Shown: positions 1 through 63,678, counted from the first letter of the whole stretch. The stretch: DNA of 63,678 nucleotides, filler included, from Octopus bimaculoides (GCF_001194135.2; 5 parts of 5 records of this genome joined end to end with filler, not necessarily neighbours in it); one strand, 5' to 3'. Program-made: numbers and translations. Notes: a model not told the origin generated them from the letters alone.

Positions 1-1829
1 AGAAATGAAGAAAGGTTAGCCCAGAGTTGAGAACAATGAAAAAAAGTCATGATGGCCCATTCTCTACTGCAAGCAAAAGGCTTAAGCATGGGGCCAGGAA
101 CAGGGAGTGCAGGAGGTGCAAAATTTGTGGTGTGAAAAATCAAAATTTGCACCCTTGCTTATTTTTCTCAGGTTTAGAAAACAGTATATAAAAAGTGATT
201 TGTAAAAAGTAGCTTGAAGCTAGGTTTCTTCTCAAAGAACAAAGGATAGAAATAAATACAGAAAAAGCAATAACACCTTGTTTAAAAAAGATTTTGGACA
301 TGGGTTTGCATCCCCTAAGCAAATTTTGTTCCTGAGCAAGTGGGTTTAAGTAATATAAGTACTTTTAGATTAGTAGGATTAGCCTGGCAGTGGAAGATAT
401 GTGGGGCATCATCTGAAATGCCATTGTAATCTCATCATATGTTGGTGACTTATGGATACATTTGACTGCAATAGTCATTTAACATGCATTAAAAACTGGA
501 GCACAACTGTGCCAGTATGCACTTTGTTTTCCATGGTAGGCATACTTCTTCTTTATTGATCATGAGCTGGTTTGTTGGTAGTTAGCTGCCTAGTAATATT
601 CAAGCATGGCAACCTTGAATTGCATCCTTTACTACCAAATAGATTAGTAGTGAGGCGGCACACAGAAGCCAGTGCCACTTTGAAACAGTGAGATCTCGCC
701 TGCAACCATTGCCATGCACAAGACAAAAACAAGATCTCACCTGCAACCATTATTTAAGGAAAAGACAGCAACATTTTCCATCTCATTCTTCTCACGCTGA
801 CGCTGAGCAAGACTTTGAAGCCAGGATCTCACAGTAGACTTTTGTCCCACTGTGATACCATATGCATTGTCTCCAGAGGTTATTGAACCTCATGTGTATG
901 GGAGAGAAGGCTAACTACGCACTATTGTGAAGATGGTTACTGAAAGCAAACCCCTTGTATGAAGCACCTGTGAATAAACGGTTATTGAATTTACTCCGCC
1001 TGAGAACTTCATTCTTTATATTTCCAGCTCCTTGAATCAAAAGAATAATTATAATGGAAGAAGAAGATACCCCAAAAGTATCATAAAAACCTTCCTTCCA
1101 TTATAAAAAAATCATCTAAACAGATTGTCGGTGACAAAAAATATGAATAAGCCTCAAAGAAAATTTGTGTATGTAAAAATTAATAACAAACATAAAGTTA
1201 CAATTGGATACATGCAGCAACATCTCAATAATTAACAGAGATTAGAAAAAATAGTTATCCAAAAAGTGGAATATTCTGAATGGGCATAAGAAAAAAAAAC
1301 AATAAAATCTCAGAATGTGTGCTGATTTTTACACTGGAATTGAACCCTAAGCATATGAGATATTAAACCTCAGAGTGGAGTTCAATTCTCAAAAGGGGAG
1401 AAGATATGGGAGACTGCTTCTAAAAATAGATGTTGTGGAAAGATTCTGATCCCCCCCCCCTGTTACTAAAAATGGACTGAGACATTTCTATTAAATAGAC
1501 AACTGTCGGGTCATCAGGAGTCCGTGTTGGTAGCAGTTCACTGTGAGCCTTTGACATAGAGCGTTGAGTCTCGTGTAATAGTAATAGTAGTGCATCATGT
1601 ATGTACTTTCTTCCTCTCTGCTTCATTATATTATATATCCAATCCAAGGATACACAAATATTTAAATGCAAATATGTTCTGCATAACACAGGGTATACAA
1701 GCTAAATTTGATAGCTTGCATAAAAGGAAAAGAAAACACAATATCCCATCCAAAAATAAAAGTATTTGAAACAATAAAAAAATATTGACTAGATTATGGC
1801 TGGGAGATAACAGTTTACTCAAAGTAGCT

Positions 1830-2530
1830 GCCCTCAGCTTCCACCACAGCCTCAAAATGATTCCAGAACTTGGCACATGCATTCCTCATGGTATCCCTGG
1901 AAAGATCTCCTAGCACCTCCTCTAACACCATTAGCTCAAGCTTGATGTTGCCAACAGAGCAGTTGGTGTCTTTCTTGACATAGTTGTAATCCATGGGGTT
2001 ACAATTATGGGAATTAGGAGGTCAAATCTGGAACTGGCAAAGTTATAGAAATTCTCCAATAACCACTTTCTGACTCTATCTAGAGGTATGGCAAGGAGTC
2101 AAATCCTTCTGTTACCCATATGGCCTTCCAGCAGCAACCTTCTCCAGCCAGGATTTGACCACAGTCTCCAGCAGCTTCATATAGCCATCTAAATCGAACC
2201 AAATGCTCTGTTTAAAGATGTGGGGTGATGTGACATCACTTTCAATGGAGACACACTCAAAGCCCAACACAGTTTGGGGGAACTTGGTTTTCACAATGTC
2301 TATGCCATGTCTAACAGCTTTACAGTCTTCAAAGAGCATTGAGCAGCAGTCATGATGCTGCATTTTGATACCTAGCATGAATCCTCATGATACAGCTAAC
2401 ACTTTTCCAATATTCAGATGGCTTCCAGTCCTCCATGTCAACTAACTTTTTCTCAACCACAATTCTAATCTTTATGCTTTCCAACACCATTGATTGTTCA
2501 CCAATCCATCAAGCTGTTCCTGAAAAAAAA
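1830..2530 (-). mobile_element. Decayed Tc1/mariner maT-type (DD37D) transposase fragment
   Basis: Minus-strand reading gives KTKFPQTVLG...YMKLLETVVKSWLEKVAAGRPY, then PCHTS and *PPNSHNCNPMDY (degenerate WPP.SPD.NP.DY), with stops and frameshifts. Confidence 0.75.
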
Positions 2531-4862
2531 AAGACATTAAAAAATCATCAAATTAGCCCAAACATCATGTATAAGGTATGGGAATTTATATAAACATTAA
2601 TGTAGTCATTCTCACCTTCACACACAGCCTAACTAATATCATGTACTACTAACAACAAATTAAGGACAAAACCCACTAAAATAGTTTCATTTTGTTTGAC
2701 AAAATATTGATTTCTCCTGTTGGTACTAGAATGCATAATTCATATAGGAATATGTTGTAATCAGTAAAATCAACCTCATTTGTAACTGTTACACGTTTTA
2801 TCAATTTACTTCATAAAAGTTTTAAAAATAATCAGTGACAGTGATATTAAAATTCTGAATATAGAGTGAGAAAATTAGATAGTATCAGGATTTTAGTCAT
2901 GTATATTGAGAAATATTTCTGCAATAGCAATACATGACAAAAATCTTTGCAATATATTGTTTTCCCATTGATTAAAGCCAAAGAAAATGGGAAGCTGAAA
3001 CATTCATGCTATTTTCAAAACATTACAATAAGCGATGCAAGAAAGACTCAAAACTCAGTTTACTAAAAACTTACTACAATACTTGCAGCATTTCCCTATA
3101 ATACTATCTTACACCGGGACACTGGTACAAAGCAACAATTTTGTAGGCAATTTATATGTCCAATTGAATCAGCCTCAATACAAACCTGCTGTTTATTTGG
3201 GCCACACCACAAGTAGTTCAGACAAACAAACAACTGAGAACATGATTGGAAATGCTGATATTAGGTATTCAACTGTGTATCTAGTATCAAAAAGATTTTA
3301 ATGAGTATCCCAAGACTCCATGGCCCCGGTAACATGCTTATGTATGATTGACAGTGAGTGAACAGTCAATGGTCAATGCAATAATGAAGCCTAAATCTAT
3401 GAAGCAGAGTTGGTGTCATCCAACAACAACAGAGTAATACATGTACAGAAATATGTTAGGGCAATGATGACTCCTTTAAGGTCAGGCTGAATAATAATAG
3501 ATTTTCTTTTAAGATCCAAAAATGGTACAATAATACAATTTTAGCCAACTGCATATGGCAATTCAAAGAGCAGGTAATGCAGTACAAAATCAACTGGAAG
3601 TTGTTGGAACAACCTGGGTCATATCTGAAAGGAAGTAGATGTTGCACACTTCAATTGGCAGAAAGGAGAATCATCCTAAAAAAATTCATATGATCTTGGT
3701 GCTTTCCTGAACTAAAAAAATTAAATATTCAGATGTTGCTTTCACAAGTGGAAATTTGTTTTGGCAATGATCAGGTCTGTTTTTGGACTAGACTAGGGAA
3801 TAACATGTATGTACACCTTCCCACCCCTACACACATACACACAACTAACAGGTTTACATCAATCCATGAGAAATAATGAGAGATTGCGGTCAATAAAAGC
3901 ATATATATATATAGGTAGATACGTAGGTAAGTAGGTAGGTAGGTAGGTAGGTAGGTAGGTAGATAAAGATAAATATGGACAGTCTTTGGGGTTACGCAGG
4001 GTTTCACGTCCATAAAGTGCTTCGCTTTACAGTGTATCATCAGATCCTAAACCTGTGGGCCTATGGCCGCTCTAGAACTGGAGGCGGAAAAGACCTTGTT
4101 ATTATGTCAACTACAAGGGATTGTCTCCCTTTGATTGCTATCCATAATTGATCTTGTTAGCTTGTGGGTCCCAGGACGTCAGCAGGAATTTCTTGAAGTG
4201 CAAGCAGGGTCCCAAAACTTCCACCCTGGAGTTAAGGATGTTCCTCAGGTTGAGGAAGTCCTATAATATCCTCAACCATTCAGCTATGTACAGCTTACAA
4301 CACTTGGTCTCATTGATGTAGGGGCCAGGATTTTCTAGGATGCTCATGCAGGGACTACAACAGATGCCCAGTGGGAGGCCATTGCGAAACCAAGGGGATC
4401 GTCTATGAACCTGAGGTGGTAGCCAACCCTAGTAGCAACAACAGCAGCTTTCCCAACGACTACTTCCGTAGCAGGAATGGCAGTACCAATAGCAATGGCA
4501 GCAACCAGAACAGAAATAGCAGCAGCACCATCGCCAATGGTAAGAACAGCACTGTTGGTGGTTGCTATAGCCATTTGAGGACATGACAAGAAAAATCTTG
4601 TCTTATTTGAGCACCTCTCTAGTACTGATGCTACAGAAAAATCAACACATTCCACTCTGTACAGTAGTTAGTGATAGGAAAGCATCCAACGATTGAAACC
4701 ATACCAAACTTAATAATGTGCAAGTGAGATGTGGAACCCAACCATGTCCAGGAGGACAACTAACTTCAAGCAAGAGCCAACTTGGAGAGCGAACACTTAT
4801 CGAACCTGAGCCATAAAATGGACATAGAGTGGACATAAAATGAAGACAATTATGATGGTACA

Positions 4863-4863
4863 T

Positions 4864-4926
<63 letters not shown>

Positions 4927-4966
4927 NNNNNNNNNNNNNNNNNNNNNNNNNNNNNNNNNNNNNNNN

Positions 4967-5044
<78 letters not shown>
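4863..5044. repeat. (CA)n / gap / (TG)n microsatellite
   Basis: Directly visible. Confidence 0.95.
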
Positions 5045-5046
<2 letters not shown>

Positions 5047-5895
5047 CACATGTTTATGTCTATCTACTAGTAGTATGTCTGCAGACATGTTTGTGCGAGT
5101 GTGTGTGCACTTCACCAACAAGATCCAATGATGTAATGATATTCAACACCAGAAACTTTACAACTGTGAAACTTATTGCACTTGATCATAGATCAATTCA
5201 CTCTCTTACTCTGAAGATAATACCTCCCAAGTAAAAATCATATCAGTATCAGACAAAATATTTTATCCTGAGTTTTGAATGTCACTCAGGTCACATTTGC
5301 TTTTCATTCATCCACACAAGAAGTACCAGATAGAAATATAATTGCATAAATCCTTGAATGCAATACCCAGATATGATTACAGACTAACAAACAAAACTAT
5401 CGTGCAAATGAGAGAGAAATCTACTTCCTAGACAGAATGCTAGTGTATCAGAGATTACACTGGAAAACACATATTTTATAGAATGATATCTGGTACTTGA
5501 TTTTAAGTAATTTGGGTGCACTGAACACAAATTTTACCTTGGTTTGGCTCCATCAGGTCCTGATTCTTGTCAATATGTGTTCAAATGTATTTCCAAGTTT
5601 CATATATACAAACAGTTCAAACTACTGTGAAATTACATTATTACAATAGAAATTACTTTAAAATAAAAAAAAAAAAGGAGAGATAAAGCTTTCACCCTGG
5701 CAAAAATTTTCTTTTATAAGACTTTCTAGCATATTTGCTTGTTGTTGGCAGGTCTCTTTTCAAGCATCAACTGTAATCAGCCATCAAGTGAGCATCTTTG
5801 GTGCCATTCCTCCATAATTTTGATATCATGGTGGAATTTCTCCCCTTGTTCGTTACTTACAGCATCTAAATTACTAGGAAATTGGTCAAGATCGC

Positions 5896-6057
5896 TATTT
5901 ACATTTGACGGATATTACATTATTTACATTTGACGGATATTTGTCCTCATCTAGTTTGTTGTTAACACGTTTCGGCTGATATACCCTCCAGCCTTCATCA
6001 GATGTATTGAGGAAATTTCAAACCTGCGCTCTCATTCCTGAATTATTTTTCGATGTT

Positions 6058-6112
<55 letters not shown>

Positions 6113-6191
6113 CCATCATCATGCATGTAGCATAGTGGTTAAGACCGCGGGCTACTAGTCCCAAGATTTCGAGTTCGATTCCAGGCAGTGA

Positions 6192-6233
<42 letters not shown>

Positions 6234-6314
6234 CATCGAAAAATATCTTAGGAATGAGAACCCAGGTTCGAAATTTCCCCAATACACCTGATGAAGGCTG
6301 GAGGCTATATCAGC
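5896..6314. mobile_element. Inverted pair of hammerhead-bearing PLE-related short repeats inserted in the Chapaev3-like element
   Basis: Minus copy 5896-6058 (tail, hammerhead, no tRNA head), then (ATC)n, then plus copy 6123-6314 (tRNA-like head, (AAT)n, hammerhead truncated in stem II). Confidence 0.8.
5963..6007 (-). ncRNA. Minimal type I hammerhead ribozyme motif, cleavage site damaged
   Basis: Minus strand: CUGAUGA-A-GGCUG[GAGGGUAUAU]CAGCC-GAAA-CGUGUU. Core and stem II are perfect, but 3 nt are missing at the cleavage site relative to other copies. Confidence 0.75.
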
Positions 6315-8159
6315 AGAGGGAAAAATATGATTTTATCTCTGGTCACTAAAGGTGGATTAAGTTTTTTTTTCTCCAACAGTAAGTGATGTTCGTGCTGGCC
6401 AGATTTTTTTTGAAATAATGTTCTTCTTTGGCTCTGTTGTCCCAAAAGCAAATGAAGCAGGAATATTTAGTATACCCTGCTTGTTGTCCTCGCAGAAAAT
6501 TAACCATTTTTAAGTCAACACATATTGATCCACTCATGCTTCCTATATTTGATAAGATTTAAAACCTTTCCTATATGTTCATACTTTTCTTTTAATTTTG
6601 CTGAGTGACCAATCAATATCAAGCGTACGCTACATACCCAAATTATCTAGAACTAACAGTCAAATCTAATTCAATAAACAAAAAATTGAAATTTGTTCTC
6701 CAGTGTTATTTTCACATAGCTAGGTAAACTGAAATAAAATGTGTGTGTTTTGGTAGAATCCAACAAAATACTTGCAGTGAATTAGAACTCACAATCCTTT
6801 ATCCAGCAATTACATTATATTAGCCAACACTAACGTATTCACCTGTACAATCACTCTAAACTAGGCCACTGCATTTTATCTGCTGCGAGATAAATTCCTT
6901 GGTAAGTCTTATTCTGTTCTTTATCAATTATTTATATCACATCCTGATTAGCACAAAGTCAGTTTGTCTCAGTTTCTTGTAACTGATAAGCAAAACTGGT
7001 TTTCTAAAGTTCATATGTACCTCTATCTATTTATCCATTTATCTATTTACCAATGAATAAAAGAAATGATATACTAAAAAATGCAATTTCACTCATGAGT
7101 GTAACTTGGTAGGATATACCATGCTTTAATTATTGTAAATACCTATCTAACCAAAAGTAGATATATATACCTTCTCAGAACAATAATGCTTCACCAAGCA
7201 AAACATACAGAAAGTGATAGCTGAAGGGAGAAAGGTGGCTGTACCAGCCTTTATTGGTACCCATTTCAGGTGAGTAGACTGGAATATTGAAGTAGTTAGG
7301 TGGCTTTTCACAATTCCTGTGAATGTACATATTATATACGTCTTTTGTTTTGGTTTCTATAACTAGAAACCTTTCCTATCGCTGCCCACATTCCAGAGTG
7401 TACTGTGTATGTTTTATCAGGGCACCAACACTAGAGAGGTTAATAAAGGGACTTTATTCAACCTCTTCAAACCCCTTTACATTCTCTGCTCAGTTTGTCA
7501 ACCACTTTACAGTGTATCATTCATGATTCCAGCACTTGAGAGATTGTCTCACTCACCTGTCCCTTTGAGGACGTGTGAGTTGTTAATAGGTACCTGTGCA
7601 GGAGGAGAGGTTTCTTGTGCACAGGACAATATAGAGAGGATTCAGAGCTCAGACATACACCAGAGAAGGAGTAATGCCAGTGTCAAGGCTGGAAGTAGCT
7701 ATAGAGGAGCAAGTAAGTGCAAGGAATACACAATAACCTAAGGCATGTACATTTGCTCAAATGACCAAGGAGAGGATTAGAAGAGAGAGTGATGACATCA
7801 GAAGAGCCTAGATGGCTAAATGGAAGGAAAAAAAGGAGCAGTAGTAGGATGCCAGAGAGAAGGAATTATAAAGGTATGAGGACGACCCTATGAGGTCTCT
7901 TATACATTGACCTAGTGAAAGGATTAGAGTGGACCAAGGCAGTCTTTGATACATAGGTTTTGTGAAGCAGGGAGGAAGAAGAAAGGAGTAAAAAATATGA
8001 ATGCCAATGTAGTCACTTATACATAGATGTAGTCAAGGAACAAAGGTGAATCAATGGGAGTCAAAGGGTTCAAAGAGCATAAGGGGGCTAGTATAAGGTA
8101 CATTTTATGCCCAGCAGAGTACAAAATAGCTCAACCTCTAAACACTACTCTCATATTAG

Positions 8160-10610
8160 GATACATGTCACCATAGGTGGTTGGATACTCTGCAGCACCA
8201 CATGTAACCATTAGTACAGTCCTTTGTCATCTCTTCCATGTGATACAGCATCATCAGGTCAGCCCTTGACACTTTTTCCCCATAACTTCTTTGTTCACCT
8301 TCTACAGGTTCTGTTGACAATAAATTCTTAGCACTTTTTTAAGTGACAGTCATTCTCCATATACACCGCATGTCCATACCAGTGTAGCCTTCTCTCCAGC
8401 TCATTACCCCAGATTCTTCTTATACCATATTTACTCTCAGATCATTTGAACTCTAGTATTCATACATACTAACATTACACATTCATCAGATCATGCTTGC
8501 TTCATTTCTTTCAAGTCTTTGCAAGTCTTCTGCATTCAATACCCATGTCTCACACAAGCATCTCATTGCAGTTTCACACAAGTCTCATACAATCTGCTTA
8601 AGGGAGAAATGTTTCATTGCCAACAGAGGTAATAGCTTCTTGAACTTTTTCCAACTCATTCTTATCCTGGCTGCTATACTTTCTAAACAATCTACCACCT
8701 TTTCTAGTTTGAAACAGAATCAAGTGAACCAACAGGACATTAAAGAGAGTTTGTTTACAGTGTGCTGTTAGGTTATATTTCTCCACTCCATTTGTCACAT
8801 ACAAAGCTGGTTTCACTGTTAGCCTGTCTGTCATTTCACTAAATCTGTCATGTGTCCATAGCTCACATTGGGTGCAGCATATTGAGTTTATACCTACTCT
8901 TTTTCTGCATATCAAGAAAAGGCATTTCTCTGACAATACAAATATCTTGTTTTCTTTCCTATTTACTAAAACCATGTGGAGGCACAATGGCTCAGTGGTT
9001 AGAGCAGCGGACTCGCAGTCGTAGGATCACAGTTTCGATTCCCAGACCGGGCGTTGTGAGTATTTATTGAGCAAAAACACCTAAAGCTCCACGAGGCTCT
9101 GGCAGGGGATGGTGGCGAACCCTGCTGTACTCTTTCACCACAACTTTCTCTCACTCTTTCTTCCTGTTTCTGTTGTGCCTGTAATTCAAAGGGCCAGCCT
9201 TGTCACATTGTGTCACCCTGAATATCCCCAAGAATTACGTTAAGGGTACACGTGTCTGTGGAGTGCTCAGCCACTTGCACGTTAATTTCACGAGCAGGCT
9301 ATTCCGTTGATCGGATCGACTGGAACCCTCGACGTTGTAAGCGACGGAGTGCCAATAACTAAAACCATAGTGTTTGTTAAGTTTACTTTGTGACCTTTGT
9401 GTTCTGGGTTTTACTTCCATGCCTGGAATATCATATCTAATTCTTCTATAGATTTAACTATAAGAATTAGGTCATCAGCATATATGGATTTGTATGGGTC
9501 ACCAGTCTTGAATTCCTCTGTGATGGCCTCTGAGGTTGTGATGAACTGGAGAGGGTTGAGTTCCAAGCCTCGGTGGGCCCCCTACCATCATGCCAAATTT
9601 GTCACTGAACTCGTTGTTGACACTCACTTTACTTACTGCCTTTTAGTTCATAGCATGTATAGTCCTCAAAAACATTTTACCTATATCTAGTTTCCTTAGG
9701 GTTCACAAGATAACAGAGCATGTCACCTTGTCAAAAGGCTTCTCAAAGTAAACAAAGACCTTGTATAGTGATGGTTCAGTTGTTTACTATTAGTTAAGTT
9801 TCTCCTGCTGTTGTCTCACCAGGAAGATTACATCTATGGTATCTCTTCCTAGCATAAAACCAAGCTACACATCATCAAGGCTAACTCTATTTCTGATCAA
9901 TGACACTTTCTTTGACCTCATTCAGTAATTTGATAACTCCATAACTCCAGTCTGGTACATCTCTTTTAACTTTGTAACAGTTTAAAATGATACTACTATA
10001 CTAATAATCGGTTGTGACAACTTACTACATTATTTGGTTACTTACTATGGTCACTATCATGTATCCTGACTTGTCAGCTATTTTGAGCATCTCAGTGACC
10101 ATCCCAGATAAGCCAGCAACTTTCCTTACCTTCATAACCTTAATTGTTTTATCTAATACACTGCTGTCAATTTAAATTGTTGATCCTTCAGTCAGGTCAA
10201 CAAACAGCAGCTCTCCTTCATCCCACACATTCTCCTTATTCAACAACCTCTCGTATTAGCACTTCTATACTCCTTTCTTGTCAATATTAGTAATAGTAAA
10301 TCTGCCTTCATCATTTTAAATACATTTCTCCCTGATGACATTTTGGGAGATGATGACTGCTTTGCAATCCTGAACACCTCTGATTCCGAAATCACTAGCC
10401 ACTAATTTATGCTGAATAGTGCATTCTCCATCAGGAGAAGCTTTGGTATTTACAATTGTCTGCTTATCGCTTTTCTTGGTGAGGATGAAATCTATCTGAC
10501 CAGTGTGCTCAGTCGATTGGTAGGAGATGAGTTGACTGACTGGTGGTTTCTTGACGTGTATGTTGCAAATTGTAAGATTAGTTGCATTACAGAACTCCAA
10601 GATCCTTAAA
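8160..10610 (-). mobile_element. Decayed RTE-type non-LTR retrotransposon (APE endonuclease + RT + C-terminal Cys-rich region)
   Basis: APE-like EFCNATNLTICN...QIDFIL...QHKLVASDF (10316-10600), RT YADDL near 9465-9485, and ICRKRVGINSICCTQCELWTH. The frame continues across the SINE inserted at 8976-9357. Confidence 0.85.
8976..9357 (+). mobile_element. tRNA-derived SINE (family A) with 11-bp TSD; other copies at 43594-43919 (-) and 51275-51657 (-)
   Basis: A box TGGCTCAGTGG and B box GTTTCGATTCC. TSD ACTAAAACCAT at 8965-8975 and 9358-9368. The other copies have TSDs GAATACATG (43585/43920) and TACAAAAG (51264/51658). Confidence 0.9.
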
Positions 10611-11079
10611 TCTTCCCATTCATTGTACCATAACCATAACCTCTATGGACATCATGGAAGCTGTCATAATGTTAACCAGCATGTCCACTGAAGCTGCCAG
10701 CCAGGATGAAGAAGTCACTGCCAAACATCATCATCATCATCGTTATCATCATCATCATCATAATCATCATCATCATATTCATCATCATCATATTCATCAT
10801 CATCATATTCATCATCATCATATTCTTCATCATTATGTTCATTTTTCTATGCTTGCATGAATCAGACAGAATTCAGTGAGGCAGAATATGTACATATATA
10901 TATACACACATATATAGATATATGGACACACAAATACGCACGAGTGCCTGTGTGCACACACACACACACACTACTCAACTTGAGGCTTGAGTTTCATACC
11001 ACTGCAATGTGAAACTCTTGTTATGAAATAACTATTGAGTTTAAATAATCCGCACATTCTATTCATATATATGTGTATG

Positions 11080-11113
<34 letters not shown>

Positions 11114-11114
<1 letters not shown>

Positions 11115-12471
11115 TAGCAGAAATACCCGGCTTTGCCCGGGTTAAAGAGAATAATGAAATCTAAAAACGCTGTCTAGACTACGCAACCCTCAACTGTTAG
11201 TAGCTACGATACCATATTTCTACATTAATAACTCTCCAATCCATGCCAGCATGGAACATAGACATTAAGTGGAATGCCAGTCTCTCATCTAGGAGGGCCT
11301 TGAAATCAATGTTACCAACTGGGGACTATGTGTGTCGCAGTGATAATAAAAAGACCCAAAGGAGGTCTGCAACGAAATATTTTTACNNNNNNNNNNNNNN
11401 NNNNNNNNNNNNNNNNNNNNNNNNNNNNNNNNNNNNNNNNNNNNNNNNNNNNNNNNNNNNNNNNNNNNNNNNNNNNNNNNNNNNNNNNNNNNNNNNNNNN
11501 NNNNNNNNNNNNNNNNNNNNNNNNNNNNNNNNNNNNNNNNNNNNNNNNNNNNNNNNNNNNNNNNNNNNNNNNNNNNNNNNNNNNNNNNNNNNNNNNNNNN
11601 NNNNNNNNNNNNNNNNNNNNNNNNNNNNNNNNNNNNNNNNNNNNNNNNNNNNNNNNNNNNNNNNNNNNNNNNNNNNNNNNNNNNNNNNNNNNNNNNNNNN
11701 NNNNNNNNNNNNNNNNNNNNNNNNNNNNNNNNNNNNNNNNNNNNNNNNNNNNNNNNNNNNNNNNNNNNNNNNNNNNNNNNNNNNNNNNNNNNNNNNNNNN
11801 NNNNNNNNNNNNNNNNNNNNNNNNNNNNNNNNNNNNNNNNNNNNNNNNNNNNNNNNNNNNNNNNNNNNNNNNNNNNNNNNNNNNNNNNNNNNNNNNNNNN
11901 NNNNNNNNNNNNNNNNNNNNNNNNNNNNNNNNNNNNNNNNNNNNNNNNNNNNNNNNNNNNNNNNNNNNNNNNNNNNNNNNNNNNNNNNNNNNNNNNNNNN
12001 NNNNNNNNNNNNNNNNNNNNNNNNNNNNNNNNNNNNNNNNNNNNNNNNNNNNNNNNNNNNNNNNNNNNNNNNNNNNNNNNNNNNNNNNNNNNNNNNNNNN
12101 NNNNNNNNNNNNNNNNNNNNCATCTCTTTCTCTCTCTCTGAAAGTATCTGTCATTACAGTATCGAAATGTGATTGTTTCAGTTAGTAGAATAGTTTCATT
12201 TTTAAAGTGAAAGTATTTGACAGGAGTGTTTTTGTTTCACTTTTGACAGGTAATACTTAAATAGTGGAGGAGATATTATGTTGCCGTGGGCTCGAACTCT
12301 GCAAGAAGTTAAAAAAATTTTTTGACTAAAACACAACTGGAACCCTAAGTAAGGCATGTGTAAAATTTGAATGAAATTGGTTGCGTAGTTCTCGAGTTTT
12401 AGGGATTCACACAGACAGACAGGCAGACAGACAGACAGACAGACACACATTCTCATTTTTATATATATAGA
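11114..12471 (-). mobile_element. Non-autonomous Helitron (Lep1-like), interior in N gap
   Basis: On the minus strand it starts TC, has a (TGTC)n tract near the 5' end, a subterminal hairpin ACCCGG/CCGGGT (11125-11142), ends CTAG, and sits between A and T. Confidence 0.75.
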
Positions 12472-13342
12472 TGTCTATATACACACCTCCATGTGTGGTG
12501 TGTGTGTGTATATATATATATACATATATATATATATGTATATACAAAGTAAAGTTGTAAGATACCTTACAAGTGGAAATATATATGAAAGAAGGTTTGA
12601 AAATGCAATAATAAAGATATTTATTCACTTGACCAGTTTCACTTTTTCAGAAAAAGATTGTCAAAAGTAAAATGTAAAGCTTTGTATAAGCTTTGTTGTG
12701 TTAAGTACTGGTTGTCACAAAAGTATTAAGATGCATATATGCATTCTTTGATAATAATAAGAAAATGTTAAAAACAGTTTACAAGAGAGTATTCAACAAA
12801 AAGTATTAGGAGTTCAATAAAAATCATGTTTGTTTAGTAATATATATATACACAGAAGGAGATATATTTAAGAATTTACAAAAAATTGGAGAGGAACCCA
12901 CCTGTCTTTTTAACATGTTTTTTCTCTTGTGTGTAGCTAGAGAATGTTTGCTATTTTAAGGGACAGTGTGGGAGGCTGGTTGGGGTGGGGGGAAGGAAGA
13001 GCAATGTAGAATTAAAAGGATCTTTTTGTTTCTGGGCTAGTCTGTCATGGTTCAGTGGTTTTTTGGGACTGGTCTTAGAGGTCCAGAATGGTGTGAGTGT
13101 GTGTGTCTCTGTGCACATCTCTATGCCTGTGTGTATATACATGTGTTTGTGTTTGTGTGTGTGGGCTATTTTTGATTGGTTCCAGAGTTTATTGTAGCAT
13201 GTGTATATGGGTCTGTGTGTTTTATATTTGGTAGGATGGTGTGTGTATATGTGTGCACATTTGTGTGTGTGTGTATGTGTGCGTCTGTGGGGCGTGTATA
13301 TGTATGTTTGTGTATATATATGTGTATGTACATGTGTACATG

Positions 13343-13380
<38 letters not shown>

Positions 13381-13381
<1 letters not shown>

Positions 13382-13736
13382 CATCATCATCATCATCGTT
13401 TTACATCCACTTTCCATGCTGGCATGAGTTAGACGGTTTGACTGAGGACTGGTGAGCCAGAGGCTGCACCAGGCTCAATTTGATCTGGCAAAGTTTCTAC
13501 AGCTGAATGCCCTTCCTAACATCAACCACTCCAAGAGTGTAGTGGGTACTTTTACATGCCGCCAGCACAAGGGCCAGTCAGGCGGTACTGGCAACGACCA
13601 CGCTCAAAAGGTGTTTTTACATGCTACCTGCATGGGAGCCAGTCAGGTGGCACTGGCAACGACCACTCTTGAATGTTGTTTTTCACATGCCACCAGCATG
13701 TGTGCCAGTAAAGTGACGCTGGCAACGATCATGCTC
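13381..13736 (-). mobile_element. SINE-like repeat (family B) with GGAAGGGCATCC core and (GAT)n tail; related copies near 18205, 18760, 24375, 25215, 25645 and 28930
   Basis: Repeated segment ...GTTAGGAAGGGCATYCAGCTGTAGAAAC...CATGCCAGCATGGAAAG...(GAT)n. The core resembles the V-SINE domain as recalled. Confidence 0.7.
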
Positions 13737-13836
13737 NNNNNNNNNNNNNNNNNNNNNNNNNNNNNNNNNNNNNNNNNNNNTTAATTAATTAANNNNNNNN
13801 NNNNNNNNNNNNNNNNNNNNNNNNNNNNNNNNNNNN
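13737..13836. other. Artificial scaffold spacer N44-TTAATTAATTAA-N44 (identical at 31010-31109, 58923-59022 and 61769-61868)
   Basis: Four identical 100-nt structures whose 12-mer puts stop codons in all six frames. Not biological. Confidence 0.95.
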
Positions 13837-14329
13837 CTTGGAAGACAAGAAAGGGAAAAAGCTTTCTAGACTGAGTGGTGATGGCAGGGTTAATGTTTAT
13901 TTGAGTTGGGTCATGCCCTTCCAATTGCTATAGATCCGTAATGCATCTTACAGCTGTGCCTGTCACCTGCATGGTGAGTGGTAACAACTAGGGTAGGGTT
14001 GCTGACTGTTTATTGTGATCATTCATCTTTTGGTTTCCTGTAGCTTTGCTCTCTTTTACAAACCCAGTGAACATACGTATATTTCCTATTTCAAAGAAAT
14101 TCGAACAATACATATAAGACCCAAGTTAAAAAGATTCTCAACAATTCAACTTCTCTGGTTGACATTAAGACACCCACCCCCAATAGGGGCCTTAACTCCC
14201 ACATTTTAGAGCTCCATGACCTCCATTTTTCAGGAGCAAAATCCTTTTAACAGGTTCCATAAGACTGGAATTTTGGAATCTGCGCATAAAGATTGGTAGT
14301 ATGGGATATATGTGTCATGATTAGAATTT

Positions 14330-14459
14330 TTTTAGGGTGTGTAAAGAGGGAGAGAACCTTCATCTGCAATTTTGTATTCCAGTTCATTAGAGAAAATATA
14401 ACAGACAAGTCTAGTTCTTCAATTGCATGTAACACGGGCAACGCTAGGTATCTCTGCTA

Positions 14460-14460
<1 letters not shown>
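14330..14460 (+). mobile_element. Helitron 3' terminus
   Basis: CACGGGCAACGCTAGGTATCTCTGCTAG|T resembles the reverse complement of the 11114 terminus (decayed hairpin + CTAG). The 5' limit is uncertain. Confidence 0.6.
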
Positions 14461-14496
<36 letters not shown>

Positions 14497-14723
14497 ACGT
14501 CATGTTTCAAATAGTGATTTGAACATATTAACTTAAATATCAAATGATGGGAAATAGTGATGGAAAAATAGTTTCATCTCAATTGGTAAAATTCACTTGA
14601 ACATTTAAAACTGTTAAATGTTACTTTGGATAGAAATTTTTATTTTCCTTCTATAAACTGTGAACATTGTCTTTATTTGTTTCTAGTTGGTCAAGCCACT
14701 GATCCGTCTTTATTTGTTTCTAG

Positions 14724-14875
14724 TTGGTCAAGCCACTGATCCAAGTGCTACACTTAGCGATCACTTGTTGACAGAGATCCTGAATCTGCTGAAAAAGGAA
14801 GTGTCTGAGCACGGAAGGCACCTGCAACAGTATTTTAATCTCTTTCTCCTTTACTCCAATCTTGGCACAGAAGAA
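14724..14875 (+). CDS. USP9X: USP9X/fat facets exon (first recognisable in window): (V)[50 protein letters not shown]
   Basis: Translation matches the recalled USP9X C-terminal motif [29 protein letters not shown]. Acceptor TTCTAG ends at 14723 (phase 1); donor GTAAGT at 14876 (phase 0). Confidence 0.95.
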
Positions 14876-15534
14876 GTAAGTATAGACATTGTCATAATCA
14901 TTATCATCATCATCATCATTTTTATGTCTGCTTTTCTAGGTTGGAATGGGTTGAATGAGTTGTTACAGACCAAGTCCTTATTGAGACTTATTTGCCCTCC
15001 TTGATTGGTTAAAGACCACATCTATTTTTGGTATGTTTTCTATAACAGGATGCCCTTCCCATTACCAGCTACTTTACCGAGTGTACTGGATGCATTTTAT
15101 CATGCCACCAGCACTTCAGAAGTTGTTTGGGAAGGTCAAAGGATTCTCATCCCTAAATGTCTCTCTTGTCCCTTTTCAACGATATGTTTCTATAGCTGAA
15201 TGAATGACCTTTCTAAAGCCTACCACTTCACAGAATGTGCTGGATACCTTTTTCTTTGCAGCACTGGTACTCGTGAGGTCAACAAGTAACTTGCATGGCA
15301 AAAGCCCTTGATTGAGGGTGGGGGGTGGGGGTAGTCTTGCGAGAGGTGGATTTATTGCAAGTGTTGAAAGGCCAAAATATAATAGTAAGACAGGTACAGG
15401 TGTCTTGTTGCAGAAGAGATACNNNNNNNNNNTTGCAAGTGTTGAAAGGCCAAAATATAATAGTAAGACAGGTACAGGTGTCTTGTTGCAGAAGAGATAC
15501 AAGGCTACCCCAGCTCTGTGTGTGTGTGTTTGCA

Positions 15535-15855
15535 GTGAAGGTGCGTGGCTTAGTGGTTAGGGCATTCAGCTCACGATTGTAAGGTCGTAAGTTCAATTCC
15601 CAGCGATGCATTGTGTCCTTGAGCAAGACACTTTATTTCACGTTGCTCCAGTCCACTCAGCTGGTGAAAATGAGTAGTACCTGTATTTCAAAGGGCCAGC
15701 CTTGTTACACTCCATGTCACGCTGAATCTCCCTGAGAACTACGTTAAAGATACACATGTCTGTGGAGTGTTCAGCCACTTGCATGTTAATTTCACGAGCA
15801 AGCTGTTCCGTTGATCGTATCAGCTGGGATCCTTGTTGTCATAACCAACGGCGTT

Positions 15856-15857
<2 letters not shown>
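15535..15857 (+). mobile_element. tRNA-derived SINE (family C) with CORE-like segment and family A 3' tail
   Basis: A/B boxes, TGTGTCCTTGAGCAAGACACTT segment, then the same TCAAAGGGCCAGCCTTG...GTTCCGTTGATC tail as 9185-9350. Confidence 0.8.
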
Positions 15858-15890
<33 letters not shown>

Positions 15891-16680
15891 NNNNNNNNNN
15901 NNNNNNNNNNNNNNNNNNNNNNNNNNNNNNNNNNNNNNNNNNNNNNNNNNNNNNNNNNNNNNNNNNNNNNNNNNNNNNNNNNNNNNNNNNNNNNNNNNNN
16001 NNNNNNNNNNNNNNNNNNNNNNNNNNNNNNNNNNNNNNNNNNNNNNNNNNNNNNNNNNNNNNNNNNNNNNNNNNNNNNNNNNTTTTGCAATAAACTTATC
16101 CTTTTTAAGTTAAAAACTGTCTTCACATCACATTGAAAATTTGAATTCTTGCACCCTTTTGAGACCAACATGCCTGATACTGTTTCTAGTTCTACCATAC
16201 AAAGCATTGAATCTCTTCATATTTAAATGAAAAGCTTTTATAATTTTATTGAAGAATCACACACACACATTCTAAATAGTAGCTGAGACTGATGAAATGA
16301 ATTATTTTATGAAATCTCTTGGAATATTTATATTATTTCCAAAATTGATTGAAACACATGGACTTTGTCTTATTATATTTGAAATACAATTACAAAACGC
16401 TTAAATCATTTAAGCTAACTCAAGCATTTCAGTTATAGAAGAGGTTGATTTATAATTGCTATTATTTTCTCTGAATAAATACATATGGCTGCAGTTTCTG
16501 TTTGAGAGTGTGTTGTTATATACACATATATAGTTATGTAACCACTGTTTCAGCAAACATCCACCAGAGATATGTAAATTCTATGAATTAATGAAATGAG
16601 TTGTACTAAAAAACATTCCATAAATTTTGTGTTAAAAAAACAAATGTGAATTCACTTGATTTTTATTTCTATGATTGCAG

Positions 16681-16854
16681 AAGCAACAGCTGTTGAGGTT
16701 AAATGTTCCTGCTCAGTTCATGTTGGTGGCTCTTGACGAAGGCCCAGGACCTGCCATCAAGTACCAGTATGCTGATCTGAGTAAACTTTTCTCTGTTGTT
16801 TCTCACCTAACGCGTTGCTGTGATGTGTCAGCCAAATGTCAGTCATCAGTCAAT
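16681..16854 (+). CDS. USP9X: USP9X exon: [58 protein letters not shown]
   Basis: DEGPGP.IKYQYA motif. TTGCAG acceptor ends at 16680; GTAAGA donor at 16855. 174 nt, phase 0/0. Confidence 0.97.
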
Positions 16855-17030
16855 GTAAGAACTAATTATTTTATGATTTAGCATTTTTTTAACTGCTTTT
16901 TTTTTTTTCGTTTCTTTTATTTTCATTAATTTAGTCTTCGTCTCTCCTGATGACACTTGTAGCAAAAAATAGACTACCACTTCCAATAAACTAAAATCTT
17001 ATGAGCTCTTTCTTTCTCAAATCAAATTTG

Positions 17031-17411
17031 ACTTACTCTTTACTCTTTTACTTGTTTCAGTCATTTTAACTGTGGCCATGCTAGAGCACTGCCTTTAGTC
17101 GAGCAAATCTACCCCAGGACTTATTCTTTGTAAGCCTAGTACTTATTCTATCGGTCTCTTTTGCCGAACCGCTAAGTTACGGGGACGTAAACACACCACC
17201 ATCGGTTGTCAAGCGATGGTGGGGGGGACAAACACAAACACACATACATACATACGATGGGCTTCTTTCAGTTTCCGTCTACCAAATCCACTCACAAGGC
17301 TTTGGTCGGCCCGAGGCTATAGTTGAAGACACTTGCCCAAGGTGCCATGCAGTGGGACTGAACCCGGAACCATGTGGTTGGTAAGCAAGCTACTTATCAC
17401 ACAACCACTCA
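17031..17411 (-). mobile_element. Long composite SINE (family D); other copies 18920-19297 (-), 29300-29665 (-), 33652-34104 (+) and partial copies elsewhere
   Basis: Head GCAGGAGTGGCTGTGTGG, CCTTGGGCAAGTGTCTTC segment, internal microsatellite and AAAGAGT-repeat tail. High identity between copies. Confidence 0.85.
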
Positions 17412-17897
17412 CTTAGGCAAATTTGATTTTCTTCAGGTTAAATGTGTAACAATTTAGGCTTACAAATTGAACTATTAACAGGTTTCTAACAGTACAGGCC
17501 TGAAAACACTGAGATTCAGTGGTTCATTAACATTAACCCTTTTGATACCAACCTGCCCAAGATTGCCACTAGTTTTATCATACAAACTTCCTGTTTTTTA
17601 ATTGATCTAAAACCTTTCTTAAATTACACACTAATTTGTGTTCTAGATATCAACTTAATAATGACAAAAGCTATTTTACCGAATTCTTCATAATTTATAG
17701 TAACAAATATAGTAATGAAAAGGTTAATGATATATTATAAGTTTCTGATATATAAAAATGGACAGTATGATATTCTTCATATTCTTTGTAGTGTAAGTTG
17801 TATCAATTTTGATGGCAACAGCATTTAAGTGGATTGTCACCAATGAATCCTTTCTGTGAATCCTTTCTGTTAGTTTCCGTTTCATGCTTTATTTCAG

Positions 17898-18059
17898 GGT
17901 TCATCTCCTTTAGCCAATCCGCATGGTGACCCTACATGTTGTGCCTCACTCATGCCTATACAAACTCAGGTAGCTGATATATTGTATAACAGATCCAGCT
18001 ATGTTAAAAAGGTCATTGAAGATTGTAATAACTCTGAGGACACAACAAAGTTACTGAGG
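17898..18059 (+). CDS. USP9X: USP9X exon: [54 protein letters not shown]
   Basis: Matches recalled NP.GDP...MPIQ..VADIL..R.SYVKK.IEDC. TTTCAG acceptor; GTGAGT donor at 18060. 162 nt, phase 0/0. Confidence 0.96.
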
Positions 18060-18330
18060 GTGAGTAAGATTTTGCTTTCTCTTCTACTTTTTATATGTTT
18101 ACGAGCATGGTGAAATATATTATTGTGTGCATGTGTGTACACATGTGCACATCCACTATGCATCAACCTCAGGATTTGAGAGACAGGATATGTTGGATAT
18201 CTACATCATCATCATTTAATATCCACTTTTCTTTGCTTACATGGGTCAGGCAGGTTTTCTACAGCTGGATGCCCTCCTTATCACCAATCCTCGCCTATTT
18301 TCAGAGCAAGGTAATATTTTTCGTGGTTGG

Positions 18331-18540
18331 AGGTGGCAAGCTGGTAGATTCATTAGCACACCAGGCGAGATGCTTAGTGGCATTTCGTCCGTGTTTATGT
18401 TTTGAGTAAATTTCGCTGAAGTCGACTTTGCTTTCGTCCTTTTGGGGTTGATAAAGTCATTGCCAGCTAGCACCAGGGTCCATGTAATTGACTTATCCAC
18501 TCTCCCAAAATTACTGGCCTTGTGCAAAAATTTTAAGCTA
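18331..18540 (+). mobile_element. tRNA-derived SINE (family E); a dozen or more copies, e.g. 26690, 41165, 43020, 43250, 43995, 46860, 51010, 52080, 54795, 55490, 59945, 61420
   Basis: Recurrent GGCGAGCTGGCAGAATCGTTAG...GAGTTCAAATTCCGCCGAGGTCGACTTTGCCTTTCATCCTTT..GGGGTCGATAAA. Confidence 0.85.
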
Positions 18541-18648
18541 ATATTTCTCCATGGTTTGACATGTTCTTTGCAGAAGACTGGAAATGAATAACACCACTTG
18601 TGTGATGGTGATGCTCATTTACAACAATCATTAGATGTCAAGAAAAGG

Positions 18649-18684
<36 letters not shown>

Positions 18685-19103
18685 GTACACATGTATGTGC
18701 CTTGTCTTGACATCATGTAATGGTTGTTAAACAAACTAGTGATGGTGTTCATTTCCAATCTTCCATTGAAACATGGTTGGCCATGGGAAAAATATAACCA
18801 TGGTTGGAAAGAGGTGGGAGTTGCTGACAAGAAGGGCATCCAGCTGTAGAGAATCTGTCTTGACAAGTATGGAAAAGTGGGCGTTAAAATGATATTGGTG
18901 ATTGATATACCTATACATATATATTTTATTCCAGTCATTTGACTGCGACCATGCTGGAGCCCCGCCTTTAGTCAAATAAATCGACCCCAGAACTTATTCT
19001 ATCGGTCTCTTTTGTTGAACTGCTAATTTACAGTGACGCAAACACACCAACATTGGTTGTCAAGTGATGGTGCAGTGGAACAAACAGACACACAAACATA
19101 TAC

Positions 19104-19144
<41 letters not shown>

Positions 19145-19940
19145 NNNNNNNNNNTTTCTATCTACCAAATCGACTCACAAAGATTTGGTCGGCCCAAGGT
19201 TATAGTAGAAGACACTTGCCCAAGGTGCCATGCAGTGGGACTTGAACCCAGAACCGTGTGGTTGGTAAGCATGCTACATACCACACAGCCACTCCTATAT
19301 ATATATATATATATGACGTTAAACGATGAGGATGATGATGATGATATATATATATGTGTGTGTGTGTATATATGCATACACATACACAATGTACTGCTTT
19401 CAGTTTCCTCCTACCAAATTCACTCACAAGGCTTTGGTTGGCACTGGGGCTATAGTAGATGACACTTACCTTAGGTGCCATGCAGTGGGACTGAACCTGA
19501 GACTACACAGTTGAGAGATCAAGCTTCTTAAATACATGGCCACACTTGTGACTAAATAGGAATTAATTCTAAGAGAGAGAATTATTCAAATGTCAGATTT
19601 TTTGCTGGGGACTAAAGCTGGTGAAATATTGTTCACTAGTTAAATAATCATTTAATTAGAAATAATTAAGAATATTTGGTGAGACACCATTTTATCATTT
19701 AAATAGAAAAGCAATCAAAAATTTGAAACTGCTGGAAGCATCCTTCAAGATATTTATAATTTCTAAATTTATTTATTTCTGTCTAAGACTGAAAGAATTT
19801 TTATGAGAACACTTTTAAAGTGCACGTAATATATATGAAATTACTTTTGATTTAGATTGCTGAAAAAATTTTTTTGAATTACATTGTTAATTTCTTGTAA
19901 AATTTTACTGATAATTCATTTGAAATATATCTCTTTATAG

Positions 19941-20000
19941 TTTTGCAGTTGGGAAAATCCTCATTTCTCCTCAACAGTCTTGAGTGAACTGTTATGGCAG
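19941..20000 (+). CDS. USP9X: USP9X exon: [20 protein letters not shown]
   Basis: Near-identical to recalled [26 protein letters not shown] acceptor; GTGAGT donor at 20001. 60 nt. Confidence 0.96.
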
Positions 20001-20294
20001 GTGAGTAGTTTCATATATTTTATAGTTTTATATAAGTATTGTTTTACTTTTAACTTATTTGAAAACCATAATTAGCAACATGCAAAATTTTTGGCAGTTG
20101 AGAGCTTTCAAGAATTTTACTTTTGACACATTGTTTCGGTGGGTCTGGATCTCTTATAGTCCAGCTGGAGTATTGATACATGATGATGATGGCGGTGACA
20201 GCGGCAGCAGTTAGAAGCTTACAAGTCTACTTGGAAACTATGATTAACTTTTTTTTATTTACAATGGACGGATAGGTGTCCCCATGTTGTTGTT

Positions 20295-20341
20295 ATCGCA
20301 GTGTTTCAGCTGATGTACTCTCTAGCCTTCATCAGCTGTTC
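20295..20341 (-). ncRNA. Hammerhead motif in the inverted PLE terminus (decayed)
   Basis: Minus strand: CUGAUGA-A-GGCUAGAGAGUACAUCAGCU-GAAA-CACUGCG. Core intact; stems and cleavage triplet mutated. Confidence 0.6.
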
Positions 20342-21429
20342 TGGTGGAATTTTGAACCTACTAGATCATGTAAACTCAATAAAGCCATCCATATGGTTCA
20401 CAGTAGAAAAGGAAAAGGACAATCAGCTGACATTCCTGGACGTATTAGTAACATTGACTTCACAGTGCACTTAAAGGTAAATTTATTAATGCTTAATGCT
20501 TGTTCAGGACATCTGTATACCACAAGCCAACCTTCACTAGACAATACCTCAGCTTCAATTCTCACCATCCATACAATATAAAGAGAGGGATTGTTCAGTG
20601 CCTAAAACATCAAACAAGGACTATAAGTAGCGATCCTGATATGCACCAGGAAGAAATGATCAGGCTAAGAAACAATTTGCTATGCAACAACTACTCAAAG
20701 AACATATGTCCACTCCTATTAGGAAGAGGAGAGAAGATAAAACCCATGAACTGAGCACAGTTTGTCTACCCTGTGTCAAGGAGTCTCGGAAAAGATACAA
20801 AACACATGCTGTCCATATGACATCAGGACAGTATTCAGAAGTAATACCACCCTTCGCAAATATCTTCTCTGAGTAAAACCACCCATGGAAGAGAATATGA
20901 CCAAAAACTGCATGTACCCTATCCCATGCGATTGTGGTAGGTTATACAAAGGTAAAACATGCCACCCCCTTAAAGTAAGGGTAGAGGAATATCGTAAAGC
21001 TTTGACATGTGGGGTTGTTGAAAAATCAGGTATCGCCAATCATGTATGGAAAAACGGAGACCACCTCCCGTTGTAGGATGACATTAAAATAATTGACAGA
21101 GAACACCACTGGAAAATACGAAAATTAAAAGAAGCTGCACATATGTTAGGATACAATAACCTCCTAAGCAGACCAAGTGCAGATATGAATGTAATATGGG
21201 AACCGGTATTAAGAAACGATAAAATACTAGGTTTATAAGCCCTGAAATTCACTCTATAATAGCTCACGGGCATATAGTGTAGTGGATAAAAGCACAGGCT
21301 ACTAATCCTTGGATTCTCAGGCAGGGACTTGGAAAATAATATCAACAGATAAATAACATCAGCAGCATACCTTAGGAATGAGAACAGTGTACCCCATTAG
21401 TCAAAGGGTTGGGTTCGAAATTCCACCAG

Positions 21430-21475
21430 AACACCTGATGAAGGCTGGAGAGTACATCAGCCAAAACGTGATAAC
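21430..21475 (+). ncRNA. Hammerhead motif in the PLE 3' end (G12 mutated to A)
   Basis: AACAC-CUGAUGA(21435-21441)-A-GGCUG[GAGAGUACAU]CAGCC-AAAA-CGUGAU. Confidence 0.65.
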
Positions 21476-22461
21476 AACAAACAAGATGAGGACACCTGTC
21501 TATCCATTGTAAATAATGCACATAATTTCTCATCTCAAAAATATAGAATAGTATGATTACATTTGTAAATAAGCACCAAACTGACTTTGTAGCACAAAGA
21601 ATTTAATGTCAAGAAGAAGTGAAGCCTAATGTTCCTGGCAGAATACCTTTGTTTGAATTCTGTTTGTCAATGGCAAAGCATTACTGGTTTTCTCAGTTTC
21701 TCTCGTTTTTCTGTATGACTTTGTAGCAGTTTGGAGGCTCTTATTTTTATGGCTCTTATGGTCAGATTGTTTGAGAACAGTCTGCCATAACAAACTGTTT
21801 ATTGATTAAGTTTCTAGCCAGCTTCTGATACACATCTCTTCTTCTTAACACTATAGAAACCAAGATTAAAGCCTATGCTTTGTGTGTTAGTCAAGGATTT
21901 AAAAATATCTCCCTCTTTTTCTGATTTTCGAATAAATGCAAATTGTATGAGGATAGAGATTGTAGTTTGTTGGTGGATGTCAAAATATTTGCTTTCATTG
22001 TTCACTTTCATTTTAATTACTTTAAAACCCTTTTGTTATATCTGTTGAAATACACTGGGTTTGTTTCAATTAATTTTGAAAATAATGAAGAATTTAGTAA
22101 AATAACTATCCTTATTAAGCTGATGTTTGGAATATGACACGTTGATGGAAGATTTTAATTTAGATCTCTTTAAAATGGGAACTTTATATAGAGAACCAGC
22201 ATTTAATATTACAGAACCAGCACTTTATATTATAGGGCCAGTCTCTGTCAGATTAGTATCAAAAGGACTAAATATTTTCAATATGACTAAAGGTAATGAT
22301 TAAGGTGGCAGAGAGTGTGTGAATATAAGAGAAATATATTTTAGTATTGCAGAAGTTGTATAGATTTGTTTATGCAAGATTATTTAAAAAAAATTTTATT
22401 GTTTTGTATGAAGAAGACAAAATCAAAATGTTGATGAATGATATATTTTCTTTTATTACAG

Positions 22462-22570
22462 GTGGCTTACTCATACACTTATGAATTGAAACCCTATTTG
22501 GAACTTTTATTTCAAATGTTAATGCTTGATGATTCGTGGCAAAATCATCGAATTCACAATGCACTTAAAG
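22462..22570 (+). CDS. USP9X: USP9X exon: [36 protein letters not shown](G)
   Basis: [12 protein letters not shown]...[13 protein letters not shown] motif. TTACAG acceptor; GTAGAT donor at 22571. 109 nt, phase 0/1. Confidence 0.97.
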
Positions 22571-23152
22571 GTAGATTTACTAATGCTTAATTCTTACTGT
22601 AGAAATGTACCAATGCTTAACCTTTTCCTGACTGCTTAATACTGTAGGATATTAAAACATCTCTCATTTCAGTCCCTTTCTTTCATGGAATTTTAATTCT
22701 GTTCTGGGTCTCTGTCTATCTTATAACTCCCATTATTTTGAATAATAACTGGAAATAACTGGAATTAGGACTGTTTAATGACCTACTCTTGAACACAAGA
22801 TTAAATACAATAATTTCAGTAATAAATGACAAGTTATAATAGTTTTATTATGAATATCCATAAATGTTGAAACACTAGCCGAGAACATTTTGAAGAACAG
22901 TGTTTCAAAAATTAGTTAAACTTGATTGTGTTGAATTCTGATCTATTTTGTACATAGAAACTTTGTCTGTCTCTCTGTGTCTCTATCTCGGTCTGTCTGT
23001 CTCTTTCTGTAAAACATATGATTGTAGTATTTTAGAATTAGACTTAAAATTGAATCACTTGATATTAATGCATTTATATTAAGTTTGATCATGCTTATGC
23101 ATTTTAAATTTAAAATAAATTCATATTAAGTTAAAAATTCTTCTGTCTGTAG

Positions 23153-23261
23153 GTATTCCTGATGATAGAGATGGCTTATTTGATACCATTCAACGGTCTA
23201 AAAATCATTATCAAAAAAGAGCCTATCAATGCATCAAAATGATGGTGTTGCTTTTTACACA
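23153..23261 (+). CDS. USP9X: USP9X exon: (G)[35 protein letters not shown](H)
   Basis: [29 protein letters not shown] matches the recalled vertebrate sequence. CTGTAG acceptor; GTAAGT donor at 23262. Phase 1/2. Confidence 0.98.
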
Positions 23262-23334
23262 GTAAGTTTTTCTTCATGAATTATTGCTGTTATGAAATTT
23301 TGTTTTATTTTCTGAAAATTACGATTTCAGTAAA

Positions 23335-23375
<41 letters not shown>

Positions 23376-24062
23376 GGGTGTGGGGAATAAACTTGTCTAA
23401 ATTACGCAAAAATGAAAATGTATTGATTTGTCTCAATTTCTTGTATTTTCGAAAAGCCCATTTTATAGCTTTTAACCACCCAAAGTCTGTATAGTGGCTG
23501 TCTAGAAAAAAACAAAAAACATCACTACTCCTTTTGTAGTTTTGTAGTAGTGTACAATATGGTATATGGGCTAATCATTCAGTTGCCTCTCGAAATAAAA
23601 CATAAATAATGCAATAAGATTGATATAAGAGCATTGATGTTTGCTCCAGCTATTATTCCAATAGTTTTGCCAGAAGGATGTCATCTTCACCAAATTTTGC
23701 ATTTGAAAGAGCCTGGAAAAACCCAGGTACTTAATGATGTATGTCTGAGAATTTTATGCAGAGGCATGGATAAAGAGTTATTGAATGTCGTTTGCCAAGG
23801 ACTAGGTTCAATGATTTCTCATAGAATCCCACTGAACTTAGTCATGGCTCAGATTTGTTATCAAATACTTGTGATATGAGTTAGTTAAAAGATTGAGGAC
23901 ATGTCTATAAATAAATGGTACTGCAGAAAAGTAACGAAACTGGAGCAATTCTAGTTTTGTGTTTCAGCTGAAAGGAAGAAGTAGGTTAAGTGAGTTGGAT
24001 TGTTGTGATTTGCTATTTGAAGCTTATCTCTTAAATGTTTTCTCTCTCTCTTATTTTTGTAG

Positions 24063-24156
24063 TTGTATCCCTGCAGCTCAGATGTTACAGAGTAATGGTG
24101 ATCTGAAAAGGAAGTGGACTTGGGCAGTTGAGTGGCTTAGTGATGAGCTAGAGCGG
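24063..24156 (+). CDS. USP9X: USP9X exon: (H)[31 protein letters not shown]
   Basis: [20 protein letters not shown] motif. TTGTAG acceptor; GTAAGT donor at 24157. Phase 2/0. Confidence 0.98.
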
Positions 24157-26316
24157 GTAAGTGATTTCTATATGATTACAATACTGCAGACACAAGAAAC
24201 TTGAGACATAGCATGTTTCTGGGCAACCTATGCTTTGGTATATGGTAACGAGTGAAAAAAGATCTAACACACAAATGCTGATGAACTGTTCATAAAAGCT
24301 GGCATAAAAATGACATTGATTTCAAGAGCTTGCTTTGCTTTTGCATTGCTTCATGTTAAGGATGATGATGATGATTATCATCATTGTTTTTATGTCCACT
24401 TTTTCCATGCTTGCATGGTTCAGATGGAGTTTATTGAGGTAGACTTTCTATGACCAGAGATGCGTTTGCTGTCACCAGCCCTCACCTATTTTCCATGCAA
24501 GGAAATGTTTCTCCATGGCCAGACATGTTCTTCATGGAAGACTAAAAACAAACAACATCATTTGAATGATGGTGATGCTCGACTCTAAATATGTTTGTTC
24601 TTTTTTTAATTCATTCTTATCAATTTTTATTGTTTGATATTCGTGACTTTTATATATTAATCAGAACTTGTAACTCACAAATGATATGACTTCTACGGGT
24701 GAGTTTAGAGTTCCTTATAGAGCATTATCATCCAGTCTGCATCCAGTATAGTGGTGTGGTTGTTACTGTACTTTGTAGTACCACTGGTTATGATAAACAG
24801 CAAATGTAGGGTAAATTATGATATAAACTTGTGTTTATCATATTTTATATTACACTCTCACACACAGGCATTAATAAAAAAACATGACTGAAAATAATTG
24901 AGAAGAGAAGTCTAATGAATCCTTCATACACACAAATGCTGATATGTATGTACAAATATATATACATTAAAGCCACACATTTTAATGTAGAACAGGATAT
25001 GAAACTAGAGTTGAGTTTTTCCCTGTTACTAAGTGTTATTTATCATCCTTGGCTAACATTTTAAACTAGTTCAAGAATGTCTGTAGGCATAATGTCACTA
25101 TGTACATATTAGGTGAGCTTGAAGAAGTATAATTTTGACGACAACATTTGTTTAACTGTGAAGTGCAATCAGTGCATCAATAAATATAACAATTTGTTTT
25201 TATCTGCAACAAGATCATCATCATCATTTAACATTCGTTGTCCATGCTGGCATGGGTTCGACAGTTTCACCAGAGTTGGGGAGCTGCACCAGACTCCAAT
25301 CTGATTTGGCATGGTTTCTATGGCTGGATGCCCTTCCTAATGCCAACCACTTTACAGTGTGCTGGGTGCTTTTATGTGGTGCTGCACATGGTAAATTTTC
25401 ATCTGCACAGGTGCATCTCTATATACAATGATTGTAGAGTAATTAATGAATAATAATCATAGCTTGCCAAGTAGACAGAATGTTTGAGGTTGTGCATTTC
25501 ATACCCTTAAGTCCATTTTGATATCAATTGATATCTCTGGTGATAGTCTAGTATTGGATTATGTGTGTTACATGTGCATCAAGTAAATAAAATAACAACT
25601 ACTATTGCAGAATTGTAGGTAGTAGTTGGTTGTTATATGTCTTCTATGTCATGGTTTTAATGTCTCCTTTCCCATGCTTGCATGGGTTGTACAAAGCTTA
25701 TTGGGGCAAATTTTCAACAGCGAGATGCCCTTCCTGTTTCCAAGCAAGGTATTTTTCCTATAGCAGAAACTGCTTGCATGATGGCAATGCTCATAACTCT
25801 TGTGTTATGTCAAGACAGGGGGTCAGACACCTACACACATGTATAAAATGAACTTCTTTCAGTTTCAATCTACCAGATCCACTCACAAAGCTTTAGTAAA
25901 CCTGGGGCTGTAGCAAAAGACACCTGCCCCAAGGTATCATTCAGTTGGATTGAATTCAAACCCATGAAGTTGAGAAGCAAACCTCTCAACCATACAGCCA
26001 TGCTGGCATCAATTACAATTTCATATAGTATTTTTAGTGGTTGAGAAATTTCTTATCTGCTCTATAATGTCCAATATTAACTCTTTTAAACCTATATTTA
26101 TAGCCCTCATGCTCTGTAAATGATTATTAAAACCATTTCCAGTTCTGAAAAAAAATTTTTTCTAATTATGCTACACTCTTTTCAACTGATCCAACTTATG
26201 TTTGGTTTTCAGAGGTCTTTTTCTGGTAATGCCCTGTGTATTTATAATTATAATGTTACATTCTTCTCATTGATACTATATTGTCAGCTAATTTGATTCT
26301 TATGTTTGATTTCCAG

Positions 26317-26393
26317 AGGCCTTATCCTGGTAATGCCCAGTATACTTATAATAATTGGTCACCTCCAGCTCAATCCAATGAGACCTCTAATGG
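26317..26393 (+). CDS. USP9X: USP9X exon: [25 protein letters not shown](G)
   Basis: [23 protein letters not shown] motif. TTCCAG acceptor; GTAAGT donor at 26394. Phase 0/2. Confidence 0.97.
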
Positions 26394-27536
26394 GTAAGTA
26401 CTTTTTGTTTTGTTTAAACAGTTTATATATTTCATAGCTGTTTATGTAGCTTTGTAGACTCTGTCAGTTCTGATGGAGTGGGCTCCAGCAGTGATTAAGC
26501 ACAAATATAAACATACTCAATAGAGTGACACGTTTCAGTGGAATTCTTATTGTTAGGTTTTGTGGTTGTAATTCCATCTTAAGTTTGTTTAGAAGTCTTA
26601 GTAAACTATCATCATCATTGTTTAACATCCGTCTTCCATGTATGCATGAGTAGGACAGTTGACAGGAGCTGACCAGGTAGAAGACTATCCCAGGCAGTGA
26701 GGTGGCAGAAACGTTAGCACACCGGGCGAAATACTTAGCGGTATTTTGTCTGCCATTACGTTCTGAGTTCAAATTCCGCCGAGGTTGACTTTGCCTTTCA
26801 TCCTTGTAAAGATATTATTGCTAAGTGTTAGGCACAAATTTAGTTTGTGCATTCCACATTCTTGAAATTTCTAACCAAAGTTCCAAATAATTACATTTTA
26901 CCCACATCCCTTACTAACTATATTTTGGTCACCTGGAATGATGACATTCTGTGTCACATTTCTGTGCTTCCTTCAGCAGTATTTGCTCTGGCTCTTCATC
27001 TTTTGACTTTAATTTTGCCTTTCATCCATCTAAGGTTGATAAAATAAAGTGCCAGCCTAGCTCTGGGGTCTATATAATTGACTGTTTCTCCCCTCCAAAT
27101 TTCTAGCTTGGTGCTTATGCTAGAAATTATTGAAGTCAGTCGATTGGCAGAATTGGTAAAACATCAAATAAAATATCTTAACCCTTGGGTATTCAGATTA
27201 CTCTGTCAAATGTAATGCTTATTTATTTACATTGTTTTGGATTAATCCCGCATTATCTCGTAGCTTTGAGATTTCAATGATGTGATTGGTTATTTTTAGA
27301 GTAACATTGTGGGGTTGGTGTAAGGGGCTGGATCTGGCCAGTCTGAACACAAAACATAGAATAATTAGGCTGGATATGGCTAGTTTAAATGCTAAGAGAT
27401 TAAAGTATTTGGTTATGGTTCTTTGTGCTGAATACAAACTGTAGAAAGTTTTTTTTTTTTATTTTGTGTTATTGTTGTTGTTATCATCATCATCATTATC
27501 ACCGTTGTTATTATTATTATTTTTTTTCTTCAACAG

Positions 27537-27606
27537 TTATTTCCTGGAACGATCTCATAGTGCTAGAAGTACTTTAACCAGAGCCTATGAGCTTTGTCCT
27601 GAAGAG
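27537..27606 (+). CDS. USP9X: USP9X exon: (G)[23 protein letters not shown]
   Basis: [19 protein letters not shown] motif. CAACAG acceptor; GTAATT donor at 27607. Phase 2/0. Confidence 0.97.
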
Positions 27607-27829
27607 GTAATTATTTTCTCTTAGTATTATTATTTTGTTTTTTTTTCAAAAAAATCATAAATAACTATAAATATGACATTGTTACTTTTTTCTTTTTAAT
27701 TATTTTTAAAATAATAACATGTTGGATTTTGTAGTTAAGGTAATAAATTTATATGATATTTTCTTACATAGTTACACTTCACCAATCTTTCAGTGTTTAG
27801 TCTTTCCCCTCTGCATTCTATGTTCAAAT

Positions 27830-28790
27830 ACCACCAGGGTTGTTTGCCATTGTTATCAGACATATATTAGGAGTCTGCTTAATCATTTAGCTGGGTGTCC
27901 TTCTTATGATTAACCATTCAACTGTAAAGCAACCTTGATCGCTTTCTTATCTCTGAACTTAGCTTTTACTCAAGCATTATTATCTTTGTACTAATAGTAT
28001 CATCTGACCAATAGATTTTGCATACCCTACAACCCCTAACTCTCATTTCTTATCAACAAATAGGTTGGCAAAGCAAATGTTCTTCACTGTCCATCTAAGC
28101 AGGTAACTTAAACTATCCTTCTAGATATGTTTCTTGCACATCTCTCACCCATCCAAAAGCCAGTGAATGCCAAATTCTTAAGTGGTTTATTCGTTGCTGT
28201 ACTGCATCAATACAAGCAAGGAACACTGCTTAAAAGTGGTTGGAGGTGGTCACTAACCACCAACTTTGAGGACAGCTGAGAGACAATGAACAGAAAAGCA
28301 AAAGTTGTCTCTAGGCATGCCACTGCTTGCAATTTCTCTCACTTAACCAAATTCTAGGTTTCTGGTCCCTTGCCAAGAAGGTATCCACCAGCTTTGTAAA
28401 ACCTTCCTACTCACCACCATTTCTTCCAAGTGAAAGACCCTGCTCCCCCATTTTCTGTCTATGTTCCCATACAACACACATTTAATAAAATTCCTCCCAA
28501 TCTTTCTGTCTCCACAATACCAATCTCATCAGCAATTGTGAAAATTCCTTTGTTCATGCCAAACAAAATGACCGATTCTGACAGTGTACCTTCTGTTATC
28601 CTAAAATCATTGCATTTCACAGCTTCAAACAGTGAATTTCAAAGCTGGCTACTTTCAGTCTTTGCCAAACTCTGTTACGGTCAATCTCAATCTATGGAAA
28701 CGCATGTATTTAGCTCAGTTTTTAAAATGGTAACTCCTCTGGTCCTGAAACTGCCTACCAATCAATTAACCACGCTTTCAATTTAATCAA
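27830..28790 (+). mobile_element. Decayed CR1/L2-type LINE fragment
   Basis: ORF 28430-28786 has KMTDSDSVPSVILK...FAKLCY...SVFKMVT, resembling the K..GPD.IP..ILK...L.KLF...PIFKKG pre-RT region. The upstream limit is approximate. Confidence 0.5.
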
Positions 28791-29792
28791 ATGAAACTTT
28801 GAAGCCACTGTCAGTACTATTATTGTTAAAGAATAATATTTTTGTACTCTACAAAAGTATGGAGTAACCCTTCAGATTAATTTGGTAAAACTGCTTTTAT
28901 TAGAACCGAACATAAAAACAAACATATCATCATCATAGTTGTCATTTGATGTCTGCTTTCCATGCTGGCATGAGTTAGATGGTTTGACTGGAACTGGTAA
29001 GCTGCACCAATTTTCTGTCTGATTTGGTATGGTTTCTATGACTGGATGTCCTTCCTAACACCAACCACTCCAAGAGTGTAATGGGTGCTTTTTACATGTC
29101 ACTGGCACGGGAAAACAATGATTAGTCACAAAATGGACTTCTTTCAGTTTCTATCTTTGAAATCCATTCCCAAGGCTTTGGTTGACCCAGGGCTATTGTA
29201 GAAGGCACCCACTTAAAGTAGCACACAGTGTGACTGAACCCAATACATGTAGGGAAGCAAATTTCTTAACCACATGACCAAGCCTGCACCTTCCTAATGT
29301 CTTTTATCTTTTACTTGTTTGTCATTTGATTGTGGCCATGCTGGGGCACTGCTTTGAAGGGTTTTTGGTTGAACAAACTGATCCCAGGACTTACTTTTAA
29401 AGTCTGATACTTATTCTGTCTGTGCCTTTTGCTGAACTGCTAAGTTACAGGGAAGTAAACACACCAACGCCAGTTGTTGAGTAGTGATGATGGGACACAC
29501 ACAACTGGCTTCTTTCAGTTTCTTTCTACCAAATCTACTCACAAGGCTTTGATCAGCCTGATGCTATAGTAGGAGACACTTGTCCAAGGTCTCACACAGT
29601 AGGATTGAACCTGGGAACCATGTGGTTGGGAAGCAAGCTTCTTACCACACAGCCACACCTGTGCCTCTGTATATTTTAAATTCAAATGTTTGGAAATCAA
29701 ATAAAATTTTGCATAAAATGCCTTTGTCTTTTTTTTGGTTTTGAAGGCAATGTCGATGTACTTTCTAACATTTATTTTTAAATTGTGTGCAG

Positions 29793-29941
29793 GAACCCGA
29801 AGAAGCTGACTTGACTGACGAACCAGAGAGTCCACATCATGACGAACAAGTGCCCATGTATAGTGGACAAACGCAGCTGCCAACTCAGAGTCAGCAGCCC
29901 ACCCAAAGCCAGCCTGCAACACAGTCCCAATCTTTAACAAT
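29793..29941 (+). CDS. USP9X: USP9X probable terminal coding exon (runs into N gap): EPEEADLTDEPESPHHDEQVPMYSGQTQLPTQSQQPTQSQPATQSQSLT...
   Basis: GTGCAG acceptor in phase 0. Acidic EP..D..DE.ESP start corresponds to the recalled EPDDQDAPDEHESP. The 3' end and stop codon are hidden in the gap beginning at 29942. Confidence 0.85.
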
Positions 29942-30452
29942 NNNNNNNNNNNNNNNNNNNNNNNNNNNNNNNNNNNNNNNNNNNNNNNNNNNNNNNNNNN
30001 NNNNNNNNNNNNNNNNNNNNNNNNNNNNNNNNNNNNNNNNNNNNNNNNNNNNNNNNNNNNNNNNNNNNNNNNNNNNNNNNNNNNNNNNNNNNNNNNNNNN
30101 NNNNNNNNNNNNNNNNNNNNNNNNNNNNNNNNNNNNNNNNNNNNNNNNNNNNNNNNNNNNNNNNNNNNNNNNNNNNNNNNNNNNNNNNNNNNNNNNNNNN
30201 NNNNNNNNNNNNNNNNNNNNNNNNNNNNNNNNNNNNNNNNNNNNNNNNNNNNNNNNNNNNNNNNNNNNNNNNNNNNNNNNNNNNNNNNNNNNNNNNNNNN
30301 NNNNNNNNNNNNNNNNNNNNNNNNNNNNNNNNNNNNNNNNNNNNNNNNNNNNNNNNNNNNNNNNNNNNNNNNNNNNNNNNNNNNNNNNNNNNNNNNNNNN
30401 NNNNNNNNNNNNNNNNNNNNNNNNNNNNNNNNNNNNNNNNNNNNNNNNNNNN

Positions 30453-30503
<51 letters not shown>

Positions 30504-31109
30504 ATGTATATATATATATATATATATATATTGGGAAAAAACAAAGTTTGGTCCAATTTATTCTGGAGCTATAGACATTAAGCTGCTATTTCACATCAAA
30601 TATTGGAATGTTGGTCAACTTTCAAAGTAGAAAGATTGCAAATAGAAGAAGAAAAAAAAAAAGAGCGAGAGAGAGAGAGATGAAAAATTAAATCAGCAAC
30701 TCAAAGCAATGATGATATAATAATATGACAATGATAATTATGATGATGATGATGATGATGACAATGATAATAACGCACTTGTATATAGCTATGTTCAGGG
30801 TGTGAGTATATATATATATATGTGTGTATATATATATATGTATATGCGTATGTGTGTATATATATATATGTATATGTGTATGTATATGTGTATATATATA
30901 TATATGTGTACATGTGTATATATATATATGTATGTGTATATATATATGTATATATATATGTGTATATATATATGTATATATATATGTGTATATATATATG
31001 TATATATATNNNNNNNNNNNNNNNNNNNNNNNNNNNNNNNNNNNNNNNNNNNNTTAATTAATTAANNNNNNNNNNNNNNNNNNNNNNNNNNNNNNNNNNN
31101 NNNNNNNNN

Positions 31110-31141
<32 letters not shown>

Positions 31142-33817
31142 TGACTTATCAGTGACTACTCTGCCTTTAGTAATATCGATGTCAGTTACAGTTTTCAATG
31201 TTACTTCTGTGGTCTCTTATATATTGGTCTGAGATTAGTGAATCGCATCACCAAATATCTAAAGGTCCGCTTACGCAATACTACGTAACCTGACACACCT
31301 CACTGCAGCTGTTAGGAAGATCAACGTTCAATCTTCCTCTTGGGTTCCTCCGTTCTCACGAGCATCTTTACGTAGTAACACCTTACACAAACACTCATGT
31401 ATATGAGTATATATATATATATAATAGGAATAGAAATCCAAATTTACAGGTAAAAACTCAATTAAATTCAATTAAATATATATATATATTTATATATACA
31501 CACATACATATATATATATACATATATAGTAATAATAACAATAACTCTTGGGTAGAATTTATAAACATTTATTGCATGGCGGCGCGCGTTTACGCAAATC
31601 ACATGTCTTTAAAGATCACAGTCCGTATTCCTGGAATAATTACAATGTAGTCCGTAGTATCCGTGGGCATCAGGTTGATCATCTTCATAAATTCATTTCT
31701 TCAGGTGACATAACATCAATGGATGTTTAACAAAAGGATGTTTGTCTCTTTTGACTAGCGCAAAAGATTCATTGACTGGTCCATTGGTCGCCATCTAAAG
31801 AATGTGGCCGGCATAATGAAATAGATTTATATGCATTTTGAAAACGTTTCTCGTAACAAAAGTTTTAAAAAATATATATGTATATATATATATATATATA
31901 TATACGACGGACTTCTTTCAGTTTCCATCTACTAAATCCACCCACAAGGGCTTTGGTCAGCCCGATGCTATAGTAGAAGACACTNNNNNNNNNNNNNNNN
32001 NNNNNNNNNNNNNNNNNNNNNNNNNNNNNNNNNNNNNNNNNNNNNNNNNNNNNNNNNNNNNNNNNNNNNNNNNNNNNNNNNNNNNNNNNNNNNNNNNNNN
32101 NNNNNNNNNNNNNNNNNNNNNNNNNNNNNNNNNNNNNNNNNNNNNNNNNNNNNNNNNNNNNNNNNNNNNNNNNNNNNNNNNNNNNNNNNNNNNNNNNNNN
32201 NNNNNNNNNNNNNNNNNNNNNNNNNNNNNNNNNNNNNNNNNNNNNNNNNNNNNNNNNNNNNNNNNNNNNNNNNNNNNNNNNNNNNNNNNNNNNNNNNNNN
32301 NNNNNNNNNNNNNNNNNNNNNNNNNNNNNNNNNNNNNNNNNNNNNNNNNNNNNNNNNNNNNNNNNNNNNNNNNNNNNNNNNNNNNNNNNNNNNNNNNNNN
32401 NNNNNNNNNNNNNNNNNNNNNNNNNNNNNNNNNNNNNNNNNNNNNNNNNNNNNNNNNNNNNNNNNNNNNNNNNNNNNNNNNNNNNNNNNNNNNNNNNNNN
32501 NNNNNNNNNNNNNNNNNNNNNNNNNNNNNNNNNNNNNNNNNNNNNNNNNNNNNNNNNNNNNNNNNNNNNNNNNNNNNNNNNNNNNNNNNNNNNNNNNNNN
32601 NNNNNNNNNNNNNNNNNNNNNNNNNNNNNNNNNNNNNNNNNNNNNNNNNNNNNNNNNNNNNNNNNNNNNNNNNNNNNNNNNNNNNNNNNNNNNNNNNNNN
32701 NNNNNNNNNNNNNNNNNNNNNNNNNNNNNNNNNNNNNNNNNNNNNNNNNNNNNNNNNNNNNNNNNNNNNNNNNNNNNNNNNNNNNNNNNNNNNNNNNNNN
32801 NNNNNNNNNNNNNNNNNNNNNNNNNNNNNNNNNNNNNNNNNNNNNNNNNNNNNNNNNNNNNNNNNNNNNNNNNNNNNNNNNNNNNNNNNTGTGTGTGTGT
32901 GTGTGTGTGTGTAATCACAATTGTGCACAACGGTGCTAGAGCTCAACTTTAAGTGAAGTATGCTGCAGAACCTTATTTGTTTAGCTACTTATATCAAGAT
33001 ATAAAATCAGCAATGCATAAAGTGCAATAATCGTTATATTTGTTGATATTGTTGTTAAATCCGTGCTCGTAACAGTCATTATAGTTTTTGTACTTATTCC
33101 CTCCTGGGCCCACCAAAGAGGCGTTGTTTGTTTTCAACCTCAACAAACAGTTAAGAAAACCTCATTGTGGTAACTCTTTTATACCTGCTCAGAAATGGTG
33201 GTGGAAGCGGTTCCTTCACTTCGTTGTTGTTGTTGTTGTAGTGGTGGTGGTGGTGGTGGTATTGGTGGTGATGATGGTGGTATTGATTGTTGTTGTTGCA
33301 CCTCCGCTGACGTAAGATTCTCTACGGTATTTTAGCGGTACGGTTCATGACATAACATTTAAGGACACTTGATAGACTGATAATTTCGAACACAAGCGTT
33401 ACTTTACCAGTGTCGGCAATGCTTATTCATATTTTCTTTGCCATATTTTCTTTACCATACTTTACCAGTGTCGACAATACTTATTCATAATTTGCCGAAT
33501 AATCGGCAAATTTTAATGTGATTTCAGCTTCTAAATATATTTGAAGGCTAAAAATATGTTTTTACATACAACATTGTGATTGAACTTTAGGTCTTAAGGG
33601 TGATTTATTCAGTCACTAAATACTATCTAGGGACTTTTGTATAATTTATGTGCAGGAGTGGCTGTGTGGTAAGTAGCTTGCTTACCAACCACATGGCTCC
33701 AGGTTCAGTCCCACTGCGTGGTACCTTGGGCAAGTGTCTTCTACTATAGCCTCGGGCCGACCAAAGCCTTCTGAGTGGATTTGGTAAACGGAAACTGAAA
33801 GAATCCCGTCGTATATA

Positions 33818-33886
<69 letters not shown>

Positions 33887-34786
33887 GTGTGTTTGTGTGT
33901 CTGTGTTTGTCTCCCCCACTATTGCTTGACAACCAATGGTGGTGTGATTATGTCCCCGTAACTTAGCGGTTCGGCAAAAGAGACCGATAGAATAAGTACT
34001 AAGATTCCAAAGAATAAGTCCTGGGGTCGATTTGCTCGACTAAAGGCGGTGCTCCAGCATGGCCACAGTCAAATGATTGAAACAAGTAAAAGAGTAAAAG
34101 AGTATCCTTTAGAGTTTTGGTTGAGAAACTGTCCGACGAACGGGAATGTGAAATTCTGAGTAACAGTTTTTGCGATGTCTTTGTAACTTTATTAATAAAG
34201 TATATTACTCTACCTCCGGTTTCATATTTACACACACACACACGCACATACATACATACATACATACATACATACTTTTTTGTTTCAGTCTACCAATCCA
34301 TTCACAAGGCTTTGGTCAGCCCGTGGTTGTAGTAGAATACATTCGCACAAGCTGCTACGTAGAGTGACTAAACCAAGATCCATGTGACTGGGATGCAAAC
34401 TTCTTACCACACAGCCACGCTACACCTATGTCTACATATTCAAATTATAAACAAATGCAGTGTTGTAAATGCAGTATCTCTTTTAGCTTTGTATATAGTT
34501 TATATGAGAAGATCCACATCGTCATCTGAGAATTCATAGAAGACACTCTCTGGGACAGAGTTAGAGAGAGACTTTGAAGAAACTTCTAGTTATTTTTTTG
34601 TTAACTATAGCAAAGAACTGATAATGAACGACTGAAACGCCTTCTGGTCCGTTGTACAATTGAAGGAGATACTTTAATGGTTTGTTCTGCAAGTTTATTA
34701 AACCACAAATAAAAATAGCACTGAAACGTAAAATAAAATTCTTGTCAGCATGTTGGTATATTGTGTGTGTACGCGCATTCAAACTA

Positions 34787-35146
34787 ATTACCCTGCGCAC
34801 GTAAGCGAAAGCAGGGTGCCGTAGTCGCTCGTTTTTGTCTGTCTGTGTGTTAGCAAAATTACTGGAAAACGGCTGAATAGATTTTCACCAAATTTGGTAG
34901 AAATATTCATTGGGTGAGTGGCTCGAACTCATTATTTTGGTTTGATTATCTTCAAAGCTGGCGGACAGGTGAATCATAATGTTTTTTTTTTCTTTGTTCG
35001 CATATGCATAAACTTTAAACAGGGAAAATAACTCTTGATGTCATTTTCTTGAACTATGAATTCGTCTGAGAATATATTTATTAGATCAAATTTTATTTTA
35101 TCCTTGCGTGCGCGCAGGGTATGCATCGCCCTCCGAAGCCTTTGTT
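34787..35146 (+). mobile_element. HINE/DINE-1-like (Helentron-associated) non-autonomous element
   Basis: SubTIR TACCCTGCGC (34789-34798) is inverted as GCGCAGGGTA (35112-35121). A second short inverted partner GCAGGGT lies at 34811-34817. (TGTC)-like tract, and TT flanks. Confidence 0.65.
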
Positions 35147-35767
35147 TTTCATTTATGGTATTAAGCCTTAGATTAATCCGCGCTGAAGCAGATCTATAAT
35201 CAAAAACGTTAAAGTCATGATCATCTTAAGCTTTTTTTTATGATATACTGTATTCAAGAGTTCATTATCCTGCAACAATCATACATCCCGTCTTTTCTAT
35301 TACGACAGTTTGTGATCTGAGAGAGAGATTTAGTCGACATTTCTAGCGGGTTGAGCGTTGAAACAAATGTCCTATTTCAAGTCACTGTCACTAATATTTT
35401 GTAGCGTGTATTGATGTACTCCATGATGTATGTAGCTGGTTATTTCTTTTAAATCTCGATGTAATGTGTGCATGCTGTTTTAAGCATTGTGATTTTACCC
35501 CTCATGCTCTCAAAGTCGATAAAGTAACCACCATTTGAGCACAAGGATCGGTGTAATTGATTTATCGCTTCTCTCGAAATTGCTGGCCTTGTGCCAAAAT
35601 TTGAAACCAATATTCATATTAATACTCTACATTTTCAGTTAAAATTTTCCTAGTGTAGCTGTACTTGGTATGCATAAAAATAATGTTTTTATCTTTAGTG
35701 TGTATATACACACATACACACATACCGCAGAACAGAAACATCAGCTGAATACACCCTTTCTCCGAAG

Positions 35768-35806
35768 ATTTCCTGAAGACGTGATCTTATCACGAAATAT
35801 TGAAAT
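35768..35806 (+). ncRNA. Apparently intact minimal type I hammerhead ribozyme
   Basis: Stem I AUUUC/GAAAU (5 bp), CUGAAGA core (35773-35779), extra C, stem II GUGAU[CUU]AUCAC, GAAA (35794-35797), palindromic AAUAUU, predicted AUU cleavage after 35801. Confidence 0.8.
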
Positions 35807-35989
35807 ACAATGCAAAAGTATAAACCATCGACTGGTATTATTTCTTATAACTTGCATAACTACTACTCCTCCTCCGCCGGCTCCTGCTCCAGCTGATCCT
35901 GCTCCTCCTACTCCTACTCCTCCACCAACACCACCACCTCTTCTACTAATTCTCCTCCTTCTTCTTCCTACTCCTTCTCATCCTATTCT

Positions 35990-36259
35990 CGTTTTCTTTT
36001 TCTTCTTAAACCTCCTCTTGCTCCTCCTTCCCCTTCTCCTCTCCTCTTCTCTCTCCTCCTTCTCCTCCTCCTTCTCCTCCTCCTTCTCCTCCTCCTTCTC
36101 CTCCTCCTTTTCCTTCCCCTTCTCTTCTCTTCTTCTTCCTCCTTCTCCTCTTCTTCCTTCCCTCTTTTTCCTCCTCCTCCCGTTCGCCTTCCCTTTCCTC
36201 CTCCGCTTCCTCTTCTTCTTCTTCTTCTTCTTCTTCTTCTTCTTCTTCTTCTTCTTCTT
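35990..36259. repeat. Pyrimidine-rich (CCT)n/(CTT)n tract
   Basis: Directly visible; runs into a gap. Confidence 0.95.
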
Positions 36260-37516
36260 NNNNNNNNNNNNNNNNNNNNNNNNNNNNNNNNNNNNNNNNN
36301 NNNNNNNNNNNNNNNNNNNNNNNNNNNNNNNNNNNNNNNNNNNNNNNNNNNNNNNNNNNNNNNNNNNNNNNNNNNNNNNNNNNNNNNNNNNNNNNNNNNN
36401 NNNNNNNNNNNNNNNNNNNNNNNNNNNNNNNNNNNNNNNNNNNNNNNNNNNNNNNNNNNNNNNNNNNNNNNNNNNNNNNNNNNNNNNNNNNNNNNNNNNN
36501 NNNNNNNNNNNNNNNNNNNNNNNNNNNNNNNNNNNNNNNNNNNNNNNNNNNNNNNNNNNNNNNNNNNNNNNNNNNNNNNNNNNNNNNNNNNNNNNNNNNN
36601 NNNNNNNNNNNNNNNNNNNNNNNNNNNNNNNNNNNNNNNNNNNNNNNNNNNNNNNNNNNNNNNNNNNNNNNNNNNNNNNNNNNNNNNNNNNNNNNNNNNN
36701 NNNNNNNNNNNNNNNNNNNNNNNNNNNNNNNNNNNNNNNNNNNNNNNNNNNNNNNNNNNNNNNNNNNNNNNNNNNNNNNNNNNNNNNNNNNNNNNNNNNN
36801 NNNNNNNNNNNNNNNNNNNNNNNNNNNNNNNNNNNNNNNNNNNNNNNNNNNNNNNNNNNNNNNATATATATATATATATATATATAGGGGCTGTATATAC
36901 GCATAGTATATTATGCACACACATATATCTGTGTGTGCATCTCTCTATAACTCACTATCTCTCTCTCTCTCTCCCAATATGTTTACGTGTACACCTAAAT
37001 ATATTATTTATTAGCTGTAAACTACGCAGGTGACTCGAAAGCTTAAGACTTTCATGATGCTAAACCGTTTCTCAAGCGGAATACGGTTTCAGCTATCGAA
37101 AGCACACATACGCCCACACATACACATTACCCCCACACACACTTATCTAGAGGTTTTCAAAACCTACTTATAGATAGATGAGCCTGAATGGCAAATTCAT
37201 CTTATGAGTACATATATAAAGGCTCAAACATATTTACCAATATATGTATATGTATGTGTGTGTGTGTATATATGTATGTAGTGTTTGAACTGGTGTACAG
37301 ATATTGTATATTGAGAAAAAGGAGGCAGTCAGAATATTGGAAAATTCTTTATTAGCGCGTTCGTTCGTTTAACTAAACTTTTCAAGAGAAAAAATTTAGT
37401 TTTGATCATTGTTAAGCCATTATTTTGGTTTTAAGGTTTTTCTTGGAGAGTTCGATTAAACGAATTAAAGTGCTAATAATGAATTATCCAAACTTGTGAC
37501 TGCCTCCTTTTTCTCA

Positions 37517-37577
<61 letters not shown>

Positions 37578-39200
37578 CATAGATTAAAAGCAGGTTTATA
37601 CGCACAAATATCTAATATAAGAATGGTAAATTATACTAGAATGTATATACATTACGTATTGCAAACATTTTCTAATAGAAAAATCAATATATTGGTAAAA
37701 GTTTCGCCCCCAGGTAAGGAAGAAATAAAAGAAAATAGTGGCTGCTGGTTGGTTGGTTGGTTGGCTGATTCGTTCGTTCGTTGACTGGCTACTTTGTCTT
37801 TCTGTCAAACGGTCGATTGGTTGGTTGGATGGTTGGTTGGTTAGTTGGTCGGCTTGTCGGTCGATTGGTTGATGTCTCGAGTCACAGTTTACGTGGTATA
37901 GAGTGCCCCGGGTGTGGGAGAAGAAAAGTAAACAGAGGTAACAAGAGATGCATGATTAATGCATACGTTACACTTTGTGGCAGACAGTAAGTAAAACAAG
38001 GCTAAAATATACATACAGGGTGAAAAAGAAAGAGCCACGAAAACAGAGGAGGACTAGGAGGGGTGAGTAAATGACAGAATGACTATGGCATGAGCTATAC
38101 AGATGAGAAATTTCTTTTATTTAATTTGATTTTAAGGTAATATTTTTTTCCAACAAGCAAACTAGCTATTTAGAACATCTGTATAAGAGATTAAAGTAGT
38201 AACTATATTGAGCGGTAATATTTATCGCCACCTCAATATTGCTGTATAGATGTATATAAATGCACACACACGCACACACACACGCACACGCGCGCGCACA
38301 CACACACACACATACACACACACACACATGTATGTATGTATGTATAATGAAGAAATAAATGGGATAATTATCTCCTCATACAGCACAACTAATTAGCGCT
38401 CTAATAGAGCCTCAAGAATTCAGTCTAGATTGGTCTATTATAATGGAAACCACACCATACAATACATACACAAGAAACTGTAAATTACGTACAAAAGAAG
38501 CGATCTATATATTCCGTGCTGACGAAATAAGAAAATATTTAACAATATCTCGGATGTCATTATTCTTTGTAGACATAATTATTTATCAACTTTTAATTTT
38601 TTTCCCAAAATAATTAGTTTATATGATTTTAATCTAGTTATCCTTTATGTATTTGGATTCATCTTCTATAACTTCATAATTTATTTAAACGTAACTTTAC
38701 CTCTTATTATATCATCTGCCTGAACAGTATGTTCCGACATAGCATTCGATGTTTTAAAATGCTTAAGTTTCTCATGTTGCAGAAAACTTTAAGATTTAAA
38801 TATTTAGATAATTCTTTTATAAATCCTTTAGATTAACTCTAATGAGAGAAATATTGATGATTGTTATGGTTGGAATTAACTCGGCCATACCAACCTATAT
38901 CTTCTCGAAACGGCCGTCAGACTTTGCACCTTTTAGAATTATTTTGTACCAACTTTCTCATCTATTCGGATTACCGCTTTACATTCACCATCCGCATATT
39001 TTAATATCCTCATTGATTTTAATACGGACATACAACCTCGCAAGTACATTTATGTATTTATATATTTATATATTTATAAATTTCTATATTATATCTTGTG
39101 TATATGAATGCACCTATGTATTGCGTGGAGTATTCCGATGCTTTGAAATATATTGAGTTAATATGAACACTGACCTTTGAAATTTGTTCTCCCTTTCTTG

Positions 39201-39231
<31 letters not shown>

Positions 39232-40226
39232 TTAAATTAATGTATACAGCGCAGTTTGCAGTTTTTCACCGAAAGAGGAAACTATAATCGTCACTACATG
39301 TTACTAGGGTGTTAGAAATACCTACACTGCTGCTAGAAATAAGGGCTAAAATGTTCTAATGCTGTAGTCAAAGTACATAATCGCATCAAATATACTGACA
39401 GGTACTGCAATCGTCCGAAAGCACCGTATGTATGTATGTATGTATGTATTTACACACCTATTCATACACGTCAATCATATATATGCTACATGTTATTTAT
39501 TGTGTATGCATATGTGTGTGTGTGCATGATAGAGAGAAAGCGAGAGAGAGGGAGGAGGAGGAGAGAGCAAGAGTAGAGAGATGGTCGGCTGGAAGTCGCT
39601 GATAGCACAAGATCACGACTTCTGAAAAAGATTCAACGTGTAAATAAACTAAAGTATTTTTGGATCTTAAGAATACAAAAGAAGCTTTGGGAGGTGTTTA
39701 TTTTTTGCCAAAATCTAGTATATTATTTCTCTTTCATATGATATACCTTAGGGGTATATCATTATATAGAAAATATACACACACCCTAAATATTTCGCCT
39801 ATGATTCAAAGCAATCTGTAATATAAAATAATGTAGGAAATATTATATGAATATGTACGTGCGCGTTTGTATGTTTATAGGTACATACATATGTTAATAT
39901 ATACACACACGCTTACACATACATACATACATACACATATATATAATCAATTTGTAAACTTGCGTTTGTGTAAGTAGAATTTGTATGGAGATTAGTATGT
40001 TAATGTGTGTGGTATGTGCGTGTGGTATATTTGTGGTATATATATATACAAAGATGAAAATGCATATATATGTATGTATGTATGTAAGTATGTATGTATA
40101 TACATTTATATTTGTTTACATATACATATAAGCGTATGCGGCTATATGTAGAGAATAGAGAATCTGTATGTCATTTATATGTATCTGATATATATATATA
40201 TGTGTATATATATATGTGTGTGTATG

Positions 40227-40323
<97 letters not shown>

Positions 40324-40847
40324 GTGTATATATATATATATATGCATATATTTATATATATATGTTTGCTTGTATATATATGCATATATATATATATATG
40401 TATATGTATATATATGTGTGTGCGCGCGCCTGTTTACTCACAGGGAGAAAGAAAAAGAGAGATGGAGAGAGGCAATGAGAAGTGCGTTGGTGGTGGTGGT
40501 GGTGGCGGTAGTGGTGGTAGTGGTGGTGGTGGCGATGCCATATACTCATAACCTAATATTACAATGATTTCTTCAGGTTACACAAATAAACGCTGAGCAA
40601 TTTTTTATACATTTTCTGGTTACTTAAACTTGTACGAAGTCTTTATAGAAATACCCCATGGACCTTTGCTAGATATAATCTTGTGTCATTTTGTTTGGAT
40701 TGCAGCTATTCATAACTTTTAACAAATTTACAAATAATATTAGTTTTAACAACGGCACCACCAACAACAAAAATAACAACAATAAGAAGCTTGACTGCTG
40801 CAGCTACTTCTGCTGCTCACACCATTACAGCTACAACAACAACAACA

Positions 40848-40902
<55 letters not shown>

Positions 40903-40971
40903 GTAATAGTAATAGTAATAATAATAATCATAATGATGATAATAAAAATAATAATAATAATAATAATAATA

Positions 40972-41043
<72 letters not shown>
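40848..41043. repeat. Long imperfect (AAT)n microsatellite
   Basis: Directly visible. Confidence 0.95.
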
Positions 41044-44000
41044 GGGAATGCATACAACGAGTTTCTCTGACCTAGGTGTACGGAAAATACTCGGCGAGAA
41101 ATGGGAGAAAATTCGAAGAAAGAAGAAAGAAAAACAACATAATAATAATAAAAATAATAATAATCCTTGCTACTGTAGGCACAAGGTCTGAAATTTGGGG
41201 GAGGAGGATAGTTGATTACATCGATCGCAGTACTCAACTGGTACTTAATTTATCGATCACGGAAGGATGAAAGGCAAAGTTGACCTCGGAGGAATTTGAA
41301 CTCAGAACATAAAAACGGACGAAATGCTGATAAGCATTTTGCCCGGCATGTTAACGATTCTGCCATCTCCACGCCTAACAATTAGTTCTACTAATAACAA
41401 TAGCAATAATTTCGTATGTGTATTTCGTGTGCAAGATTCTTGATGTGGATGGAGAGGCATTATGCCGGTAATAAACACACGCACTGGTTCAGTCCTTTAT
41501 TAATTTATATAGTTTTTTGTTAAATTATTTCATTGCACTCTTGCAATCTCTTCAGTAACTTGTCTCTCCACTTCCATTTATTCNNNNNNNNNNNNNNNNN
41601 NNNNNNNNNNNNNNNNNNNNNNNNNNNNNNNNNNNNNNNNNNNNNNNNNNNNNNNNNNNNNNNNNNNNNNNNNNNNNNNNNNNNNNNNNNNNNNNNNNNN
41701 NNNNNNNNNNNNNNNNNNNNNNNNNNNNNNNNNNNNNNNNNNNNNNNNNNNNNNNNNNNNNNNNNNNNNNNNNNNNNNNNNNNNNNNNNNNNNNNNNNNN
41801 NNNNNNNNNNNNNNNNNNNNNNNNNNNNNNNNNNNNNNNNNNNNNNNNNNNNNNNNNNNNNNNNNNNNNNNNNNNNNNNNNNNNNNNNNNNNNNNNNNNN
41901 NNNNNNNNNNNNNNNNNNNNNNNNNNNNNNNNNNNNNNNNNNNNNNNNNNNNNNNNNNNNNNNNNNNNNNNNNNNNNNNNNNNNNNNNNNNNNNNNNNNN
42001 NNNNNNNGGGAGGAGGAGGGGAGGAGGAGGGGGAAGATGAAAAACGGCAATGATGACAACGATGACGATGATAGTGTAACAAGCAAGTGCAACAGCATAC
42101 AAGAGAAAGCAGCAGAAACTGCAACAACTACAACAATATCAACAACAACAACTATAAGAAAGACTTGAAGAAGCATAGAAATATATGATGCAGAAGAATA
42201 AGGTTATGCATGGAGAGAGAGAGAGAGAGAGAGAGAAAGAGTGAGAGTGAAGAGGTTATGATCGCGAGAGGCAAGGAAGAGAGGAAGAAAAGATGGAATG
42301 AAGGAAGGCAGGCAAAACAAAAGCGGTAAGACAAATAGTGTGAGGGAGAAAGGGAATGAAGTATAGATAGTAAAAAGAAAAAGAAAAAAGACAGAATGAG
42401 AGAGAGAGAGGGAGAGAGAGAGAGAGAGAGTGTAGAAATGAAAGCATGTTTTTCGGAGTGGTATTGCTTCTTTCTTTTAGAAGTTTCCAGAATGTCTTTT
42501 AGTGTATGTGATTACAACACCGTCTAATATCTTCTCTCATCATCTCCCTCTCACTCTCTCTCTCGTCTTCCATTAACGCGCGTACGCGCATACATGCGCT
42601 AGCTCATCACATGCATACACATAGGTGCGCATATATGTCTATATGCACTCATACACACCGCTTCATAGGGTAATGGATGAAAGCTTCGTATGGTTATTTT
42701 GTGGTGTAACTCATCTAGTACAAATAAAGATGCTTGTTTATATCTGTTTGTCCCTCTCTCTCTCTCCCTCTCTCTCCCTCTCTCTCTCCCTCCCTCTCTC
42801 TTTCTCTGTTTCTCTCTATCTATTTCTGTCTCTCTTGCTCTCTCATTCTCTCTAACTCCATCCTTTACTATCTCTGGGAGATCTTCAGGTGACATAATCG
42901 AAACTGTAAAATGCAAACATGATTCACTCCAAGTCACGTGCCACATAACTTCGATCCAAGCTGATCAAGTCTACAACAGCACCAACAACATGATCAGTAA
43001 CAACAACAAGCGCTAGTGAAATATTGGTTTCATATTTTGGCACAAGGCCAGCAATTTCGTGGTGGGGAGAGTAATTCGATTACATCGACTCCAGTACTCA
43101 ACTGCTACTTATTTTATCGACCCCGAAAAGATAAAAGGCAAAGTCAACCACGGTGGAATTTGAACTCAGAACCTAACGACAGACGAAATACCGCTAAGCA
43201 TTTCGCCCAGCCTGCTAAGGATTCTGCCAGCTTCTCAATAAATATAATAATAGTCCTTTCTGCTATAGGAAGAAAACCTGGAACTTTGTGAGAGGGAGCT
43301 AGTTGATTACATCGGCCTCACTTTTCAACTGGTACTTATTTTATCGACTCCGAAAGGCTAAAAATCGGAATATGAACTCAGAACATAAAGTCAGATGAAG
43401 TTTTGCTAAGCATTTTGTCCGGCGTGCTAACGATTCTGACGGCTCGCCGCCTTAGCACTAGTAAAATATAGGTTTCGCAATTTAGCGCAAGGCTAGCAAT
43501 TTGGAGGTGGGGAGGAGCAAGTCGATTACGTCGACTCCAATGCTCAACTCGTACCCGCTGTTTTTATCTCGGATTTTTGTCAGTGAATACATGTGTGTTG
43601 GCACTCTGTCACTTACGACGTCGAGGGTTCCAGTAGATCCGATCAACGGAACAGCCTGCTCGTGAAATTAACGTGCAAGTGGCTGAGCACTCCACAGACA
43701 CGTGTACCCTTAACGTAGTTCTCGGGGAGATTCAGCGTGACATAGAGTGTGACAATGCTGGCCCCTTTGAATTACAGGTACAATAAAAACTGCCGGAGCC
43801 TCGTGGAGCTTTAGGTGTTTTCGCTCAATAAGCACTCACAACGCCCGGTCTGGGAATCGAAACCGCGATCCCGTGACTGCGAGTCCGCTGCCCTAACCAT
43901 TGGGCCAATGCGCCTCCACGAATACATGGTATAATGCAGTCATAGGCACCTTGCGTTCCACAGAGCTTTCTGAATGGCACACCTAACGAAAAATGTTGAA

Positions 44001-44987
44001 AGGCAAAGTCGACTTCGGTGGATTTTGAACTCAGAACGTAAAGACAGACGAAATGCCCTGAGCGATTTGCCCAGCGTGTTAACGATTCTGCCAGCTCACC
44101 GCCTTAGCACGAGCAAAATATTAAGGTCAGCTTGCTTCCACTTCTAACAAAATTCAATAGAACCGATGTGCAGTTAGTCTTACTGCACTGTTGAATGATA
44201 ACTGTTAATTGCACTGATTGTTACATGGTGGCGTATTCTCCACATATCCCTAGTAGATAACTTTAACCGACATACGTAAATAGTCGCATTAGTGCTTCGT
44301 TTGTGTCCCTATTCAATTGATATCCATTGTCAAAATTTTCGTCTTAGTTCATATCTTCTTTACATTTCCTCCAAAATAAAAAGTTAGTTGTTAATTAACC
44401 TGATCTAGTTGAACTGTGGAAAAAACTTTTTCCTGTAGTTTTTATCTCGGTTTTTTTATGTCAGGAAATACACGGTATAATGCAGTCAGAGGCACCCTGC
44501 GTCACACGGGGCTTTCTGAATGGCACGCCTAATGAAAAAGGACCTTCAATTACTTTAAGTAAGGCGGCCTACTTATTGTAAACGGTTGCCTATGATTAAT
44601 ATAACGTTTTAGTCCCTTTATTTGAAAAAAGTTATGTGATTTGAGGGAAATTTAACTCTTATTTATCACAGGTCGGGTAATCACGAAAGTCTTCGGAAGT
44701 GGTTTCTCAGCTATAAGGAGAGAGGGGGGTTAATATGAATAGTAATGGATACCGTCACTAATAAACCTCATTTAGGTACCAAATACAACTTCGGAATGGT
44801 ATGAGACCAAATCTGAGAAAATAGGAAAAAAGGAAAAATGGAAATATTCGTTGTTTTTACTGTTTAGCCGCATGTCAGCTATAATGAAGCAATAACTATG
44901 AACCAAGTCGCTGTAGCCATGATCATCTCATTTTTTAAATAATTTCTTTTTCCTTTTGTATGATGGTAGTGTAAGTATGAAAAAAAA

Positions 44988-45765
44988 GGATCTATTTTAA
45001 AACGGGGGCCACATTTTTCATTAATGTTTTACGTAGTGTTTTTGGTACCGAAAGACTTTCAAACTTCGTATACTTATCTATTTTGTGTTATAGAACAGAA
45101 AAATATTTTTGTATTCGAATTCATTTCATGTAAAAAATTGTCTTATTTCGATAATTTCAACCAATAACTGACAAGTATTNNNNNNNNNNNNNNNNNNNNN
45201 NNNNNNNNNNNNNNNNNNNNNNNNNNNNNNNNNNNNNNNNNNNNNNNNNNNNNNNNNNNNNNNNNNNNNNNNNNNNNNNNNNNNNNNNNNNNNNNNNNNN
45301 NNNNNNNNNNNNNNNNNNNNNNNNNNNNNNNNNNNNNNNNNNNNNNNNNNNNNNNNNNNNNNNNNNNNNNNNNNNNNNNNNNNNNNNNNNNNNNNNNNNN
45401 NNNNNNNNNNNNNNNNNNNNNNNNNNNNNNNNNNNNNNNNNNNNNNNNNNNNNNNNNNNNNNNNNNNNNNNNNNNNNNNNNNNNNNNNNNNNNNNNNNNN
45501 NNNNNNNNNNNNNNNNNNNNNNNNNNNNNNNNNNNNNNNNNNNNNNNNNNNNNGTCGGCACTTAATGTATATCGGCTGAATGGACGTCAGTGATTGGTTG
45601 AAATTACAGAAATACGACAACTTTAACATGGAATAACTTATGGATTTCTTTTTTTTTAAAGAAGACTAAGAGAAAAAGATGTTTTATATGACACATTCTA
45701 CCAGTGTTCCAAGTTTCAAAGTGTTTCGTTAATGAAAAATGTGGCCCCCGTTTTAAAAAAGATCC
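44988..45765. mobile_element. Foldback/long-TIR non-autonomous DNA element
   Basis: 37-bp terminal inverted repeats with 1 mismatch (44988-45024 and 45729-45765). Imperfect inverted similarity continues to about 45175 and 45575. The centre is gapped. Confidence 0.85.
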
Positions 45766-46242
45766 CAAAAAAAGATTTTACAGTTATTTCTTTGGCGCTG
45801 ATTGTTGTTGTTATTTAAACTAACTCCACTTTGATTGAGTGGAACAATAAACAAAACGCATTCCACTTTTCACTCACTCATTCCGTTGATTATAATATAC
45901 ACTGGCAGCGGGCACAACAGAATACTGGCGATCATGATACTTAATACGAACCTGTTGGGTAGTTTCGATTCCCGCTAACAACGTGCCACTAGCACACTCA
46001 AGGTTGCAAAAAAGGCAAAACCTTGCCAACTGACACTCCCTCTAGGTTGTTCTTAACTTTTTTTTTTGTACCCCACTTTTTAAGTAGTCGTTATGCTTAG
46101 AGCCCATCTGATTGGCGAGCATGGTACCACAACTAAACTAACTTAACATGGATGATAATTTATAAATGTTAATGTAAAAATGGACTGTAGAAGCTTTTAA
46201 CAGTGAATAATACAAATATAATAAAGATATAAGTTGTAAAGA

Positions 46243-46605
46243 GCATATGGCGTAGTGGTTAAGAGAGCGGGCTACTAACCCCAAGATTCCGAGTTCGATT
46301 CCTGGCAGTGACCTGAATAATAATAATAATAACATTGAAAAATAATAAAGATATAAGTTGTAACGGGCATATGGCATAGTGGTTAAGCGCGCGGGCTACT
46401 AACCCCAACATTCCGAGTTCGATTCCTGGCATTGACCTGAATAATAATAATAATAATAATAACAGCATTGAAAAATACCTTAGGTATGAAAACCCAGGCT
46501 GGAAATTTCCCCAAGACACCTGATGAAGGTTGGGAGGTATATCAGCCGAAACATTGTGTTAACAACAAACAAGACGAGGACAAATATCCGTCTAATGTAA
46601 ATAAA
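46243..46605 (+). mobile_element. tRNA-headed, hammerhead-bearing SINE-like repeat (family H) with a tandemly duplicated head
   Basis: A box TGGCGTAGTGG, B box GAGTTCGATTCC, (AAT)n, then a segment collinear with the PLE 3' end including the hammerhead and the GAGGACAAATATCCGTC..ATGTAAATA tail. Confidence 0.85.
46515..46560 (+). ncRNA. Minimal type I hammerhead motif, best-preserved family H copy
   Basis: Stem I GACAC/GUGUU, CUGAUGA (46520-46526), extra A, stem II GGUUG/CAGCC, GAAA (46548-46551), CA-U-U site. The palindrome AACGUU is broken to AACAUU, a CpG-type change. Confidence 0.75.
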
Positions 46606-47029
46606 GTTGAAACTTTACTTTAAACATTGCAAGTTAATGTTTTCCTTGAACCTGATAAGATTTCATTTTATATTAATAAACATTACTAGTTTTATCATGT
46701 TTAATTACTACTATAGGCAAAATTTAGTATGTTAATTATATTATCTGATCGCTCCTCTCACTACTCCCCCCCCCCCAAAGCCTAACACTACTTTCGACGT
46801 GCTCAGCATCCCACTGGGAGCAGTACTGCCCACGTTGAGACCCTCTGGTATAGAAGAAAGGATCTTAGAAGTATTTCTTCCGAATCATTACGCTCTGAGT
46901 TCAAATCCTGCCGACATCATCTTTGCCTTTCATCCTTTTGGGGGTCGATAAAAAAAAAAGTGCCACTCAAGTATTCATTTCAAGTAACCACCGCCACCAA
47001 ATAGCTTATGGTCTTGTGATAAAATCCGA

Positions 47030-47071
47030 ATCATCATCAACACCACCACTACGACCACCTTCATCATCACG

Positions 47072-47122
<51 letters not shown>

Positions 47123-47177
47123 GTCGTCATCATCATCATCATCATCANNNNNNNNNNCATCATCATCATCATCGTCG

Positions 47178-47214
<37 letters not shown>

Positions 47215-47262
47215 TGTCATCACCATCATCATCGACATCATCATCGACATCATCATCATCAC
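47030..47262. repeat. (ATC)n microsatellite; a similar tract lies at 48217-48520
   Basis: Directly visible. Confidence 0.95.
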
Positions 47263-48429
47263 TGTCGTAACATTGCTGCTGTTATTTGCAGTTACGTTCG
47301 GGTCTTTTCTGTTTGATTAACATTTAGCAATATGAAGATGAGTTTTTCATATTTCGCAGATGGGGAGGGGGGAGGGGNNNNNNNNNNNNNNNNNNNNNNN
47401 NNNNNNNNNNNNNNNNNNNNNNNNNNNNNNNNNNNNNNNNNNNNNNNNNNNNNNNNNNNNNNNNNNNNNNNNNNNNNNNNNNNNNNNNNNNNNNNNNNNN
47501 NNNNNNNNNNNNNNNNNNNNNNNNNNNNNNNNNNNNNNNNNNNNNNNNNNNNNNNNNNNNNNNNNNNNNNNNNNNNNNNNNNNNNNNNNNNNNNNNNNNN
47601 NNNNNNNNNNNNNNNNNNNNNNNNNNNNNNNNNNNNNNNNNNNNNNNNNNNNNNNNNNNNNNNNNNNNNNNNNNNNNNNNNNNNNNNNNNNNNNNNNNNN
47701 NNNNNNNNNNNNNNNNNNNNNNNNNNNNNNNNNNNNNNNNNNNNNNNNNNNNNNNNNNNNNNNNNNNNNNNNNNNNNNNNNNNNNNNNNNNNNNNNNNNN
47801 NNNNNNNNNNNNNNNNNNNNNNNNNNNNNNNNNNNNNNNNNNNNNNNNNNNNNNNNNNNNNNNNNNNNNNNNNNNNNNNNNNNNNNNNNNNNNNNNNNNN
47901 NNNNNNNNNNNNNNNNNNNNNNNNNNNNNNNNNNNNNNNNNNNNNNNNNNNNNNNNNNNNNNNNNNNNNNNNNNNNNNNNNNNNNNNNNNNNNNNNNNNN
48001 NNNNNNNNNNNNNNNNNNNNNNNNNNNNNNNNNNNNNNNNNNNNNNNNNNNNNNNNNNNNNNNNNNNNNNNNNNNNNNNNNNNNNNNNNNNNNNNNNNNN
48101 NNNNNNNNNNNNNNNNNNNNNNNNNNNNNNNNNNNNNNNNNNNNNNNNNNNNNNNNNNNNNNNNNNNNNNNNNNNNNNNNNNNNNNNNNNNNNNNNNNNN
48201 NNNNNNNNNNNNNNNATCATCATCATCATCATCATCATCATTACCATCATCATTACCACTCGTCGTCCTCCTCGTCCTCGTCCTCATCCTCCTCTTCGTC
48301 CTCCCCGTCCTTCTCCTCCTCCTCCTCCTCCTCATCATCATCATCATCTTTACTATATCATTTTCAGCTGCATCTTCATCGGCGACATCACCGTCACCAT
48401 CGTCGTAGTCATTATCNNNNNNNNNNCAC

Positions 48430-48475
<46 letters not shown>

Positions 48476-49759
48476 TTCGTCGTCGTCGTCATCGTCGTCG
48501 TCGTTGTCGTCATCATCATCATTATCTTCCTTATCAGCATCGAATCGCGTGTCAACACAAACAATCCCTGTAACACTAGGTGCAGTAGTAATAATATCGT
48601 GCAGATGCAGACAAATACGTAACAAAATGGCCAGAATGTACAATTATGCACACCGTGCAGAAAACAGCACTACTTGCCAATGCGCACATATATCGTATAT
48701 ATTAGGTTGGGGCCTCTCAGTACAATAGAAACCACGAAACTGAAACTAATGACGTACATACCAAAGGTGCGCAAAGCTACGCCCTATAATGCTGTGAGAG
48801 AACGTAATGAAAATAAATAACTAAATAATAATAATAATAATAATAATAATAGATGCCCTGATGCAGTACCAGGCAGTGGCTCCCTTGGCTTCTCATCTGA
48901 ACCAATTGGAAGTGTTATCATGTACATTGTTTTTCCTTGGTATAAAAGTTGGGCTACAGCAAATTTTCTGCTTGTCAGTTGTTTGACCTTAGCTAGTAAA
49001 AAAAATGTAGGGAATGTTACCCGAAATATCATTGGGTCATTAACCAACCTAGGTAAGGTAATACAATGTCCTTTTCCAGTATTTTCCTTTATTGACTTCA
49101 GCTTTCATATGTTGCTTAGCTTCTTAATGAAAATATTGCCACTCTTTCCCAAATTTCCTAGAGAAAGAAAGGAATTAACACACCACCGACTGCTTTATCG
49201 GACTGGTAGAGAAGTGTTAGCAACTGACATAATCTCATATATCAGCGTCCAATTTTGGTCTCCGATTGACGTAAGAGGACTGCTACGTCAAAGAGTATAT
49301 CTGTAGAAAGGCTTGTCATGACCCACCCGGAAGTCATCCAGTAGAGACTAACATTTCAGACTGTCATTGTTCATACCAATAAATCACGCTCAGATTATTG
49401 TCACTCGTATCTTCTAATTCACAATGCGGAGTTTAACTTTCCTTGATAATATTTTCCACCTCGTAGAGTGCTAGAAGAAGAAAAAAACAAGAAGAAGAGG
49501 ATGAGTTGGAGGAGGATATCAAAGGAGTGATGAAAATGCTCCAGTAGAATGGGGAAATGTCATAAATTCATTGCTTCACTGTGCAAAATTCATAAAACAA
49601 TAAGCTAATAATACTAATCCGACCGTCAGTAAGTAAAGTAAGGCTAACACTAATGTTTTCTTTGTTCAAATTATGCATAAAATATAAAATATATTGCTTA
49701 CAAAACAATCAACTAAGGGTAGGAAACGAACTAATCTGAAACAAAAGTAAAACTGTAGG

Positions 49760-51910
49760 ATACATCAACCATGACCAACAATACGTACAGCAAGATATAA
49801 GAGAAATAACAGATGTTGACCCAGGAATTGTCAAAAATGCCTTTGCCTAAGAGTATATGTGAGACAAGCGTTAGGTATTATCACAAACGTTTCCCGTTCC
49901 CTACTGTTAGTATCCCTAAAAATAAAGTAAAAACCCTAATGGAAGGATGAGGTTAATCACAATACCTAAACGTGTTACACTCACACTGAACAACAACGCT
50001 AAATTCTATATATTTCTACTCGCGATTCAGTGATGAAAACTGGCATGAAATTTCGTTAGAAAATGTGCATCAAGGCCACATTGAAGAAATGAAGCTCAAT
50101 AAAAAGAAAAAGATAAAGAAAACACTAATGCTATGTTAGATAAAGAAACTGAGTTTGAGAAAAATAAACTAAACATAGACTTAGAAATGGTTAGAAATTA
50201 ATGAACTAGACATAATGTTACTCACAAATGAGAGAACGAGTTAGGGAGGAATATTTGAGACTTATTAGATTAATACTGGAAACTTAGTTAAATGCCAAAA
50301 ATATGTCGTATCAATACTTCAACTGTTGCAGTAATGATGTACAGGTATAATATTCTCAACAGAACGTTAAGTGAATTAGCGAGACTAGATAGAAAAATAG
50401 CGACTGCATTTAGAATACACTCGCCAAAAGCTGACACGGAATGATTAAATTTACCCGAAACACAAGCAAGTAAAGGTCATGTGCAATTAGAGAACTATTA
50501 TAAAATATCTACTGTTGAAATTCGAAAATATCTAATACATAACAAAGAGAAACTAATATAAATAGCTACAAAACAAAAATAAATATTCTCTGTCTTCAGG
50601 GAGACGAACAGATCTAATAGATGAGGTAACAAACAGGTAGGGATGGAGTGGAGAAACAACAGAAATTATTTACGAAAAAAATTAAGCTTAAAGTGTAAAT
50701 GGGATTACAAAATGTCAAGATTAGACGATGGCAAGAGAAGGTCCCTATATAGCCAATACCTGGAAAGAAGTACTCTCAAAAAATTCAAAATTTGGCTAGG
50801 AAGCGTAGGACTTAAACCTGACTGCGAAGAGTTATCGATCACAACAAAACGTCATAGTTTTATCACCTGAAACTACCAACAACTTTTAACGGTTAGTATA
50901 TTATACAAGCTGTAATGACGTAAAATACTATACAATTTGTGAAAGTCGTGAATAAACAACAAGACACAATGTTTCTTCCATTCTGCACTACATTATGCAA
51001 CAGAAACAAGTTGGTGAGCTGATAGAATCGTAACAGTGTTGTACAAAAAAGCTTAACGCATTTTTTCGTCAACTTCTGAGTTCAAATTCTGCCTAGATCG
51101 ACTTTGCCTTTTATTTTTTGAGGCTCGATAAAATAAGTACAAGTTGAGCACTATGGTTGATGCGTTCGATTATCCCCTCCCCATAAATTTTTAGATTTTG
51201 CGCCTATAATAAAAACTTTATAGAATATAGAATAGAAACATAATAGTTGGCACCAGTATATATTACAAAAGGTATTGTTGGCACTCCGTCGCTTACGACG
51301 TCCAGGGTTCCAGTTGATCCGATCAACAGAACAGCCTGCTCGTGAAATTAACATGCAAGTGGCTGAGCACTCCACAGACACGTGCACCCTTAACGTAGTT
51401 CTCGGGGATATTCAGCGTGAGGCAGTGTGACAAGGCTGGCCTTTTGAATTACAGGCACAACAGAAACAGGAAGTAAGAGTGAGAGAAAGTTGTGGTGAAA
51501 GAGTACAGCAGGGTTCGCCACCATCCCCTGCCGGAGCCACGTGGAGCTTGAGGTGTTTTCGCTCAATAAACACTCACAACGCCCGGTCTGGGAATCGAAA
51601 CCGTGGAGCTATGATCACGTGTCCGCTGCCCTAAACACTAGGCCATTGCGCCTCCACTACAAAAGATATAAGTGAGAGTGAAAGAGACCATATTGTCCGA
51701 TATGATGATTCATGCAGGCAAATTTTAAGGGAAACCATCCAGGTGATATGCCATCACGAAAACGTTTTACAATTGAGATATCAATCTCAATGGATGATAA
51801 TGCATCGCTGAAAGAAATGGAGAGACCGTCCAAATATAAGAAACTTGAAAATACAGATATCCAAAATGTTGGAAATAAAAGACGAAAAGGAAAATCTGCT
51901 TGGAAATAAT
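49760..51910 (+). mobile_element. Decayed R4/Dong-clade non-LTR retrotransposon (RT C-terminus, zinc-knuckle relic, RLE domain), interrupted by two SINEs
   Basis: TGMKF..KMC, REEYLRLIRLILET*LNAKN, RWQEK...SQY...WLGSVGLKP, and ISISMDDNASLKEMERPSKYKKLE resembling DVSIP.D.N.SLKE.EKLSKYKDL. Confidence 0.65.
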
Positions 51911-53729
51911 GGTATCTGGTTTAAGCACAAGAGCAGCTATTTTGAAAGAAAAGGATTAGTCACATCGAAATTCAGGTATAGCTAGTCCTAAAAGTAAATT
52001 ATCCACTGTTCAAAGAAAGAACTCAATACAAGATGATGCTTATAATAATGATAATAGTAACAATAATAATAATAATAGTTTCACATTTTGCCATAAGGGC
52101 AGCAATTTTGGGGGAGTGTTCAACTGGTACTTATTTTATCGACCTTGAAAGAATGAAAGGCAAAGTTGACCTCAGCGGAATTTGAACTCAGAATGCAAAC
52201 ACGAACGAAATGCTACTAAGTATTCTATCCGGTGTGTCAATGATTCAGCCAGCTAACCGCCTTAATAATAATTATGGGTTCATACATAGAACTAGTGCTA
52301 CGATTATAGAATGGCGTCGTAGTTGATTTTCTCCACAAGAGAAAAGTTGACTCTGGTGGCATTTTGAACGTGGTGTGTAAACTCACAGAACTACAAATAA
52401 ATACTTCATAACATTAAATTCATACTCTAACGATTACCTGTTTAAGTAGCTTTCTTACAATAAATACACATCGTCTAAACCTATAAACTCATGACTATAT
52501 AGTCATTCTTATTTTAATCACCCTTCTCATTTTATGGTCTCCATTGCCCATGCCTTATCACTCACGCATTACCCTATCGTTAATTTCGCATATATTCTCG
52601 CCAGTTTTCTCACTGTAGTATGCCACGTATGGGACTGAGGATGTTAGTCGATGGTTTCTGTTCATACTTCCAGTGTAATTAGGGACACCACTGTTCCTAC
52701 CTAAAACTCTAACAAACACACACTTCATCTTTATTTCATCCTTATCGCTCTAGCTATTTCACCCATTTCGGGGCATATTAATAAGGGACTTCGTCAGATA
52801 AGCATGTGTAGCATATATACGCCTTATATTTTACCCTGTCCCTTTGTTGTCGACATTCTTTAATCATCCTTAACATCTACCTATCTTTAACTATACATCA
52901 TGCTCTCACCCCTGTCCTCTCTAGCGGTGGTGTCACCAAAAATGTGTCCAGTACACTCTCGAAAGTGATTGCTATTAGAAAGTTCGTCCAGCTGAGGGTC
53001 CCGAGCTAAAATTCGAAGTTGCAAGCAAGATATCTCCTTCAACCCACCCAGGAGAAGCAACGATCCAGCCACACCTATGCAAGTGTGTAAAACGGACGTA
53101 GAACGATGACTATAAATATATACATACATACATACATACATACATACATACACATATATNNNNNNNNNNNNNNNNNNNNNNNNNNNNNNNNNNNNNNNNN
53201 NNNNNNNNNNNNNNNNNNNNNNNNNNNNNNNNNNNNNNNNNNNNNNNNNNNNNNNNNNNNNNNNNNNNNNNNNNNNNNNNNNNNNNNNNNNNNNNNNNNN
53301 NNNNNNNNNNNNNNNNNNNNNNNNNNNNNNNNNNNNNNNNNNNNNNNNNNNNNNNNNNNNNNNNNNNNNNNNNNNNNNNNNNNNNNNNNNNNNNNNNNNN
53401 NNNNNNNNNNNNNNNNNNNNNNNNNNNNNNNNNNNNNNNNNNNNNNNNNNNNNNNNNNNNNNNNNNNNNNNNNNNNNNNNNNNNNNNNNNNNNNNNNNNN
53501 NNNNNNNNNNNNNNNNNNNNNNNNNNNNNNNNNNNNNNNNNNNNNNNNNNNNNNNNNNNNNNNNNNNNNNNNNNNNNNNNNNNNNNNNNNNNNNNNNNNN
53601 NNNNNNNNNNNNNNNNNNNNNNNNNNNNNNNNNNNNNNNNNNNNNNNNNNNNNNNNNNNNNNNNNNNNNNNNNNNNNNNNNNNNNNNNNNNNAAAAAAAA
53701 AGCTTATATAATAACAGATAACTTTATCA

Positions 53730-54765
53730 AAAAATGCTATGAGGACAAAAATAAACCTTCTTTTCTATAATTTTATTCAATAGAGCCACCTTCAGCTTCA
53801 ACAACTGCTTCTATATGAGATCTAAATCATCTACATCCTCAAATCAAGTGGTCTTGATTCATTTGGGACATTACTCGGACTATGGCAGCTTTCAAAGAAT
53901 CTTTGGTGTTATGGGCATGTTCATTGACCTCTCTCTCAACAACGCTCCCCCATGTAATAGTCCAATGTATTGAGATCTGGGGAATCAGGAGGCCAAATGT
54001 TAGCGGTTACGTGATGATGAACATTTTCAGTCATCCATTCCTGTGTTACTAGAGCCGTGTATGATAGCGCAGAGTCATACTGGAGCACTTATGGCTTCCA
54101 TTGCATACACTATCTATCCAGGGCTTAACAATTATTTCCAGGACTGCAATGTAGGCGGCAGAGTTAACTCTAAAGCCTTGTGGAAAGAAGTAAGGAGGCG
54201 TCACATGTCCTTCATTGCTGACAAATTCTAAAACTTCAGATCGGTCTGCAAATAACCATCTGTCATTTCTTCTGTTAACGTTTCGATCTTGGTCGAAGCT
54301 TTTCTCATTTGAGTAAAACCAAATCAGATATTCTCCTGTATTTTTCAGTTTGTTTAAGAGCCTTTTAGATCCGATGTAGTGATTTTCTTTCGCTTTTCCT
54401 GGAAAATTGACCTTTCCTCATCATATAAGACTTATATCTAATACTACTGGATAAATTCAGGTGTTCTGATGGTTTCAGAGCGTTTAGAATGCTTTTTATG
54501 CTTTGATACCGGTGATACGTTTCCATCTTCAGTCTCTAGCGCTTTACAAACTTTATAGACGAAAGAACTGGCAACTTTTAAAAATCGAGATATTTCTAAA
54601 TCGTCATGCTCAACCTTTATAACCACAATAACAGCATACCTCTTCATTTCTTGAGTAAGCTGATTGTCTGCCATTATTATTTTCTAAAACAAAGAATATA
54701 CAGAGTTAGTAAAAAATGCAGCAATGACCTAAAAAGATATGTCCTCAAATACTTTACGCATCCTG
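53730..54765 (-). mobile_element. Decayed maT-type (DD37D) transposon
   Basis: N-terminal ORF 54444-54674. The catalytic stretch DSALSYTALVTQEWMTENVHHHVTANIWPPDSPDLNTLD has exactly 37 residues between the two Asp. The 5' end begins TA|CAGGATG on the minus strand. Confidence 0.8.
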
Positions 54766-55976
54766 TATAATATAATATAATATACAATAATTACTCCTAG
54801 AGGCACGCAGCCTAAAATTTAGAAGGTAGATGCTAATCGATTACATTGATTCCAGTAAATAAAAAGCAAAGTCGACATAGGCAGAATTAGAACTCATGGC
54901 GTAAAACCGGATGAAATTCGGCGCAGCATTTCTTCCAACGTACATACGATTCAGTCAGCTCGCCATCTTTGAAGCATAATGTTCAATAATATATGGTATT
55001 CGTTATTAGCGACATAAGTAGAAATAATATTCCGTACATCATACTTAACGAGGCTATACTGTTGAAATCCAGTATAGTGCGGTCTGCCTTCTTGACAAGT
55101 GACGGAAATCTGGATTAGGCAATTCCTCCGCCACTACTGAAGGCTTTTCACCTGCTACTTCTAAACTTTTGTACTCTTTAGCTCTGAGCGTCTATACTGG
55201 ATGCTTTCTCGAAACAAATACTGCAGCATTATAACTTTCTACAGTATGTCCACGTTAAGTAAGATATAAAATGCTATTTTAATATAACATGATATAATGA
55301 GCTATAATATATGTTATATTGACTAAAAGCCACATAGTGATATTAAATACAATTTAATTAACTGTGTATTAGAGAAATTTTACCTGTAAATAATTGTATG
55401 TTGAGACAAAAGAAAAACTGATAGATTCATGCAAGAAAGAACTTATTCTTATGCACGAAACAATCTCGTTAATATATTTATAAGCATTAAGGTGGCGAAC
55501 CGGCGGAATCGATAGGACGCCGGACAAAATGTTTAGCGGTATTTCGTCCGTCTTTATCTACTGGGTTCAAATGCCGCTGTGGTCAACCTTGCCTCTCGGC
55601 GTGGGTAAAATAAGTACCCTCTTGACTACTGAGGGTGGATTTAATCGACTTAGCCCCTCCCTAAAAATGATGGTCTTCTGCCAAAATTTGAAACCGATAT
55701 ATTAATAGATATCAAACATAAGTTATAGCTGCCTCTTGAAATCACACTTAATCCATTGTTATTGTAAAAATAATAATTGAATCTGGGGAGGGTGTATTTT
55801 AGTTAGAAATATAGAAACAAAGGCCTTACAGATTTTTTAACGGGAAATAGGGGTACGTCATAAGTACCTGAAATGATCTAAGAGTGGGTAGGGTTACGAA
55901 AATGTGATGAAAACAGGATTTTTAATACTTTTACAAGTAACAGCTTGCCAAAATTTAGGTGTTCCTTACAAGCTGT

Positions 55977-55977
<1 letters not shown>

Positions 55978-56049
<72 letters not shown>

Positions 56050-56071
56050 ATATATATATATATATATATAG
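55978..56071. repeat. (TATC)n followed by (TA)n
   Basis: Directly visible. Confidence 0.95.
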
Positions 56072-56703
56072 CTAGCTAGCTGTCTGTCTGTCTGTTTGTT
56101 CGTTTATCTGCTTGTATGTATGTCTGCTTGTCAGACTGTCTGTCTTTCTCTTACCCTCTCTATACATGCTTGTATGTGTATGCGCGTATATGTATAAGAT
56201 ATATATGTGCGTGTGTGTACATAACATATCAGTGAGTACATGTTTTTGTGAGTACGCATCTATACGTCTATGTTTACAAGCACATATATCTAACATATAA
56301 CATATACATAACATATATGTAAGCTGTATGTAGATATGTGTGTCTGTATATTAGCACATACACACACATACGTATGTATGTGTGAGTGTAAAGAGAGAGC
56401 GTGAGAGAGAGAGAGGAGGAAGAGAAAGTGAGTGGAATTATTACATACATATTTCTTTATCCTCCTTTAATAATGTATATACCCGAGGTAATGGACAAGC
56501 ATACACTTATATATAACTGTGTATACACCAATATGTGTGTTTATAGAATAATGTACGNNNNNNNNNNNNNNNNNNNNNNNNNNNNNNNNNNNNNNNNNNN
56601 NNNNNNNNNNNNNNNNNNNNNNNNNNNNNNNNNNNNNNNNNNNNNNNNNNNNNNNNNNNNNNNNNNNNNNNNNNNNNNNNNNNNNNNNNNNNNNNNNNNN
56701 NNN

Positions 56704-56740
<37 letters not shown>

Positions 56741-57259
56741 AATTATATATGTGTGTGTATATATATGTGTATACATATATATGTATACATATATATATAC
56801 ACACACATATATATATATATTATGTATATATATACACGCGTAGACACGCACAGATTCATGCAAAGAGAGTTTAAGGAAGGGAGAGCAAATGGGGTTTAAG
56901 ATATATAAGCAAAGCATTTGAGCTCGCTGGCGATTAGATATTAATCGCCATCTTGAAAACTGATTACTCCAATGTTAAATGCATTGACAAGGCGTTCTCT
57001 CAGTGTGAAAACTGTTCCAATAAAAGGCTATGTTGATTCGCTGTGAAAGGTATAAATATTAGCCGTTTGAACAATCAACCCTAACAGTAAAAATATTGTT
57101 TCAAATTTAGAATTCAGGTAGCATACAGAGCGTGCACGCATAAACACATATACACACATACAAGCGCGTATATGCATATATATTCATACATACAAACACA
57201 CAAAAATACATCTCTCTCTCTCTCTGTGAGAGTGTGTGTATGTATCGAGGGATAGACAG

Positions 57260-57339
<80 letters not shown>

Positions 57340-57476
57340 AGAGGGATATAGAGATGTATTTTTGTGTGGGTGCGTGTAACTGTAGGCGTACTACATTCGC
57401 ATAATCATGTCCGCACAAATATGCACATACATACGTATACGTGCCTTTCTCTCTCTCTACACACACACATACACAC

Positions 57477-57509
<33 letters not shown>

Positions 57510-58140
57510 NNNNNNNNNNNNNNNNNNNNNNNNNNNNNNNNNNNNNNNNNNNNNNNNNNNNNNNNNNNNNNNNNNNNNNNNNNNNNNNNNNNNNNNNNNN
57601 NNNNNNNNNNNNNNNNNNNNNNNNNNNNNNNNNNNNNNNNNNNNNNNNNNNNNNNNNNNNNNNNNNNNNNNNNNNNNNNNNNNNNNNNNNNNNNNNNNNN
57701 NNNNNNNNNNNNNNNNNNNNNNNNNNNNNNNNNNNNNNNNNNNNNNNNNNNNNNNNNNNNNNNNNNNNNNNNNNNNNNNNNNNNNNNNNNNNNNNNNNNN
57801 NNNNNNNNNNNNNNNNNNNNNNNNNNNNNNNNNNNNNNNNNNNNNNNNNNNNNNNNNNNNNNNNNNNNNNNNNNNNNNNNNNNNNNNNNNNNNNNNNNNN
57901 NNNNNNNNNNNNNNNNNNNNNNNNNNNNNNNNNNNNNNNNNNNNNNNNNNNNNNNNNNNNNNNNNNNNNNNNNNNNNNNNNNNNNNNNNNNNNNNNNNNN
58001 NNNNNNNNNNNNNNNNNNNNNNNNNNNNNNNNNNNNNNNNNNNNNNNNNNNNNNNNNNNNNNNNNNNNNNNNNNNNNNNNNNNNNNNNNNNNNNNNNNNN
58101 NNNNNNNNNNNNNNNNNNNNNNNNNNNNNNNNNNNNNNNN

Positions 58141-58562
58141 ATAAGGAACATAAGACAAGGTAGAAGATGCTAAAATAATTTTACTATGAAGTGCATTTAA
58201 TACCGATTTCCATCTTTTAGACTTTTTCACCTTAGAATAAAATAAGAAAAAAAATTGTGAAATATTTTGTAAATATTTTCATAATTTTCAAGTAGGTAAA
58301 TGTTTCCTTCTACCTACCTACAAAGCATTCACAAAGGTAGAGAGGCAGACAGACAGACTAATTGAATACTATGGAAATATTTACCTATTTGAAGACAATG
58401 GAAATATTTACAAAATATTTCACTTAATTTTTTTTTCTCCAATGTGATTGTTTTTCTTATTTTGCTCTTAGTTGGAAAAGCCTAAAAGACGGAAACCGGT
58501 ACTAAAATGTACTTCATGATAAAATTATCTTAGCATTTTCTATCGTGTCCTATTTTCCTTAT
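58141..58562. mobile_element. Foldback MITE-like palindrome of about 420 bp
   Basis: Arms 58141-58308 and about 58372-58562 are imperfect reverse complements, e.g. ATAAGGAACATAAGACAAGGTAGAAGATGCTAA versus the reverse complement ATAAGGAAAATAGGACACGATAGAAAATGCTAA. Confidence 0.8.
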
Positions 58563-59385
58563 ACATATCAACTCGTGTGTTACTTTTCTGTCTACTACAC
58601 ACACACACACACACACATATCGAAATATATTTAAATATATATAAAGTCCAATGTATATAAAGTCCAAAGTTGATATCTGAAATAAAATAATAGAATAAAG
58701 TACTAAAAGGTAGGTATATATAAGTATGTGTATGTATATAAATTAAATATGTCTGTGTTTACATATATATAAAGTTAGCACAAGACATGAGGATGTGATA
58801 AAAGCATCAACCTTCTTCATTATCAGTCACTGGTAAAAATTCTAAGTCCGTTACGTAATAAATCTTCCAGTGATATGGCTTATTTTGCGCCAAACCTATC
58901 CACATGCAACACACACACATATNNNNNNNNNNNNNNNNNNNNNNNNNNNNNNNNNNNNNNNNNNNNTTAATTAATTAANNNNNNNNNNNNNNNNNNNNNN
59001 NNNNNNNNNNNNNNNNNNNNNNGCTTACGTATGTCCTCAGCAGTTACAGCCCATGTTTCACTGCCATGTAGCATGGTTGTTCGTACGCATGTGTCATACA
59101 GTCTGCCTTTTACTCTGAGTGAGAGTCCCTTTGTCGCCAGCAGGGGTAAGAGCTCTCTAAACTTTGCCCAGGCTATTCTTATTCTAGCAGCTACACTTTC
59201 AGCGCACCCACCCCCACTACTAACTTGGTCGCCCAGATAGCGGAAGCTATCGACTACCTCTAGTTTTTCACCCTGGAATGAGATAGAAGTTGTTTCCTGT
59301 TTGTTTGCAGTCTTTATATATATATATATATTTATTTATATATACATACATATATAAATAGATAGATAGATAGATACATAGCTAC

Positions 59386-59430
<45 letters not shown>

Positions 59431-60334
59431 CAGAGTTATATGTGTGTGTGTATGTTTATACGCATACAAACATACATATATGCTTGGGAATATGCGTGTG
59501 TGTGTATCCATTGGGCATTTTGCCCACACTACCAAAAGAATATAAAATATGGTAAATACAAGCCTGCACAAGTCTTTTATGCGTCAATATGTCTGCGTTA
59601 CTTTGGGGTATACATATCCAGACTGCCAAGAAGATCAAAGGAAAGAATCCAAAGATTATAATCAAAGACAAATCAAAACCAATGAATTCGGATAGGAATT
59701 TTGATTGCTTTCGAAAAGGACGTCATCCAGACGACCGTCGAGAATCTCTTGAGGCCGATGATCTAAAGAAATGCGTAGTATTATGAGAGAACAATAGAAC
59801 CGAAAATAAATATTATGCTGGATAATATTAAAAATAACAAATAGATTTTAAATCAATATACAAGTTCAAAGTTTTATGTAAAATCGAAAACTATTCACTC
59901 AGTATGATATTTTCGATTCGGTAACACATCTCGTAAAGCAAATGATACATATTGGTTGCAAATTTTGACACAAGGCCTGCAGTTTCGAGGAAGGGGAAAA
60001 GCCGATTATATGATCCTCCAGTACTCAACTGGTCCTCATTGTGTCGACCCCCGAAAAGATTAAAAGAAAAGTCGACCGCAGTACCATTTGAACTCACAAT
60101 GTGACGACGTACGAAATGTCGCTAAGCATTTTGTATACTAGCGATTCTACCAGTTCGCCGCCTTCACAGAAAATGATAAATTATTAAAATATTGATTATT
60201 ACACATGGCTCGTACTAAATCTCCGATAATGTTTTTTCAGATTATGGTTTTAAAGAATGAACATAAATAAACAATTAAATAGTATTTTACAGAATAATAG
60301 AATTAAAATTTCTTTGATTAAAACTCTTTCTAAT

Positions 60335-61333
60335 ATGGAAGAATCGAAAGAGCATTTAAGGCACATAATGCTTTATGAGTACAAAAAGGAAACTTTGCAG
60401 CCGAAGCGACTCGAAACATACACTCAGTTTATGGGTAAAATGCTTGAATGAAAGAACTTGCAGAAGATGGTTTTCAAAATTCAGAAGTGGAGATTTCAGC
60501 CTTGAAGATGAAGATCGAATAGAACGTCCAGTTCAGTTTGATAAGCTCTTTGAGGCATTACTTGAAGAAAATCCTGCAATATCAGTTGAAGAATTGGCAA
60601 TAAAGCTTAGTTTAAACCATACAACTGTTCATCGTCATATTCAGCAACTTGGAAAGGTTCCTGAACTTGGAAAATGGGTGCCTCATGAATTGTCCGAAAG
60701 CAACCGAAAATCCTGAGTTGACATCTGCTCTTCTCTCCATTCTCGCGAAATCATTTCGCCCTTTTTGGATAAACTTGTGACTGGTAACGAGAAATAAATC
60801 TTCTATCGAAATGTTAAACGTCGTAAACAGTGGCTGGTAAAAGGAAAAAAAGCTCAAATACAACGGAGAAGGGAAATTCATGGAAAAAAGGTTCTTCTCC
60901 CTATCTGATGGGATTGCAAAGGAGTAATTCACTTTGAATTGTTACCACCTAATGCAACAATCAATGCTCAATTCTACTGTCAGCAATTAGAGCGTTTGAA
61001 CCAAGCTTTGAAGAAAAAAAAGACCCGCTTTAGTGAATCGAAAAGGTGTGATGTTTCATCAGGACAATGCGCGACCCTACACTGCAAAGATCACATTACA
61101 GAAGATCAAAGAGCATGGTTGGGAAAAATTCCTCATCCACCTTATTCTCCCGACCTTGCTCCTTCAGACTAACATTTGTTTCGTAGTTTACAGAATCATT
61201 TGGGGGACATAACTTTCACAAGCCAGGAGGAGGTCGAAACTGACATTTCAGAGTTCTTCGCTTTGAAACCAAAAGAGTTTTACATTGATGGGATTAAAAT
61301 GCTTGTAAATAGATGGAAGGCCTTGTGTCTATA
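60335..61333 (+). pseudogene. Decayed mariner (DD34D) transposase, nearly full length
   Basis: MEESKEHLRHIMLYEY start, ERTCRRWFSKFRSGDFSLEDE, WVPHEL, VTGNEK, HQDNARP and HPPYSPDLAPSD motifs, with several stops and frameshifts. TIRs not identified. Confidence 0.92.
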
Positions 61334-61732
61334 GCAGAAAGAATTATTAAGATCAACTTTGTTGGATGAACGGAGGAACGATGAAACTAAGTGACAAAAA
61401 CACAAAATATTTATAATTCTTTCTTGTTTTTGCACAATGCCAGCAATTTTAAGAGGAGTGGCGTTAATTGATTGCATCGACTCTAGTTCTGAAATGGTAC
61501 TTGTTTTTTTATGGATCGCGAAAGATTAAATGCAAAGTCGATCTCAGTTGCATTTGAACTCAGAACGTAAAAGAATCTGAAGAAATACTACTAAACATAT
61601 TATTCGGTGCAGCAACGATTTCCCCAGTTCCCCACCTTTCATAAAATGCTAAAAATGCTATATTGTAATGTTGAGCTAGAAATCCTTATCCAAGGGTACT
61701 TGGCGAACGTAACGTGAATAACTCGAGTATTT

Positions 61733-61768
<36 letters not shown>

Positions 61769-61938
61769 NNNNNNNNNNNNNNNNNNNNNNNNNNNNNNNN
61801 NNNNNNNNNNNNTTAATTAATTAANNNNNNNNNNNNNNNNNNNNNNNNNNNNNNNNNNNNNNNNNNNNACAACAACAACAACATCGACGACGACGGCAAC
61901 TACAAAAACAACAATGACGATGATAGTGCACCACTTAC

Positions 61939-62272
61939 TTCTGTAATAGGACATCTCGTTGCTGTCATTCGTGCTGACGACTGTCATTATATTTTTCGGC
62001 GAGTAATTCTTACAAACATGGCTGACTGTGTCGTAAGTAAAAAACTCTGACTGGCTGTTTAGAGCAACGTCGGCACATTCCCGTAGATTTTCTGTTGGGG
62101 AGAACTGTTCTGCTGGAGATGTCTGAAGGTAACCATAGGAATAACCAGGACCCACAAACTCATAGTAAGCTTCACTAAATTCCCGATCTGCAGTAACGGT
62201 TAGAATTGTTGCAAGGGTGAACAGCAGCATTCTGATCACAACTGCTGGACTAGTAGAAGGGAACTGGGACAT
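61939..62272 (-). CDS. Exon of a secreted protein: hydrophobic signal peptide (MLLFTLATILTVTA) followed by a PAN/apple-like segment (ECADVALNSQSEFFTYDTVSHVCKNYS)
   Basis: Non-repetitive open frame. Long pyrimidine tract and CCAAG acceptor just before the ATG at 62272. Perfect phase-1 GTAAGT donor at 61938-61933. C-x(10)-FTY-x(6)-C-x-x-Y spacing resembles PAN modules. Downstream exons are cut off by the spacer. Confidence 0.7.
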
Positions 62273-63456
62273 TCTTGGTTTTAAGATCAGCAAAGGAGGA
62301 AAGAGAGAGTATGTGGAAGCAAATGGTATTAGAGAAAGGAAGAGAGATGGGAGGAGAAAAAGAGGAGAAAGAAGGTGAGATTCAGCAAAGAGAGAAGGTG
62401 AAATTTAATATACAAAGAGAGAACGGGAAAGACAAAGGCAGAAAGGGTGGAAAAGAATTAGAGAGTAACAGAGAGGTATCCTGAAAGAGAAAAGAGAAAT
62501 AAAATGACAAGAGGTAAAAATTTGAGTATGCAAGGAAGAATGTCTGAAAAAGAAAACAAAAAATAAGAAATAAATTATGATTTGGTAGAGAAAATTAAAC
62601 ATAAATTAGTGTTGTTAATACAGGTACAGGTCCTGGATAAGATTTTAGTAGTGGGGCCCTGCTTCTGGAATTCCAAGGGTTTGAGAAGTGAGGACCCTCC
62701 TCTTAGCCACTGTTGTTCACAGGTCTATTCTGACAGGAATAGTATGAATTGTCAGTGTCCCAGCTGTGGGTTACTTAGCAACTCAGCCGAGAAAGATGGA
62801 GCTCGTTAACCTGGTGGGGGAGTGCAATCCATCTAGCGGAAGGAAAACCCTGATTCCAAATATGTTTCCTTGTAATTATACACAAGCACAAGAAAGGCTT
62901 TCACTGTCACCAAGTTGTAATGGCCGTGCTGTTTCTCAGGATCCATTAGTGACGTTGAGATGTGGGACACTGCGCAGGATCGAATTTTTTCGAACACCCC
63001 CCACTGGAGAGATAGAACAGGATAAAACAGCAGACAGGGAGAACAATACAGCTCAAACAACACCTCAAATGCAGTGCTTGAGTGACAGAGGCTGCCTTTT
63101 GCATATCGAACAGTTCAGATACAAAGTTGTTTTAGTGGAGGGGCGGGGAATCTAGGGCCTTCATCCATAGTCATTAATGACAGAGGGCCACAGAATACAG
63201 GGGTAAGCATAGCTTTGCAACCATATGGATTTAGGTTCAGTCCCACCGCGCAACACATTGAGAAATTGTCTTCTACTATAGCCCTAGGCTGACCAATTCC
63301 TTGTGAATGAATTTGGTAGGCAGAAACTGTGTAGAATCCTGTCGTATGTATGTGTGTATGAGTGTATATATTAGGTTGTTTCACATGAAATGTTGATACA
63401 TATACATATATACACATATACACACAGATACATAACAGTCCACTAACTATTCTACT

Positions 63457-63501
<45 letters not shown>

Positions 63502-63678
63502 TGGGTGTAGGGATATGACTACCTACTACGTATATTTCCTATTTAGTACTGAGCATGTTTCATTTATGAGGACTCACTCCTGTATTTGTCTGAGTGTTGG
63601 GTCCTTCGGGTGCTTGGATGAAATGCAGATGTCAAGTTGACCCAGACTGCCTCCATGTTGGTTTTTGGCATGCTGGTA

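What the first reader, a model, noticed from the sequence alone, without database searches (positions are those of the whole stretch)
20459..20501. 43-nt copy of a USP9X exon/intron junction embedded inside the PLE reverse transcriptase
Seen: TTCACAGTGCACTTAAAG|GTAAATTTATTAATGCTTAATGCTT matches 22553-22595 at 39 of 43 positions. That source is the last 18 nt of the IHNALK exon plus the first 25 nt of its intron, 2.1 kb downstream. The copy sits between FLDVLVTL and RTSVYHKPT, where PLE proteins normally have only a few residues. Because it includes intron sequence, the template was genomic DNA or unspliced pre-mRNA. It places a decoy donor (AAG|GTAAAT) in the preceding intron. Inference: a locally templated insertion from break repair or an RT template jump onto host pre-mRNA.
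Basis: partly seen in the sequence, partly recalled or inferred. Interest (0 to 1): 0.7.

Follow-up and report, generated by a model that had tools for sequence, protein, structure and literature searches.

The report
Host splice-junction patch inside dead retrotransposon
A decayed Penelope-like retrotransposon in an intron of an octopus-type USP9X/FAF gene lost about 15 bases and gained about 48 bases copied from the exon/intron junction 2.1 kb downstream, which is a real but ordinary scar of templated DNA repair or, less likely, of a reverse-transcriptase template jump.

Summary
Window 20459-20501 matches 22553-22595 at 39/43, and the match extends to 44/50 (20452-20501 vs 22546-22595). No such match occurs in shuffles, and BLAST gives E about 1e-10.

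The source is the true 3' end of a USP9X/FAF exon (22462-22570, ...IHNALK-G) plus the first 25 nt of its intron. The recipient is a 5'-truncated, decayed, sense-oriented Penelope-like element. Its body is 20359-~21554, with an inverted copy of its own tail at 20255-20358. It lies in the preceding intron (20001-22461).

Three related PLE loci, including an Octopus sinensis copy, have 15 nt (RT[N/E][Y/Q]GF) where the window has 49 nt. Of 81 related PLE proteins that span the site, 80 have that normal spacing, one has two extra residues, and none has this insert. The event is therefore a replacement (net +34 nt, frameshift, TAA stop) and not a family feature. The left junction shares CA(T); the right shares 0-1 nt.

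I favour DNA-level templated break repair (about 0.65) over a PLE reverse-transcriptase jump onto nascent pre-mRNA (about 0.25). The sequence alone cannot decide between them. The patch also supplies a donor-like AAG|GTAAAT site whose use is untested. This is a known kind of event and of modest interest.

The parts
20452..20501 (+). The patch: a copy of the host exon/intron junction inside the PLE reading frame. Positions 20452-20454 (CAT) are junction microhomology shared with PLE relatives. G20502 is either PLE-native (Gly codon third base, as in L002) or untemplated.
   Evidence: 39/43 and 44/50 identities. 34-nt gap in three PLE relatives. It introduces a +1 frameshift and a TAA stop at 20472-20474.
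22546..22595 (+). Template (source): the last 25 nt of the USP9X/FAF exon (..HRIHNALK-G) plus the first 25 nt of the following intron.
   Evidence: The exon part is conserved across animal USP9X/FAF proteins, so the direction of copying is gene to PLE.
22462..22570 (+). USP9X/FAF exon [36 protein letters not shown](G), with authentic donor AAG|GTAGAT at 22570|22571.
   Evidence: tblastn with P0216, P0122, P0121 and P0194. Pfam DUF3517. Splice-site inspection.
19941..20000 (+). Upstream USP9X/FAF exon [20 protein letters not shown], with donor CAG|GTGAGT at 20000|20001.
20001..22461 (+). Intron that hosts the PLE. It is phase 0 and is absent in several other animals' USP9X genes, where the two exons are contiguous.
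20359..21554 (+). Body of a 5'-truncated, decayed Penelope-like element in sense orientation. It comprises the end of the RT core (LLDHVNSIKPSIWFTVEKEKDNQLTFLDVLVT), the thumb/HTH region (RTSVYHKPTFTRQYLSFNSHHPY...), a GIY-YIG-like C-terminus (CMYPIPCDCGRLYKGKT..RVEEYRKA) and a roughly 340-nt 3' tail. It carries several frameshifts and stops.
   Evidence: The O. sinensis locus L003 aligns with 20362-21554.
20255..20358 (-). Inverted partial copy of the PLE's own 3' tail, abutting the 5' truncation point. This is the head-to-head arrangement typical of PLE insertions.
   Evidence: Inverted repeat with 21412-21516: 91 matches, 10 mismatches, 7 gap columns. A comparable inverted arrangement is seen in L002 and L003.
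21412..21516 (+). The 3'-tail arm of the PLE that pairs with the inverted copy.
20474..20482 (+). Donor-like site AAG|GTAAAT created by the patch. It matches MAG|GTRAGT at 8 of 9 positions, against 7 of 9 for the authentic AAG|GTAGAT.
   Evidence: Direct reading. Use in splicing was not tested.
20239..20246 (+). Candidate target-site duplication TATGATTA. The partner is at 21552-21559.
   Evidence: About 5% of random 50-nt pairs from this piece share 8 nt or more, so this is weak evidence.

Best explanation
A DNA break, or a stalled replication end, inside an already integrated and non-functional PLE copy was repaired by copying from a nearby template. About 13-15 nt of PLE sequence were lost (the codons for R-T-N/E-Y/Q-G). 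The left 3' end (...GTAACA) then paired through 2-3 nt (CA/CAT) with the homologous spot 2.1 kb downstream on the same chromatid. The template could have been that DNA or the nascent USP9X pre-mRNA lying on it. The end was extended for about 47 nt across the exon/intron junction, released, and joined to the right end (G)TTCAGG with 0-1 nt of homology. This is synthesis-dependent, microhomology-primed end joining of the Pol-theta/SD-MMEJ 'loop-out' type, which is the same class as class-2 templated sequence insertions. Shown: the copy, its source, its absence from relatives, the accompanying deletion and the junction sequences. Inferred: the break, the enzyme, and timing after integration. Consequences: the PLE frame is shifted and stopped, which is irrelevant because the copy was already truncated, and a donor-like site is planted in the intron.
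For: There is a net 34-nt gain with loss of the 15-nt native segment, relative to L003, L001 and L002, and none of the 81 related proteins spanning the site carries a comparable insert. Both PLE flanks remain collinear and resume within 15 nt of each other. That is what two ends of one break predict. The template lies in cis, 2.1 kb away on the other side of the presumed break, in direct orientation, as the loop-out/trans-templated mode predicts. Microhomology CA(T) sits at the priming junction and 0-1 nt at the closing junction. The patch has no poly(A) and no target-site duplication around it. Published POLQ scars in C. elegans are deletions with templated inserts primed by 1 nt or more; 2-3% copy from more than 1 kb away, and the synthesis is error-prone at about 1 in 30 (PMC5068794). 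Human class-2 templated sequence insertions show microdeletion, microhomology and non-templated bases, and intronic sequences serve as templates (PMC5110952).
Against: At about 47 nt the patch is longer than typical POLQ inserts (<25 nt), and its template is far more distant than the usual <20 bp. The patch lies only about 95-145 nt from the PLE's 5' truncation and inversion point (20359). A reverse transcriptase faltering near the end of cDNA synthesis would explain that clustering more naturally, since only about 12% of the element lies that close. The patch has the same polarity as both PLE and host RNA, which an RNA-templated event requires. Copy/source divergence (4/43, 6/50) cannot be told apart from the divergence of the PLE's two inverted arms (10/101; Fisher p = 0.78). 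So the event is not demonstrably younger than the integration.
Confidence: 0.65

Rival explanations
1. The PLE reverse transcriptase switched templates during target-primed reverse transcription at this site. While copying PLE RNA 3'->5' it left the template at (G)TTCAGG and copied about 47 nt of the nascent, unspliced USP9X pre-mRNA tethered at the locus (intron +25 back into the exon). It returned to the PLE RNA 15 nt further upstream via CA(T) microhomology, continued for about 95 nt, and then terminated with the self-primed inverted tail.
For: The patch, the PLE and the host transcript all have the same polarity. The patch is close to the 5' truncation/inversion junction at 20358|20359, which is itself a product of irregular RT priming or jumping. 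Its age is compatible with the integration. PLE retrotransposition tolerates intron-containing templates. Inserts between RT core and thumb, and captured host DNA, have been described in Adineta vaga PLEs and attributed to template jumps (PMC3846280). The site here is exactly at the C-terminal edge of the RVT_1 match.
Against: The model needs two internal, non-homologous switches that return to within 15 nt of the departure point on a template of 1.2 kb or more. Template jumping as documented for non-LTR RTs is end-to-end, from a template 5' end to an acceptor 3' end, not internal (my own knowledge; PMC8857657 was listed but not read). Known retroelement chimeras mostly involve abundant small RNAs joined at the 5' end, not an internal patch from target-gene pre-mRNA (my own knowledge). 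The first jump shows no microhomology.
Confidence: 0.25
2. The segment belongs to the PLE subfamily itself, or was spread by it. On this view, near-identical PLE copies elsewhere in the genome carry it, and the resemblance to the local exon junction has another origin, for example this locus acting as the master copy.
For: This cannot be excluded directly. No near-identical copies of this subfamily, and no sequence from the window's own genome, were retrievable.
Against: None of the 81 related PLE proteins spanning the site has the insert, and three related DNA loci lack it, including the O. sinensis copy that shares the 3' tail. The patch destroys the reading frame. The copy is 5'-truncated and lies in an intron, so it is a poor master. 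The source includes 18-25 nt of deeply conserved USP9X coding sequence contiguous with its own intron, 2.1 kb away.
Confidence: 0.04
3. The match is an assembly or sequencing artefact, such as a chimeric read or a misjoined contig, or it is chance similarity in AT-rich DNA.
For: The assembly is a draft, with N gaps and at least one gap-flanking duplicate (15355-15422 = 15433-15500, 100% identical).
Against: No gap lies within 1.3 kb of either copy. The copies differ at 4-6 positions, mostly transitions including a CpG->TpG change, as old paralogous sequence does; artefactual duplicates are identical. No match occurred in shuffles, and BLAST gives E about 1e-10.
Confidence: 0.03

Closest known systems
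Polymerase-theta-mediated end joining / SD-MMEJ 'delins' with templated inserts (van Schendel et al. 2016, PMC5068794)
   Same: A small deletion is replaced by sequence copied from an identifiable template. Priming uses 1-3 nt of homology. The direct orientation arises when the template lies on the other side of the break. A minority of such inserts copy from more than 1 kb away.
   Different: The insert here is about 47 nt and its template is 2.1 kb away, whereas typical inserts are <25 nt copied from within 20 bp. Enzyme dependence is unknown. This is a germline fossil in a cephalopod-type genome rather than an induced allele.
Class-2 templated sequence insertions / TSIPs in human (Onozawa & Aplan 2016, PMC5110952)
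   Same: A patch copied, not excised, from elsewhere fills a break. The junctions show microdeletion, microhomology and possibly one untemplated base, with no poly(A) and no TSD. Intronic or unspliced transcribed sequence can be the template, and an RNA intermediate is possible.
   Different: Human TSIs are usually 70-400 bp and come from distant loci. Here the patch is shorter and its template is local, in the same gene.
Insertions and host-DNA capture inside Penelope-like elements of Adineta vaga (Arkhipova et al. 2013, PMC3846280)
   Same: Foreign sequence sits inside a PLE at the RT-core/thumb boundary. The element has inverted pLTR-like termini. Those authors invoked template jumps, and intron-containing templates are tolerated.
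   Different: Those inserts are long (up to 1.5 kb), N-rich, keep the ORF open and are shared by family members. This one is 34 nt net, breaks the ORF, is absent from relatives, and has a template next door.
Chimeric retrocopies made by LINE RT template switching (e.g. U6/L1 chimeras; my own knowledge, not tested here)
   Same: Host RNA sequence is joined to retroelement sequence in the same polarity, with short or no junction homology.
   Different: Those chimeras are end-joined at the 5' side after a single switch, and they involve abundant small RNAs or mRNAs. Here an internal patch requires two switches and unspliced pre-mRNA.

Membership tests
Penelope-like element (endonuclease-containing) | Reverse transcriptase homologous to PLE RTs (RT core followed by the VYRKPT...NFNSHHP thumb region) | tested here: met
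   There are 144 homologues at E<=1e-5, many with precomputed PF00078 + PF26215, and one is annotated from Octopus sinensis. The alignment shows conserved FLDV..VY(R/H)KPTFT..YLNFNSHHPY. blastx identities reach 73%. Only the last part of the RT core survives in this truncated copy.
Penelope-like element (endonuclease-containing) | C-terminal GIY-YIG endonuclease | tested here: inconclusive
   The motif CMYPIPCDCGRLYKGKT..PLKVRVEEYRKA (relatives: CVYSIPCSCGKVYKGET.RPLKVRLEEHRKA) fits the VY..(9-11)..Y.G...R...E pattern by eye. Pfam gave no GIY-YIG hit for the window fragment or for the intact relatives P0001 and P0004, even at E<=10.
Penelope-like element (endonuclease-containing) | 5' truncation with tandem or inverted terminal repeat (pLTR-like) arrangement | tested here: met
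   A 104-nt inverted copy of the tail abuts the truncated body. L002 holds two head-to-head copies, and L003 has an inverted tail fragment upstream.
Penelope-like element (endonuclease-containing) | Hammerhead ribozyme motif in the terminal repeat | tested here: not met
   CTGATGA...GAAAC is visible in the tail arms and in L003. Rfam reports no hammerhead at E<=1 over the piece, nor at E<=10 over the element and the L003 tail.
Penelope-like element (endonuclease-containing) | Target-site duplication | tested here: inconclusive
   TATGATTA occurs at 20239-20246 and 21552-21559. About 5% of random 50-nt pairs do as well.
USP9X / FAF deubiquitinase gene | C-terminal DUF3517 region and best homologues named USP9X/FAF | tested here: met
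   PF12030 hits on three exon translations. Top named hits are USP9X (Penaeus vannamei), FAF-Y (Portunus trituberculatus) and FAF-X (Goodea atripinnis, Lamellibrachia satsuma). Nine collinear exons were mapped.
USP9X / FAF deubiquitinase gene | USP catalytic domain | not testable with these tools
   The catalytic domain lies upstream of the 17-kb piece.
Templated insertion from break repair (TMEJ/SD-MMEJ delins; class-2 TSI) | The inserted sequence has an intact template elsewhere | tested here: met
   The template at 22546-22595 is intact and functional, as exon end plus donor.
Templated insertion from break repair (TMEJ/SD-MMEJ delins; class-2 TSI) | Loss of recipient bases at the site (microdeletion) | tested here: met
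   The 15-nt segment present in L001, L002 and L003, and the six residues present in 80 of 81 proteins, are missing.
Templated insertion from break repair (TMEJ/SD-MMEJ delins; class-2 TSI) | Short microhomology at the priming junction; no poly(A) or TSD around the insert | tested here: met
   CA(T) is shared by PLE flank and template on the left, and 0-1 nt on the right. There is no A-run and no duplication at the patch borders. The ancestral PLE bases are inferred from relatives that are 68-73% identical at the DNA level (gaps counted).
Templated insertion from break repair (TMEJ/SD-MMEJ delins; class-2 TSI) | Typical size and distance (insert <25 nt, template within about 20 bp) | tested here: not met
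   The insert is about 47 nt and its template is 2094 nt away. This corresponds to the rare (2-3%) long-range class in PMC5068794.
Templated insertion from break repair (TMEJ/SD-MMEJ delins; class-2 TSI) | Occurred after integration; dependence on Pol theta | not testable with these tools
   This needs orthologous loci or alleles, or genetics.
RT template-switch chimera | Captured sequence in the same polarity as the element, and present from the moment of integration | tested here: inconclusive
   The polarity criterion is met. The timing cannot be resolved: patch divergence of 9-12% against 9.9% for the inverted arms.

The most novel reading that the evidence does not exclude
The patch records a PLE reverse transcriptase switching, in vivo and mid-template, onto the nascent unspliced pre-mRNA of the very gene it was integrating into, and then back again. 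That would be a direct footprint that target-gene transcripts are within reach of the PLE integration complex. It would also show that PLE RTs can make internal, non-homologous double switches. As a by-product the event planted a consensus-like 5' splice site, plus a possible 167-nt poison pseudo-exon (20310-20476), in a conserved gene.
Probability: 0.25. Interest if true: 0.6.

Novelty: new member of a known kind. Interest (0 to 1): 0.3.

Why it matters
This is a clean example of a templated 'filler' patch whose donor, recipient and junctions can all be read. The donor crosses an exon/intron boundary, so spliced mRNA is excluded as template. Such fossils calibrate how far and how long repair synthesis, or RT switching, can reach in animal germlines. 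If sister-species data showed that the patch arose at integration, it would bear on how Penelope-like elements, whose replication is poorly understood, handle templates. Functionally, the patch adds a donor-like site at least as close to consensus as the authentic one, inside an intron of a conserved deubiquitinase gene. Nothing shows that this site is used.

Tried and rejected
1. A third homologue search used the chimeric ORF that ends in the patch (MFQLMY...LVTLTSQCT). No candidate shared enough words, so no other ORF with this tail exists in the 5.8-billion-protein set. The window's own genome also appears to be absent from that set.

2. Exact-product look-ups of two window ORFs, the exon-containing ORF 22438-22590 and the PLE ORF 20885-21076, aimed to find the same locus in other assemblies or reads. 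Neither is on record.

3. A scan of JGI metagenome contigs with a degenerate 32-mer covering both the patch and its source gave 0 hits. This is uninformative, because the collection is unlikely to hold cephalopod DNA.

4. Rfam searches for a PLE hammerhead in the tail gave none. The microRNA-like hits are TA/TG microsatellites.

5. A Pfam search for GIY-YIG gave no hit.

6. I considered that the exon end and intron start were copied from the PLE. I rejected this because the exon part is conserved across animal USP9X/FAF proteins and PLE relatives lack the segment.

7. I considered two separate small insertions flanking a native TGCAC...AAGG. I rejected this as unparsimonious, because both pieces are contiguous in the source. 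The homeology GCAC..(A/T/G)(A/T)GG between the lost PLE segment and the patch is nevertheless noted.

8. I considered the 31-nt GT...AG unit inside the patch (20477-20507) as a mini-intron. I rejected this because it is too short and its removal still leaves the TAA stop.

9. I tried to use divergence to date the patch relative to integration. The counts are too small, and error-prone repair synthesis would confound the estimate.

Full report
**Observation**

Window 20459-20501 (TTCACAGTGCACTTAAAGGTAAATTTATTAATGCTTAATGCTT) matches 22553-22595 at 39 of 43 positions. The repeat finder extends the pair to 50 nt, 20452-20501 vs 22546-22595, 44/50, on the same strand with a 2094-nt offset. The 43-mer with up to 3 mismatches matched only itself in the window, and none of 100 dinucleotide-preserving shuffles gave any match. 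A sensitive self-BLAST scores the pair at E = 2e-10. It is the only direct repeat touching the region. The nearest N runs are at 19145-19154 and 29942-30452. The six differences include a CpG->TpG change and are mostly transitions. They argue for an old paralogous copy rather than an assembly artefact.

**Host gene**

Translations of ORF pieces on the + strand hit Pfam DUF3517. A concatenate of them finds proteins named USP9X, FAF-X or FAF-Y at E down to 8e-96. tblastn with four of these homologues maps nine collinear exons in the piece. The relevant ones are:
- 19941-20000: [20 protein letters not shown], donor CAG|GTGAGT.
- 22462-22570: [37 protein letters not shown], donor AAG|GTAGAT.
- from about 23153: (G)IPDDRDGLF....

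The exon part is conserved in USP9X/FAF proteins of many animals. This fixes the direction of copying as gene to PLE.

**Recipient element**

The intron 20001-22461 contains a decayed, 5'-truncated Penelope-like element in sense orientation. Three-frame translation shows:
- LLDHVNSIKPSIWFTVEKEKDNQLTFLDVLVT,
- then the patch,
- then (F)RTSVYHKPTFTRQYLSFNSHHPYNIKRGIVQCLKH...,
- then, after frameshifts and stops, CMYPIPCDCGRLYKGKTCHPLKVRVEEYRKA...LLSRPSADMNVIWEP.

A stitched translation finds 144 homologues, many with precomputed RVT_1 + PF26215 domains. One is annotated in Octopus sinensis. At DNA level the element aligns with three fetched loci:
- L001: 71%.
- L002: 68%.
- L003, from O. sinensis chromosome CM016859.1: 73% over 1201 columns, running through the 3' tail to window 21554.

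The body starts at 20359, directly after a 104-nt inverted copy (20255-20358) of its own tail (21412-21516). That pair has 91 matches, 10 mismatches and 7 gap columns. Such head-to-head or inverted terminal arrangements are standard for PLEs (PMC3846280) and are also seen in L002 and L003. A weak candidate TSD, TATGATTA, flanks the unit. Pfam does not call a GIY-YIG domain and Rfam does not call a hammerhead. PLE membership therefore rests on RT homology and terminal architecture.

**What happened at the site**

All three related DNA loci read AACA-[C/T]GCAC...GG[A/G]-TTCA[G/A]G, that is 15 nt coding (R/C)T(N/E)(Y/Q/C)G. The window has 49 nt (20454-20502) in that place. A four-way alignment shows a clean 34-nt gap in the relatives. 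Among the 120 listed related proteins, 81 span the site. Eighty have identical spacing, one has two extra residues, and none has an insertion of this kind.

The event is therefore a replacement. About 13-15 nt of PLE were lost and about 47-49 nt were gained. The net gain of 34 nt shifts the frame and brings in a TAA at 20472-20474.

At the left junction the bases CA(T) are shared by the PLE flank (GTAACA, with T next in L001) and the template (ATCAT|CGAATTC). The CATCGA->CATTGA difference is a CpG transition. At the right junction the copy ends at ...CTT and is followed by G20502. That G is PLE-native in L002 (GGG TTC), or else untemplated. The patch has no poly(A) and no duplication around it. 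The lost PLE segment (GCAC..A/TGG) weakly resembles the middle of the patch (TGCACTTAAAGG), which may have helped template choice.

The site coincides with the C-terminal edge of the RVT_1 match in intact relatives. The match ends at residue 188 of P0001, and FLDILIT occupies residues 192-198.

**Mechanism**

Because intron sequence is included, the template was genomic DNA or unspliced pre-mRNA. Two families of explanation remain.

(a) *DNA-level templated repair.* A break or stalled end in the PLE lost a few bases. The left 3' end primed on 2-3 nt of homology 2.1 kb downstream, copied about 47 nt, dissociated and was ligated to the right end. This is the delins signature of Pol-theta/SD-MMEJ. 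In C. elegans such inserts are primed by 1 nt or more, are mostly <25 nt and local, but 2-3% come from more than 1 kb away, and the synthesis is error-prone (PMC5068794). It is also the signature of human class-2 templated sequence insertions, which have microdeletion, microhomology, no TSD or poly(A), and intronic templates, possibly via RNA (PMC5110952). The strongest argument for this reading is that both PLE flanks resume within 15 nt of each other, as two ends of one break must. The cis location and direct orientation also fit the trans/loop-out mode.

(b) *A PLE RT double template switch onto nascent USP9X pre-mRNA during integration.* Several points favour it. The polarity is shared. 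The patch lies only about 95-145 nt from the truncation/inversion junction, where the RT demonstrably behaved irregularly. The age is compatible. There is also precedent for inserts at the RT-core/thumb boundary of PLEs attributed to template jumps (PMC3846280). Against it are the need for two internal non-homologous switches returning to almost the same spot, and the end-to-end nature of documented non-LTR template jumping (my own knowledge).

Dating does not help. Patch/source divergence is 4/43 to 6/50, against 10/101 for the inverted arms (Fisher p = 0.78), and error-prone repair synthesis would inflate the patch value.

I put (a) at about 0.65, (b) at about 0.25, and artefact or family-feature explanations at under 0.1 together.

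**Consequences**

For the PLE there are none that matter, because the copy was already 5'-truncated. For the host, the patch provides AAG|GTAAAT. This matches the donor consensus at 8 of 9 positions, against 7 of 9 for the authentic AAG|GTAGAT, which is the weakest donor among the nine exons in the piece. With the acceptor-like ttgttgttatcgcagtgtttcag|CTG at 20309|20310 it would define a 167-nt pseudo-exon. That pseudo-exon would be in frame with the upstream exon and would end in the TAA. This is a sequence-level possibility only, because no expression data were available.

**Limits**

The decisive tests could not be run. They are near-identical PLE copies in the same genome, orthologous introns in sister species, raw reads and RNA-seq. 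The window's genome is not represented in the searchable collections. The ancestral PLE bases at the junctions are inferred from relatives that are only 68-73% identical at the DNA level, with gaps counted.

**Verdict**

The event is an instance of a known class, a templated patch insertion. It is neat but ordinary unless sister-species data show that it arose during retrotransposition.

Noticed in passing
window 26195-26251 vs 26299-26355: This is a second local duplicate of a splice junction in the same gene. A 57-nt direct copy (48/57, 84%) of the 3' splice site plus the first ~41 nt of the exon at 26314-26394 lies 104 nt upstream. It gives a decoy acceptor tttggttttcag|AGG followed by a diverged pseudo-exon start. 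It looks like a small tandem duplication.
   Followed up: partly
window 15355-15422 and 15433-15500: Two 68-nt stretches are 100% identical on either side of a 10-N gap. This is the typical gap-flanking duplicate of a draft assembly, not biology.
   Followed up: no
window 17037-17410, 18926-19294, 19375-19553, 25818-26000, 29127-29274, 29300-29666: An interspersed, SINE-like repeat family occurs at 70-85% identity in several introns of the gene. It was not classified.
   Followed up: no
window 21433-21468 (and the reverse complement of 20303-20340); L003 2441-2477: The PLE tail contains CTGATGA-(stem/loop)-GAAAC. This spelling is intact in the inverted arm and in the O. sinensis copy; the direct arm has AAAAC. 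It resembles a hammerhead core as reported for PLE terminal repeats, but Rfam gives no hammerhead hit even at E<=10.
   Followed up: partly
window 20239-20246 and 21552-21559: A candidate 8-nt target-site duplication, TATGATTA, brackets the whole PLE unit (inverted arm + body + tail). About 5% of random 50-nt pairs from the piece share 8 nt or more, so the evidence is weak.
   Followed up: partly
window 22582-22590, 22612-22620 (and 20488-20496 in the patch): AATGCTTAA occurs three times in the window against 0.43 expected. Two copies lie in the first 50 nt of the intron after the IHNALK exon, with a near-copy GACTGCTTAAT at about 22633, and one lies in the patch. It may be a short intronic repeat or a regulatory motif.
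   Followed up: no
window 20001-22461 vs proteins P0174, P0186, P0194, P0236: The intron that hosts the PLE splits ...LLWQ|VAYSY.... In ORFs from several other animals' genomic contigs these two exons, and the preceding YVKK... exon, are contiguous. The intron is therefore lineage-specific or was lost elsewhere.
   Followed up: no
window 20310-20476: A possible 167-nt pseudo-exon is bounded by an acceptor-like site (ttgttgttatcgcagtgtttcag|CTG) in the inverted PLE arm and by the patch-derived donor AAG|GTAAAT. Read in frame with the upstream exon, it ends in TAA at 20472-20474. No expression data were available.
   Followed up: no
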